Assembly (NCBI GenBank): GCA_003252295.1
Contig: QKEV01000013.1
Location: 25,920 to 89,919, forward strand
DNA length: 64,000 nt
Source: a bacterium
GTDB lineage: Bacteria; Patescibacteriota; Minisyncoccia; Phycocordibacterales; UBA12088
Direction of reading: 5' to 3'
Under the pieces are notes generated by a model that did no database searches, had not been told where the DNA came from, and saw only the letters and a list, made by a program, of their open reading frames with translations. The translations under genes were made by a program, and so were the position numbers. Shown here one piece after another: positions 1 to 64,000 of this stretch (positions are counted from its first letter, which is position 1; the number at the start of each line of letters is the position of its first letter).

Positions 1-1912
1 GCTCCTCAAGTTCATAGAGTGCCTCACCAATGCGATGTTTCATTTCTACAAGTGTCTCACCTGTACCACACCCCTTCATGAACCTATCTTTTGGTGTTGG
101 GCAAACCTTCTTGAGCTCACCTACTCCTTTTCCATTCAGATCATCGAGCTGCCACTCCTCAAAACGCTCTTCCGTAATGATGTCTTTCTGTTCAATACCA
201 AGCTCAGTAGCAATAATCTCGGCTGACTCTCTCGTTCGTATGAGCGGACTCGTGATGATCTTTGTAATACCTTTACCTTTGAGATCCTTTGCGGCAGCAA
301 GCACCTGTTCTTTCCCTTTCTCTGTTACATGGTGCTCATTCTCCGGGAGCGAGCTTATAATGTGTTGTACATTACTCTCCGCCTCTCCATGACGCATGAA
401 GTAGTATGTGTTACCTGACTTCGCCGTATGTTCACGAAGTTCATCAACACTACCAAATACGGTCACCTCGTCAGTTTTCTCGTTCTTCCAAATAGGGAGC
501 GGGCTTGCCCAGAAACGGTTACGTGAGATGGTCCAGTCAGGTGCAGACTCAACAATGTGTTTGAACCGTCCATGCTTGAGGTGCTCTGGGTACCAGGTCA
601 CCTCTTCATTTGCATCCAAGAGCTTCTGCTTTACATCTTGTATGTTGATGAACCAACTTGAGAGTGCATTGTAGATGAGTGCTGTACCACAACGGTAGCA
701 GTGCGGGTACGAGTGTGTGTTGTTGTGCTTTGTAAAGAGCAATCCTCGCTCTTCAAGATCACCCATAACCACCTTACCTCCCTTCTTGTGGTACATGCCA
801 CGTACGATTTCTGGTGCATCATCGTTGTAAGTACCTGTCGCATCGAGTATCGGAATGATTGGCAGCTCGTGCTCCAATCCAAAGTTGTAGTCGTCCTCTC
901 CGTACATTGGTGCGGTATGTACAACACCGGTACCATCTTCAGTTGTGACAAAGTCTGCAGCCTGCACGGTCCACGCTTTCTTACTCTTTGCTTCCACAGC
1001 TTTCTCCACCTGGTAGAGTGGTTCGTATGCGGTGCCAACCAGATCTTTTCCTTTTACTTCTTTTACAATTTCATACTCTACATCCTTGAACACGTTCTCG
1101 AGCAACTCCTTTGCCAGAATAAAACGCACGAGCGGACCTGTGCCCTCGTCTTTCTTCTCAATAATTACGTAGTCAATATCTTCCCCTACCGCAAGTGCCA
1201 CGTTACCCGGCAAGGTCCATGGTGTCGTCGTCCATGCAAGAATAGAGGTATTTTCTGGGAACTCAGAACTCAGAACTCGAAACTCTACAAACACCGCCTC
1301 CTCCGTCACATCCTTGTAGCTGTTATCCATCGCAATCTCCGCTTTTGAGAGCGGGGTCTCACAACGAGGACAGTACATCAACACCTTCTTCCCCTCATAG
1401 AGACGTTTGTCAGAATGGATCTTTTTGAGCGCCCACCATACACTTTCAATGTAGGTGTTATCCATCGTCTTGTAGGAGTTATCAAAGTCCACCCAACGAC
1501 CAATACGCTCTACGTACGACTTCCAGTCGTCCACATACTTCAAGACCGTACTCTTCGCCTCCTCATTGAACTTGTCGATGCCGAGCTCTTCAATATCCTT
1601 CTTGGTCTTGAGTTCCAATTTTTTCTCTATCATATTCTCAATAGGAAGTCCGTGGCAGTCCCAACCCCATCGCCGTGGCACCGTGTAGCCCTGCATCGTC
1701 TTGTAGCGTCCAACCACATCCTTCACTACTGACGAGAGGAGTGAGCCAGCATGCGGCAATCCTGTTGCAAACGGAGGACCATCAAAGAATACAAACTCGC
1801 CGTTTGGGGCATCTTTATTCAAGCTTTTCTCAAATATCTTTCCGTCATTCCAAAAGGCGAGCACTTCTTCCTCGCGAGTCGCGGTTTCACTTTTTTTGTT
1901 TTGCTGAGACAT
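1..1912 (-). CDS. Isoleucyl-tRNA synthetase-like protein (type-2/eukaryote-like IleRS N-terminal Rossmann half plus CP1 editing domain) continuing into a histidine-phosphatase domain; 3' end lies beyond the window start
   Basis: Manual minus-strand translation from the ATG at 1912 is open to position 1, and no ORF is listed because it runs off the edge. Motifs in one frame: FFDGPPFATGLPHAGS (HIGH region), WTTTPWTLPGN (CP1 editing), HTAPMYGEDDY, HSYPHCYRCGTALIY, PDWTISRNRFWASPLPIW, then YYFMRHGEAESN...ITSPLIRTRESAEII (RHG histidine-phosphatase signature). Confidence 0.75.
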   Translation of the reverse strand, partial: MSQQNKKSETATREEEVLAFWNDGKIFEKSLNKDAPNGEFVFFDGPPFATGLPHAGSLLSSVVKDVVGRYKTMQGYTVPRRWGWDCHGLPIENMIEKKLELKTKKDIEELGIDKFNEEAKSTVLKYVDDWKSYVERIGRWVDFDNSYKTMDNTYIESVWWALKKIHSDKRLYEGKKVLMYCPRCETPLSKAEIAMDNSYKDVTEEAVFVEFRVLSSEFPENTSILAWTTTPWTLPGNVALAVGEDIDYVIIEKKDEGTGPLVRFILAKELLENVFKDVEYEIVKEVKGKDLVGTAYEPLYQVEKAVEAKSKKAWTVQAADFVTTEDGTGVVHTAPMYGEDDYNFGLEHELPIIPILDATGTYNDDAPEIVRGMYHKKGGKVVMGDLEERGLLFTKHNNTHSYPHCYRCGTALIYNALSSWFINIQDVKQKLLDANEEVTWYPEHLKHGRFKHIVESAPDWTISRNRFWASPLPIWKNEKTDEVTVFGSVDELREHTAKSGNTYYFMRHGEAESNVQHIISSLPENEHHVTEKGKEQVLAAAKDLKGKGITKIITSPLIRTRESAEIIATELGIEQKDIITEERFEEWQLDDLNGKGVGELKKVCPTPKDRFMKGCGTGETLVEMKHRIGEALYELEE

Positions 1913-1955
1913 AAGCTTCTATTCTACTACTGATAAAATAAATACACAGGATCTG

Positions 1956-3668
1956 TTACATTCGTTCTGGGGCTTTAATACCAAGGAGCCACAAACCATT
2001 CTCCATAGTGTTTGCAAACGCAGCTGCAAGTGCAAGTTTGTACGGAGCGGTCACTGATTCATCAAGTATTTTTTCCGCTGCATAGTATGAGTTCCACTCA
2101 GCTGCGAGCTGTGTCAGGTACGTAGTGATGTAGTGCGGTTCATGTTCTTTTTGTGCTCGCTCTACCACCTCTGGGAAACGGTACAGCAGTTTTTCAAGCA
2201 CTGTTGTCTCCTGTGGAGCAAGCTCGGTACTTGGCACCACACCTACAGCATTCGCCTTCTCCAGAACTGATGATGCACGGGTATGCGAGTACTCAAGGTA
2301 CGGACCAGAATCACCTTCAAAGGAGAGTGCTTCATCTGGATTGAAGGCAACATTCTTCCCTGCTCGACGTTTAAGTACTGAATACTTTATTGCAGCAACC
2401 GCAACAGCTCTTGCGATACTCTCTTTCTCTTCCTCTGGTAAATCACGATCTTGTACCTTCTCTGTAGCAAGCGCAAGCATGTCACGCAAGAGTGACTCAC
2501 CAGTAATGACATTTCCCTTTCGTGAAGACATCTTCTCTCCAGTAAGACTCATCATGCCGTGACTTACGTGTACAAGCTTCTTTGCCAATTCAGGCATCAA
2601 GAGAGAGAGTGCTTTGTAAACAACCTTGAAGTACTCATCTTGCTCTACTGCTGTTGTGGTCACGGAAACATCAAAATCCCACTTCTGCATTTTGTTGTAT
2701 GCAAGACCGAGCTCTTTCGCCTCGTACGTAGTAAGTCCTGCTTGGTTTATAAAAACACGAGTATGAAGTCCATATGGCTCACCCTTAAATACCACAGCAC
2801 CTTCACTCTCTTCGAAAATACCTTTCGTGAGACCTTCCTTTACAAGTGTCTTTCCTGGCTCAAAACATTCACTCTCAAAAAAGTAGTGATCAAACTTCGT
2901 ATCGAGCATAGCATACAGCTCCTCAAAATGTTCAAGGGTCACACGTCGACCTGTTTCATAGTCCTCTTTGATCTCATCAGCGTGTTCATAGACCATTTTG
3001 TTGTACGCAACAATCTCCTCTTTCGCAGTCTCCTCATCTTCGTAGGCACTGTTTCCTGTAACGTATGCCTTGGCTATATCCTCCACATTACTTGGATCGC
3101 CCCCTATTTTCTGCAAACCCCAAAGTGCTTTAGCAACATGAAGACCAACATCACCCTGGTAGTTTGCTCGACGCACCTCTGCTCCAGTAAAATCGTACAA
3201 ACGTGAGATAGACTCCCCAATGGTGTTGCTCATGAGGTGCCCTATATGGAATGGTTTGAATGGATTTGGTTGCGTGTGCTCTACGAGCACCTTCTTACCT
3301 TTGAGTGAATTGTTTGCTCCCCAACGCTCGCCAACCTCCAACATCTCTTTGATACTCTTTGGGAAAAATGTACGAGCAAGATAGAAATTAATGAACCCTG
3401 GACCAGCCACCTCAATTCGCTCTATATCTTCATGATTCCCAAACGCAGCAACAATTTCTTCAGCAACCTCACGTGGATTTCTTCCCTCTCGTTTTCCCAG
3501 TATCAGTGCAATGTTTGTAGCAAAATCACCATGTTCAAGCTCAGTTGGATGCTCAAGAGTAATTTCGTCGATTGAAAAACCCTGTTTCGCAAGGGCTTCA
3601 CGTACTAACTTCTGTATAGTTTCAGTAACCATAGTAAGCACTATATAGAAAAGAGAACTATAACTCAA
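1956..3668 (-). CDS. argS: Arginyl-tRNA synthetase
   Basis: 570 aa; class I HIGH motif in PFHIGHLMSN; C-terminal DALR anticodon-binding region; overall ArgRS architecture. Confidence 0.92.
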   Translation of the reverse strand: MSYSSLFYIVLTMVTETIQKLVREALAKQGFSIDEITLEHPTELEHGDFATNIALILGKREGRNPREVAEEIVAAFGNHEDIERIEVAGPGFINFYLARTFFPKSIKEMLEVGERWGANNSLKGKKVLVEHTQPNPFKPFHIGHLMSNTIGESISRLYDFTGAEVRRANYQGDVGLHVAKALWGLQKIGGDPSNVEDIAKAYVTGNSAYEDEETAKEEIVAYNKMVYEHADEIKEDYETGRRVTLEHFEELYAMLDTKFDHYFFESECFEPGKTLVKEGLTKGIFEESEGAVVFKGEPYGLHTRVFINQAGLTTYEAKELGLAYNKMQKWDFDVSVTTTAVEQDEYFKVVYKALSLLMPELAKKLVHVSHGMMSLTGEKMSSRKGNVITGESLLRDMLALATEKVQDRDLPEEEKESIARAVAVAAIKYSVLKRRAGKNVAFNPDEALSFEGDSGPYLEYSHTRASSVLEKANAVGVVPSTELAPQETTVLEKLLYRFPEVVERAQKEHEPHYITTYLTQLAAEWNSYYAAEKILDESVTAPYKLALAAAFANTMENGLWLLGIKAPERM

Positions 3669-4754
3669 CTACCGTGTCCCATCAGTGAGCTCCACGCTCT
3701 CATGTACATCAAGTACATTGAAGCGCACCATACCGATCACTTGTTGACTTTCTGTCTCAACCACACATCGCCACTCTCCCTCATCAAGATTTTGCTTGAG
3801 TGAATATGCTCTATACCCCCCTAAACGTCCCCCATCAGTAGTAAATTCAATGCGTCCTCCAGCGGCACGGACCCATTGTCCATTTGTCGCCTTACGTTGC
3901 CATGAGTGATAGAGTGGTTCATTGAAACGGGTCGGTAAAAATACACTTGTGAAGCAGTAGGCAGCTTCACCTGGACCTTTATGAAATACCTTACTGGTAT
4001 CACGCCAACTCTCGTACCATGCTGGTTTTTCGTAGGTAACCACATACGAACCACCTTCTCTGCTTACACTATGATAGATACCGATCTCCTTGAGGGAGAG
4101 TGGAACAGGAGGAATGATGTTGGTAAAGTAGAGTGCATTGAAACTAAGGTAAATACCACCAACAATAAAGAGTATTCGCACACCTCCTTGTTTAAAGAGT
4201 TTTGGAAAGAACTTATTGATGTAGTAAAGAACAAAACCAATTATGACGAGTGAAAGTATGCCAGCATAGAGGAACGTTGCTGTACTAATACTTCGCGTAA
4301 TAATTGGAGTAACAAGCACCATGTACGAAAGAAGAGCAAAGTAGAACAAGCTCATTTGAAATATGAGACGTTCGTAACGTCTTTTGAAAAATTCATTCCC
4401 AACAAACAACATCACGAGAACAAGGAGAAACGGCCAACTCACAAACACCGATGAACTTTTCGTGTACAAAATGAGAAACCCTGAAAAGAGTCCTCCTAAG
4501 GGAAACTGAATAATGATGGGTAGCCACACACGAAATTTTAAAAGCCACTTGGGAGCAAACACTCTCGTCTCAACAGCATGTACCAGAAAAATACCTGCAA
4601 GTGCAATGAGGAGGTACACAATGAACACCACATTTTCATACACAAGATCTATACGTCTCAAAGTAAGCGTGTCCCACAGAAAACCCGTAGCAAATGCTAC
4701 TAGAGAGAGATGTTCACGTACCCACCAGTATGTGTTTTTTATAAACGGTGTCAT
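3669..4754 (-). CDS. Polytopic membrane protein with C-terminal soluble domain, function unknown
   Basis: 361 aa; about 8 hydrophobic helices in the N-terminal two thirds; stop/start abuts argS, suggesting an operon. Confidence 0.5.
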   Translation of the reverse strand: MTPFIKNTYWWVREHLSLVAFATGFLWDTLTLRRIDLVYENVVFIVYLLIALAGIFLVHAVETRVFAPKWLLKFRVWLPIIIQFPLGGLFSGFLILYTKSSSVFVSWPFLLVLVMLFVGNEFFKRRYERLIFQMSLFYFALLSYMVLVTPIITRSISTATFLYAGILSLVIIGFVLYYINKFFPKLFKQGGVRILFIVGGIYLSFNALYFTNIIPPVPLSLKEIGIYHSVSREGGSYVVTYEKPAWYESWRDTSKVFHKGPGEAAYCFTSVFLPTRFNEPLYHSWQRKATNGQWVRAAGGRIEFTTDGGRLGGYRAYSLKQNLDEGEWRCVVETESQQVIGMVRFNVLDVHESVELTDGTR

Positions 4755-4823
4755 ATAGTATCTCTATCATACCAGAGTAGCTTGTACGAGGAGATGATCG
4801 ATTACTGCGTGTAATCTAGTACT

Positions 4824-6158
4824 CTACTGAGATCCTTGATGTTTCTTGTTTTCTTCAGCTTGTGTAGTGTTGTTTTCCTCACGCTGTGCACCATCATCAC
4901 TTACATCTTCTTGCTCCTTCTTTTCTTCAAGCTGCAAACCGCCGCCATGTACACTCATCACTAGTAAGCCAATGAGAACAAGTGCTGCGATACCCATACC
5001 AAACCATGGTATCCAAGGTGCACGCTCTGTAAGTCTGCTCTCCTCGAAATCACATTCATCTCCAATACCATCCCCATCCGTGTCGCGCTGAGCACTGTTC
5101 GGAGTATTTGGACAGTTATCATCAAGTGTCATGACACCATCATGGTCAAAATCATCACAAGCATCCCCTTGTCCATTGCCATTCACATCAATTTGGTCAG
5201 CGTTTGCCACCTTTGGACAGTTGTCAGTTTCATCAGGGACACCATCGCCGTCGCTGTCACTACTTATGTAAGCAGGGTTTGGATTTACACTACTGTTTCC
5301 ACCCACAAGTAACTTGAGAACATCTTTATCACTGGAGAGCTGTACAGACTCCTGAGCTACACTTCCATACGACCTGTCTGGGTCAATGTAAATCGTGTAT
5401 GTCTCTCCTGGTTGCGCTAGAAAACGTAGTGCATGTGTTGTAACCGTACTTGGTATCTGCATGAGTTCTATTTCAGACAATCGTAGTGGTTGTGAGAGTC
5501 CAAAATCTATAATAAACATTCCTGCACTTGTTTCAGGAAAAGCCATAATCGTTCCCGTCACTGTAGTTTCTGCAAGAACCACCTGCTGTCCGCCATTTGG
5601 CATTACAGCCTTTACCGATACTGTTTTTGGTAAGGTCACATTCGACGCAAGAGTAAAACGTATCCCTCTAGCAGTCACTGTTTCAAAAGGTGCACCAACA
5701 GGGCTAGTACTGAGTGTAACCTGAGCCCTGTTTATCGCATTTTCATCAAATGGAAAATCAACAAACGTATTTATATTATCGTCACGCAATGAGGTAAGAG
5801 AAATATTATCAGTATCCTCAGTGAACGGATACACTTCTACTTCTTGTAGTTCCGTATAGGTTTTATTGTATGCTTTTTGGGACTCACCACTATTGCTTAC
5901 CACAACCGCTGTTTTCTGCTTAAACATGTCTCCGTATATCGGCAACTCAACAACAGTAGGAACATCAACACGGAACGCTGGAACCTGAATGGTGTACCTA
6001 AAAGCACCTAGGTCTATGCTTGCCTGCTCTTGCCACTCAGGTGTTATTTTTTGTGAGGTAACCACAGGAACTGCTTCCTGCGCAAACACATTTGATGCAA
6101 ATATACCTGCACAAAGAAGGAGGAGGACGATAAACGCCCGAAGACTATTCTTATTCAT
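4824..6158 (-). CDS. Secreted or anchored protein with thrombospondin type-3 (TSP3) calcium-binding repeats
   Basis: Likely start is MNKNS at 6158 (ATGA overlap with the upstream gene), followed by a signal peptide. Tandem DxDxDGxxDxxDNCP...DxDGDGxGDxCD repeats near the C-terminus. C-terminal TM helix and charged tail. Confidence 0.6.
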   Translation of the reverse strand: MNKNSLRAFIVLLLLCAGIFASNVFAQEAVPVVTSQKITPEWQEQASIDLGAFRYTIQVPAFRVDVPTVVELPIYGDMFKQKTAVVVSNSGESQKAYNKTYTELQEVEVYPFTEDTDNISLTSLRDDNINTFVDFPFDENAINRAQVTLSTSPVGAPFETVTARGIRFTLASNVTLPKTVSVKAVMPNGGQQVVLAETTVTGTIMAFPETSAGMFIIDFGLSQPLRLSEIELMQIPSTVTTHALRFLAQPGETYTIYIDPDRSYGSVAQESVQLSSDKDVLKLLVGGNSSVNPNPAYISSDSDGDGVPDETDNCPKVANADQIDVNGNGQGDACDDFDHDGVMTLDDNCPNTPNSAQRDTDGDGIGDECDFEESRLTERAPWIPWFGMGIAALVLIGLLVMSVHGGGLQLEEKKEQEDVSDDGAQREENNTTQAEENKKHQGSQ

Positions 6159-8097
6159 GGTCACTATGTTTATTAGTACTTGTAAGATGCTTACTGTTGC
6201 TCTTTTCAAACCAAGCTACAGTCACGATGATTGCTCCAATAATGCAGAAAGTAATAACTCTGAAAAAGAGACCCATATTCCAGACATCAATGAACAGTAA
6301 CCTACCAACAATAATAATAAAGTATGCAATAGCAACATTTCGTTTCCATACTGAATTCTCTGCCTTGCTCCGTATGTAGAAGTACGAAGCAACCATGGTG
6401 TAAATGAAGAGAGCTACCATAGCAGCACCGTCATAATCGTAGTACGTGTACGTACGGTAGTTGGAAAGTTGCTCAACACTGAACAGTCCCACACTTACAT
6501 ACCAAACCGTTATTGTTGCATACACCATACCAAGTACAACAGCAATGTTTCTGATATGAGCAAGTGTACTGTCTGCTAACCTTTTGTGTTCCCTATGGAA
6601 GACATTGGCTAGGTAAAAAGTTATCGCAACAATCAAGTACAGTACAAATGCATCACTCGAGAAGATACCCTCTTGTGCCCATAAGTGATTACTCATGCTA
6701 CCAAGTGACATAACCAATGGGACAATAGACGGCAATGCCAAGACCCACAACGCTTTTACAGAACGAGTTATGAAGTACCCCGTAAGAATGAGTGCTGCTG
6801 ATTCTAGTATGTACGCTATGGTGAGCGTCTCACCATCAAGCTCAAGTGCTGTTGCAGTGCCCAAGAACATCACACCAACACCTAAGTATGTAAAGAAGTA
6901 CGGTAACTTCGCGCCAAGTCTGACTGCAGTAAATGCACCAAAAGCAAAAACGATGGTCCAGAAAACAAGTATAAGACTCTGCCATTCCTCCCCTGCTCCA
7001 AACAGTATCCAGAGCAGTAGGTATACACCCGTGAGTGCCGCAGTGAGCAGGTCCACCAAAGACACCTTTGTGATCTTTCGCATACCCCAAACCGAAACTG
7101 CAAAGAAGAGTGCTGAAAAGATGAAAGCAAACATGAGACCCGTATCAGCATACTGCGTTGCAAGTGCTATTTTGTTTTGATAGTACTCATAGTTTGCACT
7201 ATTAGCGTAACCACCATATACGTGACTCTTATACATAACCTCTTCTAAGAACGGCAGACTGTAGAGGAAAACTGTTGTGAGTGAGGTGAGTATGAGACCT
7301 CTCCACCCCTTGAGTCCTGCCACCCAAATAGCTCCCAGTGAAAGCACAAGTAGGTACGTCATCAAACCAGCAAAGCTTGGTGTTGAAGTTGTGACCAACA
7401 TTGGGGCCACTGCTGCTATCGCAACATTTCCATATGCAAGTGGTTTGTAAGAGAACAAAACACTCATGAAACCAAGTACACATGAGGTGAGGAACATGAG
7501 CATGAGTGCACTCATCTGTGTAAAGAGTCCATAATTAGGAGTTTGTCCAACCCATACCGTGAAGACCACAATGAGTGCTCCAACAAACATAAGGATGCTT
7601 CCTTGAGAGATAAACCTTCCCATACGATATCGTCCAAGCGCGAGTACCCCTGCACCAAACAAGAGTCCGACAGCTATTCTCCCCATAGGACCTATCCACT
7701 CCTCTGCAAACGCATAGTTCACGAACCACGCTAGACCAAGAATGAGGAAAAAACCTCCCAGCTTCATGAGCCAATCGGTCTTGAGCCATACACCGAAGCG
7801 CTCAAGTGCACTCGGCTCAGAAGGTGCTGTAGGAAACACCTGATCCTCTATCTTCGCCACCTCTTGTCTCACCATCTGTTCGGATACAGCAGGGCGCTCC
7901 TTACGCATCTGCTGCTTAGGTGCAGTGAGGTGTGCAGTCTTCTCTTTGAGGTACTGCTCCATGTGCTGCATTTGTTTTTTGAGTTGTGCAGTACGTTTGA
8001 AAAGTACAATAGAGAGCACGAACGACAGCATGCCAAGAACACCACCCGCTATCACGAGTAGTATCAAGAACTCAAGGTCATCAATAAAATAGAACAT
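6151..8097 (-). CDS. Large polytopic membrane protein (DUF2339-like architecture)
   Basis: 648 aa; N-terminal TM, then a coiled/charged segment, then about 15 TM helices. Confidence 0.45.
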   Translation of the reverse strand: MFYFIDDLEFLILLVIAGGVLGMLSFVLSIVLFKRTAQLKKQMQHMEQYLKEKTAHLTAPKQQMRKERPAVSEQMVRQEVAKIEDQVFPTAPSEPSALERFGVWLKTDWLMKLGGFFLILGLAWFVNYAFAEEWIGPMGRIAVGLLFGAGVLALGRYRMGRFISQGSILMFVGALIVVFTVWVGQTPNYGLFTQMSALMLMFLTSCVLGFMSVLFSYKPLAYGNVAIAAVAPMLVTTSTPSFAGLMTYLLVLSLGAIWVAGLKGWRGLILTSLTTVFLYSLPFLEEVMYKSHVYGGYANSANYEYYQNKIALATQYADTGLMFAFIFSALFFAVSVWGMRKITKVSLVDLLTAALTGVYLLLWILFGAGEEWQSLILVFWTIVFAFGAFTAVRLGAKLPYFFTYLGVGVMFLGTATALELDGETLTIAYILESAALILTGYFITRSVKALWVLALPSIVPLVMSLGSMSNHLWAQEGIFSSDAFVLYLIVAITFYLANVFHREHKRLADSTLAHIRNIAVVLGMVYATITVWYVSVGLFSVEQLSNYRTYTYYDYDGAAMVALFIYTMVASYFYIRSKAENSVWKRNVAIAYFIIIVGRLLFIDVWNMGLFFRVITFCIIGAIIVTVAWFEKSNSKHLTSTNKHSDHE

Positions 8098-8162
8098 GGT
8101 ATATAAAAGTTACTTACCCTCATCATACCGCAACAACTAGGTACCATCAGTCAAGGTTATAC

Positions 8163-8216
8163 ACAAAACAATGAACATACCATGGTATGTTCATTGTTTT
8201 GTTCATCGTTTTTTCA
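8163..8216. terminator. Perfect 18-bp-stem hairpin followed by a T-run at the glyA 3' end
   Basis: acaaaacaatgaacatac-catg-gtatgttcattgttttgt, then tcatcgtttttt. Confidence 0.5.
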
Positions 8217-8220
8217 GCAA

Positions 8221-9486
8221 TCACCCAAACACCTCGGGCACCGGTTTCTCGAGAGCGAGTGTGGTTATCTCCTCACGTATCTCCTCTTTCTTCTTTGCAT
8301 CATCCTTGTTCCGCATGGTTTCAATCATGAGCTCAGCAACACGAGCTGCATCTTCTTTTTCAAAACGTCGTGTCGTAATAGCAGGTGCTCCAAAGCGTAT
8401 ACCTGATGGATCCATTGGCTTTCGTGGGTCATCAGCTATGACATTCTTGTTTACCGTAATACCTACCTCATCGAGCACCTTCTCTGCCTCAGCACCACCA
8501 ACACCGAGTGATCCGAAGACATCAGCAAGGATGAGGTGGTTACTCGTTCCGCCACCTATCATACGCACCCCTTCCCGCTTGAACACTTCCTCCATTGCTT
8601 TTGCATTTTTGAGGATCTGTCCTGCGTACTTTCGGTACGACGGTGTGAGTGCCTCACCAAATGCCACTGCTTTCGCTGCAATATTGTTCATGTGTGGACC
8701 ACCCTGTAGTCCCGGGAATATCGCCTTGTTGATCTTTGCAATAATCTCCTCACTCTCACGCACCAGTATCATGCCACCACGTGGACCACGCAGCGTCTTA
8801 TGGGTTGTTGTGGTCATGAGGTCAAAACCAGCGTCAAACGGGTTCTTTGCAGCACCGCCAGCAATGAGTCCGGCAATGTGTGCAATGTCTGCCATCACAA
8901 GCGCCCCTACTTCACGTCCTATCGCTACAAACTTCTCATAGTCGAGCTCCCGAGAGTACGCACTGAAGCCGGCAAGGATGAGTTTTGGTTTCTCACGCTT
9001 CGCCACCTCGAGCATCTCATCGTAGTCTATCTCCCCCGTCTCAACATCCTTCATCTTGTACCGCACAAAGTTGAACACCTTGGTTATCTCCGTGACCGGA
9101 TGCCCATGGGTGAGATGTCCGCCATGAGAGAGATCCATACCGAGTACCGTGTCTCCTGGTTCAAGGAGTGCAAAGTACGTTGCCACGTTTGCCGGGGCCC
9201 CTGAGAGTGGCTGCACGTTTGCATACTTACAATTAAACAGTTTACATGCTCGGTCGATAGCGAGCTGCTCGACCACATCGGTGTAGTCCTGTCCTCCGTA
9301 GTACCGTTTCCCAGGATACCCTTCTGAATACTTGTTGGTAAACACGCTTCCGAGTGCCTCACGCACCGCAAGTGAGACGTAGTTCTCACTTGGAATGAGT
9401 TCAAGACCCTCACGTTCACGTCGCTCTTCACCAATGAGCGCTTCATACACCTCTTCATCCTGTCCTTGTATCTTTTTATACTCCAT
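8221..9486 (-). CDS. glyA: Serine hydroxymethyltransferase
   Basis: 421 aa; PLP-lysine region TTTTHKTLRGPRGG; full-length SHMT similarity. Confidence 0.95.
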   Translation of the reverse strand: MEYKKIQGQDEEVYEALIGEERREREGLELIPSENYVSLAVREALGSVFTNKYSEGYPGKRYYGGQDYTDVVEQLAIDRACKLFNCKYANVQPLSGAPANVATYFALLEPGDTVLGMDLSHGGHLTHGHPVTEITKVFNFVRYKMKDVETGEIDYDEMLEVAKREKPKLILAGFSAYSRELDYEKFVAIGREVGALVMADIAHIAGLIAGGAAKNPFDAGFDLMTTTTHKTLRGPRGGMILVRESEEIIAKINKAIFPGLQGGPHMNNIAAKAVAFGEALTPSYRKYAGQILKNAKAMEEVFKREGVRMIGGGTSNHLILADVFGSLGVGGAEAEKVLDEVGITVNKNVIADDPRKPMDPSGIRFGAPAITTRRFEKEDAARVAELMIETMRNKDDAKKKEEIREEITTLALEKPVPEVFG

Positions 9487-9526
9487 ACCTTTTACGTTAG
9501 CTGATAATTTTTATATAAAAAACCGG

Positions 9527-9955
9527 CTACTTACCGGTACTGCCAAAACCTTTTTCGCCTCGCACTGTCTCAGAGAGTGTCTCCACCTCTTCAACCTGCA
9601 TCATTGCAACCTGCTGTAAGACAAACTGTGCTATACGATGCCCCTTCTCTATCGTGTAGGGTTCTTCCCCTACATTCACCAAACCAACCTTCACCTCACC
9701 TCGGTATATCGCATCTATCACCCCACCGAGTGTTTTCAACCCATGCAGGTGCGAGACACTGCTCCTATCCCAAATGAACATCGCGTACTCCTCGGGAATT
9801 TCTACCGCAATACCAGCCCCCACCTGACACCGCTCGCCTGGCTGCAGCTCTACCGTTTCAGCAGCGTAGAGGTCGTACGCCGCATCACCGACACGTCCCT
9901 GGGTAGGCAGCTTAGCGTCTGCAACAACCCGTTTAACCTTGAGTATTAGGTTCAT
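9527..9955 (-). CDS. dut: dUTP diphosphatase
   Basis: 142 aa; dUTPase motifs (AAYDLYA, RSS, GVIDAIYRGE, RIAQFV). Confidence 0.9.
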   Translation of the reverse strand: MNLILKVKRVVADAKLPTQGRVGDAAYDLYAAETVELQPGERCQVGAGIAVEIPEEYAMFIWDRSSVSHLHGLKTLGGVIDAIYRGEVKVGLVNVGEEPYTIEKGHRIAQFVLQQVAMMQVEEVETLSETVRGEKGFGSTGK

Positions 9956-10073
9956 AAGTTTCTATGATACTATAGTCCTCACAGACGCGTAACATTGACG
10001 AATTACCATTACCCTATATATTTGCAAATTAGGACATAACGCAAAAGTATTACCATTCTAAAGGAGAGTTACT

Positions 10074-10970
10074 ATGGATTACCTACCCTACAACAAACGA
10101 ACACCAGACACACAGTACACTGACCTACTCAGACGAATTCTTACTACAGGACGAGAGGTAAAACCAATCCATGGAGAGAAAGCATACATGGTAGTTGGAC
10201 ACGTAATGCACTTCGACATGAGGAACGGTTTTCCTCTTCTCCCGATACGAGACCTCAGTAAATCATACAAGGGTGCTATCGGTGAGCTAGTCGGCTTCCT
10301 GCACGGAGCACGCACCTTGGAAGACCTTCGATCCTACGGTTGTCCTGATGTTTTCTGGGACAAGTGGGTTACCAAAGAACGTTGTGACATTTTCAACCTT
10401 CCTGAGCATGACTTGGGAGATGGTTCCTATGGTCCAGGCTGGACACATGTTCCCATGCCTGACGGCAACCACTTCAACCAGATAGAGCATGTACTCAAGC
10501 AGATTAAGGAAATGCCCTTCTTGCGCACACACATCGTCTCACCATGGATACCGTTTTACACCCTGCAGCACAGTGAACTCAAACGAAAGGTGGTGGTAGC
10601 ACCATGTCATGGTTGGATACACATTCTCGCCTTCCCCGAAACAAAGGAGCTTACATTGCACCATTTTCAGAGAAGCGGTGATGTGCCTGTCGGTGTAGTG
10701 CTCAACATGGTTGAGTATGCAACACTGGGCATGCTCATTGCTCGGGAAATTGGCTACACGTTTGTTGAGTATGTACACACCATAAGTGATGCACATATGT
10801 ACGAAAGTCAAATACCATTCGTGGAGGAACTTCTCAAACGAGAGCCAAAACCGTTCCCTACCATGACACTTAGTGAAAAGGTGGCAACTGTACTCGACGC
10901 CCGTAGAGAGGACTTTACCATCAGTGATTATGACCCACATCCACACATGGTGATACCAACACCAGTATAG
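10074..10970 (+). CDS. thyA: Thymidylate synthase (ThyA, folate-dependent)
   Basis: 298 aa; catalytic Cys in APCHGW; QRSGD motif; Asn retained in VVLNMVEY; DAHMY; C-terminal EPKPFP...DYDPHP matches ThyA end to end. Confidence 0.88.
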   Translation: MDYLPYNKRTPDTQYTDLLRRILTTGREVKPIHGEKAYMVVGHVMHFDMRNGFPLLPIRDLSKSYKGAIGELVGFLHGARTLEDLRSYGCPDVFWDKWVTKERCDIFNLPEHDLGDGSYGPGWTHVPMPDGNHFNQIEHVLKQIKEMPFLRTHIVSPWIPFYTLQHSELKRKVVVAPCHGWIHILAFPETKELTLHHFQRSGDVPVGVVLNMVEYATLGMLIAREIGYTFVEYVHTISDAHMYESQIPFVEELLKREPKPFPTMTLSEKVATVLDARREDFTISDYDPHPHMVIPTPV

Positions 10971-10974
10971 AGAG

Positions 10975-11451
10975 GTGACTATGTCAGACTCAGATAACAA
11001 GAAACACGTCAACCTTGCTCATGCTCGTGTTGACTATCAGAAAAAGGTGATGAAAAAGATACAAGGGGATGATAAATGTCCTTTCTGCCTTGAACACCTG
11101 ATGCAATACCACACTGAACCCATACTTCTCGAGACAGAATACTGGGTACTCACGAAAAATTTTGCACCTTATAAGGGAACAAAGCACCACTACCTACTCA
11201 TTACCAAAAAACACTGTGTTGGTTTCTGGGAACTTCCAGATGAGGCAAAAATCGACCTGTTCAACATTCTTGATCAAGTACGGCAACAGGATGCAATGAA
11301 AGGAGGTACACTCGTAATGCGCTGGGGGGATACTGAGTACACAGGTGCATCAGTTGTACACTTGCATGCTCAACTTGTAGTAGGGACCTCACGAGAAGAA
11401 GGTACTCAACCAATCCTCACCGCGCTTGGGTACCAGGTAAAGGAAGCCTAA
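10975..11451 (+). CDS. HIT-superfamily protein (GalT-like branch, H-x-H-x-Q)
   Basis: 158 aa; N-terminal CPFC; HLHAQ triad variant near the C-terminus. Confidence 0.6.
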   Translation: MTMSDSDNKKHVNLAHARVDYQKKVMKKIQGDDKCPFCLEHLMQYHTEPILLETEYWVLTKNFAPYKGTKHHYLLITKKHCVGFWELPDEAKIDLFNILDQVRQQDAMKGGTLVMRWGDTEYTGASVVHLHAQLVVGTSREEGTQPILTALGYQVKEA

Positions 11452-12284
11452 CCTTCGTCTTGCACGAGTACCACCTCAACACCTGAGGCTTTGAAAATAT
11501 CTTCTGCGTCAAGCATGGAATACCCATCCTTGTAGTACACCTTTTTGATGCCCGCTTCTGTAAGGAGGCGGGCACAATTTGCACAAGGAAATGTTGTCGC
11601 ATATATTTCAGCACCTTTCAAACTTACCCCCTCCTTTGCTGCCTGCGCAACAATACTCGCCTCACTATGAAGAGAGGTGTATATCTCAGGATGTTCACCT
11701 GCATCAAAGTTATCTCGAGGATTCCCGGCTGCAAAAAGATTGTAATCCGTTGGCATATACTTGATGTGGCCTTTAAGTACAATATTATTGTTCACAAGCA
11801 CAACTGAACCTATTTGCCTCCACCAGTCAGCACTTTTTTGTGCCTCTTCCACAGCACACTGCATACACTTTTTATCAAACTCCTTTTTTGAAATAACTCT
11901 ATCAGGAGACACTTCAAGTTCTCGAAGGGTAATAGGTTTATCCCATCGTAGAAACACGTTTTCATAGGTTACTGTATTCTTTGAGAAGTACTTCTCAGCA
12001 ATACCATGACTTACATCCTCATCAGGCATTACCACCTCACATTCTTTTTCAACTATTTCTTTTACTTGCTCTTCAGTAAGCACCTCTACTGTTTCAAATA
12101 TTTCCAAACCTTGTATAGCATGCACCATTTCCTCAACAGGAAGCTGTCGCAGGTCACGTATTAAACGCGGAAAGTCCTCACTCACAAACTGAGGGCCTAA
12201 AAGGTACAAAGCACCTTTGTGTTTTTCAAATAGTTTGAGATACCCGCTGTGCAAAACTGGCACGTATGCTACGAGACACTTCAT
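11448..12284 (-). CDS. dCMP deaminase-family protein with ~130-aa N-terminal extension
   Basis: C-terminal half carries the HSE...PCANC zinc-binding cytidine/dCMP deaminase motifs; the N-terminal 130 aa have no motif recognisable by eye. Confidence 0.75.
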   Translation of the reverse strand: MKCLVAYVPVLHSGYLKLFEKHKGALYLLGPQFVSEDFPRLIRDLRQLPVEEMVHAIQGLEIFETVEVLTEEQVKEIVEKECEVVMPDEDVSHGIAEKYFSKNTVTYENVFLRWDKPITLRELEVSPDRVISKKEFDKKCMQCAVEEAQKSADWWRQIGSVVLVNNNIVLKGHIKYMPTDYNLFAAGNPRDNFDAGEHPEIYTSLHSEASIVAQAAKEGVSLKGAEIYATTFPCANCARLLTEAGIKKVYYKDGYSMLDAEDIFKASGVEVVLVQDEG

Positions 12285-12892
12285 TACTCTTTCATTTTAT
12301 TAAGTGAGTCCATCACCAGTTTTGGTATTTGATCGGTAATTCTTCGTGCAAGTTGATCCGCACCATCTATGGTCAAGAATCGTATACGCGCAGTAGTGCT
12401 CGTTGTTGCTTGTGGTGGTAAGGTTACAATCTTCCCGCAGTACTTCTCGTACACAGCAACATCTCGCGCTGGAAAATCTTTGGTGCTTTTTGAAGTAACG
12501 AGTACGTCAGGTCTCACGGTACGAATCAGCTCACCTATCTCTACTCCGATATCTCGTTTTGTAAGAATAGAAACATGACGCAGGTGTGCAAGCATATTGA
12601 GACGCTCCTTAAACGGTACCACAGGACGGTTTGGACCCTTGCGTTCTCTTGTGAACTCATCGGTATCTACCCCAACAATGAGCACATCACCGTAGGATAG
12701 AGCATTTTCAAGGTACTTTGCATGCCCCTCATGGAGGAGATCATACACACCCTGCGTGAGCACAACACGTAACCCTTTCTTCTGCAGCAAACTAACGATA
12801 CGCTTCAACTCACCATAATCAGCCACGTATCGATCTTCAACGTTTGAGGCGGTATCAAGTATCCTTTCAATTTGAAACTCACTTCCCTCCAT
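12284..12892 (-). CDS. Cytidylyltransferase-like nucleotidyltransferase (HxGH class, RfaE domain II / TagD-like)
   Basis: 202 aa; GVYDLLHEGHAKYL matches the (T/H)xGH nucleotidyltransferase signature. Confidence 0.55.
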   Translation of the reverse strand: MEGSEFQIERILDTASNVEDRYVADYGELKRIVSLLQKKGLRVVLTQGVYDLLHEGHAKYLENALSYGDVLIVGVDTDEFTRERKGPNRPVVPFKERLNMLAHLRHVSILTKRDIGVEIGELIRTVRPDVLVTSKSTKDFPARDVAVYEKYCGKIVTLPPQATTSTTARIRFLTIDGADQLARRITDQIPKLVMDSLNKMKE

Positions 12893-12944
12893 AGCTTAGT
12901 AAAGTAAAGTATATCGGCAAAAATTACTTTTACCAACAAAGACA

Positions 12945-13472
12945 GTGGCAAATAGTAATGGTATAAATAACCATATGAAAAAACCCTATATAAGTTTTGT
13001 GGTAGCAATGGGACGCCATACGAGGGCTATGGGAAAGGATAACGACCTCCTCTGGAAGATCCCTGAAGATCAAAAATTCTTTAAAGATGTCACCATGGGT
13101 CACCCTATGATTATGGGTCGCAAGACCTTTGACTCCATAGGACGAGTACTCCCTGGACGTACAAACATAGTTATTACGAGAAACAAGAACTGGTCGCACA
13201 AGGGTGTGGTGGTAGTGCCTTCAATAGAAGAGGCATTCCGTATCGGTGAGTCGCTCGACAAGGAAGAGATTACTGTGATTGGTGGAGCACAGATCTTTGA
13301 GCTCTCCCTCCCCTACGTGACACGCCTCTACCTTACCCTCGTAGATGATGATGTTGAGGGTGACACCTACTTCCCACAGATGAGCCTGGAAGATTTTGAA
13401 AAGGTAGACAAAAAAAGCGGTGAGTATGAAGGTCTCACCTACGACATATACACGTTTGATAAGATTTCGTAA
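12945..13472 (+). CDS. folA: Dihydrofolate reductase
   Basis: 175 aa; DHFR motifs (ISFVVAM, GRKTFDSIG, VIGGAQIF). Confidence 0.9.
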   Translation: MANSNGINNHMKKPYISFVVAMGRHTRAMGKDNDLLWKIPEDQKFFKDVTMGHPMIMGRKTFDSIGRVLPGRTNIVITRNKNWSHKGVVVVPSIEEAFRIGESLDKEEITVIGGAQIFELSLPYVTRLYLTLVDDDVEGDTYFPQMSLEDFEKVDKKSGEYEGLTYDIYTFDKIS

Positions 13473-13507
13473 AAATAAACAAAAAAACAGTACAAGGTGC
13501 AGAATGA

Positions 13508-13543
13508 AGGTATGTAATTAATTATATAATTAATTACATACCT
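13508..13543. repeat. AT-rich perfect palindrome (AGGTATGTAATTAATTATA|TAATTAATTACATACCT) between convergent genes; likely bidirectional terminator; member of a repeated palindrome family
   Basis: Read directly; the related element at 26529..26576 shares the AGGTAT...TAATTATATAAT...ATACCT frame. Confidence 0.55.
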
Positions 13544-13550
13544 AAAAACT

Positions 13551-14723
13551 CTATTTCCCTTGCACCGCTTTCACTACTGTCTTTACGAGCTTTGGGTTCG
13601 TGACCTTTGGAATGATACTTTCTACTGTTGGCTTCTTCACGAGTCCCGCTATTGCATACGCGACACGCACCTTCATGGCATCATCTATTTCCGTGATACC
13701 TGCATCGAGCACCCCTTTGAATATCCCCGGAAATGCGAGTGCATTGTTCACCTGGTTTGGAAAATCAGAACGTCCTGTTGCAACAACCTTTGCTCCTGCT
13801 TCTTTTGCTTCACTTGGCATGATTTCCGGTACAGGGTTTGCAAGTGCAAAGACAATAGCATCATCAGCCATACTCTTCACGTGCTCTTTGGTAATGGTAC
13901 CGGGACCTGAAACCCCGATTACCACATCAGCACCTTGTATCACCTCATCAAGACTTCCCTTCTCTCGATTTGGGTTTGTCACTTTTGCTAGTTTTCTCTT
14001 GTACTCCACCACACCCTTTCTACCAACGTATATAGCTCCTGTCCTGTCAGTTACCACAATATTCTTGATACCGGCAACGAGTAAGAGACGAGCTATCGCA
14101 TGGCCCGCAGCCCCAGCTCCCACGATAACCACTTTGAGCTTCTTCATATCTTTCCCTACCACTTGAGCTGCGTTCAGTATTCCTGCAAGCACCACCATAG
14201 CAGTACCGTGCTGATCGTCATGCATGACGGGGATGTCTAATTTTTTCTTGAGCGCTTCCTCTACCTCGAAGCATCGTGGTGCACTGATGTCCTCAAGGTT
14301 TATCGCACCAAGTCCAGGTGAGAGCAGTTCAATGGTCCGCACCAACTCACCTACATCCTGGGTTCCCAAAACGAGCGGTATACCATCCACTCCCGCCATT
14401 TCCTTCAGAATGGCACACTTTCCCTCCATGACCGGCAGCGCTGCAATTGCTCCTATGTTCCCAAGACCGAGGACCGCTGAGCCATCTGAGATGACCGCAA
14501 CCGTATTACTCTTTATTGTGTACTCTCGTGCTTGTTCTGGATGCTTTGCCAGGTGACTTGAGACGGCCCCAACTCCCGGAGTGTACATGGTGCTCCAGTC
14601 CGCTTCGCTCTTCAACTGCTGTTTTGATATCACCTCAAGCTTCCCCTTCATCTTCTTATGGAACGCAAGTGCACATTTTGCGTACTCTTTGTCTTTACAG
14701 ACAACACTTTTTCTAGATGTCAT
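13551..14723 (-). CDS. NAD(P)-dependent malic enzyme (oxaloacetate-decarboxylating malate dehydrogenase, short bacterial form)
   Basis: 390 aa; malic-enzyme N-terminal and NAD-binding domains (VGAGAAGHAIARLL); no PTA domain. Confidence 0.9.
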   Translation of the reverse strand: MTSRKSVVCKDKEYAKCALAFHKKMKGKLEVISKQQLKSEADWSTMYTPGVGAVSSHLAKHPEQAREYTIKSNTVAVISDGSAVLGLGNIGAIAALPVMEGKCAILKEMAGVDGIPLVLGTQDVGELVRTIELLSPGLGAINLEDISAPRCFEVEEALKKKLDIPVMHDDQHGTAMVVLAGILNAAQVVGKDMKKLKVVIVGAGAAGHAIARLLLVAGIKNIVVTDRTGAIYVGRKGVVEYKRKLAKVTNPNREKGSLDEVIQGADVVIGVSGPGTITKEHVKSMADDAIVFALANPVPEIMPSEAKEAGAKVVATGRSDFPNQVNNALAFPGIFKGVLDAGITEIDDAMKVRVAYAIAGLVKKPTVESIIPKVTNPKLVKTVVKAVQGK

Positions 14724-14789
14724 ATGTTTTAATTACAAGCCTACAGTATACCCCACAACGTATACTGTTCCCAGTCCACATTACTGCCG

Positions 14790-14824
14790 GTAAAAACAAA
14801 AGAGGTGATGATCACCTCTTTTGT
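14790..14824 (-). terminator. Rho-independent terminator of the 14842..15891 gene
   Basis: aagaggtga-tga-tcacctctt hairpin followed on the minus strand by TTTTGTTTTT. Confidence 0.6.
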
Positions 14825-14841
14825 ATACCTCTATTAGTTTC

Positions 14842-15891
14842 CTAGTCTTTCTTTTCTGTATCTTTCTCATCCTTGTCATCCTTTTTTTCCTCTTCTTTCT
14901 TCTCAGTAGTAACAACCTTCTCCTTATCAGAAGAAACAGCTTCTTCAGGTTCCTTTACCCGTATCACTGCGTGTCGTACTGCAAGAATAATAACCATCAA
15001 CAGTAGCGGAACAACCGAACAAAACTGATCAAGGAAGAATGAGAAGATGAGTGCTACTCCTATTGTTGTCAAAATAGTAAAACTTGCCTGAGCAATCCGC
15101 TCAGCAGCACCTCGTGTTGCAGGTCGTAGTACATCTCCAATAGCAGCTATGAGGAGTGCAATGGTACCAACACCAACAGGCACTACCCAGAGTGAGGATT
15201 GCTTTGTTACCGCGATAAAGAACACGACAACACCTACACCACTCACTATGTAAAGTCGCTTCATTGAATCATGTGAACCAAGTGCTTCACGTGCTTCCTT
15301 TGAGAAACAGGTTGCACCTATGAGCGCTGCAAGTACCAACGCCCACACTATCCAAATATTATTACAACCATCATCAGTCGCTGATGACTCTTCTGTTGTA
15401 GCTGCAGCAACACTTCCCGCTTCCTCAGCAGCACCTCCTTCTGTACTTTCAATAATAGAAACACTTGGTGTAGCTGCCACATCGGTAAACATAAATGCTA
15501 TTTCAGCTGATGCTACCCATGCACCACTATCGAGTCGGCTCAAAGCCCTACAGTGATGTTCCTCATCTGAAAGTTCAGCAAGTGGCATAGCATGATCTTT
15601 TACTAACCCTTCGAGTACCGGGGTGCTCCATGTGTATCCAAAATTAACCTTACTCTCATCATAGGTAAATGGAGCCTGTGTTGCATTACCACATACCACC
15701 AAACTCTGTGCATACTGATTTGTCTCCCATACGATCGTTGCCGTCTTCTGTACACTGTCCACATCTGTCACATGTGCATTAGAAATACTAAGTGCTGCAC
15801 CTTCATCTTGAGCATGCACCTGACCAAAGAAACCTAGTGCGAACACAAAGAGTAAACCGGTCACTACTATTTTTTTGTAACTACTAAACAT
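14842..15891 (-). CDS. Membrane protein: signal peptide, extracellular Fn3-like domain, 4 TM helices, K/E/D-rich cytoplasmic tail
   Basis: 349 aa; hydrophobicity pattern and low-complexity KEEKKDDKDEKD tail. Confidence 0.5.
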   Translation of the reverse strand: MFSSYKKIVVTGLLFVFALGFFGQVHAQDEGAALSISNAHVTDVDSVQKTATIVWETNQYAQSLVVCGNATQAPFTYDESKVNFGYTWSTPVLEGLVKDHAMPLAELSDEEHHCRALSRLDSGAWVASAEIAFMFTDVAATPSVSIIESTEGGAAEEAGSVAAATTEESSATDDGCNNIWIVWALVLAALIGATCFSKEAREALGSHDSMKRLYIVSGVGVVVFFIAVTKQSSLWVVPVGVGTIALLIAAIGDVLRPATRGAAERIAQASFTILTTIGVALIFSFFLDQFCSVVPLLLMVIILAVRHAVIRVKEPEEAVSSDKEKVVTTEKKEEEKKDDKDEKDTEKKD

Positions 15892-16656
15892 ACTTTAAAC
15901 ATTACTCTACCCCAAAAGCAGCACCTTTCGGCACCACCTACGAGTTAGGACTTATAAAGAGCAGAACACTGACGTATCCAGTGAACGAATACCTATATAG
16001 TAGCATCTCTTTTGGTAAAAAATGACACTAGGACACAGTTTTATTGTTGACGCAATACAATTTGTATATTATTAAAATAGAGACAGTTATCCACTTCCTT
16101 ACAGGTCTCAAGATGGATACGTACTTTGTAAGAAGGGTGTGCGCAACCCGACAGCTTCGCAGAAGCTGGTTTCCCTTTGGGGTACGGCATGCCCTTCTTA
16201 CAAAGCAGGTATCTTTTTACAAAAAAACAAAAGTTATTTAGAAACACCTTATTCACCCTTTTTCCACAAAATAATCACAGGGTTACCAAGTGTTGACATC
16301 TAAACGGCGAGGAGTAGGGTGGAATATACACCAAGGGAAACCAGCGACTTGCGTACTGACGCATGTAATACGTTCACCATGTCGCTACACACTACACAGA
16401 CACATACTCAAGGGGGAACATCTCTAGGGCGAGGTACGTCAACTCACACGGCTAACAGGTCGTGTTTTTTATTTACTCAAAAGCAAAATTACCTACAACG
16501 CACACGAAATTTTTAGGAAACAAAACTTCGTGTGGGCTGTACACACAAATAACGTAGGTTCACGCTGGTCGATACCCGTCTCAAAAGGAGACGGTACATT
16601 ATCAACTTTCTGTCTAACCCTTAATGACAGAACATTACAAAGGTAATGCAAATACC

Positions 16657-17901
16657 ATGAAAACAATAACAAAATCATTCATTGGTAGGACTGCAGTACT
16701 CGCACTGCTCCCTACCCTTGCACTTGGGCTATTCATGGCTCCTGCTATGGCAAGTGCGGATGGTAACCGCGGTGGATCACGTGACGGCATCACAACAGAG
16801 GTTGAGGTGACTAACGTAAATAATGCCGCTGTAGTAAACGCCTTCAGTGTACGAAGTGACACTGGTGGCAATACTGCAAACGGCGGTGATGGAGGTGAAA
16901 GCGGTGATACTGGAGACAGTGGTGATGGTGCAGGTTCTGGAGGAAGCGGAGGTGATGGAGGTGATGGGGGTAACGCCTCAGCTCGTAGCGGTGACCTATC
17001 CTACGCAGACAGTGGTGCAGGTGCACGTGGTGGCACTGGTGGAGATGGTGGCAACACCGGAAACACAGGTGCTAGCGGTGACACAGGAGATGGTGGTGAC
17101 GGTGGAAGGATAACTACCGGCAATGCCATTTCAACACTCACGGTCCAGAACGATGTCAACAGCAACAGAACTACTGTCGAAATTAGCAACGATTGTGATG
17201 AGTGTGCTCCATACAATGAATACTACATGGCAGCAGATGCCTACTATCAGGCAAATCACAGGAGTGCAAGTTCATACGAAGATCTCGGTGGAAGTGGCTC
17301 AGAAGCATACGATGGTCGTGGGGAAACAAGCTCAAGCTCATACGTTGACCGAGGTGAATCTGGAGCATCCTCAGAAAGCGGTTCTATGACCGGTGAGTCC
17401 AGTTGGGTTATGTACTCAAAAGAGTATGTGCCGGTACGTACTGAGGTTGAGGTTGAAAACGTTAACAACGGCTTTGTGCTCAACATGGGATCTGTTGAAT
17501 CTGAAACCGGTGACAATGCCGCTGACGGAGGTGACGGAGGTGAAAGCGGCACCACAGGAGACAGTGGTAGTGGTGCAGGTTCTGGAGGAAGTGGCGGTAT
17601 TGGAGGTGACGGTGGCAATGCACGAGCACTCACCAGCGATGATGATGGTGGTCGTGACCTCTGCTTCGACAGGAGAAGTGGATGTGGTGATGACGATGAT
17701 GGTGACGGTATGGCAATAGCTATTGCTGATGACGGTGGTGCAGGTGCTACCGGAGGTGAAGGTGGCAACACTGGAAACACAGGCGCGAGCGGCGACACTG
17801 GTACTGGTGGTAGCGGCGGCGTAGTGGTAACAGGTATAGCTGACTCACTTGCAGGTGTAGTAAATGTTACTAACCGCAATGTTACCCGTATTGTGCGTTA
17901 G
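16657..17901 (+). CDS. Secreted Gly/Asp/Asn-rich repeat protein (paralog family with 18050..18481 and 18459..21431)
   Basis: Start chosen at MKTITKSF (signal peptide). Two copies of the VTNVNNAxVxN...TGGNTANGGDGGESG(D/T)TGDSG...GG(D/I)GGDGGNA module. Confidence 0.55.
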   Translation: MKTITKSFIGRTAVLALLPTLALGLFMAPAMASADGNRGGSRDGITTEVEVTNVNNAAVVNAFSVRSDTGGNTANGGDGGESGDTGDSGDGAGSGGSGGDGGDGGNASARSGDLSYADSGAGARGGTGGDGGNTGNTGASGDTGDGGDGGRITTGNAISTLTVQNDVNSNRTTVEISNDCDECAPYNEYYMAADAYYQANHRSASSYEDLGGSGSEAYDGRGETSSSSYVDRGESGASSESGSMTGESSWVMYSKEYVPVRTEVEVENVNNGFVLNMGSVESETGDNAADGGDGGESGTTGDSGSGAGSGGSGGIGGDGGNARALTSDDDGGRDLCFDRRSGCGDDDDGDGMAIAIADDGGAGATGGEGGNTGNTGASGDTGTGGSGGVVVTGIADSLAGVVNVTNRNVTRIVR

Positions 17902-18049
17902 TGCCGTACGTGTGCGAAGCACAACATTCGGGTTGCGCGACGGAAGAAGGGGTAGACATAAAAACATGTCTCCCCCCTTCCACTAAGAACTTACAGGGCC
18001 TCAAAACACAGAACTCAAAACCAAGAACCCTTAAGTTCTTACGGAGGGT

Positions 18050-18481
18050 ATGAAGTACATAACTTATAACACCTATATGAGCATGTTTCTCCTCGTGGTA
18101 GTCATACCACAGGCAGCATTTGCGGAAACTGCTATTCATAACAACATTTCTGTTTCAACAAAAACAGGTGGCAACAGCGCACCAAATGGTGGCGAGATAG
18201 TGACCGGTTCACAACGTGCATCTGTACATATTGAAACCCGAGTTAACGATGAAGCGGTAACAGGTATACAAAAAACATCGGACCAAGATACTGTCATTCA
18301 CACGGCAACAGTTATCTCCACTTCCCCAACTGTATCCATTACTACTCAAAAGACACACCAAACCGCAGTTCTACCGCTTGAGTACGAGGTATCAAAAAAA
18401 GACACACACTTAATCCTTATCTCTCACCTCATTACTAGTTATTCAAAAACAATGGCTTATGTACTATCACATCACATGTAG
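18050..18481 (+). CDS. Small secreted protein carrying one copy of the N/T/G-rich module
   Basis: 143 aa; signal peptide; NNISVSTKTGGNSAPNGGEIVTGSQRASVHIETRVN resembles the repeat unit of its neighbours. Confidence 0.4.
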   Translation: MKYITYNTYMSMFLLVVVIPQAAFAETAIHNNISVSTKTGGNSAPNGGEIVTGSQRASVHIETRVNDEAVTGIQKTSDQDTVIHTATVISTSPTVSITTQKTHQTAVLPLEYEVSKKDTHLILISHLITSYSKTMAYVLSHHM

Positions 18482-21431
18482 CATACTGCGACGACATGCA
18501 TACGTACCTCTGAGCACTATACTGCTTTTGGTTGTGATGCTACCTTTTCAAACGACATCGCTCCATGCACAAGAAGAAACTGTAGTTACAACACAAGAGG
18601 TGCAAGATACCGTAACAACTGGAGGAGAAACTGGTACTGTTGGTGAAGGTACAACCAACACGGAAAGCACCACTCCAACAACAGAGGCAGTTGATACTAC
18701 CAACGACACATCAGAAGATACAACAGCAACCACGATCGACACCGGTGATGCGGATGCACTACTTGAAAGTGAAACTGATGCAAACACCAACAACACCTCG
18801 GTAACCGAGGTGGTTACTACACAGCAAGAAGAAAGCGAGACTAGTACAGATACATCATCGGAAGAAACAGACAAGAATACAGAAGACACAACATCAACCG
18901 GTGACGTACCACCTGACTCAGAAACGACGGTAACAAATGATAACACCGCAGATGTTGCACTCGATGCAACCATTACAGCTGACACCGGCAACAATACAGC
19001 TCTTGATAACAATGAGGCGATCATCACCACCGGTAATGCAGTGAGTACCGCTAATGTCGTCAATGTGGTCAATACAAATATCTTTAACTCAACAGGACTG
19101 TTCTACTTTCTTAACCTCATACTTGGCAATATCTCATTTGATACGAGGGATCTCTTTTCGATCTTTACTGGAGATACAGAGGTGACAGGGGGATGTGGTG
19201 ACGCCGACCCATGCACAGTTGGAGACACATCAGTAACCGTGAACAATACCAATACCGCCGTGGTAAACAACACCCTCGAACTGATCGCCAATACCGGCAG
19301 CAACACAGGTAGCGCAACAGGAGACGTAAGCATCACCACAGGAGATGCATATGCTTCTGCAAACATTGTGAACCTAGTAAACACCAACATCACCGACACT
19401 AATTACCTCCTCCTCACAATAAACGGTTTTGACGCTGGAAGCGGCGGCGTTGTTTTCCCTGGTGCTGAGTGGTTTTACGAACTCTTGAGTCAAGGTGAGA
19501 GCATTGCGCAAGGCAGTCAGGTGACGGTAGAAAACACCAACACTGCAATCATCAACAACACGAGCTCGGTTACCGCTGACAGTGGTGGCAACACGGTTGA
19601 AGGAGATGACACATCGATTACTACCGGCAACTCAGGTGCTCAAACATCGATAGTAAACCAAGTTAACACAAACATCTTTGGCAGCTCAATCTCCCTCCTC
19701 TTCAACATTCAGGGTTCTTGGGCTGGAGAGATTTTTGGGCTCCCTGATGGTATGAGCTGGAGAGAAACTGCAAGTGGCGTTGAAATATTCTTTGATGGAG
19801 ATACGGTGCAAGCTCCTGCGGGAAGCACCGATAACCTCACCGTTACAAACACGAATAACGCAGAGATAAGCAATAACGTTTCTGTGTTTGCATTAACCGG
19901 AGATAACATGGCAACCTCCGAAAGCGGTGATGCAAACATTGAAACCGGTTCGGCACAAGCATCAGCAAACATTGTGAATATTGTAAACACGAATGTGCTC
20001 GGTAGGAACTGGATACTCGCCATCTTCAATATACTCGGTGACTGGAATGGCAACATTTCTTTTGGACAACCAGACCTTTGGATTGGCGTGCGCGCACTCA
20101 CACAACCAGCAAACATACGAGTGGGGAGCTGCTTCGAGTACGAGTTCACGGTAAATAACTTTGGTGATGCAGACGCACATGATGTCGTACTGTACAGCAA
20201 CCATACACCATTCCAGCAAGCTATTGATTTCATGCAACGGGAAGCAAACGGTTCATACTCCTACCCTATTGGTGATGTAGCAAGTGGCGACTCTATCACC
20301 TTCACCCTTCCTATCTGTGTTAGCGAGTTTGCAAATGCCAACAGGGACATCACCACTACATTTGAGGTACTCGAAAATGAAGACGATGCTGACTATGCAA
20401 ACAACAAGGACACCATAGGGTTCACCATGGCAAAGGCAATTGGTAGTGCACTCGTCTTTGGAAAAAAGTATCCAGATTTCAGCATCCAAAAAGTTGTCGA
20501 TAAAAAAACGATTACTGCATCAAGTACGGTAACGTATGAGATAACCATACAGAATGGTGAAAATCCTATCTACAACGCCCTCCTCGTTGACACCATATTC
20601 AACCCCGATAACCGCCCTATACATGAGCAACGATGGGGACTTGGAACGATACTCAAGAATGAAACGATCATTATCAGCTACGAAGCGCTCTTTAACGAAG
20701 ACTCTTCTGCGGGTATGTACCTCAACGAAGCATTCATATCAGGTACAACACGCGAACCTGCAGAAACAGTACAAGACCCTATCAAGTCTCCTGTTGCAAG
20801 TGTGTCGGTAAATGTTGTTGATGAACTCCCTGCAGCACCTTCCACAACATGCACGCCACTCCTCAACACATACATACAGAAAAATGGGAACAACAGTCGA
20901 GACGAGGTTGGTGAACTACAGTTCTTTTTGAGAACCATTGAAGGGGACACTTCGGTATCCCTTACAAAAGAGTACGACGAAGCAACCATTCAAGCAGTGC
21001 GCGCCTTTCAGGAACGGTACGCACAAGACATACTTGAACCATGGGGTATGACAGAAAGCTCAGGGTACGTGTACTACACAACACAAAAGAAGATCAATGA
21101 ACTTTGGTGCAAGGATATCGACTTCTCACTAACAGATGAACAATTGAAAGAGATCGAGACTTTCAAAAAGAGAACGAGGAACTACATCGAACGTCATGTT
21201 AATCTTCCCGAAGAAACATTTGAAATGTTTGGAAGTATGCAGGAGGAAGCACCTGTTCCTGTTCCAGCGATACACATTGAAAAAGAAGAGCAAACTACTG
21301 AACAGCAATTAGTATACCCTCATCAAATTGCAACAGCGGAAGCAGCAACAGAAGGTGTAGATACCATGGCAGCACTCATTAATGCCTTACGAACGGGTGT
21401 AAAAAACTCACTACTGTTCTTCTCCCGCTAG
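18459..21431 (+). CDS. Large secreted surface protein: T/E/D-rich linker, 4x ~80-aa N/T/G-rich repeats, two DUF11/CARDB-like domains, PG_binding_1-like domain
   Basis: 990 aa. Repeats such as VTVNNTNTAVVNNT..NTGSNTGSATGDVSITTGDAYASANIVNLVNTNI occur 4 times. VGSCFEYEFTVNNFGDADAHDVVLY is DUF11-like. GELQFFLRTIEGD...DEATIQAVRAFQERY is peptidoglycan-binding-like. Confidence 0.6.
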   Translation: MYYHITCSILRRHAYVPLSTILLLVVMLPFQTTSLHAQEETVVTTQEVQDTVTTGGETGTVGEGTTNTESTTPTTEAVDTTNDTSEDTTATTIDTGDADALLESETDANTNNTSVTEVVTTQQEESETSTDTSSEETDKNTEDTTSTGDVPPDSETTVTNDNTADVALDATITADTGNNTALDNNEAIITTGNAVSTANVVNVVNTNIFNSTGLFYFLNLILGNISFDTRDLFSIFTGDTEVTGGCGDADPCTVGDTSVTVNNTNTAVVNNTLELIANTGSNTGSATGDVSITTGDAYASANIVNLVNTNITDTNYLLLTINGFDAGSGGVVFPGAEWFYELLSQGESIAQGSQVTVENTNTAIINNTSSVTADSGGNTVEGDDTSITTGNSGAQTSIVNQVNTNIFGSSISLLFNIQGSWAGEIFGLPDGMSWRETASGVEIFFDGDTVQAPAGSTDNLTVTNTNNAEISNNVSVFALTGDNMATSESGDANIETGSAQASANIVNIVNTNVLGRNWILAIFNILGDWNGNISFGQPDLWIGVRALTQPANIRVGSCFEYEFTVNNFGDADAHDVVLYSNHTPFQQAIDFMQREANGSYSYPIGDVASGDSITFTLPICVSEFANANRDITTTFEVLENEDDADYANNKDTIGFTMAKAIGSALVFGKKYPDFSIQKVVDKKTITASSTVTYEITIQNGENPIYNALLVDTIFNPDNRPIHEQRWGLGTILKNETIIISYEALFNEDSSAGMYLNEAFISGTTREPAETVQDPIKSPVASVSVNVVDELPAAPSTTCTPLLNTYIQKNGNNSRDEVGELQFFLRTIEGDTSVSLTKEYDEATIQAVRAFQERYAQDILEPWGMTESSGYVYYTTQKKINELWCKDIDFSLTDEQLKEIETFKKRTRNYIERHVNLPEETFEMFGSMQEEAPVPVPAIHIEKEEQTTEQQLVYPHQIATAEAATEGVDTMAALINALRTGVKNSLLFFSR

Positions 21432-22076
21432 TAGCGTAAGGAAAGTAAGTGTCGCCTCTGCCCCCTTCTCTCCCGCAAGAGCAAAACTATCATCGTTACC
21501 CTCACTACCACTTGGATCACTCACTGCTTTGATCACGATACTTGGTACAGCATGCTGCCTTGCAGCATACACAATTGGGTAGCTCTCCATGTCAACGATA
21601 CCCACACCATCCATACCATTCTTTTTGTCTATAAACTTCGAAGTCGTTATTCCCTTCTCAACAACAACAAAACCAGGAAGGTTATGAACTACTGCAAACA
21701 TTGATGTATCAACTTCAACCTGTTTACCTGAGGATAGTTCCTCCCACACCCGTGGCACAACAACATCACCTATTGCAAGTGATGGTGCGACAGCACCTGC
21801 AATACCTGACACCACAACATCTCTTATAGGCAAGAATGAAAAAAGTTTATGTATAGCCTTCTCAGCTTTTTTTGGCCCAACTCCTGTACTAAAAAAAACG
21901 CAAGGTTTACCAGACCACTTAGTAAAGTAGTAGGTTACTCCTTTATGTTTGCAGGTGTGCTCTATAGCAACTCTTTTTAAAAGCGCATTGAGTTCAAGAG
22001 GAAAAGCGGTAACAACCGCTGTAACAGGTTCATTGTGTAGATCATAAGCACACCTGTTTCTCTTAAATTGCCACAT
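21411..22076 (-). CDS. Nucleoside phosphorylase-family protein (MTA/SAH nucleosidase-like, PNP_UDP_1)
   Basis: 221 aa; SGIAGAV, GDVVVP and VDMESYPIVYAA motifs. Confidence 0.6.
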   Translation of the reverse strand: MWQFKRNRCAYDLHNEPVTAVVTAFPLELNALLKRVAIEHTCKHKGVTYYFTKWSGKPCVFFSTGVGPKKAEKAIHKLFSFLPIRDVVVSGIAGAVAPSLAIGDVVVPRVWEELSSGKQVEVDTSMFAVVHNLPGFVVVEKGITTSKFIDKKNGMDGVGIVDMESYPIVYAARQHAVPSIVIKAVSDPSGSEGNDDSFALAGEKGAEATLTFLTLLAGEEQ

Positions 22077-22078
22077 AC

Positions 22079-23485
22079 CTAGATTGTTTGCTGCATGACG
22101 TAGTACACCTCTTTTGGCGTACCATCGTACTCAAGGATACCAAAGTGATTCTCAATAGTGTCGGTATCTGCTCCGAGGTCTCGGTAGCTGTACCAGAACA
22201 GAGGTCCCATCCACTCATTTTCTTCTTTATACTCATATGCTTCCACAAACATATCCGCTTGAAATTCTTCTGATACATGTGTCGGTTGTGACCAAGAAAA
22301 GGTACTATTACCATCTGCTTCCTTCCCTGGTCCGCCAGTTGGTGCACCAAACTCGGTCACCCAAACTTTTTTCCCTCCATCACCATTCTTTTCCATGATA
22401 CCACGCAAGCTCCACATACTTTTATCCATCTGGGTCCACGCGTTACTGGTTCCCGCCTCCTCTGGACTCAAAGGAAAACTATATGGATGAAAACCAAGCA
22501 CATCAAAGAAACCTTGTGCACCATTCTCATACATACGCTCAAGGTACTCTCTAGGTGACACACTTGTATCATTCGTGTCAGAAGGAGCAAGACCCCCACT
22601 CACCACAACCGCATCAGGATCTATAGTGTGTATTGTACGGTAGGTACGTTTCAAAAGCTGTGTGTACTTGTACGCATTCACACCACCTGCCCAAAACTTT
22701 GCAATGTTTGGTTCATTCCATATTTCCCAGGTATCCACTCCCATTGGCTCATAGCGTTCTACTGCCTTTTCTACAAATACCGCAAACTGATCAATATCTT
22801 TCGGAGGACATTTGCTCGTGTACTTACAGGTATCCTCTCGTGCCCACACCGGAGTGTAAGTGATAATCGGGAGCACCTCTATACCGCGCTCATACGCAAG
22901 GGTTACTATACGGTCAAAGCTAGTCCAGTTGTATATATCCTCACGTTCATTCTGAATAGTGTTCCACGAAAGGTCACAGCGTATCCAACCAATATGTAGT
23001 GAGGCAATATCATCAAGTACCATCGCTACCTCACGCTCCTCCATGTATGAGAGTGTTGCCCCCATAGAGAGACCGTACTCGTAGTTCTGTACACCTCCCT
23101 CTCCCTCTGCCTCAACATCTTGCGCAACCTTCACCTGTTCTTTTTCTGCATAGACACCAGCATCCTCCGCAACCTGAGGAACATCTGAAGTAACCGCTTC
23201 CGTACCAGTTGCTTGAGTGTCCACATCTTCTACTGTAACTGCATCCTGCTTTGGAGCAACCGAGACATCATACTTACTAAACACAAACCAGTACGTAAAA
23301 CCGAGCAACATGAGCACTAAAAGAAAGACACCACCAGCAAACACAACTGCTCGCTCCAGCGTATCTTTGTTTATCTCTTTGATATTTTTTTTCTTACTCA
23401 TATTTGGAATTAAAAATGCGTTGAAAAACAACAGCATTAGTATACATAGATATTGACAAAACGCAATAGTTTTAGTATTGTACAC
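22079..23485 (-). CDS. Membrane-anchored glycoside hydrolase, TIM-barrel GH5-like
   Basis: 468 aa; N-terminal TM; acid/base WEIWNEPN and nucleophile VWVTEFG motifs. Confidence 0.6.
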   Translation of the reverse strand: MYNTKTIAFCQYLCILMLLFFNAFLIPNMSKKKNIKEINKDTLERAVVFAGGVFLLVLMLLGFTYWFVFSKYDVSVAPKQDAVTVEDVDTQATGTEAVTSDVPQVAEDAGVYAEKEQVKVAQDVEAEGEGGVQNYEYGLSMGATLSYMEEREVAMVLDDIASLHIGWIRCDLSWNTIQNEREDIYNWTSFDRIVTLAYERGIEVLPIITYTPVWAREDTCKYTSKCPPKDIDQFAVFVEKAVERYEPMGVDTWEIWNEPNIAKFWAGGVNAYKYTQLLKRTYRTIHTIDPDAVVVSGGLAPSDTNDTSVSPREYLERMYENGAQGFFDVLGFHPYSFPLSPEEAGTSNAWTQMDKSMWSLRGIMEKNGDGGKKVWVTEFGAPTGGPGKEADGNSTFSWSQPTHVSEEFQADMFVEAYEYKEENEWMGPLFWYSYRDLGADTDTIENHFGILEYDGTPKEVYYVMQQTI

Positions 23486-23491
23486 GGTACC

Positions 23492-24748
23492 ATGAATAGA
23501 CTGATTGCACTCTTACGAGAGAACAGTCTCATACAAAACTCATTCTATCCGATGCTCTCGACCGCTATTATGGCGGGGCTTGGTTTTCTCTTCTGGATGT
23601 TTGTTGCTCGACTGTTCCCTGAGAGCGAGGTTGGTCTTGCTGCTACCCTTATTTCTGTCATGAGTACAGTGTCTATCTTTTCCCTACTTGGGTTTGACAC
23701 CTCAACCATTCGATTTCTCTCAAAAGAAAAAGACAAGAATGCAAGCATTAGTACAAGCATTATCATCCTCTCTTTCACTGCATTTGTGCTTTCTATGCTT
23801 TTCGTAATCCTTGTTACCACCATCTCACCACAACTCTCATTCCTGTTTGAAAACAAAATGTTAGGTGGACTCTTCATACTCTTTACAATACTTTCTACCA
23901 TTAATGGATACACTGATGCTGTCTTCCTCTCCTACCGCAAGACCAAGTACACACTCATCATCAACACCATCTTTAGTGTTGCTAAGACATGCTTTCCTTT
24001 TCTCTTTATTGGGACTGGTGTGTTTGGTATTTTTGCCTCAGCAGCACTCGCACAGACGATTGGTTTTGTACTGAGCATCATGGTACTTGTTCGCTATTTT
24101 GGATACCGACCATCACTCTCGATTAACGCTTCTATCATACGCAACGTATGGCGATACAGTGCAGGAAACTACGTGGCAGACATTTTTACCTTTCTTCCTA
24201 CCGCTCTTCTGCCTATCATCATTACCAACAACATCGGTGCTGAGCATACTGCTTACTACTACACCACCATGATGATTATTGGATTGCTCTACGTCATTCC
24301 CACGAGCACCATGCGAGCCCTTTTTGCTGAAGGTTCACACGACAAGGACACGGTTTCAAAAAACATCTGTACTGCCCTCAAGACAACGTCTTTTTTCTTA
24401 CTCCCAGCAATGGCTGTGTTATTTCTCTTTGGTAAGTACCTTCTCCTTGCATTTGGTACCAGTTACGTGGAGAGTGGAACCTCACTCCTCTATGTCATGA
24501 CATTCACAGGAGTACTCGTTACCATATCAACACTCTACAGTTCTCTTTTTCGTTTAGAAGGCAACATCCGTGCACTCATTATTAGAAACATGGTGTATAC
24601 AGGAAGCTTAATAGGACTCACGTACATGTTCTTGGAACGTGGTCTCCTTGGTGTAGGTTTTGCATATATCAGTGCATATACTCTTTCAATACTCGTTTGC
24701 ATGGTACTCTATAGGAAAGACCATACTACGATTTGCATAACCAAGTAA
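23492..24748 (+). CDS. Polysaccharide/oligosaccharide flippase (Wzx/MOP family)
   Basis: About 12-14 TM helices across ~420 aa, typical of polysaccharide biosynthesis flippases; start set at MNRLIALL. Confidence 0.55.
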   Translation: MNRLIALLRENSLIQNSFYPMLSTAIMAGLGFLFWMFVARLFPESEVGLAATLISVMSTVSIFSLLGFDTSTIRFLSKEKDKNASISTSIIILSFTAFVLSMLFVILVTTISPQLSFLFENKMLGGLFILFTILSTINGYTDAVFLSYRKTKYTLIINTIFSVAKTCFPFLFIGTGVFGIFASAALAQTIGFVLSIMVLVRYFGYRPSLSINASIIRNVWRYSAGNYVADIFTFLPTALLPIIITNNIGAEHTAYYYTTMMIIGLLYVIPTSTMRALFAEGSHDKDTVSKNICTALKTTSFFLLPAMAVLFLFGKYLLLAFGTSYVESGTSLLYVMTFTGVLVTISTLYSSLFRLEGNIRALIIRNMVYTGSLIGLTYMFLERGLLGVGFAYISAYTLSILVCMVLYRKDHTTICITK

Positions 24749-24752
24749 AACC

Positions 24753-25634
24753 ATGGCTCATCAAAAGAAAAAAGGGGTTCTAGGACGCTTACATGGACGA
24801 TTCAAGGAATGGCGTTTCTGGTACCTCCGCTCACGATGCTTCTGTTCACCAAACTTTCTAGGTATCTTTTTCAAAAACAAATGTCGCTGCAAAACTCTTC
24901 TGTGCTACCCGGATAAACCAAAGTCCTACCATGTACTTTACGAAATATGTAAACACATTGGTTGGCGTATGACGAATGACCTCTCCGATGAGTGTGTAAA
25001 CCTTGCCATACACTTCAGGGATACAACAGTCCGTGATACAAACTCTTCACTCCATACCTACAGTGAAAACCATGAGGTGCTCAACCTCCACAGCACCGAC
25101 ATCAGCAAACGTCACATAGACGAGGTGTTTGGTGAGGTGTTCGGATATGCCATGAGTGTTGATCCGGAAACCTACAAGGGTACCTGTGTACGAAAGTCAG
25201 ATACAAACGCGGTACATGATGGTGCCATTCGTGAGGAGGGGTACGTGTACCAGAAGCTCGTGAACAGTTACTGTGGCAACGACCAGGTAATGGATATGCG
25301 TATACACATCTTTCGTGACACCATTCCTTTCCTCTTGAAGCGTTACAAAAATACGAATGACATCTTCCATATGACCGTAGGTGCAGAGATTGCAGAGACT
25401 GATGAACTCTTGAGCAAAGATGAGCAGGAAAAGATACTTATGTACTGCAAAAAACTCGGCATCGACTACGGCGAGCTCGATGCATTGCGTGACAATGATG
25501 ATGGTAATCTCTACATAGTGGACGCAAACAACACCCCTGCTGGACCAATAGGACCTATCTTCTTTAACAAAAAAAAGTACAAGGTATGGATCGAACGAAT
25601 CAGTAAAGCGTTTGAAGTGTATCTTGTGAAGTAA
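24753..25634 (+). CDS. ATP-grasp enzyme (sugar-transfer-associated / TupA-like ATP-grasp), intact copy
   Basis: 293 aa; C-terminal GIDYGELDALRDNDDGNLYIVDANNTPAGP is the ATP-grasp metal/ATP-binding motif. Confidence 0.6.
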   Translation: MAHQKKKGVLGRLHGRFKEWRFWYLRSRCFCSPNFLGIFFKNKCRCKTLLCYPDKPKSYHVLYEICKHIGWRMTNDLSDECVNLAIHFRDTTVRDTNSSLHTYSENHEVLNLHSTDISKRHIDEVFGEVFGYAMSVDPETYKGTCVRKSDTNAVHDGAIREEGYVYQKLVNSYCGNDQVMDMRIHIFRDTIPFLLKRYKNTNDIFHMTVGAEIAETDELLSKDEQEKILMYCKKLGIDYGELDALRDNDDGNLYIVDANNTPAGPIGPIFFNKKKYKVWIERISKAFEVYLVK

Positions 25635-25637
25635 CAT

Positions 25638-26517
25638 ATGCAGGTCTTCCCACTCAACACACTTCCAAGGCGAGCTAAATCACGTTTTGATGAACAGATA
25701 CTTTGGCCATGGAACACATACAGAGCAGCACGACGTGCTTACAAGCAAGCACGAGAGCGAGAGGGACACGTATCAAAGACTATTCTCTTCTATCCTGAAA
25801 AACCAAAGACCTTTCACACGCTCTACAAGATATGCGCCCATCTTGGCTGGAAGATAACTACAAACCCAAAAGAACACTTTGATACGGCTATTTTTTTTGA
25901 GGACACCACTGTGCGGAAGATTCCACAAAAACTCATTGCAGTATCACAACACCAACCAGTTGTGAATCTCCACAGCACCGACATCAGCAAACGTCACATA
26001 GACGAGGTGTTTGGTGAGGTGTTCGGATATGCCATGAGTGTTGATCCGGAAACCTACAAGGGTACCTGTGTACGAAAGTCAGATACAAACGCGGTACATG
26101 ATGGTGCCATTCGTGTACCAGAAGCTGATCGACACAACACAGCAGGATGGCAGAGCCATGGACCTACGACTTAACATATGGAACGGAAATGTACCCATTG
26201 TCATCAAACGCTACAAGAGCAAGGATGACCTCTTTGACATCACGGTTGATGCTGAATTTACCGAGCCATATGAGGTACTGAGTGAACATGAACTTGAACT
26301 CATTGCACGATTCTCTAAAAAACTTGGTATTGATTACGGTGAATTTGACGCACTTCGTGACAATAGTGACGGAAGACTCTACATTGTGGATGTGAACAAT
26401 ACTCCGGCAGGGCCTATCGGTCCCTTCTACGCAAAACCAGAGGATATGGATCGTTGGTACACCGAAGTGAGTAAAGAAACAGAGAAGGCATTCCTCCTTA
26501 CTTCACAGTCAGAGTAA
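25638..26517 (+). pseudogene. Frameshifted paralog of the ATP-grasp gene (ORFs 25638..26174 and 26038..26517)
   Basis: A 149-nt stretch (25968..26116) is 100% identical to 25085..25233 of the upstream paralog. Immediately after it, 14 nt (aggaggggtacgtg) are missing between CGTG direct repeats, shifting the frame. Confidence 0.6.
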
Positions 26518-26528
26518 CTAAGTATCAC

Positions 26529-26576
26529 AGGTATATACCTAATTATATAATTTAGTATATAATTAGGTATATACCT
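26529..26576. repeat. AT-rich palindrome (AGGTATATACCTAATTATATAA-tttag-TATATAATTAGGTATATACCT) between convergent genes; same family as 13508..13543
   Basis: Read directly from the sequence. Confidence 0.55.
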
Positions 26577-26643
26577 ACTATTCTTGAAAAATTAAATCAC
26601 CACCTGACGATATGGTCGCAGGTGGTGGTATTCATAAAAGCAC

Positions 26644-27207
26644 TTATGCTTTTACCGTAGTGGTGGCAATGTAGTTTTCTATTTTTTTCTTTGCACTCTC
26701 CAAAAGAGGTCTGTTCTCTTGAGAAGAGAACTGCAAGGCAAGATCACAGTACTCAAGTGCCTGAAAAGCTTTTTTTGCATCCATTGCAAGTAGTGCTTTG
26801 AAAAAATATGCAACAGACAGGTTTGGATTTACCTTTTTCAAACCATCCTTAGTGCACCGCTCTATCACCTTGTCGAAATACTCCTCGGCCTTCTCGTACT
26901 CTTGTTTCTTATAGTAATTATTACCAAGGAGAATATTTACCTCTGGTGTATCAAACAGTTTTTGCGCCTCAAGAAGTCTTTCAATTGCTGCATCGTACTG
27001 ACCTCTTATGTGGTACTCATCACTCTCCATACATAACGCCATGTACAGCGCTCCATTAACAATACTCAATACGCTTGTTTCTAACTTCTTGGACGCATTC
27101 TCGGTCCTCTGTTCAATGACACTTAACCCTTTTTGCTCTGCGTTCGCAATAAATGAGCAAGGAAAGAAACAAAAAATACTGAGTAAGAAAATAATTACCT
27201 GTTTCAT
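26644..27207 (-). CDS. Secreted TPR-repeat protein
   Basis: 187 aa; signal peptide; TPR-like LLGNNYYKKQEYEKAEEYFDKVIE. Confidence 0.55.
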   Translation of the reverse strand: MKQVIIFLLSIFCFFPCSFIANAEQKGLSVIEQRTENASKKLETSVLSIVNGALYMALCMESDEYHIRGQYDAAIERLLEAQKLFDTPEVNILLGNNYYKKQEYEKAEEYFDKVIERCTKDGLKKVNPNLSVAYFFKALLAMDAKKAFQALEYCDLALQFSSQENRPLLESAKKKIENYIATTTVKA

Positions 27208-27344
27208 TGGTTACCTCCTGTGTCCTGTTTTGAAAAAGCTACCACCTATCGATATCCTGCTTTTATAAGTACCATTTATTTAAAAGTGTGTCAATAGCAC
27301 AACATAGGCACATACATGTTTCAAATGTTTTTCAGGTTTTTTCT

Positions 27345-28580
27345 CTATCCCAACAGTTTCATGAAAAGTTTTTCTATCTGGTCTACGTATCTCTCTATAG
27401 AAAATTGTTCTGCTTGAGTGTGTGCTTCTTGAGACATACACCCAAGGAGTTCTGGATCACCAAGAATCGTGAGGATCTTTATTACGAGTACCTCAGGATT
27501 GTTTGGTTCTACAAGGTAGCCAACCTCTCCATCTTTCAACCACTCACCCACTCCACCAACATTACTCGCTATGACTGGTCTCCCTACACTCATTGCTTCA
27601 ACCCCCACCTTACCGAACGGTTCAGGCCAGAGTGATGGTACGAGCAAAACTGTCGCGTCTTTGTACAGCTCGTATAGCTCATCTCTCGTCTTATGTCCCA
27701 CGAAATGTACCTTGTTCTCAAGATTGAGTTGTTTAGTAAGTGCCTCAAGCTCACCTCTGTACGCACCCTCCCCTGCTATAGTGAGTGTTGTGTCACTACG
27801 CTCCTTGTGAACCTGAGCAAGTGCTTTAAGTGCCACCTGTACCCCTTTTATTTTTTCAAGACGTCCCACATAAAGAAGGCTCGCTGATGCAGTATCTATT
27901 GGACTCGATGCAAACAGTTCAGTAGCATTAGGTATCACTGTTGCCTCCTTCCCCTCTTTTGCAAGCAAACCTTTCATGTACTCACTCATTACAAGGAAGG
28001 TAGCAACATATCGAAAACCTAAACTATAGATAGGGTAGATACAGTACCTATGGAACAGGTAATGAAGTTTGCCTGTAAGGTTAAGATTCTCTTTCGTAAA
28101 CTCATCAACACCCTCTTTGAAAAGATATTTCGGAAAACCCCACGTGAGGAGACCAAGGAAGTAATCTTCAGCACCATGCACGGTCATGATGATTGGGTAT
28201 CCTTTGAGCGCAAAGAGTACCGATGGTGAAAGTTCATACATGGTGTGAAGCTGCACAACATCTGGCTTGTACTCCAGAAGTACTCGCTTCACTTCCCTGT
28301 ATGAAGCAGGGTAAAACATACGATATAGTGCACGCATAACAAAAGAGTGGTGACTCAAAGCAGGAAATGTGTAATCTGCAAAAAATGTTTTCTCGTCTTT
28401 TTCCCTATCACTTGCAAGCACCCTCACCTCATGTCCACACTCCTCAAGCACACGGTCAGTCAGTACAATACCGTTCTCCGCTCCCCCGCTCTCATACCCC
28501 AAACTTGTAATACGTAAAATTTTCATACTACTTATATATCCGTACCTCACCATTATTAAACACGAGCGATTTATTGGCAT
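27345..28580 (-). CDS. Glycosyltransferase family 4 (GT-B)
   Basis: 411 aa; EX7E motif region EPFGKVGVEAMSVGRPVIASNVGG. Confidence 0.85.
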   Translation of the reverse strand: MPINRSCLIMVRYGYISSMKILRITSLGYESGGAENGIVLTDRVLEECGHEVRVLASDREKDEKTFFADYTFPALSHHSFVMRALYRMFYPASYREVKRVLLEYKPDVVQLHTMYELSPSVLFALKGYPIIMTVHGAEDYFLGLLTWGFPKYLFKEGVDEFTKENLNLTGKLHYLFHRYCIYPIYSLGFRYVATFLVMSEYMKGLLAKEGKEATVIPNATELFASSPIDTASASLLYVGRLEKIKGVQVALKALAQVHKERSDTTLTIAGEGAYRGELEALTKQLNLENKVHFVGHKTRDELYELYKDATVLLVPSLWPEPFGKVGVEAMSVGRPVIASNVGGVGEWLKDGEVGYLVEPNNPEVLVIKILTILGDPELLGCMSQEAHTQAEQFSIERYVDQIEKLFMKLLG

Positions 28581-30921
28581 CTAAAAATGCAACCGGGTAT
28601 GTGTACTTCAGAACAACACCATCGTACGCCTGTCGAGCAACCCCTTCTTGCAAGACTCCACCACTCACAAATACGTAAGCATCTTTCTGTATACTGCCAG
28701 GAAATATGTTTCCACTCACTGGTGTTGTGAGTACTGCTTGCAACTTTTTCTTTCCAAAGCGATCAGCTTGTACCAACGGTTCTTTTGTTGTGGTCGCCAT
28801 ATCCTCAAATATCTGCTGCTGAAGCCAGAGTATGGCTTCCTCCTCTGCGTCGGTCACTACGTAGTGATCATAGTCATCACCAGAGTTGTTGAGGTGTACT
28901 GGTGGTATGCTTCCTCCAACAAGTTGTGCAAAAACTCCTGTAGAAAAAAGAAAGAATAGTACAGCAAGTGCTCCAGTATACCTAAGTACTGTTTGATCTG
29001 ACACATCACGCCTTGGGAGTCCAAAGAATGTAACCCACCTTTCAGTAAGATGTGCTACTCCTCGTGCCAACATAATGAGACCGAGTACCATGAATGGCAC
29101 CAACACGAAGAGTGATTGCTGTATTGCACGGAAAACGCCATACTCCTTTGATAAGAGCGGAACAACCATACAGCTCACAATGAAGACCATACTCGCTGCT
29201 GCGAGCGCATACATCTCATCATCAAAACGACGTATCCAGCTCCGGTTATAGAGTGCATAGATGAGTCCCAGGAGAATTGCTAGCTGCAACAACTTTGACA
29301 ATATCTTGCCACTTGCAAGTACCACTTCACCTACACCAAGGAAAGATCCAAAAGTAGTAACGGGAAGAACATCGTCTGGCACGAGCATGTACTCGTACCC
29401 CTCGTACGTTTCTTGAGGAAAGTACAGATCTGGATTTTCTGCTCGTTCATCTTGCACCTCACCAGCAATGAAATCTTCCATAGTGTAATCAGTGGTTCCA
29501 TGATCAAATGAGAAGAAGACAAATACGTCCTGTGAGTATGAACTACCGGTAAAGCCTCCCAAAACTGCACCCATCACATCACCAGCCACTTCCTCTGCAT
29601 GACCACCAGTACCAGTGATCACGTTTGTCCACGCAAAGCTCACCATGACGAGCATGAAGATAATAGGAAGTGTTATGGCACGCTTTCGATACGTCGAGGT
29701 ACTGAGGTTCTTGAAATATGACGGAATAAAACTACCAAACAAACGTAACACTGTTACCACAAGGTAGGTAATCATGAGAACAAACAAGACCGTATAGGTT
29801 GTCGAGTAGTGCGAAAGTACCACACCAACACCAAAGAGAAAGAACAATGTTCTCCTCGCAAAGAGTGATAAGTGACGCTCGAAGAGTACGTACACCATGA
29901 GACCAAAAAACAAGAAAGCAACCTCCTGTCGTATGAGAAATGGCATATCTTGGAAAAAAGTCGGGAACGCCATGAAGCAGAGTCCAGTAAGAAAAGCCAA
30001 TCTGTGGTTGAGCCACGTTCTTGCGGTGAGGTACACCAATACAAGCACGAGTGCAAAAAGTACTTGAAGGAGTACCTTGTAAACATACGGATCAGCAATG
30101 TGTAATGTGTTGACTAAGAGTGTCGGCAACACTGTGATAGATAAGCAGGCATTGTACGCATCTACATAGGTAGACACGTCCCAGAGACCAGCACCCTTTG
30201 CGAGCTGAAAGACAAAAAACTCACGTTGTATATCATGGCCGGACACAAACCATCCTCGAAGTGATGTCATGAAGAGTAGTGCAAGTGCGTTCAGGTACAG
30301 AATTGCTGGTATTACCTGTTTCTCAATACGATTTACAAAGATAACCACTAAGAAACTGTAGAGCGCCATAGCGGCTAACATGAGCAACGTGGTGTTGTCT
30401 TCAATCCCATTATTGAGTCGTACCGCACCATCAATACTCGTCACTACAAAAAATAAAGGTGGTAGCATGAAGGCAAGACCAAGCTTGGTCTCTGCAATAA
30501 GAAAACGAGGTACATGAACAACTAACTCCTCTATATCTTTTAAAGAAAAATATAAAAGAGTGAATAGAACGACACTAAAGAGAAACCAAAGCGGCAATGC
30601 ATCAAGTGGACGAGATATTCCAACAAATGGCAGGAACCAGTTTGCAGCAAGTGCTATGAACATAAGTTCAAGTACACTCACACCTACAGATACCAACACA
30701 GTCCCCCACCCCTTTAGCTGCCTAAGATTAAAAATGCCGAGCGTCAGTATACCGGGTAGTATAAAAAACAGCGGCACACCCAAAAGATACAGCACACCAA
30801 ACATCGTGTTTGCAGAAAGAGAAAGTGTGAGCACAATAGCCCACAGAGCAACAACACCTGCTATAACATTTTTCTTTGTCAGTTTTAATTCCATAACAGT
30901 TCTTCGTACAACGTCATACAT
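28528..30921 (-). CDS. Very large polytopic membrane protein with C-terminal extracytoplasmic domain (DUF2206-like / putative glycan polymerase or oligosaccharyltransferase-like)
   Basis: 797 aa; about 16 TM helices then a ~300-aa soluble domain; sits inside the glycosyltransferase cluster. Confidence 0.4.
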   Translation of the reverse strand: MYDVVRRTVMELKLTKKNVIAGVVALWAIVLTLSLSANTMFGVLYLLGVPLFFILPGILTLGIFNLRQLKGWGTVLVSVGVSVLELMFIALAANWFLPFVGISRPLDALPLWFLFSVVLFTLLYFSLKDIEELVVHVPRFLIAETKLGLAFMLPPLFFVVTSIDGAVRLNNGIEDNTTLLMLAAMALYSFLVVIFVNRIEKQVIPAILYLNALALLFMTSLRGWFVSGHDIQREFFVFQLAKGAGLWDVSTYVDAYNACLSITVLPTLLVNTLHIADPYVYKVLLQVLFALVLVLVYLTARTWLNHRLAFLTGLCFMAFPTFFQDMPFLIRQEVAFLFFGLMVYVLFERHLSLFARRTLFFLFGVGVVLSHYSTTYTVLFVLMITYLVVTVLRLFGSFIPSYFKNLSTSTYRKRAITLPIIFMLVMVSFAWTNVITGTGGHAEEVAGDVMGAVLGGFTGSSYSQDVFVFFSFDHGTTDYTMEDFIAGEVQDERAENPDLYFPQETYEGYEYMLVPDDVLPVTTFGSFLGVGEVVLASGKILSKLLQLAILLGLIYALYNRSWIRRFDDEMYALAAASMVFIVSCMVVPLLSKEYGVFRAIQQSLFVLVPFMVLGLIMLARGVAHLTERWVTFFGLPRRDVSDQTVLRYTGALAVLFFLFSTGVFAQLVGGSIPPVHLNNSGDDYDHYVVTDAEEEAILWLQQQIFEDMATTTKEPLVQADRFGKKKLQAVLTTPVSGNIFPGSIQKDAYVFVSGGVLQEGVARQAYDGVVLKYTYPVAFLDANKSLVFNNGEVRIYK

Positions 30922-33149
30922 GAGTCAGCCACCTTTTTCCAGGTGAACTGCTCGGCATGTTGAACACTCTTCTTTTTCAAACGGACGAGCTCATCTCTAT
31001 CGTTGTGTAGACGCTTCACCGCTTCAGCGAACGCTTCAGGTGTCTGCGGAGAAACGAGTACGCCTGCATCCTGTACGAGCTCACGCAATCCCATTACATC
31101 AGAAGCAACAACTACTAGTCCTGCCGCATGCGCTTCAAGTACTGAAAGTGGCATACCCTCCTTGTCCGAGGTGGTGATAAACACGTCAGAAGTTCTATGG
31201 TACGCACGTACCTCCTCCGGATTTTTCCTGCCAGCAAAGGTCACATTTTTGAGACCTTTATCTGCAGCAAGTTGCTGTAGCTTTTTCCTATCCTCTCCAT
31301 CACCAACAATAGTTAGCTCTGCAATGTCGGTGAGGTGCTTCATGGTGAGCAGTAACCTATCAACCCGTTTCTGCACGGTAAGCCGTCCAACATACAAAAG
31401 TTGCAACATTGCAGTGTCATCATGCGCACTTGTTCTATTGAAGTACTCTTCACCAACACCGTTTGGAATAATACGCACGAGTGCTTCTGCAACACCGTAC
31501 CGCTCTACAACGAGCTGCTTCTGCTCTTCAGAAAACACAATAACCCTGTTCCCTCTCCTCAAAACAAAACCGAGTATATACTTTTTGTACAGCACAAAGA
31601 GTGGACCTAAGATACCTGATGGTTCCACATCAAGATGAAAATGAAACACTAATGGAAAACTTCGTAAACGGGCAATCAAAAGTGCCACCTCTGGAAGACC
31701 CAGCTGAGCAAGGTGTACATGGAGCACGCTGTTTTTAGGAAGAGTGAGAAGCCTATACGGGAGCATCCAGAGTATTGGTGTATGCGCTACCTCAGTAGTC
31801 TTCAGGCGATGCACTGAACAGTTTCCCATCTCTGTTGTACTTGGGTACCGCTTTGCATCGACATTACTCGTGAATACGTGCACCTTCTTCCCTCTCTTCG
31901 ACTGCTCAACTGCGAGCTCCTGTGCCACCACCTCCATACCGCCGACATGTGGTGGGTAGTAGGCAACCAGGTGAGCAATAGCATCCTGCGTACCCAGTAT
32001 ACGAAGGAAAAGATCATTGTATGAGTGCACCCTATCTTCCCATGAGTACAAGGTACTCACCTTCTCCATCCCCTTTACTCCATACCCTTCTCTCTTCTTT
32101 TTATCTTGCAAGAGATCTATGAGGGCACTCGCAAAAACTTTTACCCGTCCAGGTTCAGTGAGTAGTCCTGTCGTACCATGATCCACGAGTAGTGGCACAC
32201 CACCAACACGGGTGCTCACCACCGGAAGACCTGTCGCCATAGCCTCTGCTATAACCATACCAAAACTTTCATTCTTCGTTGGAAGTGCAAACAAGCTCGC
32301 TTTCTGAAACTCTTCCACTAATGCAGCACCATCAAGGTAACCTGTAAAACGCACCGCATCATCTATACCGAGTTCTCGAGTTCTCCTTTCGTACCACTCC
32401 CTCTTATCTCCATCTCCCACGATGGTAAGTTGAGCTTCTGGCACCTTTTTCTTTACGAGAACGAACGCATTGAAGAGTATATCGAGACCTTTATGTTCAT
32501 CTTTCGCACCAAGTCCTGCAACAAAGAGAATGTTGCCCTCCTTCCTTTTGGTTGCATCAGGTATAAAACGTACAGTGTCTACCCCCGGAGTGATGGTACT
32601 GCTCTTATGTTTGTACCGACTCAGAAAATCCTCGCGTACAGAATCAGAAACACACACGATATGGTGAGCTCGCCACAGAAGGAATCGTAGAGGAATACTC
32701 TCGTACAACCCAACAATAAGGTCTAGCAAGAAGTACCCCTTCTTCATACTATTCGTATGGTACGTCACCACAAGTGGTGTACTGCGTTTTTTGAGCAGTG
32801 TCACCACATCACCAAGACCAGGGACCGGCATGTGTACGTTAATGAGATCTGGATTGAGTTCCTTGAGAAGCTTCTTTACCTGCAGGAACCAGGAAAACGA
32901 AAACGGCGTATTTGAAACAGTGAATGAAATCGGCAAACGATACAGTGCAACCTCCCCCACCTTCTCTACGGTCAACTCTTTACCTACTCCTGTTGTGAGC
33001 ACAATAGCACTCCACTTCTCTGTATCAAAACGTGTCGTCACTTCAAACAGGTAACGCTCAAGACCACCACTATGTGGTGGAAAGTATGGGGCTACAAATA
33101 GCACTGTTTTCTTTTGTGTATCTTTGTTACTCATTGTACAGTTCGCCAT
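30885..33149 (-). CDS. Tandem fusion of two GT4 glycosyltransferase domains
   Basis: 754 aa; EX7E-type motifs at FGMVIAEAMATGLPVVSTRVGG and EGMPLSVLEAHAAGLVVVASDVMG. Confidence 0.8.
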   Translation of the reverse strand: MANCTMSNKDTQKKTVLFVAPYFPPHSGGLERYLFEVTTRFDTEKWSAIVLTTGVGKELTVEKVGEVALYRLPISFTVSNTPFSFSWFLQVKKLLKELNPDLINVHMPVPGLGDVVTLLKKRSTPLVVTYHTNSMKKGYFLLDLIVGLYESIPLRFLLWRAHHIVCVSDSVREDFLSRYKHKSSTITPGVDTVRFIPDATKRKEGNILFVAGLGAKDEHKGLDILFNAFVLVKKKVPEAQLTIVGDGDKREWYERRTRELGIDDAVRFTGYLDGAALVEEFQKASLFALPTKNESFGMVIAEAMATGLPVVSTRVGGVPLLVDHGTTGLLTEPGRVKVFASALIDLLQDKKKREGYGVKGMEKVSTLYSWEDRVHSYNDLFLRILGTQDAIAHLVAYYPPHVGGMEVVAQELAVEQSKRGKKVHVFTSNVDAKRYPSTTEMGNCSVHRLKTTEVAHTPILWMLPYRLLTLPKNSVLHVHLAQLGLPEVALLIARLRSFPLVFHFHLDVEPSGILGPLFVLYKKYILGFVLRRGNRVIVFSEEQKQLVVERYGVAEALVRIIPNGVGEEYFNRTSAHDDTAMLQLLYVGRLTVQKRVDRLLLTMKHLTDIAELTIVGDGEDRKKLQQLAADKGLKNVTFAGRKNPEEVRAYHRTSDVFITTSDKEGMPLSVLEAHAAGLVVVASDVMGLRELVQDAGVLVSPQTPEAFAEAVKRLHNDRDELVRLKKKSVQHAEQFTWKKVADSCMTLYEELLWN

Positions 33150-33837
33150 TTGTTACATAGCTAACATCACTCCTCTTTCCTATATGTTGAAACACTCGCT
33201 CCAATCGCTTCCAATCATTATTTTTTTCCAGTTCCCAGCTATGCCCCCACAGGTGAAACACTCCTCCTGTTTCTCTTACTCTATCAAACATGAGTATGGC
33301 AAGCCTATCCCAATGTCTCCATACGCGAAGGAAGGTCAATATATTGAAACGAGTAAGCACGAGCATGCGGAACACATCAGACCAGTGATTATACGTATGT
33401 ACACTTGTGCGTACCGCAAATGGATCTTCACTTTTTGTAAAACAAAAACGTTCTACCGTACGAGCATTACTAAACCCCAGATCACGAACAATATGACTGA
33501 TTTCTTTTGTGTACTTACCTCTTGGGTAACAAAAACTCACCACAGACTTGTTCGTAATGTTCTCTAAGTACTCTTTGGACTCTATGATTTCGTTCTGCAC
33601 CTCAACCGGTGTAAGTTTGGTGAGTTCCCGATGACTCATGGTATGAGCTCCCACTTCAAACACCTCAGCCAGTTTAGCTACCGCTTCATCGTTCAAACAT
33701 TCACCTGCTCCTAGTTCACTATTTTTTGGAGCAACGTAAAACGTCCCCCTTAATCCATACTGCTTCATCAGCTCTGCTACATGCGTATCAAGCACATGTC
33801 CATCATCCCAGCTAGTTGTTACTACGACTTCCTTCAT
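33127..33837 (-). CDS. Polysaccharide deacetylase (NodB homology, CE4)
   Basis: 236 aa; TSWDDGH (TFDDG variant) and HTMSH motifs. Confidence 0.7.
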   Translation of the reverse strand: MKEVVVTTSWDDGHVLDTHVAELMKQYGLRGTFYVAPKNSELGAGECLNDEAVAKLAEVFEVGAHTMSHRELTKLTPVEVQNEIIESKEYLENITNKSVVSFCYPRGKYTKEISHIVRDLGFSNARTVERFCFTKSEDPFAVRTSVHTYNHWSDVFRMLVLTRFNILTFLRVWRHWDRLAILMFDRVRETGGVFHLWGHSWELEKNNDWKRLERVFQHIGKRSDVSYVTNGELYNE

Positions 33838-33842
33838 ACCAC

Positions 33843-35030
33843 TTATACTAAAGCGTGCTTAAGGTTACGCACAACAAATTTCCAATCATACTGTGCAACA
33901 TCACGTTCTGGATTCATTGCATGACGACTATCGAGCACCTGTACTATCTTGTCAGCCAGTGCAGTTTCATCTGTCTCTGTCAGGAATCCGTTTACCCCCT
34001 CAACTATCAGATCCTTAGCAGCGTTGTTAGTGTGTGAGGTTGTTATAGCCGGCAATCCAAGAGCATTAGCCTCAAGCACAACCAACCCAAACCCCTCTTG
34101 CACGGAAGGAAGCACGAGCATTTTTGATGCCTTCATAAACTTGTACTGCTCCCCTGCCTTCACTGAATCAAAAATGGAGACATTTTTCTGGAGCTCTAAG
34201 TTACCAATGAGTGTTTGCAGTGTTATTTTTTCAGGACCATTTCCAATAATATTACACACTATGTTTGGGTACCTAGTTTTTACAATTGCTATCGCTTTCA
34301 CTAAGGTATCGATGTGCTTATGATGCAAAAGTCTACCAACAAAAATTACATCACTTTCATTTCCATCTGGATACACCGAACGCAGGTATTCTGTATCTAC
34401 ACCAAGGGGTATGGTTTCAATAGTTTTCCTCACCCCAGCATGGCGTAAACGAGCTGTGGTATGTTTTGAGTTCGATAAGATAACATCAGGCATACGAAAT
34501 GAAAGCTGTTCAACGAGGTGTGCTACCCATCCAACTACTCCACCTAGGTACTCGTTCCACTTCTCCCTGCCACACACCTCATGCCATGTTGCATACATTT
34601 TTTTACCCTTGATCCAAGTTACGATTCGCGCACTAAAGAGTGGGAAGTACGGCATATGATCTACATCGACCACATCAAACTTTTCAAAAAGAAGTTTAAG
34701 GGTGGCAAATCCAAACATGATAGCCTCGTACATTGAACGACGGCCACGAGTATACATTGGATACTGTTTACAGAGCGCATGGTATTGCACACCTTCATGT
34801 TGTACCACACGAGGTCCATCCCACCACTTCATGGTATAGACATGTACCTCACATGAATCACTCACGAGTCGTTTTGCTAGTTCATAGAGTCTCCTTTCCT
34901 TACCACCATTATGATACGGAAGCACCGCATCTGACACGAATGCTATGCGACGCACAGACTCATCATGCAACGCTTTTTTTTCCTTTACATTTGCTGTGTT
35001 ATGTTTGCTGTTCATATTATGCAAAAACAC
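33843..35030 (-). CDS. Glycosyltransferase family 4
   Basis: 395 aa; EGFGLVVLEANALGLPAITT. Confidence 0.85.
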   Translation of the reverse strand: MFLHNMNSKHNTANVKEKKALHDESVRRIAFVSDAVLPYHNGGKERRLYELAKRLVSDSCEVHVYTMKWWDGPRVVQHEGVQYHALCKQYPMYTRGRRSMYEAIMFGFATLKLLFEKFDVVDVDHMPYFPLFSARIVTWIKGKKMYATWHEVCGREKWNEYLGGVVGWVAHLVEQLSFRMPDVILSNSKHTTARLRHAGVRKTIETIPLGVDTEYLRSVYPDGNESDVIFVGRLLHHKHIDTLVKAIAIVKTRYPNIVCNIIGNGPEKITLQTLIGNLELQKNVSIFDSVKAGEQYKFMKASKMLVLPSVQEGFGLVVLEANALGLPAITTSHTNNAAKDLIVEGVNGFLTETDETALADKIVQVLDSRHAMNPERDVAQYDWKFVVRNLKHALV

Positions 35031-35823
35031 GTCGCTTCTTAAGGTGTGGAACCTTTACAACGTACGATACATCCGGACTCCAAAAATAGTTCTTTAAAAA
35101 CACAAAGAGAATACGAAGACCATCTCTAAACGGTTTTAGGTTTGACTCACCACTTCGTGCAATGTACGAGATCGGTACACAAAATATATTTTCACCAAGA
35201 CGAGCCATCTTTGTTACCATATCCATCTCTATACTAAAATCACCCGCTGTCAGGTACGGACGAAGTCGATTTAACGCATGGTAGTTCCATGCAAAGTATC
35301 CAGTGAGCACATCAGTGATGTTTGCGTGATAGAACATACGAACCAAGAATGAGAACACCCAGTTCCCAAATCGATTACGTCTGCTCATGGCACCCTTCAC
35401 TATTCTTCCAGTAAGTCGTGATCCGATCACCACACTCGCAAAACGAGACTCGAGTGGTTCAATGAGTCGGAAGAGTTCATCTGCTTGGTATGTGTTGTCT
35501 CCGTCAATCATGACTACATAGTCTGTGTCACTTGGTACGTTTTCAAATGCGGTACGCATTGCGTTTCCTTTTCCAGGATTAGATTCATGTATCACAAAAG
35601 CACCATGTTCACGAGCAACACGCGTAGTAGCATCTGTTGAATTGTTATCAACTACTATAATTTCCAACTCGTATCCTTCACGAGTTTTTACCACCTGTTT
35701 GAAACCATCAATAACGGCACCAACACCCTCCTCTTCATTTCTGCATGGTATGAGGGCCGTGATTTTTTTCTTTACCCCGCCTTGGCGGTGGTTTAGTTTT
35801 GTTTTCATATACAAAAGGTACAC
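35017..35823 (-). CDS. GT2 glycosyltransferase (polyprenol-phosphate sugar transferase / DPM1-like)
   Basis: 268 aa; ALIPCRNEE...VVDNNSTD...IDGDNTY DXD-type motifs. Confidence 0.85.
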   Translation of the reverse strand: MYLLYMKTKLNHRQGGVKKKITALIPCRNEEEGVGAVIDGFKQVVKTREGYELEIIVVDNNSTDATTRVAREHGAFVIHESNPGKGNAMRTAFENVPSDTDYVVMIDGDNTYQADELFRLIEPLESRFASVVIGSRLTGRIVKGAMSRRNRFGNWVFSFLVRMFYHANITDVLTGYFAWNYHALNRLRPYLTAGDFSIEMDMVTKMARLGENIFCVPISYIARSGESNLKPFRDGLRILFVFLKNYFWSPDVSYVVKVPHLKKRRVFA

Positions 35824-36115
35824 ACATATTTGTGTACATATGACTTACTAATGTCGACCTGCTAAAAAAGATGAGTATGCACTGTTTTGTGCATTTTTGA
35901 GTGCATGCGTACATACCCTCAAACTCTTCTCAGATTACCACAATTTTATATAATAGTCAATGTTTCTATGGTCTACACTTCTTGTGCAGGTAGACCAAAA
36001 AAACCTTGTTTTATATAGGTTTTTCCACATCGAGGTAGTAGATGTACTGCACACATGGTGCTATCTTGTATGTACCCCCTGCTCAAAAGCGCTCTAAAGC
36101 ACTTCAATTTAAAAC

Positions 36116-37354
36116 TTGAAATTCTTGCCAACAATGTTTTTTGCATTGTTGCTTTTTTATTACCTTAGTAACCACCACACAATCATGTCTACATCACACC
36201 GAAAGATGTATAAACTTAACAAAAAAGTAGGGATTTTTCTTGTACTCGCTATCACCTATTGGGCAACTGGACTTCCAGGCACACTCTTTGTTGCACAAGC
36301 GGCACAACTTAGCTCACTCAAGGACACTATCTCAACAAGTGCTCCTGGAGTTGGTGCAGACCATACAATAGAGTTCACAACACCAACCGGTGTTCCAGCT
36401 GACGGATCTACCATCGTGATAAGCATGCCGACTGGATTTGATGTAACTTCTATCACTGAAGATGATGTGGATATAACGGATGATACAGTCGATCTTACTA
36501 CTGATACGGTTTGTGGTGCGGTCAATGCAGCAGTCACCATCTCAGGGCAAGATATAACTATTGAAATCTGTAATGGTGGTGGTGGAGCTATAGCAGCTGA
36601 CAGTGCTGTTGCAATTGAAATCGGGACGAACGCTACCGCTTCTGGCACAGGTGCAAACCAAGTGGTTAACCATGCCGATGAGGGCAGTTACACGGTATCA
36701 GTTGCTGGAACTATGGAAGATTCAGGGGACACCAGTATTGCCATCGTTGAGAGTGTGCAGGTAAGCGCTGCTGTTGGTACCCTCTTTACCTTCAGTGTTA
36801 CCGGTGTCGATGAAGGGGTTACAGTAAATGATGAGACTGTATTAACCTCTGCTAGCACTACAGCAACAAGCGTACCATTTGGCACACTTGCCCCAAACGT
36901 ACCAAAAGTGCTCGCACAAGAACTGCGTGTAGACACGAATGCTCTAAACGGTTTTTCTGTCACTATTGAGGCAGATCAAACACTCACTGCAGGCAACAAT
37001 GCAACTATTGATGCATTTGCAGACGGCAGTCCTGTTGCCTCAACAACCACATGGTCAAAACCATCTGGTACCGTTGGCAGCACTGACACGTATGGACATT
37101 GGGGTATAACGAGTGATGATGATGATATTTCAGGTCTTGCAACAGACAACTGGGGAGTGGGTGAGGCAGCATACCGTGGAGACTTCATAAATAACCCACT
37201 TGAAGTCTTCTTCAATGACGGCCCTGTCACGAGCAGCTCTGGTGTAGGTGTTGGATCAACCACCGTTGCTTTTAAAATAGAGGTTTCTCCCCTTCAGGAA
37301 GCAGCAACTGACTACACGGCAAACATCATGTATATAGCGACGCCTGTGTTTTAG
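36116..37354 (+). CDS. Secreted T/S/D/G-rich cell-surface protein (possible major surface/S-layer-like glycoprotein)
   Basis: 412 aa ORF; probable true start MYKLNKK at 36206 with a signal/anchor helix. Low-complexity Thr/Ser/Asp/Gly composition. Followed by a strong terminator. Confidence 0.5.
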   Translation: MKFLPTMFFALLLFYYLSNHHTIMSTSHRKMYKLNKKVGIFLVLAITYWATGLPGTLFVAQAAQLSSLKDTISTSAPGVGADHTIEFTTPTGVPADGSTIVISMPTGFDVTSITEDDVDITDDTVDLTTDTVCGAVNAAVTISGQDITIEICNGGGGAIAADSAVAIEIGTNATASGTGANQVVNHADEGSYTVSVAGTMEDSGDTSIAIVESVQVSAAVGTLFTFSVTGVDEGVTVNDETVLTSASTTATSVPFGTLAPNVPKVLAQELRVDTNALNGFSVTIEADQTLTAGNNATIDAFADGSPVASTTTWSKPSGTVGSTDTYGHWGITSDDDDISGLATDNWGVGEAAYRGDFINNPLEVFFNDGPVTSSSGVGVGSTTVAFKIEVSPLQEAATDYTANIMYIATPVF

Positions 37355-37387
37355 TATTCTGACTTCTTAGTTCAGTGTTCTGAGTAT

Positions 37388-37421
37388 CAAAAAACCGCTC
37401 AAAAGCGGTTTTTTGTTTTTT
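37388..37421. terminator. Bidirectional rho-independent terminator between the surface-protein gene and rplK
   Basis: aaccgct-caaa-agcggtt flanked by an A-run upstream and TTTTTTGTTTTTT downstream. Confidence 0.7.
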
Positions 37422-37432
37422 AGTTTTGAAAC

Positions 37433-37855
37433 CTATTTAACCTCTACACCCATTGAACGTGCTGTTCCTTCAATGATCTTCATTGCAGCTTCAACATCAT
37501 TTGCATTAAGGTCTTCCATTTTCTCCTCAGCGATCTCCCTGATCTGATCCTTTGTGATGATACCTGCCTTTGAGACAAGATTTTTTCCTGACCCCTTTGG
37601 CTTGCCGATCTTTTTGAGAATAAGCCGTGAAGCAGGCGGAGTCTTCATGATGAAGTCGTATGAACGGTCATCGTAGACTGAGATCACTACCGGGATCACT
37701 GATCCCATCTTATCGCGCGTTGCCTCGTTGAACTTATTAACGAAGTCACCAATATTAATACCAGCCTGACCTAGTGCAGGACCTACCGGTGGAGCTGGGT
37801 TTGCCTTCCCTGCTTCAATTTGAAGTTTAACTTGTTTTACTACTGTTTTTGCCAT
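37433..37855 (-). CDS. rplK: 50S ribosomal protein L11
   Basis: 140 aa; [14 protein letters not shown] hallmark. Confidence 0.97.
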
Positions 37856-37945
37856 ATTTTTCTTATCTTTACTGCCGAGTTAGAAGCATACTCAGCAAAA
37901 TTTGATGTTCGGATACTTTACTCTAAGTATCCATGCTAATCAATA

Positions 37946-38494
37946 CTACACTCTACGTACCTGTAAGAAGTCTAGTTCTACAGGTGTCTCGCGACCAAAC
38001 ATTGGCACAAGCACTTTTACTTTTCCACGTTCCTCATCAACCTCACCGACCTTCCCTTCAAGATCCTTAAATGGTCCATCAGCAACAATAACTGCATCAT
38101 CGATAGCAAGGTCGATCTTATGCTTCACTGTATCACTGTTCATACGCTTAAAGAGACCCTCTACTTCTGTTTTACCAAGAGGAACTGGTTGCACGCCCGA
38201 ACCAACAAAACCAGTAACTCGCGGAGTATTTCGAACAACGTACCAGCTATTCTCATCAACAATCATATCCACCAAGAGGTAGCCAGGATATATCTTTTCT
38301 TCTTCCTCAACTCGTTTTCCTCCCTTTATCTTTATCTTCTTCTCTGTTGGAACGATAACATTAAATATCTTGTCCTCTACACCGAGTGATTCTATTCTTT
38401 GACGTAGGTTACGCTCTACAGCCTTCTCATACCCAGCGTAGGTATGAATGGCATACCAATTGCGTTCAGTGGATGTATTTTCTTCTTTTGACAT
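37946..38494 (-). CDS. nusG: Transcription termination/antitermination factor NusG
   Basis: 182 aa; NGN domain WYAIHTYAGYE; C-terminal KOW. Confidence 0.95.
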   Translation of the reverse strand: MSKEENTSTERNWYAIHTYAGYEKAVERNLRQRIESLGVEDKIFNVIVPTEKKIKIKGGKRVEEEEKIYPGYLLVDMIVDENSWYVVRNTPRVTGFVGSGVQPVPLGKTEVEGLFKRMNSDTVKHKIDLAIDDAVIVADGPFKDLEGKVGEVDEERGKVKVLVPMFGRETPVELDFLQVRRV

Positions 38495-38508
38495 AGGCGT
38501 ATTATTTT

Positions 38509-38718
38509 TTATATAGCTGCACCAGGAAGCATATGTTTAAGCGCCTGGGCTAAACCGTGATCAAGCAGCCCCAGATACACTGCAGTAGCAAGGGAGATAA
38601 GAATCACGAGCAACGTATAAACGATAGTCTGTCGCTGTGTTGGCCAACTTACGTGTTTCAACTCTCCACGAGTTGCACGGAAATAATTCATTAAACGATT
38701 CATAATTTCTTTTTGCAT
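38509..38718 (-). CDS. secE: Preprotein translocase subunit SecE
   Basis: 69 aa; single C-terminal TM; conserved position upstream of nusG-rplK. Confidence 0.85.
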   Translation of the reverse strand: MQKEIMNRLMNYFRATRGELKHVSWPTQRQTIVYTLLVILISLATAVYLGLLDHGLAQALKHMLPGAAI

Positions 38719-38854
38719 GTAAAGAAACCTATCGGTCTCTTGTTTAAAAAAACCGCCCTCGGGGCTGGTTATATGACTATAGTACTAAAAAATACCGTGA
38801 TGTCAAGAAATGAGTTAACCGCCTCAGAAAACTGAAGCGGTTATATACTTTGTA

Positions 38855-39118
38855 TCATACAAGGTTGGCTGGCTTATCGATCCAGACGGCACCACTGTGC
38901 CAATACAACGGTTTTTTTTCATTTTGGGAAAAGGCAAGAACGGCAGTCTTATGTACCTCATCACCCTGAAGATGGTGTAGCCTGCCACAAACAGAACATG
39001 GAAAAGCAACACCTGTTACCAAGATAATCTCTTTACTGAGCTCAATTCTCCCGTCACCACACAATGGATCTTTGCATTTCATCTCGTACCCCCATGTGTA
39101 TTTTATGTAACATTTCAA
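38855..39118 (-). CDS. Zinc-ribbon protein (two CxxC pairs), function unknown
   Basis: CKDPLCGDG...CSVCGRLHH. Confidence 0.35.
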   Translation of the reverse strand: MKCYIKYTWGYEMKCKDPLCGDGRIELSKEIILVTGVAFPCSVCGRLHHLQGDEVHKTAVLAFSQNEKKPLYWHSGAVWIDKPANLV

Positions 39119-39212
39119 TCAGAAAACCTACTGTGTTTTTTATACCAAGCATATCGTATTTGTCAACAAAAACACTGGCACATGTGTGCCAGTGTTTTAC
39201 TACAAACAAAAA

Positions 39213-40052
39213 TTATCGAATTTCGTATGTTATGTTTACATTTGAGGTTACCTTGTTCTCACCTGGTTGAACAGAAACTGATTCTTCCAGATCACCTGCA
39301 CCTGCTGCCATATCATACATAACAGCTGAACGATACAGTGCTACCGGAGCATAGTCACTACCCTCTGAGAAACCTACGATACGTACGAGTGACACACCAA
39401 GGTCTCCTGCAAGCTTCTCTGCCTTAGCTCGCGCCTCATCAATAGCCTGTTTGCGCGCATCCTCACGTAATGCATCCTCATCAGCTATAGTAAATGTTAG
39501 ACCACTCACACTTGAAACCTCTTGTGAGGTTACCAACTCAAGAAGCTCACCAGCACGGTCAAGGTCCTTCACTTTTACCCTATCAGTAAGCGTAATGGTA
39601 AAGCCCACCTGCTCCCTGTTTTGAGGACAGTTGTAGGTGAGACAGGTTTCTGCTTTCTTCCATTCATACTTAGGACTCAAGTTGTAGTTGATAGTTTTAA
39701 TATCCGCATCCTCAACACCATTCTCAACAAGTGACTTCACGATAGCATTTGCTTTTGTTTTTGCGAGGTCCTGCACCTCTGAAGCAGTATCCGCCTCCTC
39801 CATAACCGTATAGGTAAACTCTGCTGTATCTGGCACAGCAAATACCTCACCTTCGCCAGAAACGGTAATAGCGTTTGATGGTGCGATACCTCCTCCTATA
39901 TAGCGATACTCTTTGAAAGATTTAATGGTCTCTGCAAAGAGAAAAGCTGCCAATAGTATGAGCACTATTGAGAGAGTGGTGTATACACGAGCGCCCGGTG
40001 CAATAGATGAGCAACTTGTCGTGCATTCTGTGGTTTTATCTGTTTGTTCCAT
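39213..40052 (-). CDS. SIMPL/DUF541-domain protein (YggE-like) with N-terminal membrane anchor
   Basis: 279 aa; TM helix, then the SIMPL-like two-lobed pattern. Confidence 0.65.
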   Translation of the reverse strand: MEQTDKTTECTTSCSSIAPGARVYTTLSIVLILLAAFLFAETIKSFKEYRYIGGGIAPSNAITVSGEGEVFAVPDTAEFTYTVMEEADTASEVQDLAKTKANAIVKSLVENGVEDADIKTINYNLSPKYEWKKAETCLTYNCPQNREQVGFTITLTDRVKVKDLDRAGELLELVTSQEVSSVSGLTFTIADEDALREDARKQAIDEARAKAEKLAGDLGVSLVRIVGFSEGSDYAPVALYRSAVMYDMAAGAGDLEESVSVQPGENKVTSNVNITYEIR

Positions 40053-40115
40053 ATAAACTAGCTTTAAATACGTGTAACTTTATACGAGGTGAGTATAGCA
40101 TAAAAAGCAGACTGT

Positions 40116-40883
40116 CTAGAGGTAATGTAATGACACACCATCAAAATCAATAAAATCAAAAAGGTAGAAGAACCAATTTGTTAAACCTGTATTCCCTAAC
40201 ACATAACTCAACCCAACAATCACCAAAATTAGACCACCAACCTTTGAAACGAGATGCAAGTACGGGAGTGTCTTTTCAACCATACAACTTGCCTGACTTA
40301 TAAGTAACGCAAAGAGTATAAGTGGAATACTAAAACCAAGAGCAAAGACACCAAGCAGTAATGTACCCGCCATGACCGTACCACTATTCCCTGCATAGAA
40401 CAGTATGAGTCCATACACTGGTCCAAAGCATGGTGTCCACCCCGTTGCAAAAGCAATACCAAGCAGAAGAGATCCTACTGGTGTAGCTACTGAAAACCAT
40501 TGGGGTAACTTCACTCTTCTTTCTTTACTGAGAAAGTTTGATGTAAATACTCCAAGCATAAAGAGTCCAAACAACATAATGAGTACTCCTCCAAATATTT
40601 TAAACAACCCCCTTGCTTCATATGGAATAACACTACCAAGAAAACCAGCAAGTGTGCCTGAGAGTATGATCACTAGAGAAAAACCAAGGGCAAAGAGTAC
40701 GCTGTGGAGCAATACAAAACGGCGTGCTTTTGCACCAGTTTTTTCATCAGCAATTTCTTTTTCTGTCACCCCACTAATAAAGCCAAGGTAAGCTGGTATA
40801 AGCGGTAGTGTACAAGGGGCAAGAAACATGAAGAGTCCTGCAATAAAAGCTGAAAGGTATGATACTGTCTCAAGTGCTACCAT
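40116..40883 (-). CDS. ccdA: Cytochrome c-type biogenesis protein CcdA / DsbD-family transmembrane thiol-disulfide transporter
   Basis: 255 aa; 6 TM; conserved cysteines in FLAPCTLPLIPAY and GWTPCFGPV. Confidence 0.85.
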   Translation of the reverse strand: MVALETVSYLSAFIAGLFMFLAPCTLPLIPAYLGFISGVTEKEIADEKTGAKARRFVLLHSVLFALGFSLVIILSGTLAGFLGSVIPYEARGLFKIFGGVLIMLFGLFMLGVFTSNFLSKERRVKLPQWFSVATPVGSLLLGIAFATGWTPCFGPVYGLILFYAGNSGTVMAGTLLLGVFALGFSIPLILFALLISQASCMVEKTLPYLHLVSKVGGLILVIVGLSYVLGNTGLTNWFFYLFDFIDFDGVSLHYL

Positions 40884-41419
40884 GTTTGTGTAAGTATGGT
40901 ATCTATCTTACTCTTCATCTCCCCATAGGTCATAGGTCCATGTTGGTGAAAAATGACCTCATCATTCTCATTGAGGAAGAGTGTCTCAGGAACAGCGTAG
41001 CCGTCCATTTTTTGATAGTACTCATCAGTACTATCAAACACATAGGTAATGACATGTTCAAACGACTGAGCATTCAGGTACTCTTTTCCATCTATCGGGT
41101 TAGTGTCACGACAGAGCGCAATAACAGCAACTTCTCCCTTGTAGTCACTTTGAAGCGTATTGAGCGCTTTAAGCTCTTCCGCACTATATGGACTCCAACT
41201 TGCCCACATATTGATCACTTTTACTTCCGCCTGTACAGTATCGAGCGATATTTCGTTGCCATTACCATCAGGTAAAGCAAAAGGATCAGCAATAGTAGGT
41301 GACTGCTGATCCTGTGTAACATGCTCATTCTTATCCTTGTTTGCAACGTAGTAGTACGTACCAGCAATTGCAAGTGTACTCAAAAATACAGTACAAAGAA
41401 CAAGTATGTAACGATTCAT
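40877..41419 (-). CDS. TlpA/ResA-like thioredoxin-fold protein lacking both active-site cysteines (WSPYS instead of WCxxC)
   Basis: 180 aa; signal/anchor; FALPDGNGNEISL...KVINMWASWSPYSAEEL aligns to AhpC/TSA-TlpA FxLxDxxG...WASWCxPC. Codons checked on the minus strand: AGT CCA TAT AGT. Confidence 0.7.
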   Translation of the reverse strand: MNRYILVLCTVFLSTLAIAGTYYYVANKDKNEHVTQDQQSPTIADPFALPDGNGNEISLDTVQAEVKVINMWASWSPYSAEELKALNTLQSDYKGEVAVIALCRDTNPIDGKEYLNAQSFEHVITYVFDSTDEYYQKMDGYAVPETLFLNENDEVIFHQHGPMTYGEMKSKIDTILTQTW

Positions 41420-41424
41420 GCTTC

Positions 41425-42132
41425 TTAATTCTCAAGTACACTGAGCGCTCGATCAATAAACATCCTTACACTATCAATTGGCTGTGCACCAGAAAATTTT
41501 ATAATATCGTTTTTACGGGTAAGTAGCACATTGTAAGGAGTGCCTCTGCCTCCAAGCTCCTGAGATGATAATGTTTGTTCATTGAGTAGTGAATCATACT
41601 TACCAGAAGCCATACATTCATCATAGGTTGCTTCATCTACCCCAAGTTCAAGTGCCTTGTTTTTACTCCATGTAACTGAAACATTTTGTTGGTCTTCAAA
41701 AGCCGCGTTCGTATAGCTCCAGAAAGCATCATTACCCAACTGTTCTGCAATACACTCACTCGCAACCGCTGCCTCCTTCCCTCCTGGTTGGTATGGTGTG
41801 TGACGGTACACCCACGCTAACTTACCTTCATACTCATCAAGAAGTTCAAGTATTGTGGCATGGAAAAGACCACAGTACCCACACCGGTAATCTGAATACT
41901 CAATGAGATACACATCTGGGTTTTCCGCACCAAGGATATGATCACGCTCGGTTATAGCAAGAGTATCTGTTTGTACCTCCGCCACATCCTCCGTTTTTGT
42001 GGTTTTTTGTTGCTCTTCCTGTGGAGCGGTCTTTGTTGCAAAGATTGCAAATGATACACATAACCCAGCAACAATAATTGCACCTGGTACAAGGTATGGG
42101 CTAGTAACTTTTTTTGTTGTTTCTTCTGACAT
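41425..42132 (-). CDS. DsbA-like thioredoxin-domain protein (membrane-anchored thiol:disulfide oxidoreductase)
   Basis: 235 aa; N-terminal TM; CGYC active site in YSDYRCGYCGLFH. Confidence 0.75.
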   Translation of the reverse strand: MSEETTKKVTSPYLVPGAIIVAGLCVSFAIFATKTAPQEEQQKTTKTEDVAEVQTDTLAITERDHILGAENPDVYLIEYSDYRCGYCGLFHATILELLDEYEGKLAWVYRHTPYQPGGKEAAVASECIAEQLGNDAFWSYTNAAFEDQQNVSVTWSKNKALELGVDEATYDECMASGKYDSLLNEQTLSSQELGGRGTPYNVLLTRKNDIIKFSGAQPIDSVRMFIDRALSVLEN

Positions 42133-42158
42133 GGTAAAAATACTTTTGTTAATACTAT

Positions 42159-42407
42159 TTATTCTTCAGTGCCACTTATAGTAGCATTTGAAAGTGATAC
42201 TGCACACACTTCCCCATCTCCTAAACATGTTTCTTTAATTTTTTCGCCCCAATGTGGCCAAATGTAAAAGAAAAATGTGACGAGTAGGAGAAACACAAGA
42301 ATACCGAGCAGCAACCTCTTATGTGCATGTTCATGTGGTTCGTGCTTTGTATCCAATACTGTTTCTTCCTGTAAATTTTCTTCTTCCATTAGGAACCATT
42401 GTACCAT
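42159..42407 (-). CDS. Small membrane protein, first gene of the thiol-disulfide operon
   Basis: 82 aa; one TM helix; His-rich N-terminus; CxxxxxxC near the C-terminus. Confidence 0.3.
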   Translation of the reverse strand: MVQWFLMEEENLQEETVLDTKHEPHEHAHKRLLLGILVFLLLVTFFFYIWPHWGEKIKETCLGDGEVCAVSLSNATISGTEE

Positions 42408-42832
42408 GTAAGAATATACGGTATTACACGTCTGTAACTTTGATGAAGCACATCATTGCAACAAACATTGTAACCGCGATACTAGGATTTTCCCTTATCG
42501 CTGTTGTTGTGCTCCATTTTTCAACAATATAAGATAAGAAGAAGGAAATAAAAAAAGACCTCTTGCTGACTATAGGGGTCTTTTTGTTTCAGAATGATAG
42601 GCCTGTTTTAATAGCGTATATTCTTTTACTAAAAATTAATTCTTAAGGTAAAAATCTTTGTTTCCGTATACAAAAATGGGACAACGTTGTAGTTACGTTG
42701 TCCCAAGGGCGATGATGGCTACCGGTTGCCATTGTTGGGGTTGTAGTTAGCGCTACTTAAAGTGCTCAGAGCTATACTCCGCTCCAGACCCGACAGGTAT
42801 AAACCCCAAATCACCTAACACCAGATACTACA

Positions 42833-43057
42833 CTACATTCTCAACAAATCAATTTTTTCAAACCGCTTTACCATCTTTCCATCTATTTCTTTTTCATCAA
42901 AAAACATATCCTTGGGTCGCACCCACATACCCTCTTCTCCGTAGAGTGCTTTGTACAGAATCAATTCTTCAAGTGTTTCTGAATGCTTCACCAAACCCAA
43001 CACCTCATACTCACCGCCTTTAAAATGTCTGTATTTTCCTAGTAGATCTGAATCCAT
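42833..43057 (-). CDS. DUF1653-family small protein
   Basis: 74 aa; YRHFKGGEY...HSETLEELILYKALY...WVRP pattern. Confidence 0.6.
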   Translation of the reverse strand: MDSDLLGKYRHFKGGEYEVLGLVKHSETLEELILYKALYGEEGMWVRPKDMFFDEKEIDGKMVKRFEKIDLLRM

Positions 43058-43155
43058 AAAACCTTCTTTAAGTTATATGTAAGCAGTATAGCAAGAATAT
43101 GTTGCTAGGGTCTTGAAAAAACAACCTGTTTGTGTCACAATTGCGCAACATGTAT

Positions 43156-43230
43156 GGTGGCTGTAGCTCAGTTGGTAGAGCTCTCGGTTGTGGTCCGAGC
43201 GGTCGCAGGTTCGAACCCTGTCAGCCACCC
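43156..43230 (+). tRNA. tRNA-His (anticodon GTG) with encoded G-1; no encoded CCA
   Basis: Cloverleaf folded by hand: 8-bp acceptor including G-1, D arm GCTC/GAGC, anticodon stem CTCGG/CCGAG with loop TTGTGGT, T loop TTCGAAC. Confidence 0.9.
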
Positions 43231-43237
43231 AGTGATG

Positions 43238-43270
43238 AAAAAGAACTCCTTACATAAGGAGTTCTTTTTT
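43238..43270 (+). terminator. Rho-independent terminator after tRNA-His
   Basis: aagaactcctta-cat-aaggagttctt followed by TTTTTTG. Confidence 0.7.
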
Positions 43271-43370
43271 GTCACTATGGTGTTTTACTGTCTGGGTTCG
43301 AACCGTAGGACTAACGTTTACACAGAGCGAAGCGACAATGTAAACGTTGACCTCGACCGTAGGGAGAGGC

Positions 43371-43388
43371 GAACCCTGTCAGCCACCA
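43371..43388 (+). repeat. Displaced direct copy of the tRNA-His 3' end (cgaaccctgtcagccacc), 140 nt downstream of the gene
   Basis: 18/18 nt identity to 43212..43229. Confidence 0.7.
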
Positions 43389-43393
43389 ACACC

Positions 43394-43575
43394 AAAGAGG
43401 TGCAATGCTTATCGCATTACACCTCTTGGTATTACTGGTCACCCGTCATTAAATATTATATTTGTTTACTGTTGGAGGACTTTCACTGCTCACTCTCCGC
43501 CAACTGGCGGATCGTTGCGCTCACGAAACCCACAGTTTCGTGTACTTCCTCCACGGGGAAACACCCAGTTTCCCC
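43394..43575 (+). other. Hairpin-rich non-coding segment between tRNA-His and tRNA-Leu (candidate small structured RNA / attenuator array)
   Basis: Four hairpins: agaggtgcaatgc-ttatc-gcattacacctct, ccgcc-aact-ggcgg, cacgaaac-ccaca-gtttcgtg, cggggaaac-accca-gtttccccg. The last two share a GAAAC-N5-GTTTC core. Confidence 0.35.
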
Positions 43576-43614
43576 GACCCCCTTTCTGGTTCAAGTCCTC
43601 ACAACACACCAAAA

Positions 43615-43648
43615 CAAAAAAGATCTAGGAAGAACCTAGATCTTTTTT
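43615..43648. terminator. Bidirectional terminator hairpin downstream of tRNA-Leu
   Basis: aaaaaagatctagg-aaga-acctagatctttttt. Confidence 0.65.
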
Positions 43649-43654
43649 GTTTTG

Positions 43655-43738
43655 TGCGCGGAAGAGGACTTGAACCTCCAAGGGATTGCTCCCATACGCC
43701 CCTCAAGCGTACGCGTCTACCAGTTTCGCCACCCGCGC
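43655..43738 (-). tRNA. tRNA-Leu (anticodon GAG), long variable arm
   Basis: Minus-strand sequence GCGCGGG TG GCGAAACTGGTAGACGC G TACGC-TTGAGGG-GCGTA, variable arm, GGAGG-TTCAAGT-CCTCT, TCCGCGC, A. Confidence 0.88.
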
Positions 43739-43830
43739 ATGTGAGTATAGATAATACATAGGTATGACCATTTTGTCTATAAAACAAACAAGCGACCATG
43801 TGGTCGCTTGTTTGAGTAAAATATTTTGCT

Positions 43831-44397
43831 TTATTTCTCTTCGGTTGTTGCTTCAGTAGTTTCTTCTGTTTTTTCTTCCTCTTTAGCTTCCTCAGTAACC
43901 TCCTCTACTGCTTTCGTCTCCTCTGCCTTCTTTGCTTCTTCCTCTGCCTTAGCTTGTTCCGCTTCTGCGGCAGCTGCAGCTTCTTCTGCTTCCTTTGCTA
44001 CACGCTCTTTCTCAGCAATATCAGACTCTGTCGCAATACCCATCATTTTTGCTTTACGCATAGCACGACGGATCTCCTTGGTTGCCTTATCTCGAATGTA
44101 GTAGAGTTTTGCACGACGAGCTTTCGTTCGCTTTACAATCTCAATCTTATCAATCATTGGTGAGTACAATGGGAAGGTCTTCTCAACACCAACGCCACTA
44201 GCCACCTTTCGTACGGTAAATGTAGCTCCTGCTTCCGAGCCATGCTTTACCATAAGCACAATACCCTCAAATACCTGAAGGCGTGTCTTTCCCTTTTCAA
44301 TTATTTTCTGTGTTACTCGCACAGTATCTCCTGACTGAATACCAAGCTCTTTTCGGGCTTGTGTGTTCACAGATGAAATGACGGTTTGTTCACTCAT
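43831..44397 (-). CDS. rplS: 50S ribosomal protein L19 with ~90-aa Ala/Glu/Lys-rich C-terminal extension
   Basis: Start set at MSEQTV (44397). L19 core RLQVFEGIVL...TFTVRK...GVGVEKTFPLYSP...RRAKLYYIR. Tail AKEAEEAAAAAEAEQAKAEEEAKKAEE. Confidence 0.9.
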   Translation of the reverse strand: MSEQTVISSVNTQARKELGIQSGDTVRVTQKIIEKGKTRLQVFEGIVLMVKHGSEAGATFTVRKVASGVGVEKTFPLYSPMIDKIEIVKRTKARRAKLYYIRDKATKEIRRAMRKAKMMGIATESDIAEKERVAKEAEEAAAAAEAEQAKAEEEAKKAEETKAVEEVTEEAKEEEKTEETTEATTEEK

Positions 44398-44452
44398 AGT
44401 GCGGGGTACTGTACCACATGGAGTCACGGCTTGCAATAGGTGTAAAGGGTTT

Positions 44453-45172
44453 CTAATCTCTATTGAGCTGTTTTTCAGCAAAGACAAAGTCCTCCGGAAG
44501 TGGCGCTTCCAAGCTCATGTAGGTACCGTTTGGATGGGTAAAAGAAATAGCGCGTGCATGGAGTGCGAGTCGTGTAAAACCTAAGATAGGGTCTTTTTTA
44601 GGTGCATACCGCTCATCGGCTACCACCGGGTGACCTATCGCCTTTGCATGTACACGTATCTGGTGTGTTCTTCCTGTTTTTGGTTCAAATGCCATGTATG
44701 AGAACCCTTCCCCAACTCCAAGTCGGGTAAAGCGGGTTATGGCTTCACGAACCTTCCCTTTCGGCACATGTGTCGTCCATAGACGAAAGTCCTTTTTTGA
44801 CCTACCTATTGGCTTGTCTATGGTTCCCGTAAGATCTTTTACCTCACCATACACAAACGCATGGTAGGTCTTTTGTGTTTCCCTGTTTTTAAACTGATCT
44901 TTCAAAAACAGGAACGTGTCCTGATTTTTCGCAAGTACGAGAATACCACTCGTGTCCTTATCGAGACGATGCACTACACCTGGACGATCTATTACCTCGC
45001 CATTCTGTAAGCACATCTCTTCTCCCACTCCTATCATGCTTGGATGGTTCTCACGAACCCAGTCAGTGAGCACTGTCTCATCACTTCTCCCATCCTCATG
45101 CACAGCAAGCCCTGCAGGTTTGTTCACCGCCAAGATGTCACCGTCCTCATAAACTACAGTAGGCACAAACAT
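44453..45172 (-). CDS. RluA-family 23S/tRNA pseudouridine synthase
   Basis: 239 aa; catalytic Asp motif HRLDKDTSGILVLAK. Confidence 0.9.
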   Translation of the reverse strand: MFVPTVVYEDGDILAVNKPAGLAVHEDGRSDETVLTDWVRENHPSMIGVGEEMCLQNGEVIDRPGVVHRLDKDTSGILVLAKNQDTFLFLKDQFKNRETQKTYHAFVYGEVKDLTGTIDKPIGRSKKDFRLWTTHVPKGKVREAITRFTRLGVGEGFSYMAFEPKTGRTHQIRVHAKAIGHPVVADERYAPKKDPILGFTRLALHARAISFTHPNGTYMSLEAPLPEDFVFAEKQLNRD

Positions 45173-45173
45173 A

Positions 45174-46226
45174 CTACACGGCTGTTTTTGCCAACGTACC
45201 GGCGGTATCCACCACCTTACGTACTATAGAAGACAATACTTCTTTATCCTCATCATGTATCGAAAGTTTTGTAACACACTTCTTTGCTTGCTCTACATAC
45301 TCCTCTAACTTTCTCTGTGTTGCATCCTTTGCCCCTGCCTCTTCAAAAAGTTGCACCACCTCCCCTACCTCAGAGTCACTGAGCTCTTCTTTTTTTGTAT
45401 AGAGTGATATGAGTTGCTCCCTATTTCCATGTTCCAAGGTGTAGAGCACCGGATATGTTTTCTTCCTTTCATACACATCACCGTACGCTCGTTTTCCTGT
45501 CTCCTCAGTATTACTCCAAACTGACACGAGGTCATCCTTCACCTGGTACGCCATACCGAGTGCCTCTCCATACTCATAGAGTACTGAAACATCTTCCTCG
45601 GGACACTCTGCAGCAACACCTCCTGCTTCGGTTGCAGCACCAACGAGTACCGCAGTCTTCTTTCGTATCATTTCAAAATACCTTTCCTCTGTAACAGAAG
45701 TATCACCAACCTGTTTATCAGTGAGTTCAAAATCAAGGTACTGTCCTTCGCACACCTCGAGAAAATGGTTGTTGAGTGTTTGTGCCGCTTTCGTGCCATG
45801 CACTGAATCAGTATATGCAGCATTGAGTAATGCTCGTGAAGTGAGGAGCAGCTGTGCATCACCGGAATTTATTGCATGAGGAACACCCCAGAGCTTCCAC
45901 ACGGTCTCCTGCCCTCTTCGCATCTCATCATTATCTACAATGTCATCATGCACCAGGGTGAAGTTATGGAACAACTCTATGGCCGCAGCAAGATCAAGTG
46001 CACTCGTTGCACCACCGTACATGTTTGCGGTTAGCAAGAGGAGTGCACTGCGAGTGCGCTTGCCATGCTTTCCTTCTGAAGGAGTTTTGAGATCATTGCT
46101 ATACCCCATGAAGTAACGGAGCATGTGATACATTGGTAAATCTCCTGCTTCCTCAAATAACGTGCGTATTTTTTTGTCTACCAAATCTTTTTCTTTTTGC
46201 AAAGTCTGTATCATGCTATTTTCCAA
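45174..46226 (-). CDS. Polyprenyl (isoprenyl) diphosphate synthase, trans-type
   Basis: 350 aa; FARM LVHDDIVDND; second motif YQVKDDLVS. Confidence 0.85.
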   Translation of the reverse strand: MENSMIQTLQKEKDLVDKKIRTLFEEAGDLPMYHMLRYFMGYSNDLKTPSEGKHGKRTRSALLLLTANMYGGATSALDLAAAIELFHNFTLVHDDIVDNDEMRRGQETVWKLWGVPHAINSGDAQLLLTSRALLNAAYTDSVHGTKAAQTLNNHFLEVCEGQYLDFELTDKQVGDTSVTEERYFEMIRKKTAVLVGAATEAGGVAAECPEEDVSVLYEYGEALGMAYQVKDDLVSVWSNTEETGKRAYGDVYERKKTYPVLYTLEHGNREQLISLYTKKEELSDSEVGEVVQLFEEAGAKDATQRKLEEYVEQAKKCVTKLSIHDEDKEVLSSIVRKVVDTAGTLAKTAV

Positions 46227-46905
46227 AATTCCTTCCTACCCCTTTGTATTCATTAACAATTTCAAGAAACTCTCCTTTCGAAAAAGCCGGCCAGAATGTA
46301 TCTATAAAAAAGAGTTCAGAGTACACACTAGACCAGGTGAGAAAGTTAGAAAGTCGCTTTTTACCACCGGTGCGTATTATCACCTCAGGATCAGGCATAC
46401 AAGCGGTCCAGAGCACCTCACTAAAACCCACCTCATCAACAACATCTTTACCTTCCTTTAAAAGTCTATTTACGCCAGCAAGTATCTCTGCCCTGCCTCC
46501 ATAACTCGCAGCAACCCAAAGATGTTGCACAGCATCAGCTGGGTTTGTGTCATGGAGATTCTGTATGAGCTCTTGTATGTCTTCTGGAAAACGAGCAAGA
46601 TCACCAACAATATGTATGGCACTCCCCTCGTCACGAAGTGTCGCAAGGTCATCCTTCAAAAGCTTTCGCATCATACCCATCAAGTAACCAACCTCATCCT
46701 CCTCGCGTTCCCAGTTTTCAGTTGAAAATGCATACACTACCAAATGGTTGATATTCTCTTCCTTACACCACTCAACTGCTTCCCGAAGTTTCTCATACCC
46801 CTTTCGGTGACCTTCGAGCTTTGGTACACCCTGCTCACGTGCCCAGCGTCGATTACCATCCATGATCATACCCACACAACTGAGGGTGTTATTTGTATCA
46901 CTCAT
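46216..46905 (-). CDS. uppS: Undecaprenyl diphosphate synthase (cis-prenyltransferase)
   Basis: 229 aa; HVGMIMDGNRRWA and ENWER motifs. Confidence 0.9.
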   Translation of the reverse strand: MSDTNNTLSCVGMIMDGNRRWAREQGVPKLEGHRKGYEKLREAVEWCKEENINHLVVYAFSTENWEREEDEVGYLMGMMRKLLKDDLATLRDEGSAIHIVGDLARFPEDIQELIQNLHDTNPADAVQHLWVAASYGGRAEILAGVNRLLKEGKDVVDEVGFSEVLWTACMPDPEVIIRTGGKKRLSNFLTWSSVYSELFFIDTFWPAFSKGEFLEIVNEYKGVGRNFGK

Positions 46906-46913
46906 ACGTTCTT

Positions 46914-47225
46914 TTATCCAATATGTACTACTTTAAAACTGTCGTACTCCCGTGTAGGTTCCCTCCACTCTTCATATAAATTTTTGACACGAGCAGTATC
47001 AGGCCCTACGACAAGATGGTTCCTAAAAACCTTGAGGACACCATACTCTCCTTGAGCAAGTACCTCAACAGAACCGTCCGGAAGATTTGCAACAAAACCA
47101 GTGAGGTTGAGATCGAGAGCCATAGCGTGCGCAAAATTACGATACGAAACACCCTGTACCCGTCCAGTCACAATGCAGTGGAACTCACTTTTTTTATCGC
47201 TCATGTACCCAAAAGAGTACCACAT
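46914..47225 (-). CDS. acyP: Acylphosphatase
   Basis: 103 aa; VxGxVQGVxYR motif in VTGRVQGVSYRNF. Confidence 0.85.
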   Translation of the reverse strand: MWYSFGYMSDKKSEFHCIVTGRVQGVSYRNFAHAMALDLNLTGFVANLPDGSVEVLAQGEYGVLKVFRNHLVVGPDTARVKNLYEEWREPTREYDSFKVVHIG

Positions 47226-47385
47226 TTCCTATTGAAACAACAAAGTGATACATGATTTCAAATGATTTAAATATGGACAAAAAATAAATTTGATTTCTAC
47301 AACACATAACCATGCTTGTAAAGTTTGACTTGGAGCTAACTCCAAGGACTATAGTACTATACGTAATTACATCAAACATAACGTT

Positions 47386-47763
47386 ATGAATATTTCTGAA
47401 GTAAGTAAAAAATACAACATCCCAACCGACACCCTACGGTACTACGAAAAAATGGGGCTCATCCCGAGCGTCAACCGAAGAGAGAGCGGCACAAGGGACT
47501 ACAGTGAAATCGACATCAAATGGGTAGAGTTTATCAAGTGTATGCGCAGTGCCGGTCTACCTGTAAAAGTGCTCAAAGAGTATGTCGACCTGTTCATGCA
47601 GGGAGCAGGGACAAGTAAACGCAGAAAGGAAATACTACTCACCCAGAGAGATGAGCTTGCTGAGAAAATAAAAGAACTAAAGAAAACCCTGAAGATACTC
47701 GATGCAAAAATAGACATCTACGATACTGAGCTACAGCGACACGAGAAAAAACTTAAAAAGTAA
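47386..47763 (+). CDS. MerR-family transcriptional regulator
   Basis: 125 aa; N-terminal wHTH ISEVSKKYNIPTDTLRYYEKMGLI; C-terminal coiled coil. Confidence 0.85.
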   Translation: MNISEVSKKYNIPTDTLRYYEKMGLIPSVNRRESGTRDYSEIDIKWVEFIKCMRSAGLPVKVLKEYVDLFMQGAGTSKRRKEILLTQRDELAEKIKELKKTLKILDAKIDIYDTELQRHEKKLKK

Positions 47764-47831
47764 AACACCATTATTGGTTTCAGTAACATCCACAAATACC
47801 AACTATTACTAGTTAACCAACACAAAAACAA

Positions 47832-48920
47832 ATGAATAAAACCATTCTTACTATTTTGGCAGTCGCTGCTGCCTGCCTACTTATTATTGTTAATTTTAGA
47901 ACCATGACAAACAACACAAAAGCAACAACGGAAACAAAAGAAGTTGACATTGACGGTTTAACTTTTGAACTCAGTGACAACGTTACGGTTGAGCGAGTCG
48001 TATATAAAAATCGCTACGGCATTGAGATTGCCGGTGACATGTATCTCAGTAAAGACTTTGATAAGTCAGAGAAGCACCGAGCACTCATCATCGGTACGCC
48101 ATACGGTGGTGTCAAAGAGCAAGGTGCGGGTATATACGCACAAAACATGGCAGAACGAGGATTTGTGGCAATCACCTTTGACGAATCATACAACGGCGAC
48201 AGTGGTGGTGTGGGAAGTTTTAAAGACGTGTCCTCGCCTGAGATCTTTGTTGAGGACTTTAGCGCAGGTGTAGACTTTCTTGGATCACTACCTTTTGTAG
48301 ATAGAGAAAAGATAGGTGCAATAGGTATTTGTGGTAGTGGAGGTTTTGCTCTCACTGCAGCACAAGTTGATCCGCGCATTAAGGCAGTTGCCACAGCAAG
48401 CATGTATGACATAAGCAGTATGGTGCGAGATGGCTTTGCTTACTCTTTGACCGATGAGGCACGTGAGCAAATGAAAGTACAACTCGCAGAGCAACGATGG
48501 ACAGACTTTGCAAACGGATACTCAGCAGTACCCGAGGGTGGTTGGCCAACTGACGGTCCAGCAGAAACACTTCCTGAAGGACTACCAGAAGTGATGTCAG
48601 AATTCTTCGAGTACTACGGTATGGAGAGAGGATGGCACCCAAACACGATGCCAAACTTTACCTTGACCAGCTCCCTCGCCTTCATGAACTTCCCTCTCAT
48701 GACACACCTAGAGGAGATCTCACCAAGACCAATCCTCTTCATAATGGGAGAAAATGCTCACTCAAGGTACTACACCGAGGAAGCGTACGAGAAGGCTGCT
48801 GAACCAAAGGAACTCGTAGTTGTTCCAGAAGCACGACACATTGACCTCTACGATGGAGGCGACAAGGACTACATTCCATTTGAAAAGATTGACACATTCT
48901 TTAAGGAGAACTTGAAGTAA
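47832..48920 (+). CDS. Secreted/anchored alpha/beta hydrolase, dienelactone-hydrolase-like (Cys nucleophile GxCxSGG)
   Basis: 362 aa; N-terminal hydrophobic anchor; nucleophile elbow IGAIGICGSGGFAL. Confidence 0.55.
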   Translation: MNKTILTILAVAAACLLIIVNFRTMTNNTKATTETKEVDIDGLTFELSDNVTVERVVYKNRYGIEIAGDMYLSKDFDKSEKHRALIIGTPYGGVKEQGAGIYAQNMAERGFVAITFDESYNGDSGGVGSFKDVSSPEIFVEDFSAGVDFLGSLPFVDREKIGAIGICGSGGFALTAAQVDPRIKAVATASMYDISSMVRDGFAYSLTDEAREQMKVQLAEQRWTDFANGYSAVPEGGWPTDGPAETLPEGLPEVMSEFFEYYGMERGWHPNTMPNFTLTSSLAFMNFPLMTHLEEISPRPILFIMGENAHSRYYTEEAYEKAAEPKELVVVPEARHIDLYDGGDKDYIPFEKIDTFFKENLK

Positions 48921-48924
48921 CTAT

Positions 48925-49482
48925 ATGGAAGGTAAGTCTACAAAATTAACAACATGGATAGGTTTGGGAGTACTGTGTGTTGCAATAGTTGTAGTTGCTC
49001 AAGTAGCAAGAAACACTGACAACCACACAAAAGAAAACCTACCTCTCAACCAAATAAAAACAAATACTATGAACAACGAAACAAAACAAGAAGATACTAT
49101 CTTCCCAAGGGGCGACAAGGCACCAAATGCAGTCTTTACCGGCGACGTATACGTAAACATGCTCATACCTGATACTGACGGTGTATACAACACACAAGCA
49201 TACAACGTAGAATTTGAACCAGGTGCACGTACCTTTTGGCACTCACATCCAGGAGGGCAACTCTTGCTTGTGACCGAAGGAGTTGGCTACTACCAGGAAG
49301 AAGGAAAGCCAGCACGCCGTCTCACGAAAGGAGATGTAGTTGAGATTCCTATCAACGTAAAGCACTGGCACGGTGCTGCACCAGACAGTCACTTTACCCA
49401 TATAGGTATGAGTACCAGAGTAGATACTGGACCTGCAGAGTGGCTCGGAGAAGTAACTGATGAGGAGTACAATGCTATATAA
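48925..49482 (+). CDS. Cupin-domain protein with N-terminal membrane anchor
   Basis: 185 aa; cupin motifs WHSHPGGQLLLV and EIPINVKHWHGA. Confidence 0.65.
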   Translation: MEGKSTKLTTWIGLGVLCVAIVVVAQVARNTDNHTKENLPLNQIKTNTMNNETKQEDTIFPRGDKAPNAVFTGDVYVNMLIPDTDGVYNTQAYNVEFEPGARTFWHSHPGGQLLLVTEGVGYYQEEGKPARRLTKGDVVEIPINVKHWHGAAPDSHFTHIGMSTRVDTGPAEWLGEVTDEEYNAI

Positions 49483-49486
49483 GTAA

Positions 49487-50578
49487 GTGATTATTGATAT
49501 GCATTGGTGGAATTTTGTTCTGTTTATAGGGGTTGCATGGGGAGTACTCTTCTCCATGCATTGGGTAGTGTATACACCCATCTCAAGGGTGTATAACGTT
49601 ACCCTTCCCCACTCTTTTCTCGTGTTGAGCTTTTTCTCACTACTCTACTTCCTTGCGAGTATGGTAGTACGTAGTACGGATCATATCGTGGGCACCCTGT
49701 TCTACTACGTTGCTTCAGTATGGCTGGGTGTACTGTTTCTCATGTTCTCAGTACTTCTCGTATACGGACTCGTACACATCACGACTGGATTTGATTCACG
49801 TGTAGTACTCACCGTACTAATTACTGTCACCCTTGGTCTCTCTGTGTACGCACTCGTACAAGGTCGGCAACTAATCACAAAGGAGTACACCGTACCACTT
49901 GAGCACCTCAGTACACCACTACACGTAGTACATCTGTCAGACATCCATGTAGGTACCGTGCATGGAGAAAAGTACCTGCAAGAGGTAGTACAAAAAACAA
50001 ACGCTCTCAATCCTGACCTCATACTCATCACCGGAGATCTCTTTGATGGTTCTGCACCTATTCACACAGAAATGCTCACGGTACTCGACAGCTTTAATGC
50101 ACCTGCATACTTTTCAAACGGCAACCACGAACAGTACGAAGGACTCGACAAGGTACGAAACACACTAGGGACTCTCAAGATGCAACTCTTGGAAAATGAA
50201 CTCATTGAGTACAAGGGTGTGCAGGTTGTAGGGGTAAACGACAGACAGAGTCTACCCCGTGGCACCTCACTCAATGATGTGCTTGATACGTTTACACTCG
50301 ACGGCAACAAACCAACCATACTCATGTACCATTCCCCTGCTGACTGGGAGGTAGCTCGTGCCGCAGGCGTTACCTTCATGCTCTCAGGACACACTCACAA
50401 TGGACAGATATACCCGTTCAACTTACTTGTTCGTGCAGCGTTTCGCAACCTCAACGGTCTCTACGAAGAGCAAGGTTACTATCTTCATATCTCCCCCGGT
50501 ACCGGTACCTGGGGACCACCCATGCGCTTGGGCTCAAGAAACCAAATCACACTTTTAAACTTAGTACCGAAGGAGTAG
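49487..50578 (+). CDS. Membrane-anchored metallophosphoesterase (calcineurin-like)
   Basis: 363 aa; 4-5 N-terminal TM; HLSDIHVG, GDLFDG, GNHE and SGHTHNGQ motifs. Confidence 0.85.
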   Translation: MIIDMHWWNFVLFIGVAWGVLFSMHWVVYTPISRVYNVTLPHSFLVLSFFSLLYFLASMVVRSTDHIVGTLFYYVASVWLGVLFLMFSVLLVYGLVHITTGFDSRVVLTVLITVTLGLSVYALVQGRQLITKEYTVPLEHLSTPLHVVHLSDIHVGTVHGEKYLQEVVQKTNALNPDLILITGDLFDGSAPIHTEMLTVLDSFNAPAYFSNGNHEQYEGLDKVRNTLGTLKMQLLENELIEYKGVQVVGVNDRQSLPRGTSLNDVLDTFTLDGNKPTILMYHSPADWEVARAAGVTFMLSGHTHNGQIYPFNLLVRAAFRNLNGLYEEQGYYLHISPGTGTWGPPMRLGSRNQITLLNLVPKE

Positions 50579-50614
50579 ATCAAAACATCCACCTTTATGG
50601 TGGGTGTTTTGTAT

Positions 50615-50634
50615 TGGTGCGCGTTAAGGGACTC
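50615..50634 (-). repeat. Displaced direct copy of the 3'-terminal 20 nt of tRNA-Val (incl. ACCA), ~140 nt downstream of the gene; an inverted 15-nt copy lies at 50708..50722
   Basis: tggtgcgcgttaagggactc matches 50773..50792 exactly; gagtcccttaacgcg at 50708..50722 is its reverse complement. Confidence 0.7.
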
Positions 50635-50772
50635 TCTCCTTACAGGAGCAGTACAGGTTTCCTGTATTTTAGTTCATTTCATTCCCAAAATACGAGGTAA
50701 CCTCTTCGAGTCCCTTAACGCGGAGAAACACTAACGCCTCCAATACTTATCGTATCGGAGGCGAAGTGTCTC

Positions 50773-50849
50773 TGGTGCGCGTTAAGGGACTCGAACCCCT
50801 GACCCTCTCGGTGTAAACGAGATGCTCTAGCCAACTGAGCTAAACGCGC
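50773..50849 (-). tRNA. tRNA-Val (anticodon TAC), CCA encoded
   Basis: GCGCGTT TA GCTCAGTTGGCTAGAGC A TCTCG-TTTACAC-CGAGA GGGTC AGGGG-TTCGAGT-CCCTT AACGCGC A CCA. Confidence 0.9.
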
Positions 50850-50892
50850 ATATGTATCGAATGAAATACTATCATATTTTACCAAAAAGTCA

Positions 50893-50925
50893 CCTGTGCC
50901 TTCGGAGGGAATCGAACCTCCAAGT
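50893..50925 (-). repeat. Orphan tRNA-Arg 3'-half fragment (T arm + acceptor; 25 nt identical to the intact gene), preceded by a 16-bp-stem hairpin (50926..50968)
   Basis: tgtgccttcggagggaatcgaacc is identical at 50893.. and 51094..; hairpin cactaagcataattg / caattatgctaagtg. Confidence 0.65.
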
Positions 50926-51053
50926 CACTAAGCATAATTGTTCGCTCCGACTCCAATTATGCTAAGTGCTCGTAGGCTCGGCTCGGCGCTTACTCGTGCC
51001 TTAGCACGCGCGCCTGCGCCCGGTTCGATTCCCACACAAAACAGCAAGCAGCA

Positions 51054-51088
51054 AAAATTCCTAACCTTACATAAGGTTAGGAATTTTT
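51054..51088. terminator. Bidirectional terminator hairpin next to tRNA-Arg; same 'ccttacataagg' core as the tRNA-His terminator
   Basis: aaaaattcctaacctta-cat-aaggttaggaattttt. Confidence 0.65.
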
Positions 51089-51095
51089 GCCACTG

Positions 51096-51167
51096 TGCCT
51101 TCGGAGGGAATCGAACCCCCATCTAGGGCTTAGAACACCCCAGCTTTATCCATTAAGCTACGAAGGC
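51096..51167 (-). tRNA. tRNA-Arg (anticodon TCT), no encoded CCA
   Basis: GCCTTCG TA GCTTAATGGATAAAGC T GGGGT-GTTCTAA-GCCCT AGAT GGGGG-TTCGATT-CCCTC CGAAGGC A; G-U pairs at the ends of the anticodon stem. Confidence 0.85.
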
Positions 51168-51322
51168 AAAACTTGTATACATATACCTGTGTCTTTTTTG
51201 AATATTATCCGTAGGTGTTCTAAGCAAGCTTATCTCCCTACGGGAGCTGTACACCTTTTGGATATTTCTGTTCACAAGTTCCAGAAATACCTCAAAAGGT
51301 CTTGCGAACGTGGCTTAAGCAC

Positions 51323-51356
51323 GTTCTCACACCCCAGCTTTATCCATTAAGCTACG
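51323..51356 (-). repeat. Orphan copy of the tRNA-Arg 5' half (acceptor + D arm + anticodon-stem 5' side; 34 nt identical)
   Basis: caccccagctttatccattaagctacgaaggcaa occurs at 51136.. and 51323.. Confidence 0.65.
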
Positions 51357-51407
51357 AAGGCAATAGTCGAAGTATACACTACCGCAAGTACACGATTCAT
51401 TCAAGAA

Positions 51408-51845
51408 CTATTCAGTAGTTTCTAATCCGCTCTCTGTTACTTCCTCAGTAACATTACCTTCATCTTCAGTACCATCTTCAGCACTCCCATCTTCCTCAAT
51501 CTCTGATTCCATCAAACCAAGATCAAAAGGTTGAGGAGGAACACTTACTGTTTCAATAAAAGAATTTTCTTTGGCACGGTATTGGTCAACTATATACTTT
51601 ACTCCATCTTTATTAGGGATGGCTGTTTGTATCTGATGCACCTCTTCTGAAAGTGCTTTTTCCCTCATAAGCTCCAGTGTAAAGTACACGTAAACACCTA
51701 TACCAACAAACACCAAACCAACCAGTAACACGAACACAAGTATCATGCGCCAATGTTTTGCAACAGGAAAATCATCACCTATGATCTTCTTATGTTTAAA
51801 GACCTCCTGTATCTTCTGTATGATTTTTTTATACTTGTTTTCCAT
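51408..51845 (-). CDS. Small membrane protein with acidic C-terminal tail (possible pilus-assembly accessory)
   Basis: 145 aa; one TM; E/D/T-rich tail; sits just downstream of the pilMNO-like genes. Confidence 0.35.
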   Translation of the reverse strand: MENKYKKIIQKIQEVFKHKKIIGDDFPVAKHWRMILVFVLLVGLVFVGIGVYVYFTLELMREKALSEEVHQIQTAIPNKDGVKYIVDQYRAKENSFIETVSVPPQPFDLGLMESEIEEDGSAEDGTEDEGNVTEEVTESGLETTE

Positions 51846-51852
51846 TTGTTAT

Positions 51853-52410
51853 CTATATTGTGTGAGCAACCAAATGCACCTTCCCTTTCAGTAAACCACC
51901 AAGCATTTCTTCATTTTCTAGCGAGAAGGCAACATTAAGTATAGAGAGCGCATAAGGAAGTTGTTCAAGTAAGACGAGAAAATGGTACACCTCACTCCAT
52001 TCACCCTCAACAGAAAGAATGAGTTGCACCTCTTTCTGCAGCTCTTTCGGATATTTTGACAGGAGCTTATCGTCATCAACATACTTCATATCAAGCTCAC
52101 TCACCTCAACAGCAGTACTTGCAGTCTGTGCAATCATGTCTATTTGCTCCAAGAAAGGTGTTGGATCTTCAATTGAAACAAAGTACTTATTAAACTCCTC
52201 TCTGTCGCTCGCAGTTTCATCGAGAAAGTGCCTCACTTCCTGTTGACTTTCAGAAACAACATCTACTGAGTGTAGTTCTTGTTCAAGTGTCACAAGTTTC
52301 TCTTGTTGTGATCGTACATATTTATACAACTGAACATAACCAAACAAAGCAACCACCATAAACAGAATGATAGTTATTGTTATCTTTTGTGTTGTTGAAA
52401 TATTTTTCAT
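51853..52410 (-). CDS. PilO-like type IV pilus assembly protein
   Basis: 185 aa; N-terminal TM, coiled coil, C-terminal alpha/beta domain; position after pilM-pilN. Confidence 0.5.
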   Translation of the reverse strand: MKNISTTQKITITIILFMVVALFGYVQLYKYVRSQQEKLVTLEQELHSVDVVSESQQEVRHFLDETASDREEFNKYFVSIEDPTPFLEQIDMIAQTASTAVEVSELDMKYVDDDKLLSKYPKELQKEVQLILSVEGEWSEVYHFLVLLEQLPYALSILNVAFSLENEEMLGGLLKGKVHLVAHTI

Positions 52411-52414
52411 ATCA

Positions 52415-52945
52415 CTATTCTTTTGCCATTTGCATATCCAGTGTAAAAGGCAGATCTGTATTCTTTGCCAAATCAGAAATCGGTATCGGGACTAACTCAA
52501 AATATTCACTCTCCTCAAGCGTTCGTGCAAAAGGCGCAACGAGATCACGAGTCTTTGCAACACCCTCTAACGTCATTCTGTTTTCCTTTCGATTGTAAGA
52601 AAAACCAATAATTGTTACCCTTTCTGGACGAAGGTCTGTCACTTCTTTGAAAATGTTTGTAAACTTTTTTTGCTCTAACATATCCTTCAGCACATACGTC
52701 ATGTACTGATGATACTCTAGCTCCTCACTAAGTTTTTTATTTGCTTCCACCTCTGTCTGTCGATCACTGTACTCCCTTTCTTTCTGCTCTATCTCACCTT
52801 TCACATGTATGTAACTTGGAAATAGTGCTATCACCCCAACACCTATTCCCAAAATAAAAAAGAAAAGTGTCATGTTGAGCACACGCAATGCATACTCCAC
52901 AGTTAATTCTTTTTTTCTATTCTTTGAAAGTAAATTTTGAAACAT
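52415..52945 (-). CDS. PilN-like type IV pilus assembly protein
   Basis: 176 aa; short cytoplasmic N-terminus, TM, coiled-coil periplasmic region. Confidence 0.5.
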   Translation of the reverse strand: MFQNLLSKNRKKELTVEYALRVLNMTLFFFILGIGVGVIALFPSYIHVKGEIEQKEREYSDRQTEVEANKKLSEELEYHQYMTYVLKDMLEQKKFTNIFKEVTDLRPERVTIIGFSYNRKENRMTLEGVAKTRDLVAPFARTLEESEYFELVPIPISDLAKNTDLPFTLDMQMAKE

Positions 52946-52947
52946 AC

Positions 52948-54093
52948 CTATTCACTTCTAGAGAGACTTCTCAGACCAAGCCCTACCGCAGTTGCATACT
53001 CGAGTGAGTTACTTGCGTGCATATCAGGAACATACTCATCGTAGAAAAACACTCTCTTCCAGACATCACCAACCTCAACAGACAGTTCAAGTACAGCTTC
53101 AAGGTACTCAACAAGACCCGCAATATTTGCATTACCGCCTACAACAATTACTCGGGACACCTCTTCTTCTTCTGTACCAGTACTGTTCATATGCATATGC
53201 CAGTACATAATATGTTTTTGTATTGACTGGGCAAAATTTGCAATCACTGGCTCAAAAGAATTGAACACCATCTCACTCTCTTCTGTGTCGCGCAAACCAT
53301 ACTTTCTCTTTAATTTTTCTGCTTCCTGAAAAGAAATATTCAAATCCCTCGCAATAGCTCTTGTAAAGTGGTCGCCACCAACATCGAGACTCGCAGTAAA
53401 AGTTACTTCTCCTTGTGTTGAGATAGATACACTTGAATTATTTCTACCTATGTCTACAACAAGAACAGGTCGATCATTTTCACCACCAAGCAACGTACGA
53501 GCTGTTGCTTGACCCTCTATTTCTAAAGAGAGGAGTGTAAACCCTGCCTCCTCTAAGGCACTCATGTACTGCATAACTATTCCCTGTGGGTACACAGAGA
53601 CATTCACATCATAAGTGTCTTTATGTTTCCTATATATTGAAAAATCGAACACTGCTTCATTTGCCTCTATTGGAACATTCTCCTTGAGATGAAATTCTAT
53701 TTTCTGCTCCACCTCAGTACGTGTCCCTTTTGGTACAGACATTTGAAAAAGGTAGGCATGCTCTTCTGGAAGTGCAAGATGCGCAAAGTTAAAGTTATAT
53801 TCATCACGAAGTCGAGTGAGCAATTTCACTACTGTCTCCATGTCTTTTATCTCACCTCGTTCAATAACCTCGAGTGGGAGATCTATCTTTCCATATGTTT
53901 CTAGATTTCTCCTACCCTTTTTGTTGGTGAGTGAAATATACTTGATAGCGTAATCAGAAATATCCAAACCAACGGCTGGCATCGCTAAATACTTTGGTAC
54001 AGGAAATGCTCGTACCAAACCTTGCACTGTTTTTCTTTGAATAGAACTGTTCTGCATAGACACTGCTGTCAAGATAAAGTATACACGCTTCAT
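52948..54093 (-). CDS. pilM: PilM-like actin-fold ATPase (type IV pilus assembly)
   Basis: 381 aa (true start possibly MPAVGLDISD); FtsA/PilM actin-like motifs VGLDISDYAIKY and VVGGNANIAGL. Confidence 0.7.
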   Translation of the reverse strand: MKRVYFILTAVSMQNSSIQRKTVQGLVRAFPVPKYLAMPAVGLDISDYAIKYISLTNKKGRRNLETYGKIDLPLEVIERGEIKDMETVVKLLTRLRDEYNFNFAHLALPEEHAYLFQMSVPKGTRTEVEQKIEFHLKENVPIEANEAVFDFSIYRKHKDTYDVNVSVYPQGIVMQYMSALEEAGFTLLSLEIEGQATARTLLGGENDRPVLVVDIGRNNSSVSISTQGEVTFTASLDVGGDHFTRAIARDLNISFQEAEKLKRKYGLRDTEESEMVFNSFEPVIANFAQSIQKHIMYWHMHMNSTGTEEEEVSRVIVVGGNANIAGLVEYLEAVLELSVEVGDVWKRVFFYDEYVPDMHASNSLEYATAVGLGLRSLSRSE

Positions 54094-54125
54094 GAGGTAT
54101 TACCTCGCAAAAATGTACACAACAC

Positions 54126-54716
54126 TTACCAGAGCAATTCGGGTAGATCAAAGTACACCGCAGCTACTATTGCAACAAGGAGAAGAACAACGATGGTGAT
54201 GTAGTTGAAATGATCCATATACCTCTCTGCAACTCGTGGTCCAAACTTATTAGCTATCCAAGCAACAAGATAGAAACGTAATCCTCTTCCAACGACTGTT
54301 GCTATCATAAAAGGTAGGAATGCAACTTTAAAGAAACCACCAGCAAGCACAAACACCTTGAAAGGTATTGGTGTAAAAGCAGCAGTGAGCACAGAGAGAA
54401 ACACATTCCCAGCGTAAAGCTCGCCTACATATGCAAACTGTTCAGAAAGGTTGTAGAAATGTATAAGTGGCTGCACCACTGGTTCAAAGACATAGAGACC
54501 AAGCAGGTAGCCGACAACTGCCCCGACAATAGATGCAAGTGTTGTGAGCATTGCATAGTACCTCCACCTCCCTGCTCGTGCTGCAAGGATAGGAATGAGG
54601 AGCATTTCAGAAATCAAAGGTAGACAAACCGTCTCTCCAAAAGAGAGAGCAATGAGCCAAAACTGAGCATACTTTGAGCCCGCCTTACCTTGAAACCACT
54701 TCCACAAACCTTTCAT
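54126..54716 (-). CDS. DedA-family (SNARE-associated/TVP38) membrane protein
   Basis: 196 aa; DedA signature region around LLIPILAARAGRW and GRGLRFYLVAW. Confidence 0.7.
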   Translation of the reverse strand: MKGLWKWFQGKAGSKYAQFWLIALSFGETVCLPLISEMLLIPILAARAGRWRYYAMLTTLASIVGAVVGYLLGLYVFEPVVQPLIHFYNLSEQFAYVGELYAGNVFLSVLTAAFTPIPFKVFVLAGGFFKVAFLPFMIATVVGRGLRFYLVAWIANKFGPRVAERYMDHFNYITIVVLLLVAIVAAVYFDLPELLW

Positions 54717-54719
54717 ATA

Positions 54720-55052
54720 CTAAGATAGCGTGGTGCCAACAGGGATATCATTCAGCGTAGGTTCAAGAATTGAAAACACCCCATCACTTGTTGATACTGC
54801 AAGTATCATTGCCTGACTCTCAAGCCCTCTGATCTTCCTCGACTCAAGGTTTGTAACGAATGGACACTTTACCCCTACGAGGGTTTGTATATCTTCAAAA
54901 TACTCATTGATACCTGATACCACTTGCCGAGGTTCCTCTTCTCCGAAATCAACCGTGAGACGTAAAAGCTTGTCAGTGTCAGGAACCCGTTCTACTGACT
55001 CTATCTTTCCGATCATCATTTCGATCTTTTTAAAATCTTCTATTGAAACCAT
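54720..55052 (-). CDS. tRNA-binding OB-fold protein (CsaA / MetRS C-terminal domain-like)
   Basis: 110 aa; IGKIESVERVPDTDKLLRLTVDFGEE...VVSGI pattern. Confidence 0.8.
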   Translation of the reverse strand: MVSIEDFKKIEMMIGKIESVERVPDTDKLLRLTVDFGEEEPRQVVSGINEYFEDIQTLVGVKCPFVTNLESRKIRGLESQAMILAVSTSDGVFSILEPTLNDIPVGTTLS

Positions 55053-55058
55053 ACTTTT

Positions 55059-55508
55059 TTAATTACTTGTACTTTCTTTAATTTCCTGGCGTTGCTTATC
55101 TAGATAAGTTTGTAAAATAAGAGCTGCTGCTGCTGCATCTACATCTATTTTTTTATTTTTCCTTGTTTTTACCTTATCTTCTAGAGCGCGACGAGCTTCT
55201 GCACTGGTGTACATCTCACTCACCTCCTCAACAGTTAACCCTGTCCTCACTTCAAGAGCACGTGAGAAAATAGCAATACGATGCACTATTGCATTCTCAC
55301 CACCAGCAGGATTATCCGCCTCACCTACAACAATCTTTTCTGCGCCTTCCTTTCGAGCAAGTTCTGCTATTTTTTCTAGGAGGGTGTCATCGTTCGGTAG
55401 CACATCTTTTGCAAACGCAAAAAACTGTGCATCATCAGAAACAGCAACTCCAACACGCTTCGCGCCATAGTCTACACCAATAACTCTACCTATCATTGCT
55501 ATGAGCAT
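55059..55508 (-). CDS. ruvX: Putative pre-16S rRNA nuclease / Holliday junction resolvase-like YqgF (RuvX)
   Basis: 149 aa; GVDYGAKRVGVAVSD and IVVGEADNPAGGEN motifs. Confidence 0.88.
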   Translation of the reverse strand: MLIAMIGRVIGVDYGAKRVGVAVSDDAQFFAFAKDVLPNDDTLLEKIAELARKEGAEKIVVGEADNPAGGENAIVHRIAIFSRALEVRTGLTVEEVSEMYTSAEARRALEDKVKTRKNKKIDVDAAAAALILQTYLDKQRQEIKESTSN

Positions 55509-55604
55509 AGCATTTTATACACTCAAATTACAGTGGAAAGGTAAAGTATTTCAAAAAAGAAAAAATCTGGTAAGATAACCACACTCAATTGAATATTGTG
55601 TACT

Positions 55605-55692
55605 GGAGGGGTGGCTGAGAGGTCGAAAGCACCTGTCTTGAAAACAGGCGTATCGAGAGGTACCGTGGGTTCGAATCCCACCCCCTCCGCCA
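55605..55692 (+). tRNA. tRNA-Ser (anticodon TGA), CCA encoded
   Basis: GGAGGGG TG GCTGAGAGGTCGAAAGC A CCTGT-CTTGAAA-ACAGG, long variable arm, GGGTTCGAATCCC, CCCCTCC G CCA. Confidence 0.9.
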
Positions 55693-55766
55693 GTTAGAGC
55701 TAGCACGAGACGCGTCAGAAATGATGCGTTTTATGCTAGTTTTGTAATAAGGGATATTGAGCTATT

Positions 55767-56261
55767 ATGTTGTTGATGAATGTACAAATACATAAATATA
55801 GAAGATTGCTTGTACTTGCAGTAAATGAATTGCTTAAGAAAGGATGTATTTCCTTAGATTATATTAATGATGAAAGAGATGAAAAAGAATTTGGACATCT
55901 TCAAACAAAACTTGTAGGATTTGAATCCATTATTCTATGGAGAAATATAGGTTACGGAGAACTGAAAGTGTCTGTTTGGTGGAATTATAATCACTCAAAA
56001 CACCCTCAGGCTGAAATGGAAGGTGATATGTATGAAAAATTCGATCATGAAAGTCCACTTGCAAAAAAAACAAGTTATCAAAATTTTGTGGGGGCAGTGA
56101 TCTCAGGAACGCTTGAAAGGAAAACTGGAAAATATTTGATGGGAAAAAACAGTGACGGAATAAGTCGCATATACCTTAGAAAAGATATGGGTGATATTTT
56201 AAACAACTTAGTTTCTCCTACTGCAACAGGATACTCCCCAGAAGGTAAATTTCATTTTTAA
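55767..56261 (+). CDS. Hypothetical protein, first gene of the island
   Basis: 164 aa; AT-rich codon usage; no recognisable motif. Confidence 0.3.
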   Translation: MLLMNVQIHKYRRLLVLAVNELLKKGCISLDYINDERDEKEFGHLQTKLVGFESIILWRNIGYGELKVSVWWNYNHSKHPQAEMEGDMYEKFDHESPLAKKTSYQNFVGAVISGTLERKTGKYLMGKNSDGISRIYLRKDMGDILNNLVSPTATGYSPEGKFHF

Positions 56262-56307
56262 TTTATTTTTTAGATATAAAGACGTTGATATTAGGACTAA
56301 GTGAATC

Positions 56308-58596
56308 CTAATTTGAATTTCCTTCAACAATCTTCTTAACTTTCTCAAACACACTTCTCTCATATTCATCAAAACTATCACTGATTTCTTTAGCAAAATC
56401 CGAATTCGGGTTTTCATAGAACTCAAGGATTTTATGGGGCACCCCATAGTCTCCAACAAGACGACCCTCTTCCGTCAACGCATTATATTCCAGTCTTAAC
56501 AACAAGATATCTATACCCGACACTTCATCAAATGTTTTGTTGGTTTCTGTTGTGCGAATAAACTTGTACATCAAATTAAATACTCCGAGATATTTAACTG
56601 CTTGGTACTTCAAAGTGTTGTAGATAAAATCAGCTGTTTGTCTTATTGCCTCATCAACTTTACCACCTTTATCAATCTTAAATCGCATTGACCCAGCAAA
56701 TCCATCTCGCATGTAATAATGAAGCAAGAAAACAAATAGCGAATATTCCCTATCACCAATTCTTTGGTCTATTAAATATGACAATTTTTCATTATTTACA
56801 ATTGGTCGCACTACATTAAGCAGTATTTGTAGACCCTCAAAATCTACTCCTGAAGAAGTGTTTATATGGGCAATAAGTTTTCTTATCTGTGCTCTTTCGT
56901 CTTGAGTCAACTCCTTTATCCTGTCGTAAACTTTTATCTTGTCTTCTCGGCTAACAACCTTAAATCTGTCCATGATTTCTTCAGGGATTTCTCTTTCAAG
57001 CTGTTCTTGTACAATATTCTTCTTTCTCCCTAAATCTTCAATACTAAGATATTGCTCTTTTGAATAAAACAAATCGATTTCATCCTTGACCGAGTTAACG
57101 TCATAGTTTTTGTGTTTAATTTCCAAAGGACTGGAATCAACAGCATCCATAAATTTATTTTGTAAGACAATAACCCTACCACTATAGTGATGTTGGAACC
57201 TACCAGCTCTGCCAGCGATATTTTTTGCATCAAATCTTTTAAGATCTTTATCCCCTTTTTTTGATTGCACTACAATTAAATTTTTAGCTGATGTGTTTAC
57301 TCCTTCAGTGATGGTTGTGGTCGATATCAATATAGATAGTTTCCCTTCATTGAAAAGTGAAACTATCTCCTTCTGGATATATTTTGGAACAAGTCCATGA
57401 TGAATACCAACACCATTCTTCAATGCGTTGATTAGAACCCAGTCCTTATGAAAATTTTCTTCAAGATGCTTTATGAAAAATTCATAACCAGAAAAATCCC
57501 ATCTGTTATTATTTTCCGATTTGATAATATACTTTGCATATCGCTCTACATCACCTCTTCTTGGGCAATATAAAATTGTATTTTCATTTCTTTTCTCCAA
57601 GTCAGACAATATTTTCATCAATCTTTGAATCTTTCTGTTATTTTCAAAATTTACTATGAAACCTTCATCAACAATCAGTTGTTTTCTATTTGTCACCTCG
57701 ACATATTTTTTGCCTACAGTTTCAATATTATTGAAATTTAATACTTTAACATGATTTTCTTTTAGAAAGAGGTTGAATGAGTTCGTGTCTGATTTGGAAA
57801 ATTCAATATAAGGACCTGCCATTAAAATATCGGTATCCCCTTTAAGTGAGTAGTGTGTTGCAATTCTATATGCGACATCACGCTCGTTTTCTTTTGTCTG
57901 GTCATCTACAATATATTCATTATCTATTTTGTACACCTCATCAATAAACACAAAATCAAATGTAATGTTTTTCGTATTTCTTTCGAGAAAAGAAAGGAAT
58001 CTCTCTGGTGTATATATAAAAATATTTTTATCTCCAATATCATCCACTTCACTCAATGTGTGAATTGTGTATTCGGTTTCTAAATCAGAATACTCACTGT
58101 TTGTATTGATACGTTCAAGATTTTCTGACAACAAAGCAATCGTAGGGAAAATCAAAACTACATTTTTATACTTCATTTTCCTAATCACTTCGTAGGCAAC
58201 AAAAGTCTTTCCAAAGGAAGTGCTGGCTGACAGAAAAAACCTATTAAGCTCCCCTCGTTTAAACGTGTCAACAACAGTCTTTTGATATTTGTGTAATTTT
58301 AGTGATTCTGATCTATGAAGGACGCTCTCGTAGAATATCGCTGAAAAAGTATTCAAATTGAATACCTCAAAGTCTTCGATTTTGTTGAATTTTGATAGCA
58401 AGTCGAAATAATGAGGTATGCCAACAACGTTTGATATGAATTTCAAGAACTGAAAATCAGCTTGTGACAAAGGCTGATTTTTAATATCATCAAAATAAGA
58501 ATTGACCACGGTTATAAGCTCGTGGTCACGAATCTCATCATTTCTATATTTATTTATAGACGTTATGACATCAGCTCCTTTTTTGATTCTATCCAT
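56308..58596 (-). CDS. Superfamily-2 helicase (DExH-type), HamB-like
   Basis: 762 aa; Walker A LSASTSFGKTF, Walker B VFIDEVY, helicase-C motifs ITEGVN and AGRAGRF; overlaps the upstream DUF1837-like gene by 34 nt. Confidence 0.6.
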   Translation of the reverse strand: MDRIKKGADVITSINKYRNDEIRDHELITVVNSYFDDIKNQPLSQADFQFLKFISNVVGIPHYFDLLSKFNKIEDFEVFNLNTFSAIFYESVLHRSESLKLHKYQKTVVDTFKRGELNRFFLSASTSFGKTFVAYEVIRKMKYKNVVLIFPTIALLSENLERINTNSEYSDLETEYTIHTLSEVDDIGDKNIFIYTPERFLSFLERNTKNITFDFVFIDEVYKIDNEYIVDDQTKENERDVAYRIATHYSLKGDTDILMAGPYIEFSKSDTNSFNLFLKENHVKVLNFNNIETVGKKYVEVTNRKQLIVDEGFIVNFENNRKIQRLMKILSDLEKRNENTILYCPRRGDVERYAKYIIKSENNNRWDFSGYEFFIKHLEENFHKDWVLINALKNGVGIHHGLVPKYIQKEIVSLFNEGKLSILISTTTITEGVNTSAKNLIVVQSKKGDKDLKRFDAKNIAGRAGRFQHHYSGRVIVLQNKFMDAVDSSPLEIKHKNYDVNSVKDEIDLFYSKEQYLSIEDLGRKKNIVQEQLEREIPEEIMDRFKVVSREDKIKVYDRIKELTQDERAQIRKLIAHINTSSGVDFEGLQILLNVVRPIVNNEKLSYLIDQRIGDREYSLFVFLLHYYMRDGFAGSMRFKIDKGGKVDEAIRQTADFIYNTLKYQAVKYLGVFNLMYKFIRTTETNKTFDEVSGIDILLLRLEYNALTEEGRLVGDYGVPHKILEFYENPNSDFAKEISDSFDEYERSVFEKVKKIVEGNSN

Positions 58597-59504
58597 GATA
58601 TTACATCGCGTTTAATCCCACCCACATCATCTACTGGTAACAAAATGAAAAAAAGGGAGAAATCTATTGATAAATCAGACTTAAGTGTGTCATGCACTTG
58701 ATCAACGTACTCGGGTATCTTTTTGATACTAGCATCGTAGTCTTTCTCACCTTCATAGAGGAGAAATATTGGGTAAACAAATTTTACGTTGTATTTCTCC
58801 AGCTCTTCGGCTAAAACGATTTGAGGGTTGGACCGCCATGCATCAATGAGCTTCCCAACTACACTGTTCTTCGTGTCGATGTTAAGATTGTTTTTATTGT
58901 TATCAATAATTGCTAACAGGTTTTTACTTAGGTACTTTTTTGAAAGTACTTTTTCTAACTTCCAGCCAGATTGAAGTCCTTTAGAAGCATCTTCTGCACC
59001 AAGAACACTGTTGATTGCCGCTTTGTAATTTTTATAAAACTTTGCCTCTCCGAACCACAGTTCAACAGTGTCATTGTGTTCGACTAAATGATAGGCGTCA
59101 TATCCCTTTGGTTCGGAGTTCTCTAATGGAGAATAAAAATAGCCCCTAGCAATTATTGGTTTGGTACCGTATATCACTTGCAGAATTGAAAAAAGAAGTA
59201 TTTCGCCATAAAAACCATATTTACTTTTCTCTAAATCTTCGGCATTACTGTCGTACTTAATTTTTGTTTCCAGAGCTCGAGCGTGTAGATTTGCATAGTC
59301 GTCTGGGTCAATATCATATTCATTAAAAGAAAAATCTATTAGGGCATTATAAATTATTTCCTTCAAAGACTCCGTATCATAAGCAGAGTAACAATGATCG
59401 TGGTCGGTGCTAATCTTTGCGGCTGAAATAGACTTGCTTGAGTGTGGCAAATGATATTCCAAAACTACTGTCTTCTCTATTAAATCTTGTAGTGATTGCC
59501 TCAT
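58563..59504 (-). CDS. HamA/DUF1837-like protein with PD-(D/E)xK-type motif, partner of the helicase (Hachiman-like pair)
   Basis: 313 aa; D...ELWFGEAK (D-E-x-K) nuclease-like motif; size and position (immediately upstream, overlapping) match Hachiman hamA-hamB. Confidence 0.45.
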   Translation of the reverse strand: MRQSLQDLIEKTVVLEYHLPHSSKSISAAKISTDHDHCYSAYDTESLKEIIYNALIDFSFNEYDIDPDDYANLHARALETKIKYDSNAEDLEKSKYGFYGEILLFSILQVIYGTKPIIARGYFYSPLENSEPKGYDAYHLVEHNDTVELWFGEAKFYKNYKAAINSVLGAEDASKGLQSGWKLEKVLSKKYLSKNLLAIIDNNKNNLNIDTKNSVVGKLIDAWRSNPQIVLAEELEKYNVKFVYPIFLLYEGEKDYDASIKKIPEYVDQVHDTLKSDLSIDFSLFFILLPVDDVGGIKRDVISWIESKKELMS

Positions 59505-59534
59505 GGTTAAAATTGATAATACCCAAACATATTT

Positions 59535-60050
59535 TTACCAATTCTGCCACTCTACAGGAGTTCCGAATCGATTTATACTCAATAACTTCTTACTACGCTT
59601 TTTATCAAAAGCAATCAGGATGAAACTTTTGTTGTCATCATACTCTCCGCCTGTTTCTTGGGAAATTCTTGATAGTTTTTCAAGGTCTCCAGCAATAATT
59701 CTATCGTACTTAGTGTTGCTTTCTTTGTTATTTAATCTGCGTAATTTGATTTCGATGATACAGTAGTATTTATTGAATGAATACCCTTTCGAAGGCAACC
59801 TAACAGGATTGACATTAAGATTTCTGTGATCAAGTACAACCAAATCTGAACGGTATTTCAAGTCATTGTTCCTTCCGTACCATCTTACCTCAGCATGCAC
59901 ATTCACATTTCTGTTTCCGTTTAGTGCGGACTCAAGTTTTGTATATAGCCTACAACGAATATCATCTTCAGTGAGAAAATCATCCATGCGCCACTTACTG
60001 GAATAAAACTCTGTGACTGCTTTTAATATTGTTTTTTGAATTTTACTCAT
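59535..60050 (-). CDS. Small PD-(D/E)xK-like protein, function unknown
   Basis: 171 aa; SDLVVLD...YCIIEIKLRR resembles a restriction-endonuclease-fold core. Confidence 0.35.
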   Translation of the reverse strand: MSKIQKTILKAVTEFYSSKWRMDDFLTEDDIRCRLYTKLESALNGNRNVNVHAEVRWYGRNNDLKYRSDLVVLDHRNLNVNPVRLPSKGYSFNKYYCIIEIKLRRLNNKESNTKYDRIIAGDLEKLSRISQETGGEYDDNKSFILIAFDKKRSKKLLSINRFGTPVEWQNW

Positions 60051-60074
60051 GATGTGACGCGACTCTTTATGCTC

Positions 60075-61463
60075 TTATGATTTACAAACTTCCTTAAGAT
60101 AACCAATGTTTAGCCAAAAACACTTCTTTGTAACTTGTTCACCTTGAGGTGTTCCGTATGTATCCTCAGCATTTTTGGCATGAGGTCTTACGTGAGACAC
60201 ATTTGATTCATTTGATGTTGGTAGCCTATCTGAGTGACCTGCGTTAATTCTTTTGATAGTCATCTCCCAAACACGCCGAGCTTCAACAAGGTCACTAGTT
60301 GGCATTGTCCAAAAAAACACCCTCTCTAACAGTCGGTCTTCTTCTTTGGCACATACATTTGTACACTTATACACGACAAAAAGGAAACGTGACTCAAGTT
60401 GCTTCTGGAACTCAGCACGCACCTCATCCTCTTCCTCGTCACCATCCCACACCTCATTGATGATCTCGGTGTATTTGAATGTCGGGAATGACATAGCTTC
60501 TTTTGGTGTACCGTCAGCCTTAAGCTGAATGGTCTTCATTGTTACTCCTGCAGCCTCAAACTCCTCTATACGTTTCTTCTTCACTCCCATCATGGCTCTC
60601 GCCAATACCGCATACTTATCTTTCTGCTTTTCCTTGAGTTCAACACCAAGTTCCTTGGCTATCGTACTCACTGATTTCCCAAGATACGGAGTGAATCTGT
60701 CTATGACCTGTTGTTCGAACGACCTGTCTTCAGAGAGTTCTCTTTCCGTAAGCAACTGTTCGATATCATCATCATCACCTAACTCCCTCTTGAGAAGTCG
60801 TGTCATGTAACTCGACTTATAGGAGAATGCGCGTGGCTTTGCTTTTGGTCCATTCACCTGAGGTCGTCGGTTTGCTGACGTTGCTGATTTCGTACAAGCA
60901 CCAAGATACATCGTGTCTCCCTCTGACAGCTCATGTGCAAGGTTGGCTTTGATCTTCGTGTTTATCTTCTCCCAATCCTCTCGAATGATCTTCTGGTCCT
61001 CTTTTGGCAGTTTGTCGAATTCATAGAGCTTTGCCAAAAGGAATCGAACATCACCGATCGTCTTACCTTCCTCATGAAGGTAAGAGAGTAACATCAGTTT
61101 CTCATTCTTCTTGAAATACGAACTGGTCTTGAACTCTCGCTTCGTCTCTTCAAGATAATCGATCATTCCAAGTACCAGTCGCTCCTTAGCAGCATAACTA
61201 CCATTCTTGTTCTTCTTTACAGGGGTCGTCTTGAGTTCGACACCTGCTTCCTTGAAATCGGGGGAGCCGTCACCTTCTGGATGTATGTCGTAATAATATC
61301 TTTCTACCACGTTCCCGAGAGAGCCACGTGTTCGTCCCGAGATAGGTAACCCTTTCTCGCTTTGAGGTACTTCTTGTACACCCTGAACCATAGTTAGACT
61401 ACCGCCCACAAGACGCTTCCCGTACTCCTCTATACTTTTTGGATCTGTTTGATCGTACTGCAT
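60075..61463 (-). CDS. MutH/Sau3AI-family type II restriction endonuclease (GATC-type by family)
   Basis: 462 aa; N-terminal catalytic motif GSPDFKEAGVELKTTPV equals MutH PDF...GVELKT; size and two-domain layout like Sau3AI. Confidence 0.7.
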   Translation of the reverse strand: MQYDQTDPKSIEEYGKRLVGGSLTMVQGVQEVPQSEKGLPISGRTRGSLGNVVERYYYDIHPEGDGSPDFKEAGVELKTTPVKKNKNGSYAAKERLVLGMIDYLEETKREFKTSSYFKKNEKLMLLSYLHEEGKTIGDVRFLLAKLYEFDKLPKEDQKIIREDWEKINTKIKANLAHELSEGDTMYLGACTKSATSANRRPQVNGPKAKPRAFSYKSSYMTRLLKRELGDDDDIEQLLTERELSEDRSFEQQVIDRFTPYLGKSVSTIAKELGVELKEKQKDKYAVLARAMMGVKKKRIEEFEAAGVTMKTIQLKADGTPKEAMSFPTFKYTEIINEVWDGDEEEDEVRAEFQKQLESRFLFVVYKCTNVCAKEEDRLLERVFFWTMPTSDLVEARRVWEMTIKRINAGHSDRLPTSNESNVSHVRPHAKNAEDTYGTPQGEQVTKKCFWLNIGYLKEVCKS

Positions 61464-61554
61464 ATTTGATCTTTGACCACATCTGTGTTCGAATAGGTCA
61501 CGAACTTGATCTCACCAATTTCCGATGATATGATAGTAGCACTCGAAGAAAGGT

Positions 61555-62874
61555 ATGGCTAGAAAAAACAGTAATTTAAGGGTCATTGAATTGTTTGCGG
61601 GAGTGGGTGGTTTTAGGGTCGGTTTTGAGAATGCTGCAAAGAACAGGTTCAATACCGTATGGTTCAATCAATGGGAACCTGGGAAGAAACAACAGCATGC
61701 ACACGATGTGTATACAAGACACTGGGGCTCGAAAGGTCTCAAGCATACGGAAACCGATATAGAAAAGGTTGTGAGAGACCACATCGACGTTGTACCTGAC
61801 CACGATCTCTTGGTCGGAGGTTTCCCATGTCAGGATTACTCTGTTGCGAAACCATTACGACAATCTGCAGGAATAATCGGTAAAAAGGGGGTCCTTTGGT
61901 GGTCCATAGTCTCATTGGTACAACAACTCCAAGAAGACAAAAAACGTACTGCGCCTAAACTGTTACTCCTTGAGAATGTCGACCGACTCTTGAAATCCCC
62001 TGGAACTCAACGTGGACGTGACTTCGCTATCATGCTTCGTTCACTAGAGACACTTGGGTACGATGTCGAATGGCGGGTCATCAACGCCGCTGATTATGGT
62101 TTTCCCCAGAGACGTAGGAGGATCTTCATCCTTGCCTACAAGAACGATACAGGCATAGCAAAAGAAATGCGTAAACAAGGACACGAGAAATGGTTCCGAG
62201 CAGGGACACTGGGAAAGGCATTCCCTATCGAACATCCAGACCTGTCTCATTTCCAAGAGATACTTCTTGAAGAAGATGAGAAGCAGATATCTGACAATTT
62301 TGGTCGAGGTCTTAAGATCTCCCCTTTCCATAACGCTGGAGTGATGATCAAAGGTAGGGTGTATACAGGCAAGGTCACCCACAAGGCACCGAGGTCTTTC
62401 GTCACTCTAGGTGACCTACTTCTCACAGACGAAGAGGTCATTGAACGATTCGGTGAGAAGTACTTCATTGATGACAAGGGTGTCATTGCCAAATGGGAGG
62501 TACAAAAAGGACCAAAGAAGATCGAGCGTATCAACAAACAAACAGGTATACCGTACACGTTCTCAGAGGGCGGCATGGCTTTCCCTGACCCACTTGAAAG
62601 ACCATCAAGGACCATCGTGACAGGTGAAGGTGGTAGTGGTCCTTCACGTTTCAAACATGTGGTAAGGTCACCACAAAGTGGACGCTTCCGAAGACTCACC
62701 CCTGTTGAACTTGAGCGACTCAGCATGTTCCCTGATGATCACACAGCCCTAGGTCTTAACGGAGAGATGTCTGACAATACGCGTGCATTCTTCATCGGTA
62801 ACGCACTTGTCACAGGTGTCGTCACAAAGATAGGAAGGCAGTTGATAAAACATGTCGATGAATACGGAGTCTAG
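61555..62874 (+). CDS. DNA (cytosine-5)-methyltransferase
   Basis: 439 aa; motifs I LFAGVGG, IV GFPCQDYS, VI ENV, VIII QRRRR, X GNALV. Confidence 0.92.
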   Translation: MARKNSNLRVIELFAGVGGFRVGFENAAKNRFNTVWFNQWEPGKKQQHAHDVYTRHWGSKGLKHTETDIEKVVRDHIDVVPDHDLLVGGFPCQDYSVAKPLRQSAGIIGKKGVLWWSIVSLVQQLQEDKKRTAPKLLLLENVDRLLKSPGTQRGRDFAIMLRSLETLGYDVEWRVINAADYGFPQRRRRIFILAYKNDTGIAKEMRKQGHEKWFRAGTLGKAFPIEHPDLSHFQEILLEEDEKQISDNFGRGLKISPFHNAGVMIKGRVYTGKVTHKAPRSFVTLGDLLLTDEEVIERFGEKYFIDDKGVIAKWEVQKGPKKIERINKQTGIPYTFSEGGMAFPDPLERPSRTIVTGEGGSGPSRFKHVVRSPQSGRFRRLTPVELERLSMFPDDHTALGLNGEMSDNTRAFFIGNALVTGVVTKIGRQLIKHVDEYGV

Positions 62875-63307
62875 GGAATACGTACGTGACAAACGTTCTC
62901 CAAAACCAAAAAGTAAGGGTGTCTCGCGAGTAATGCGTGCAAACAAGGCGAAGGATACAGGACCAGAGATACTTCTCAGAAAAGAACTATGGAAGCAGGG
63001 GGTTCGAGGGTACCGCCTCCATAAACGCATTGGAAACACCAGACCTGATATCATCTTCCCAAAACAAAAAGTGGCCGTCTTCGTCAACGGTTGCTTTTGG
63101 CATCAGTGTCCATACTGCAAACTCCCATCGCCAAAGAACAATACGGATTTCTGGTCAGAGAAATTCACAAAGAACAAGGCGCGTGACCAAAAGAAGAGAA
63201 CGGAACTCAAGAAACTTGGCTGGAAAGTGGTCACGATATGGGAATGTAGATTGAAAAAGAGCATGATCAGACAAGCTGACAAGATACGCCTCAATCTATC
63301 AATATGA
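62852..63307 (+). CDS. vsr: Very-short-patch repair endonuclease
   Basis: 151 aa; PDIIFPKQKVAVFVNGCFWHQCPYC; overlaps the MTase 3' end as in dcm-vsr pairs. Confidence 0.9.
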   Translation: MSMNTESREYVRDKRSPKPKSKGVSRVMRANKAKDTGPEILLRKELWKQGVRGYRLHKRIGNTRPDIIFPKQKVAVFVNGCFWHQCPYCKLPSPKNNTDFWSEKFTKNKARDQKKRTELKKLGWKVVTIWECRLKKSMIRQADKIRLNLSI

Positions 63308-63857
63308 CATTCTTTTCCTTCAACGATATTTGAGATCTAAAACATCCAAGTATCTCCCTTTTCTCTTCCAGAGTTCCCTCTTTGAGAAGGAACTTCACAT
63401 AGTTCTTGGTATCTATGTCTGACACCTTTGTGTTTGTTCTCTTCCCCAACAAGCTACTCTGGAAACGCTTCTGTCTTGTCACCTCTTCTTTAATCTTCCT
63501 GATGATACCTGTCTCATTGAGTTCAACTGTATCTACCAGTCCCTGAAGTTGTTTTATAAGCACATCTTCGTTTATGTACCCACACTTGCAGTACTTATCA
63601 CGTGCTTTCGTACAGCCATAGTAGACATACGTGTTCACTGCCCCGTTCTTCAACTTCTTGTACTTCTCGTCTGCCGATATACCACTTCCACATAACCCGC
63701 ACTTCATGAGTCGTGTGAATGCGAATTCTTTCTCTTGCCGAGTCTTCAGTGTATTCCCTTTCAATTGTTCCTGTACGAGGTCAAAAAGTTCTTTGGTGAT
63801 TAGAGGTTCATGTTTTCCCTTGTACCATTTTCCACTCTTCCTTGGATACTCAAACAC
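63291..63857 (-). pseudogene. C-terminal part of a large serine recombinase (zinc beta-ribbon + coiled-coil); upstream part interrupted by an in-frame stop and continuing past the window
   Basis: KCGLCGSGISADEKYKK...VYYGCTKARDKYCKCGY is the recombinase zinc-ribbon. Translation upstream of 63857 (…KMFEKVAYEKWSGKKLYHWLKFDLNFRALPSKK) is recombinase-domain-like but ends in TGA just before this ORF. Confidence 0.5.
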
Positions 63858-64000
63858 TCCGTAGTAGAAATGGTTCTCAAGTAAGTAGTAGATTTAAATG
63901 TTTCTTACTAGGAAGCGCACGAAAGTTGAGATCAAACTTGAGCCAATGGTAGAGCTTCTTTCCACTCCATTTCTCATAGGCGACCTTCTCAAACATCTTC

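What the first reader, a model, noticed from the sequence alone, without database searches (positions are those of the whole stretch)
50580..51400. Patchwork of tRNA-Val and tRNA-Arg fragments around the intact genes
tRNA-Val is followed, 140 nt on, by an exact 20-nt copy of its 3' end (50615..50634). An inverted 15-nt copy lies between them at 50708..50722. tRNA-Arg(TCT) is flanked on both sides by orphan halves of itself: a 34-nt 5' half at 51323..51356 and a 25-nt 3' half at 50893..50925 next to a 16-bp hairpin. An inverted copy of its anticodon arm lies within a ccgtagg/cctacgg stem near 51215..51250. With the tRNA-His case, three tRNAs in this window carry the same displaced-end signature. 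That points to repeated site-specific recombination at tRNA genes or a tRNA-derived miniature element. The palindromic terminators next to tRNA-His and tRNA-Arg also share a 'ccttacataagg' core.
Basis: seen in the sequence. Interest (0 to 1): 0.55.

Follow-up and report, generated by a model that had tools for sequence, protein, structure and literature searches.

The report
Folded insertion cassettes flanking tRNA genes
The tRNA fragments are real: they form the closing stems of small, conserved, folded non-coding cassettes, absent from Rfam 15 and the papers searched, that sit beside most tRNA genes in this candidate-phyla-radiation bacterium and its relatives.

Summary
The repeats exist and are far beyond chance (longest direct repeat 35 nt, longest inverted 18 nt; maxima 14 and 13 in 300 shuffles). 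They are organised. Read in the tRNA's direction, four of the window's five tRNAs (Val, Arg, His, Leu) are followed by: predicted terminator hairpin; reverse-complement copy of the tRNA starting at the T-loop (B); a 70-150 nt module; a direct copy of the tRNA 3' end (A); second terminator. tRNA-Arg also has a mirror-image unit upstream, broken in the anticodon loop.

B pairs with A and closes the module. The same modules occur beside Val, Arg, Met, Trp, Tyr, Gly and Asp tRNA genes in at least five other Patescibacteria assemblies. The commonest type has 42 base pairs, 24 with compensatory changes. All 13 strong model hits lie downstream of, and co-oriented with, a tRNA. Nothing matched in Rfam 15, phage, plasmid or viral collections, and no recombinase gene lies nearby.

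Best reading (about 0.4): non-autonomous cassettes that recombine at tRNA loops, regenerate the gene, and use a folded single-stranded site, analogous to integron attC or CTX attP. Main rival (about 0.25): a small RNA matured with the tRNA. Function is untested.

The parts
50773..50849 (-). tRNA-Val(TAC), intact, CCA encoded
   Evidence: ARAGORN; Rfam tRNA 69.1 bits
50723..50772 (-). Hairpin after tRNA-Val (predicted intrinsic terminator 50763-50735 inside a longer stem)
50705..50722 (-). B(Val): reverse-complement copy of the tRNA-Val T-loop through the acceptor 3' strand (18 nt against the gene, 15 nt against A)
   Evidence: (I3, I1)
50635..50704 (-). Type-1 module: long AT-rich hairpin with loop GGAAUGAAAUGAA, then small hairpin CUCCUGUAAGGAG
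50615..50634 (-). A(Val): exact direct copy of the last 20 nt of tRNA-Val including CCA. It pairs with B(Val) to close the unit.
   Evidence: (D3)
50589..50606 (.). Bidirectional terminator hairpin after the Val unit, shared with the convergent phosphoesterase gene
51095..51167 (-). tRNA-Arg(TCT), intact
51047..51094 (-). Terminator hairpin after tRNA-Arg (20-bp stem, core CCTTACATAAGG)
   Evidence: (I2)
51022..51033 (-). B(Arg 3'): reverse-complement copy of the tRNA-Arg T-loop region
   Evidence: (I6, I7)
50923..51021 (-). Type-2 module. Arm 1 holds the conserved core GCGC-G-CGUGC-NNNN-GCACG-AGUAA-GCGC. Arm 2 is the hairpin 50926-50968 with a conserved U.U mismatch and a GAGCGAA loop.
   Evidence: model R1 hit at 50896-51036, 127.6 bits
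50894..50922 (-). A(Arg 3'): direct copy of the tRNA-Arg T-arm, acceptor 3' strand and 3 flanking nt (28 of 29 matches)
   Evidence: D2
51214..51225 (-). B'(Arg 5'): reverse-complement copy of tRNA-Arg positions 29-40 (anticodon arm), spanning the 33/34 break point
   Evidence: (I8)
51226..51328 (-). Type-1 module of the upstream (mirror-image) Arg unit, in the same orientation relative to tRNA transcription as the Val module
51329..51363 (-). A'(Arg 5'): exact direct copy of tRNA-Arg positions 1-33 plus 2 upstream nt
   Evidence: (D1)
43288..43390 (+). tRNA-His unit: B at 43294-43304, a type-1-like module, A at 43370-43387. It follows tRNA-His (43157-43230) and its terminator (43231-43276).
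43448..43600 (-). tRNA-Leu unit: B at 43588-43600, a third module type with three hairpins, and a weak 8-nt A at 43475-43482. It follows tRNA-Leu (43654-43738) and its terminator (43654-43610).

Best explanation
The region holds three copies (five in the whole window) of a family of small non-coding cassettes that live on the flanks of tRNA genes in Patescibacteria.

Layout of a 3' cassette, read in the tRNA's direction:
1. a terminator hairpin;
2. B, a reverse-complement copy of the tRNA that starts at T54 of the T-loop and runs toward the 3' end;
3. a conserved folded module of about 70-150 nt;
4. A, a direct copy of the tRNA from the T-loop to its 3' end, followed by a second terminator.

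A 5' cassette is the mirror image, with its break in the anticodon loop between positions 33 and 34.

Inferred mechanism:
- The cassette is, or was, an insertion that recombines with the tRNA gene inside a loop.
- The gene's own segment and A are the two junctions of that insertion. The tRNA is regenerated and its old end is displaced.
- B pairs with A (and with the gene's own end). In single-stranded form the cassette therefore folds into a stem that mimics the duplex target and is capped by the module.
- This is the logic of integron attC sites and of the folded CTX-phage attP.
- Cassettes lack any gene of their own, so they must depend on a recombinase or on host recombination supplied in trans.
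- They accumulate in tandem and exchange between tRNA loci.

Shown here: the anatomy, the conserved fold, the strict linkage to tRNA genes, and the turnover between loci. Inferred: insertion by recombination, the single-stranded DNA form, and trans mobilisation.
For: 1. Anatomy. It is repeated at four of the window's five tRNAs and at 8 of 10 tRNAs in the three loci that were not chosen for carrying a module: the window, L001 and L003.

2. Break points.
- B always begins at T-loop position 52-55.
- A begins 0-6 nt further on and runs to the tRNA end. In tRNA-Arg it continues 3 nt beyond the end, so it was copied from DNA, not from mature tRNA.
- The tRNA gene is always intact.

3. Same module next to different tRNAs.
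- A 39-nt core is 95% identical between the window's Arg unit and the L001 Val unit.
- The core pattern found units beside Met, Arg(TCG), Trp, Tyr and Gly(GCC) tRNA genes.
- Model R1 added units beside Asp, Gly(TCC) and a second Met gene.

4. Conserved fold. There are 42 pairs, 24 of them with compensatory changes. 92.7% of cells are paired, against 33-40% when partners are slid, and 0 of 500 shuffles reach this.

5. Turnover.
- The orthologous Val locus has a type-1 module in the window and a type-2 module in L001.
- The Arg 5' site is filled in the window. In L001 and L005 it is an empty A'/B' hairpin.

6. Units move as wholes.
- L008 unit E2 has a perfect 12-bp B:A stem from a T-arm unlike the adjacent tRNA-Tyr.
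- The unit beside tRNA-Gly(TCC) in L005 carries B and A of tRNA-Gly(GCC) type.
- L006 unit X keeps a Gly-type B remnant beside tRNA-Trp.
- Tandem arrays occur in L006 and L008.

7. Transcriptional insulation. Predicted terminators lie on both sides of each unit and no sigma-70-like promoter precedes any unit. This fits a DNA-level element better than an expressed gene.

8. Parallel with attC. For attC sites, structure rather than sequence is conserved, and G:T mispairs are enriched on the recombining strand (PMC5027507). Here G:T is 18 against A:C 10 in paired cells, and the predicted folding energy is lower on the tRNA-sense strand in 9 of 12 units.
Against: - No recombinase, transposase or HUH enzyme was found near any unit.
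- The one reverse transcriptase nearby (L011) belongs to a family whose other members have no tRNA or unit beside them.
- No excised form and no strain-level presence/absence polymorphism could be observed. The only multi-sample loci were identical.
- Copies within one genome are diverged, with compensatory changes rather than near-identity, so there has been no recent burst of transposition.
- A 160-200 bp circle is very small for a double-stranded recombination substrate.
- The G:T versus A:C bias is weak.
- All units are co-oriented with their tRNA. An RNA co-transcribed with the tRNA would show the same.
Confidence: 0.4

Rival explanations
1. The units are genes for a small structured RNA of about 100-160 nt. 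It would be made by read-through from the tRNA promoter and trimmed by tRNA-processing enzymes. The B:A stem imitates the acceptor/T helix of the neighbouring tRNA. The RNA would serve the cell, or the tRNA, in some unknown way, for example as a decoy, a sensor or a processing aid.
For: - Strong covariation in every helix and conserved unpaired nucleotides: CGSAG, AGUAA, CGAG, and AACGAA in the arm-2 loop.
- All 13 strong model hits are on the tRNA's strand and downstream of it.
- The type-1 module keeps the same orientation relative to transcription in both the 3' (Val) and 5' (Arg) units, although the order of A and B is reversed.
- Copies within a genome are old and diverged yet still fold.
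- In L001 Val the stem ends exactly like an acceptor stem, with a free ACCA tail.
Against: - A predicted intrinsic terminator with a U-run stands between each tRNA and its unit, and no promoter-like site precedes the unit.
- The stem does not consistently mimic an acceptor end. In L003 the CCA is fully paired. In the window's Arg unit B pairs only with the T-loop. In L011 and L012 A is truncated or foreign.
- B pairs with the tRNA's own 3' end at least as well as with A in every unit proximal to a tRNA, which would compete with tRNA folding in a shared transcript.
- Units with stems from a different tRNA sit beside non-cognate tRNAs.
Confidence: 0.25
2. The fragments are decayed scars (attL/attR remnants) of ordinary prophages or genomic islands. 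Those elements would have integrated into tRNA genes through tyrosine integrases and were later deleted.
For: - The direct repeats run from the T-loop or anticodon loop to the end of the tRNA, with the gene restored.
- L005 tRNA-Pro shows a plain partial 3' duplication with no B and no module.
Against: - Dead scars would not keep a fold through 24 compensatory pair changes.
- Scars would not recur at a uniform size of about 160-200 bp beside most tRNAs, nor share one module across eight or more tRNA species.
- Scars do not explain the inverted copy B.
- No integrase or phage genes are nearby.
Confidence: 0.08
3. The direct-inverted-direct triplication of tRNA ends is a by-product of replication template switching. 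Switching would occur at the terminator hairpin and at the palindromic T-loop box TTCGAA (and at the anticodon stem-loop). The modules would be separate small elements that later colonised the centres of these palindromes.
For: - B lies at a roughly symmetrical distance across the terminator hairpin from the tRNA end, forming a giant palindrome.
- The junctions fall in TCGA, which is its own reverse complement.
- Empty A'/B' palindromes without a module exist in L001 and L005.
Against: - The second terminator is never a copy of the first.
- The model does not explain why nearly every palindrome carries a module, always in one orientation.
- It does not explain why whole units with non-cognate stems occur beside other tRNAs.
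Confidence: 0.12
4. The similarities are due to chance or to an assembly artefact.
For: Short-read assemblies do break inside this region.
Against: - The shuffle test rules out chance.
- The same architecture appears in independent assemblies from NCBI, JGI and ENA, in different organisms.
- Covariation supports a real conserved fold.
Confidence: 0.01

Closest known systems
Integron attC sites and cassette arrays
   Same: - Imperfect palindromes in which structure, not sequence, is conserved.
- An outer stem made of a site and its inverted copy, with conserved unpaired bases and mismatches and a variable, sometimes branched, terminal structure.
- Tandem arrays in a single orientation downstream of a fixed primary site.
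- More G:T mispairs on one strand (PMC5027507).
   Different: - No RYYYAAC/GTTRRRY boxes.
- The stem is locus-specific and copies a tRNA end.
- The role of attI would be played by the T-loop of a tRNA gene.
- The cargo is only a terminator hairpin.
- No IntI-like gene is adjacent.
CTX-phage type folded single-stranded attP (own knowledge of the Vibrio cholerae XerCD-dependent integration literature, not checked here)
   Same: Two inverted copies of the target sequence, separated by a spacer, fold to imitate the duplex chromosomal target. After integration the layout is site, spacer, inverted site, element, site.
   Different: The target here is a tRNA gene rather than dif. The element is 100-200 nt with no genes. 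No Xer involvement is shown.
Integrase-mediated integration into tRNA genes (anticodon-loop and T-loop sublocations; own knowledge of the literature, not checked here)
   Same: Direct repeats run from the loop to the tRNA end, and the tRNA is regenerated.
   Different: There is no integrase and no kilobase-scale cargo. There is an extra inverted copy, a conserved folded interior, and 5'-side duplications.
REP/REPIN elements and IS200/IS605-derived miniature elements (own knowledge, not checked here)
   Same: Small extragenic hairpin elements with conserved mismatches, located after terminators, presumed mobilised in trans as single-stranded DNA. A GTAGG-like motif recurs in type-1 units.
   Different: Those families have the same ends in all copies, no target duplication and no link to tRNA. 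No RAYT or TnpA gene was seen here.
Retron non-coding RNA (msr-msd)
   Same: A closing stem of inverted repeats around short stem-loops plus one long hairpin, with a similar overall size.
   Different: No adjacent reverse transcriptase. The only reverse transcriptase found nearby is coincidental. The stems are tRNA copies.

Membership tests
Any Rfam 15 RNA family | Covariance-model match at or near the family's gathering score | tested here: not met
   Only tRNA hits at gathering threshold. With E up to 5 over 42900-51600, nothing covers the units.
tRNA-targeting integrative element (tyrosine integrase) | Direct repeat of the tRNA segment from a loop to the gene end, with an intact gene at one junction | tested here: met
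   Val 20 nt, Arg 29 nt and 35 nt, His 18 nt.
tRNA-targeting integrative element (tyrosine integrase) | Integrase gene and cargo genes between the repeats | tested here: not met
   The repeats are 157-200 nt apart with no ORF between them. No integrase among the window or locus ORFs scanned.
Integron attC | Terminal R boxes RYYYAAC ... GTTRRRY | tested here: not met
   The stems are tRNA-specific. Only the Val stem contains GTTAAGG/CCTTAAC, and in the reverse order (definition from PMC5027507).
Integron attC | Conserved folded structure with unpaired features despite variable sequence | tested here: met
   a conserved U.U mismatch in arm 2, a bulged G, and an AGUAA internal loop.
Integron attC | IntI integrase and attI nearby, or recombination by IntI | tested here: not met
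   No tyrosine recombinase in the flanks scanned. Recombination activity cannot be tested with these tools.
MITE | Terminal inverted repeats shared by all copies, plus a short fixed-length target duplication | tested here: not met
   The inverted arms differ at every locus and equal the local tRNA. The duplications are 8-35 nt.
Retron | Reverse transcriptase gene adjacent to the non-coding RNA | tested here: not met
   One of about 10 loci (L011) has a retron-like reverse transcriptase 280 nt upstream of the tRNA. Its homologues in L135-L143 have no tRNA or unit beside them.
Group I intron, or split/permuted tRNA | The tRNA gene is interrupted, so splicing or joining is needed to make the tRNA | tested here: not met
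   ARAGORN and Rfam find complete, uninterrupted tRNAs next to every unit. No intron family hit.
Phage- or plasmid-borne element | Homologous sequence in phage, plasmid or viral contig collections | tested here: not met
   and 78/80: only chance matches or matches to the tRNA part.

The most novel reading that the evidence does not exclude
Patescibacteria carry an integron-like platform in which the T-loop (and anticodon loop) of ordinary tRNA genes acts as the primary recombination site. Tiny gene-less cassettes, each closed by a stem templated on the target tRNA, are captured, stacked and exchanged as folded single strands by an unidentified recombinase acting in trans. This would be a self-programming, structure-specific recombination system aimed at tRNA genes.
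Probability: 0.2. Interest if true: 0.85.

Novelty: new variant of a known kind. Interest (0 to 1): 0.68.

Why it matters
If these units are mobile, they are a new way for selfish DNA to use tRNA genes as safe harbours. They are far smaller than any known integrative element, and their recombination site appears to be copied from the target itself. That would also point to an undiscovered recombinase in the candidate phyla radiation, possibly one that can be re-targeted.

If instead they are RNAs, they form a widespread new class of tRNA-linked structured RNA in genomes otherwise stripped of non-essential DNA. In this window they flank four of five tRNAs.

Either way they explain why short-read assemblies of these organisms break at tRNA loci. 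They also give a covariance model that can be run on complete genomes.

Tried and rejected
- Rfam at gathering and permissive thresholds: no family.
- Phage and plasmid BLAST: only a tRNA-part match in Listeria phages.
- Viral contig scans with three patterns: none, or chance hits only.
- Genome and metagenome scans with the type-2 core gave 2 and 4 true loci. Three metagenome hits (L007, L009, L010) were chance matches in GC-rich or microsatellite DNA.
- Retron idea: a retron-like reverse transcriptase next to the L011 unit looked promising, but its homologues have no tRNA or unit beside them.
- Guide-RNA idea (Cas12/TnpB-like hairpin plus guide): no effector gene anywhere, and the supposed guide is base-paired within the unit.
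- tRNA minihelix mimic with a free CCA end: it holds for L001 Val but fails for L003, the window's Arg unit and L011.
- The L001 tRNA-Val gene ends in CTA while the displaced copy keeps CCA. I first read this as replacement of the gene's 3' end by foreign DNA. It is a point change, because the flanking hairpin foot is homologous to the window's.
- Strand assignment from G:T versus A:C counts: 18 against 10, too weak to decide.
- Strain polymorphism: look-ups of flanking proteins returned only identical or truncated contigs.
- Seven literature searches found no description of such elements.

Full report
**1. Observation**

ARAGORN and Rfam place five tRNA genes in the window:
- His, 43157-43230 (+)
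- Leu, 43654-43738 (-)
- Val(TAC), 50773-50849 (-)
- Arg(TCT), 51095-51167 (-)
- Ser, 55605-55692 (+)

- An exact 20-nt copy of the tRNA-Val 3' end, including CCA, at 50615-50634.
- An 18-nt inverted copy of the same end at 50705-50722.
- An exact 35-nt copy of tRNA-Arg positions 1-33 plus 2 flanking nt at 51329-51363.
- A 29-nt copy (28 of 29) of the tRNA-Arg 3' part at 50894-50922.
- Inverted 12-mers of the tRNA-Arg anticodon arm (51214-51225) and T-loop (51022-51033).

In 300 dinucleotide-preserving shuffles of 50500-51450, the longest direct repeat never exceeded 14 nt and the longest inverted repeat never exceeded 13 nt. The observed values are 35 and 18.

tRNA-Ser has none.

An independent Logan assembly of the same organism reproduces the flanks and breaks only inside the repeats.

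**2. Anatomy**

Read in the direction of each tRNA, the pieces always come in the same order:
1. the tRNA;
2. a hairpin predicted to be an intrinsic terminator;
3. B, a reverse-complement copy of the tRNA that begins at T-loop position 52-55;
4. a module of 70-150 nt;
5. A, a direct copy of the tRNA from the T-loop to its 3' end;
6. a second terminator.

B is a true antisense copy and not the tRNA's own 5' strand. It complements the non-palindromic T-loop. Where the tRNA has a G.U pair, B carries the Watson-Crick partner of the 3' strand (Val and Trp).

A was copied from DNA, because in tRNA-Arg it continues 3 nt past the mature end.

B pairs with A and closes the module. In every unit proximal to a tRNA, B pairs at least as well with the gene's own end across the terminator hairpin.

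tRNA-Arg also has a mirror-image unit upstream: copy of positions 1-33, then a module, then the antisense of positions 29-40. Its break lies between positions 33 and 34.

**3. The modules**

The Val module and the upstream Arg module share the motif TCTCCYTACRGGAGCWGTACA. It occurs only at these two places in the window, and 0 of 100 shuffles gave two matches. They also share a long AT-rich hairpin whose stem differs by compensating changes. I call this type 1. The His unit is a relative.

The module downstream of tRNA-Arg is type 2. Its 39-nt core is 95% identical to the module downstream of tRNA-Val in L001. L001 is a syntenic contig from a relative whose flanking phosphoesterase is 77% identical at the protein level.

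The organism is a Patescibacterium of the Parcubacteria type, judged from the names sources give to homologues.

**4. Relatives**

Exact-pattern scans with the type-2 core found units beside:
- tRNA-Met and tRNA-Arg(TCG) in one genome assembly;
- tRNA-Trp (two organisms), tRNA-Tyr and tRNA-Gly(GCC) in metagenome contigs.

Three other metagenome hits were chance matches.

An alignment of eight units gives a three-way fold:
- P1, the B:A stem;
- arm 1, with the invariant GCACGAGUAAG;
- arm 2, with a conserved U.U mismatch and a GGAACGAAA-like loop.

The fold has 42 pairs, and 24 of them show changes on both sides. 92.7% of cells are paired, against 33-40% when partners are slid by 1-3 columns. 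No shuffle out of 500 reaches the observed values.

A covariance model built from this alignment finds 13 hits with E below 1e-4 in about 113 kb of Patescibacteria DNA. Every hit is downstream of a tRNA and on its strand. New hits lie beside tRNA-Met in L003, tRNA-Gly(TCC) in L005 and the inner unit of L008; a weaker hit lies beside tRNA-Asp in L004.

In the three loci that were not selected through a module (the window, L001, L003), 8 of 10 tRNAs carry a unit.

**5. Signs of turnover**

- The orthologous Val locus carries type 1 in the window and type 2 in L001.
- The Arg 5' site is filled in the window. In L001 it is an empty hairpin of the half-copy and its antisense, and a similar empty palindrome precedes tRNA-Arg(TCG) in L005.
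- L006 and L008 carry two units in tandem.
- The outer L008 unit has a perfect 12-bp stem from a T-arm that is not the neighbouring tRNA-Tyr's.
- The unit beside tRNA-Gly(TCC) in L005 has both arms of tRNA-Gly(GCC) type.
- L006 unit X keeps a Gly-type arm beside tRNA-Trp.
- L012 looks like a recombinant between two such units.
- Simpler forms also exist: a plain partial 3' duplication at tRNA-Pro in L005, and a direct copy split by an insert at tRNA-Met in L003.

**6. What it is not**

- No Rfam family matches.
- No phage, plasmid or viral-contig relative exists.
- The window is ordinary chromosome: ArgRS, SHMT, thymidylate synthase, glycosyltransferases, PilM (by homology) with its two downstream ORFs, and a DEAD-box helicase.
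- Flanks of the other loci are also housekeeping genes.
- A retron-like reverse transcriptase lies 280 nt upstream of tRNA-Gly in L011. Its homologues in nine other loci have neither a tRNA nor a unit nearby, so I treat it as coincidence.
- Seven literature searches found no description of such elements.

**7. Interpretation**

Covariation rules out dead integration scars and pure replication accidents as the whole story. Something selects for the folded single strand.

Two readings remain.

(a) A DNA-level element. Several features have the logic of integron attC sites and of the folded CTX attP:
- units are insulated by terminators on both sides and lack any promoter-like site;
- tRNA ends are duplicated at loop break points;
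- units stack in tandem and exchange between loci;
- the stem plus its inverted copy would imitate the duplex target.

For attC sites, structure rather than sequence is conserved, and G:T mispairs mark the recombining strand (PMC5027507). Here G:T outnumbers A:C by 18 to 10, and the tRNA-sense strand folds better in 9 of 12 units.

(b) An RNA made by read-through and trimmed with the tRNA. The constant co-orientation with the tRNA, and the constant module orientation in both 3' and 5' units, favour this. The terminators and the inconsistent acceptor mimicry count against it.

I put about 0.4 on (a), 0.25 on (b), 0.12 on template switching plus later colonisation by modules, and less than 0.1 on ordinary integrase scars.

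The enzyme, the mobile form and any cellular role are not shown.

**8. Verdict**

No phage or integrase is involved as far as can be seen, and only the stem of the element is tRNA-derived.

The family was not found in Rfam 15 or in the literature searched. It is best filed as a new variant of tRNA-targeted insertion cassettes that use a folded recombination site, with a real possibility that it is a new RNA class.

Noticed in passing
Its interior is a third module type with three GC-rich hairpins, and its direct copy has shrunk to 8 nt (43475-43482).
   Followed up: partly
window 43248-43259 and 51065-51076: The terminators after tRNA-His and tRNA-Arg share the 12-mer CCTTACATAAGG, which occurs nowhere else in 64 kb. 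It lies in opposite orientation relative to the two tRNAs. It also resembles the small type-1 hairpin CUCCYGUARGGAG.
   Followed up: partly
L011 1058-2032 (-); homologues P0122-P0130, loci L135-L143: A family of very short (232-266 aa) retron-like reverse transcriptases in Patescibacteria. One sits 280 nt upstream of a unit-bearing tRNA-Gly. The others have no tRNA or unit nearby, and their own non-coding RNA partner, if any, was not looked for.
   Followed up: partly
L004 3795-4490 (-) and L003 8726-9409 (+): In two unrelated Patescibacteria assemblies, a LAGLIDADG-domain ORF ends immediately upstream of tRNA-Asp (2 nt before it in L004) or overlaps its start (L003). In L004 that tRNA is followed by a unit.
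   Followed up: no
L001 1981-2055 (-) and 1786-1807: The L001 tRNA-Val gene ends in ACTA instead of ACCA, while the displaced downstream copy keeps ACCA. The inner parts of the two hairpins flanking the unit also appear swapped between L001 and the window (CGCCTCC type versus CACCCA type).
   Followed up: partly
L003 6345-6395 (-) and L008 1900-1941 (-): In a subtype of the units, the antisense arm B is itself interrupted by a conserved small hairpin, GGGAGAAAG-stem-loop-CUUUCGUC, placed between the acceptor part and the T-stem part.
   Followed up: no
L004 5249-5497 (-): The tRNA-Met unit is 249 nt long because it carries an internal tandem duplication of about 70 nt (two copies starting CTTCGCCCCTG on the plus strand).
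   Followed up: no
window 43303, 43357, 51209, 51237: The heptamer CCGTAGG, or its complement, occurs 8 times in the window. Four of these lie inside the roughly 600 nt of type-1 units, including both ends of the His module. This recalls the GTAG head of REP elements (own knowledge).
   Followed up: partly
L133 and L134 (Logan, SRR7216773): Short-read contigs of the same organism end inside the Val module (window 50685) and inside the tRNA-Arg 5' half-copy (window 51334). The units therefore fragment assemblies at tRNA loci.
   Followed up: yes

Follow-up and report, generated by a model that had tools for sequence, protein, structure and literature searches.

Two unannotated protein families in a tRNA-adjacent defence island: ORF171, a predicted PD-(D/E)xK-fold protein found with restriction–modification genes, and ORF164, a protein carried by mobile elements

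What do the two small genes that flank a Hachiman pair in a tRNA-adjacent island encode, and do they belong to that pair? The window (the whole stretch of DNA analyzed, 64,000 nucleotides) contains both reading frames where the initial annotation had placed them, ORF164 next to a tRNA gene and facing the defence operon, and ORF171 between a restriction enzyme and HamA (Table 1). That annotation had considered both, by guilt by association, as candidate defence or anti-defence components. The two are genuine conserved genes and not chance reading frames. The reading we prefer, with a probability of about 0.55, is that they are unrelated and represent two unannotated families, ORF171 being a nuclease linked to restriction–modification (RM) and ORF164 a cargo of mobile islands, with neither of them a part of the Hachiman pair.

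Table 1. Features of the island, with positions in the window
Feature	Position	Strand	Remarks and evidence
tRNA-Ser (anticodon UGA)	55605..55692	+	Left edge of the island; ARAGORN; Rfam tRNA 63.4 bits
Island as discrete assembly unit	55695..63441		Identical to Logan contig L127
ORF164, unannotated mobile-element-borne family, 164 aa	55767..56261	+	Homologs, alignment, AF2; no family match
HamB, Hachiman helicase	56308..58596	-	PADLOC HamB1 PDLC00191 E = 0, 1037 bits, full length
HamA, Hachiman DUF1837 nuclease	58563..59504	-	Pfam HamA 2.6e-24; PADLOC HamA1 PDLC00167 3e-111
ORF171, basic protein of predicted PD-(D/E)xK fold, 171 aa	59535..60050	-	Motif, AF2, Foldseek, contexts
Type II restriction endonuclease, MutH/Sau3AI-like	60075..61463	-	Pfam MutH 1.1e-30; PADLOC REase_II 7e-87
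C5 cytosine DNA methyltransferase	61555..62874	+	Pfam DNA_methylase 2.1e-56; PADLOC MTase_II 6.9e-151
Vsr very-short-patch repair endonuclease	62852..63307	+	Pfam Vsr 4.6e-21; PADLOC Vsr 8.4e-21
Large serine recombinase remnant	63291..64000	-	Pfam Recombinase and Zn_ribbon_recom on 63291-63857

The island also occurs as a separately assembled contig (L127, from SRR7216773; 7747 bp) that starts 2 nt past the tRNASer(UGA). This 7.7-kb unit contains ORF164, HamB, HamA, ORF171, the restriction enzyme, the methylase, and Vsr. The genes are tightly packed, with overlaps of 34 nt between HamA and HamB and of 23 nt between the methylase and Vsr. HamB matches also the Pfam families DEAD, Helicase_C, and ResIII, and the MutH match on the restriction endonuclease comes in two stretches. 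The coding sequence of the recombinase remnant is broken between two reading frames (the upstream part is in another frame) and runs past the end of the window. ORF164 starts 75 bp after the tRNA and is convergent with HamB, the two stop codons being 46 bp apart. ORF171 lies 24 bp downstream from the restriction gene and 30 bp upstream of HamA, all three on the minus strand, and no terminator-like site was found in either gap. The GC content is 31%–37% over 55.75–60.1 kb and 43%–49% over 60.25–63.1 kb (∼44% in the rest of the window), with a sharp step at ∼60.1–60.25 kb, at the boundary of the restriction gene. By gene, the values are 33.0% for HamB, 36.5% for HamA, 35.5% for ORF171, and 44.3% for the restriction enzyme.

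Neither ORF gives a significant match in Pfam, PADLOC, NCBIfam, PHROGs, or the sequences of the PDB, and no housekeeping homolog was found for either one. In Pfam, at E ≤ 1, ORF171 retrieves only one family, of importin HEAT repeats, and this at chance level. It has 80 homologs at 37%–57% identity in a direct search and 447 cluster representatives in a profile search (E ≤ 1e-3), in bacteria and archaea, nearly all of them stand-alone proteins of 160 to 240 residues. The D...EIK core noticed initially is real and corresponds to D69...E100-I-K102, with D69, E100, and K102 invariant in an alignment of 78 homologs; H52, E54, R56, W57, Y58, R67, K88, and R105 are invariant as well. At the start of helix 2, T27, E28, and D30 are conserved at ≥90%. 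The putative active site E28...D69...E100-x-K102 is intact.

The AF2 model of ORF171 is confident (pLDDT 91.7, pTM 0.88) and follows the order alpha-alpha-beta-beta-beta-alpha-beta-beta, with D69 on beta2 and E100 and K102 on beta3. In a Foldseek search of the PDB, PD-(D/E)xK proteins form the majority of the top 50 matches (NucC, MGME1, Cas4 SSO0001, DrdV, 3ijm, RecE, SPARDA, and cap-snatching endonucleases), with probabilities up to 0.99; all are weak, with E > 1e-3 and TM-scores of at most 0.46. Sequence profiles do not connect the family with any of the curated families of nucleases. The assignment of ORF171 to the restriction-endonuclease fold is, therefore, made on the topology of the predicted model together with the motif. 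The best probability (0.99) belongs to 3ijm of Spirosoma linguale, deposited as a "restriction endonuclease-like fold superfamily protein", which is likewise a stand-alone single-domain protein, of comparable length (145 aa), with E = 1e-2, TM-scores of 0.40/0.46, and 14% identity to ORF171. The commonest match is NucC, the effector of CBASS and type III CRISPR systems (6p7p, 6q1h, 7zgw; probabilities 0.8–0.96). NucC has a restriction-endonuclease-like core and acts in defence, but it is a protein of ∼240 residues, activated by cyclic tri-AMP and forming trimers and hexamers, whereas ORF171 has 171 residues and no ligand-binding insert. The two have TM-scores of 0.34–0.44 and no similarity in sequence, and the surroundings of ORF171 contain no CBASS or CRISPR genes.

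The genomic contexts of the homologs are strongly polarized. Of 75 loci, 68 have the upstream neighbor in the same orientation, and in 33 the two genes are at most 30 bp apart; the ORF171-family gene is usually the final gene of its operon. Among the genes at position −1, 20 of 69 are of RM type, and at −2, 9 of 48; at +1, the count is 1 of 66, and for genes six or more positions away it is 6 of 158 (odds ratio 8.3, p = 2e-7, an enrichment inflated by the RM seed set, which was drawn from the homologs' own neighbors). The upstream partners are varied: an Eco57I/type IIG-like methylase in 22 loci, a type I hsdM-hsdS-AAA_13-hsdR cluster (L020), a Dam-type type II system (L013, L016), a type III RM system (L004, L052), or YhcG with a ResIII helicase (L011). 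A C5 methylase with Vsr accompanies the homologs in three loci (L039, L085, L048), as in the window. Homologs next to subtypes a and b of the Eco57I-like methylase fall into separate clades of the tree. HamA or HamB was found in none of the ∼80 loci with an ORF171 homolog. Guilt by association holds, thus, for ORF171 with RM but not with Hachiman, and for ORF164 only loosely; homology to housekeeping proteins is missing for both. The initial interpretation is partly supported.

Since HamA and HamB are missing from the homologous loci, we consider ORF171 as an add-on nuclease gene that follows the Sau3AI-like restriction gene at its 3′ end and that would be co-transcribed onward into hamA-hamB through the packing of the island. 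The protein would cleave nucleic acid in a metal-dependent way and work with, or back up, the restriction function of the upstream genes. It is probably not itself the sequence-specific enzyme, because the same conserved protein is found beside methylases of unrelated classes. ORF171 resembles the small accessory nucleases of RM systems, such as Vsr, which are single-domain additions to a methylase/restriction pair, and the three C5-methylase/Vsr modules do contain ORF171 homologs. However, Vsr occurs with C5 methylases only, whereas ORF171 homologs occur with N6A, Dam, type I, type III, and C5 systems, and the two share no sequence-profile similarity. Anticodon nucleases of the PrrC/RloC type (AAA_13) are latent effectors embedded in RM loci. 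By analogy, genes of the ORF171 family may have a comparable place, being likewise within RM operons of several types and apparently co-transcribed with them, and AAA_13 genes share two loci (L004, L020) with ORF171 homologs. PrrC and RloC combine, though, an ABC-ATPase-like domain with an anticodon-nuclease domain, while ORF171 is a predicted minimal PD-(D/E)xK core.

Several of these contexts would suit, instead, an autonomous single-gene defence nuclease that gathers in defence islands without a functional tie to RM, a reading that we consider less probable. Many homologs adjoin non-RM defence genes or nothing recognizable. The neighbors include Avs2, Avs3, PifA/KAP NTPases, HerA, AAA_13, AAA_15 with DUF2130, a DpdB-like gene, and a toxSAS-like RelA_SpoT gene. 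In some loci, no defence gene is close by, one member fused to DUF5677 occurs by itself in an integrative element, and the clade of the window's own ORF171 has mixed contexts. The strong polarity described above, the position of RM genes upstream and hardly ever downstream, and the clades that follow the methylase subtype argue for a partnership with RM, and a protein of 171 residues cannot accommodate an additional domain that would act as sensor or reader.

It is improbable that ORF171 is a non-defence nuclease (for repair or resolution) or a catalytically inert structural protein with an incidental neighborhood. Small PD-(D/E)xK proteins do include repair enzymes like Vsr, encoded in the same island, and two contexts of the family appear metabolic or ordinary. 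The catalytic motif is, however, complete and invariant, the enrichment in RM genes is position-specific, and the family is patchy, located in islands, and low in GC (below the surroundings in 90% of loci, with a median difference of −4.9%). That low GC is a general trait of the family bears also on the weakest alternative. A third, lineage-specific Hachiman component, co-transcribed with hamA-hamB and modulating or adding to the HamA nuclease, could be argued from the short gap, devoid of a terminator, to the co-oriented hamA, from the low-GC block shared with HamA, HamB, and ORF164 (which fits co-acquisition), and from the extra genes of other variants (such as Pez-Ham or the trypsin-MBL modules) in published accounts, but it is very improbable: in the ∼80 loci, the ORF171 homologs are never with the HamA/HamB pair, in which HamA is always found; none exists in 72,556 plasmids and 50,697 phage records, so that no Hachiman locus there can carry one; HamA (313 aa, described as a nuclease in the same accounts) shows no profile similarity to ORF171 (hhalign probability 0.3%); and Hachiman is presented there as a complex of two proteins, HamAB.

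For ORF164, a direct search gives 16 homologs and a profile search at least 400, all labeled hypothetical. The alignment has 27 invariant positions, including E65, S77, H79, Q81, E90, E117, R118, and R138, and these invariant polar residues suggest an enzyme or a specific binder. The AF2 model (pLDDT 85.6) has no fold match in the PDB or BFVD. The nearest matches, p32/Mam33 and SycE-type chaperones, are at chance level (E 0.3–4, TM-scores 0.17–0.24, probability ≤0.11) and count as no match; the likeness is a vague one of a helix with an antiparallel sheet, and p32 is strongly acidic whereas ORF164 is basic (pI 8.5; family median 9.1).

The family belongs to conjugative plasmids, mobilization modules of ICEs, and tRNA-adjacent islands. 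It is present on 11 plasmids, eight of them conjugative, and in five ICE-like loci of Bacteroidota its gene has that of the relaxase on one side and that of the coupling protein on the other. In two other loci of the candidate phyla radiation (CPR), the homolog is the first gene after a tRNAGln. About a tenth of the neighbors within three genes are defence proteins, scattered over the variable parts of mobile elements in which the family resides. No conserved partner and no link to Hachiman was found, and most contexts are uninformative. In our reading, ORF164 is cargo at the tRNA-proximal edge of a mobile island, with a role that most likely concerns the conflict between mobile element and host.

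An alternative in which ORF164 is a counter-defence protein (anti-restriction or anti-defence) that helps the island to enter a new host is rather doubtful. The plasmids, the ICE position, the three CPR loci where it stands at the edge of a tRNA-adjacent island, and the defence neighbors are in its favor. But the family is absent from the phages of IMG/VR and INPHARED, it has no similarity to the known anti-defence families in PHROGs and Pfam, and the protein, being basic, is not an acidic DNA mimic. We regard as unlikely, too, that the family consists of immunity or partner proteins of NAD+-degrading RES or TIR toxins, of which the window's copy would be an orphan: the window has no NADase, most of the ∼33 loci have no such neighbor, and the cases are too few for a statistical test. 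In its favor, L008 and L107 (counted as one event, as both contain the same island type) have a homolog immediately 3′ of a gene with a RES domain, a Serratia plasmid has one at a distance of 1.3 kb from a RES NAD+ phosphorylase, and on Agrobacterium pAt2, as in a Bosea MAG, the homolog directly adjoins a TIR-domain gene.

The two small genes of the defence island that runs from ORF164 to Vsr, ORF171 (171 aa) and ORF164 (164 aa), and the D...EIK motif of the former are as described in the initial annotation, the motif being D69...E100-I-K102. As had also been stated there, neither shows an assignable motif. At permissive thresholds, neither has a significant match in Pfam, NCBIfam, PHROGs, or PADLOC, and the two family profiles retrieve nothing from the PDB sequences at E ≤ 10; for ORF171, this covers the curated families of the PD-(D/E)xK superfamily. 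Both families are without models in the four profile libraries scanned (PADLOC v2 among them), and a literature search returned no description of either.

Coordinates of the island genes in the window and of the homologous loci (L-numbers, collected contigs and loci; coordinates of each locus)
Feature	Location	Strand	Evidence or remark
tRNA-Ser(UGA)	55605-55692	+	ARAGORN, Rfam
ORF164	55767-56261	+	no family match
HamB	56308-58596	-	PADLOC PDLC00191, E=0
HamA (DUF1837)	58563-59504	-	PDLC00167, 3e-111
ORF171	59535-60050	-	no family match
MutH/Sau3AI-like restriction enzyme	60075-61463	-	REase_II, 7e-87
C5 methylase	61555-62874	+	Pfam, PADLOC
Vsr	62852-63307	+	Pfam, PADLOC
Large serine recombinase remnant	63291 to window end (64000)	-	two reading frames
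Methylase/small nuclease/HKD-SNF2 cassette	L062 6279-15421; L043 3304-10531; also L030, L046, L051, L060, L066, L076, L087
ORF171-family fusion P0223	L132 8001-10046
Closest ORF171 homolog with usable context	L090 8314-10519
ORF164 homologs at relaxase/coupling-protein loci	L100 7745-12605; also L095, L101, L106, L110		ICE or conjugative-transposon mobilisation operons
ORF164 homologs beside TIR or RES genes	L125 8014-10436; L111 9248-10468; L107 7988-10459; L008 2297-4780
ORF164 homologs adjoining tRNA-Gln	L007 7639-8450; L128 5621-6344		downstream of CTP synthase

ORF171 has 80 homologs at 37-57% identity, and an exhaustive profile search extends the family to 447 cluster representatives (E ≤ 1e-3), nearly all of them stand-alone, with 160-240 aa. 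Where a source is named, which is seldom, it is a MAG of Minisyncoccia, Nanoarchaeota, or Helarchaeota; in the IMG/VR and INPHARED phages and in the PLSDB plasmids, the family has no match. In an alignment of 78 sequences, H52, E54, R56, W57, Y58, R67, D69, K88, E100, K102, and R105 are invariant, and T27, E28, D30, and R32 are conserved at 90% or more, a pattern that points to an active site. The protein is basic (pI 9.6).

In PD-(D/E)xK nucleases, the classic layout has an acidic residue on a helix, a second one on strand β2, and a (D/E)-x-K motif on strand β3. The AF2 model of ORF171 (pLDDT 91.7) has the topology α-α-β-β-β-α-β-β, with helices at 3-17, 28-42, and 112-133 and strands at 49-57, 66-74, 95-104, 142-149, and 154-159. 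There, E28 opens the second helix, D69 is on the second strand, and E100-x-K102 is on the third, so that the α-β-β-β-α-β core fold and the catalytic residues of the superfamily are in place in model and alignment. The remote-homology check proposed in the initial annotation, done with Foldseek on the models, gives for ORF171 only weak matches in the PDB (E from 3e-3 to 6e-2, thus every E above 1e-3; TM-score ≤ 0.46). Most of the best 50 are PD-(D/E)xK proteins, and the list contains NucC, MGME1, Cas4, DrdV, 3ijm, RecE, the SPARDA nucleases, and cap-snatching endonucleases. We conclude from alignment and model that ORF171 is a minimal restriction-endonuclease-fold protein with an intact predicted catalytic site, and a putative nuclease. 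It is a new family in a well-known nuclease superfamily, in a familiar genomic niche.

In a fusion protein of 681 aa (P0223, in L132), a DUF5677 domain is followed by an ORF171-family domain at the C-terminus. The integrative element around it also contains P4 cII-like, HigB, and M78 genes and encodes a tyrosine integrase and a serine recombinase.

The neighbourhoods of the family were compared in 80 metagenomic loci and several contigs, with our own ORF calls and with the neighbours clustered. The gene is typically the last of an operon: in 68 of 75 loci, the gene upstream of it runs in the same direction, and in 33 of these 68, the gap is 30 bp or less. The largest cluster of neighbours, with members in 22 loci, consists of Eco57I/type IIG-like N6-adenine methylases (~1150-1240 aa), which are found directly upstream in 17 of the 22; 11 of these methylase loci also contain an HKD(PLD)-SNF2 helicase of ~1070 aa, and five have an M78-peptidase/DUF4411 pair directly after. 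Other restriction-modification (RM) types occur upstream as well: a type I operon hsdM-hsdS-AAA_13-hsdR (L020), Dam-type type II pairs (L013, L016), type III systems (L004, L052), YhcG with a T5orf172-ResIII helicase (L011), and C5 methylase/Vsr modules like that of the window (L039, L085, L048, L070). Further neighbours are Avs2, Avs3, PifA/KAP NTPases, HerA, AAA_15 with DUF2130, and a DpdB-like protein. By seed search, 29 of 81 loci are RM-positive, to which L052, L070, and L019 are added by other evidence. Matches to the RM seeds depend strongly on position, with 20/69 at -1, 9/48 at -2, 1/66 at +1, and 6/158 at six or more genes away (odds ratio 8.3, p = 2e-7), the size of the enrichment being overstated because the seeds were drawn from the neighbours themselves. 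A further caveat is that the ORF calls are our own.

In the window, a complete RM set adjoins ORF171 (MutH/Sau3AI-like restriction enzyme, C5 methylase, and Vsr). In our reading, ORF171 takes the family's usual place at the tail of an RM operon, in this case the Sau3AI-like restriction gene, which lies 24 bp upstream and by chance abuts hamAB. The guilt-by-association argument of the initial annotation, with its proposed co-occurrence analysis, is thus supported in part: for ORF171, the link is through RM genes and not through Hachiman. More broadly, we would give a probability of roughly one in four to a reading in which the family is an unrecognised, widespread add-on nuclease behind RM operons of every type, and also the fixed third component of a module with methylase and HKD-SNF2 helicase, boosting restriction or backing it up when blocked, with ORF164 independently representing a new fold family of plasmids, ICEs, and islands in host conflicts. 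The mechanism we prefer for ORF171 would be that of an auxiliary or back-up nuclease. If the family truly works with RM, it would be a generic accessory module, in bacteria and archaea alike, for systems of type I, II, IIG-like, and III.

A link of ORF171 to Hachiman would rest only on its local setting. The gene is co-oriented with hamA across a gap of 30 bp, with no terminator between, and it shares a low-GC block with HamA and HamB. On the other hand, neither HamA nor HamB was found in any of the ~80 ORF171-family loci (nor in 35 ORF164-family loci), and the ORF171 profile has no likeness to HamA. As for composition, in 90% of loci the ORF171-family gene has a lower GC content than the sequence around it (median difference 4.9%); since the genes of both families are generally richer in AT than the adjacent sequence, composition is a weak discriminator between a Hachiman and an RM affiliation of ORF171. 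Published work treats Hachiman as a complex of two proteins, HamAB. The ORF171 and ORF164 families do not occur together in any locus outside the window, and in L003, the 164-aa neighbour of an ORF171 homolog is not related to ORF164.

Within the preferred association with RM operons, ORF171 is unlikely to be the cognate, sequence-specific enzyme, because the methylases beside this one conserved protein differ in class and specificity and are unrelated in class. In a neighbour-joining tree, the homologs beside subtypes a and b of the Eco57I-like methylase form separate groups, and the clade of the window has mixed RM partners. That ORF171 is a truncated paralogue of the neighbouring HamA was rejected, since profile-profile comparison (hhalign) finds no similarity between them; the same comparison with the YhcG, Vsr, and ORF164 profiles shows no relationship either.

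Among the ORF171 homologs whose context is usable, the closest (54% identity, in L090) comes after a 345-aa gene without assignment and a 210-aa toxSAS-like RelA_SpoT gene. It adjoins a type IV pilus operon, as in the window (pilM-like genes at 51.4-54.1 kb).

A by-product of the comparison is a recurrent metagenomic cassette, as yet unnamed, made of an Eco57I/type IIG-like N6A methylase, an ORF171-family nuclease directly behind it, and an HKD(PLD)-SNF2 helicase. An M78-peptidase/DUF4411 pair is often inserted between its members, and the clades of the small nuclease track the methylase subtype. No PADLOC v2 model matches this nuclease. In the aligned methylases, the N-terminal "PD...K" region is only partly conserved, which is compatible with either the presence or the absence of a nuclease of their own. 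Should the ORF171 family truly work with RM systems, it would also define this three-gene cassette.

The island looks like two compositional blocks. ORF164, HamB, HamA, and ORF171 have 33-37% GC by gene (31-37% over 55750-60100); the restriction enzyme, methylase, and Vsr have 44-47% by gene (43-49% over 60250-63100) and resemble the rest of the window. The two are divided by a sharp step where the restriction gene has its 3' end. The genes hamA and hamB occur together, with a 34-nt overlap. A contig of an independent assembly (L127, from SRR7216773, 7747 bp) is identical to window 55695-63441; it starts 2 nt past the tRNA-Ser and ends within the recombinase remnant. Because assemblies often break where strains differ, this suggests, without proving it, that ORF164 to Vsr form an insertion that varies between strains in the sampled community. 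The recombinase at the right edge is frameshifted or a remnant and continues past the window end.

Over 55500-64000, a search for direct repeats of the tRNA-Ser 3' end, as marker of an att site, gave repeats at chance level only, and the right boundary may lie beyond the window. The spacers between tRNA and ORF164 in three CPR loci, once aligned, show no conserved element end common to the window and the other two. A promoter and terminator scan of the region is at the level of shuffled sequences, the hairpin in the ORF164-hamB spacer has a z of -0.33, which is not significant, and the tRNA is the sole Rfam match. The type IV pilus genes nearby and homologs named Minisyncoccia suggest that the island comes from a CPR (Patescibacteria-type) genome. 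It shows that tRNA-adjacent defence islands of such genomes bear stacked RM and Hachiman systems.

ORF164 has 16 direct homologs (44-64% identity), and a profile search raises the number to at least 400; those with a source name (including Rhizobium, Agrobacterium, Flavobacterium, Chitinophaga, Polaribacter, and Bosea) are all labelled hypothetical. The family occurs in a short form of ~152-170 aa, as in the window, and a long form of ~220-250 aa with an N-terminal extension. Among the 16 sequences, 27 positions are invariant, including a WW-x-Y-x-HSKHPQA block and the polar residues E65, S77, H79, Q81, E90, E117, R118, and R138. Foldseek with the ORF164 model finds no match in the PDB or BFVD, and ORF164 is without recognisable relatives. 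With several hundred clusters, an occurrence on plasmids and ICEs, and a confident predicted structure without known match, the family is a concrete target for structural and functional work. The N-terminal 50-80 residues of four long forms (P0089, P0090, P0130, P0142) have a weak likeness, below threshold, to the first ~58 positions of Pfam Glyoxalase_8.

The contexts of ORF164 comprise 32 genome loci, several contigs, and 11 plasmids (eight of them conjugative), and no neighbour is conserved in all of them. The settings that recur belong to mobile elements. In five Bacteroidota ICE-like loci, a long form (~245 aa) is flanked by a MobA/VirD2-type relaxase and a TraG/TraD-type coupling protein. 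A Kosakonia F-type plasmid has a homolog in the vicinity of Abi and VapBC genes. In a PADLOC scan of 145 proteins within three genes of ORF164 homologs (30 loci), the matches are scattered (ThsB-type TIR, PDC-S66, a type IIG RM enzyme, OloB, LmuA, DRT reverse transcriptase, DrmD, IetS, and Avs1a), and no defence family recurs with more than three members. For ORF164, the association with defence posited in the initial annotation is therefore loose and non-specific, and ORF164 is a cargo gene of mobile elements, often placed in the company of defence and toxin genes.

RES and TIR domains both degrade NAD+. On Agrobacterium pAt2, an ORF164 homolog has a GNAT gene on one side and a TIR-domain gene on the other, and a Bosea MAG has the other TIR-adjoining homolog. 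The RES-adjoining homologs are in Massilia and a metagenome contig; in L008 and L107, which are the same island type, the homolog directly follows the RES-domain gene, and a Serratia plasmid has a homolog at a distance of 1.3 kb from a RES NAD+ phosphorylase. One could speculate that ORF164 is a partner or immunity protein for such toxins. Equally speculative would be a counter-defence role during transfer of the element, as the place between relaxase and coupling protein might suggest. ORF164 matches no known anti-defence family in PHROGs, Pfam, or BFVD, the family is absent from the IMG/VR and INPHARED phages, and its basic pI (8.5; family median 9.1) is not that of a DNA mimic.

ORF171 and ORF164 are thus two testable leads, not discoveries, and they do not overturn the current understanding. 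The closest homologs of ORF164 (63% identical to the window protein) are found in two other CPR loci, where the gene is the first past a tRNA-Gln. In one of these (L007), the island that follows contains an HTH_17 gene, a helicase of 1585 aa, and a WYL protein.
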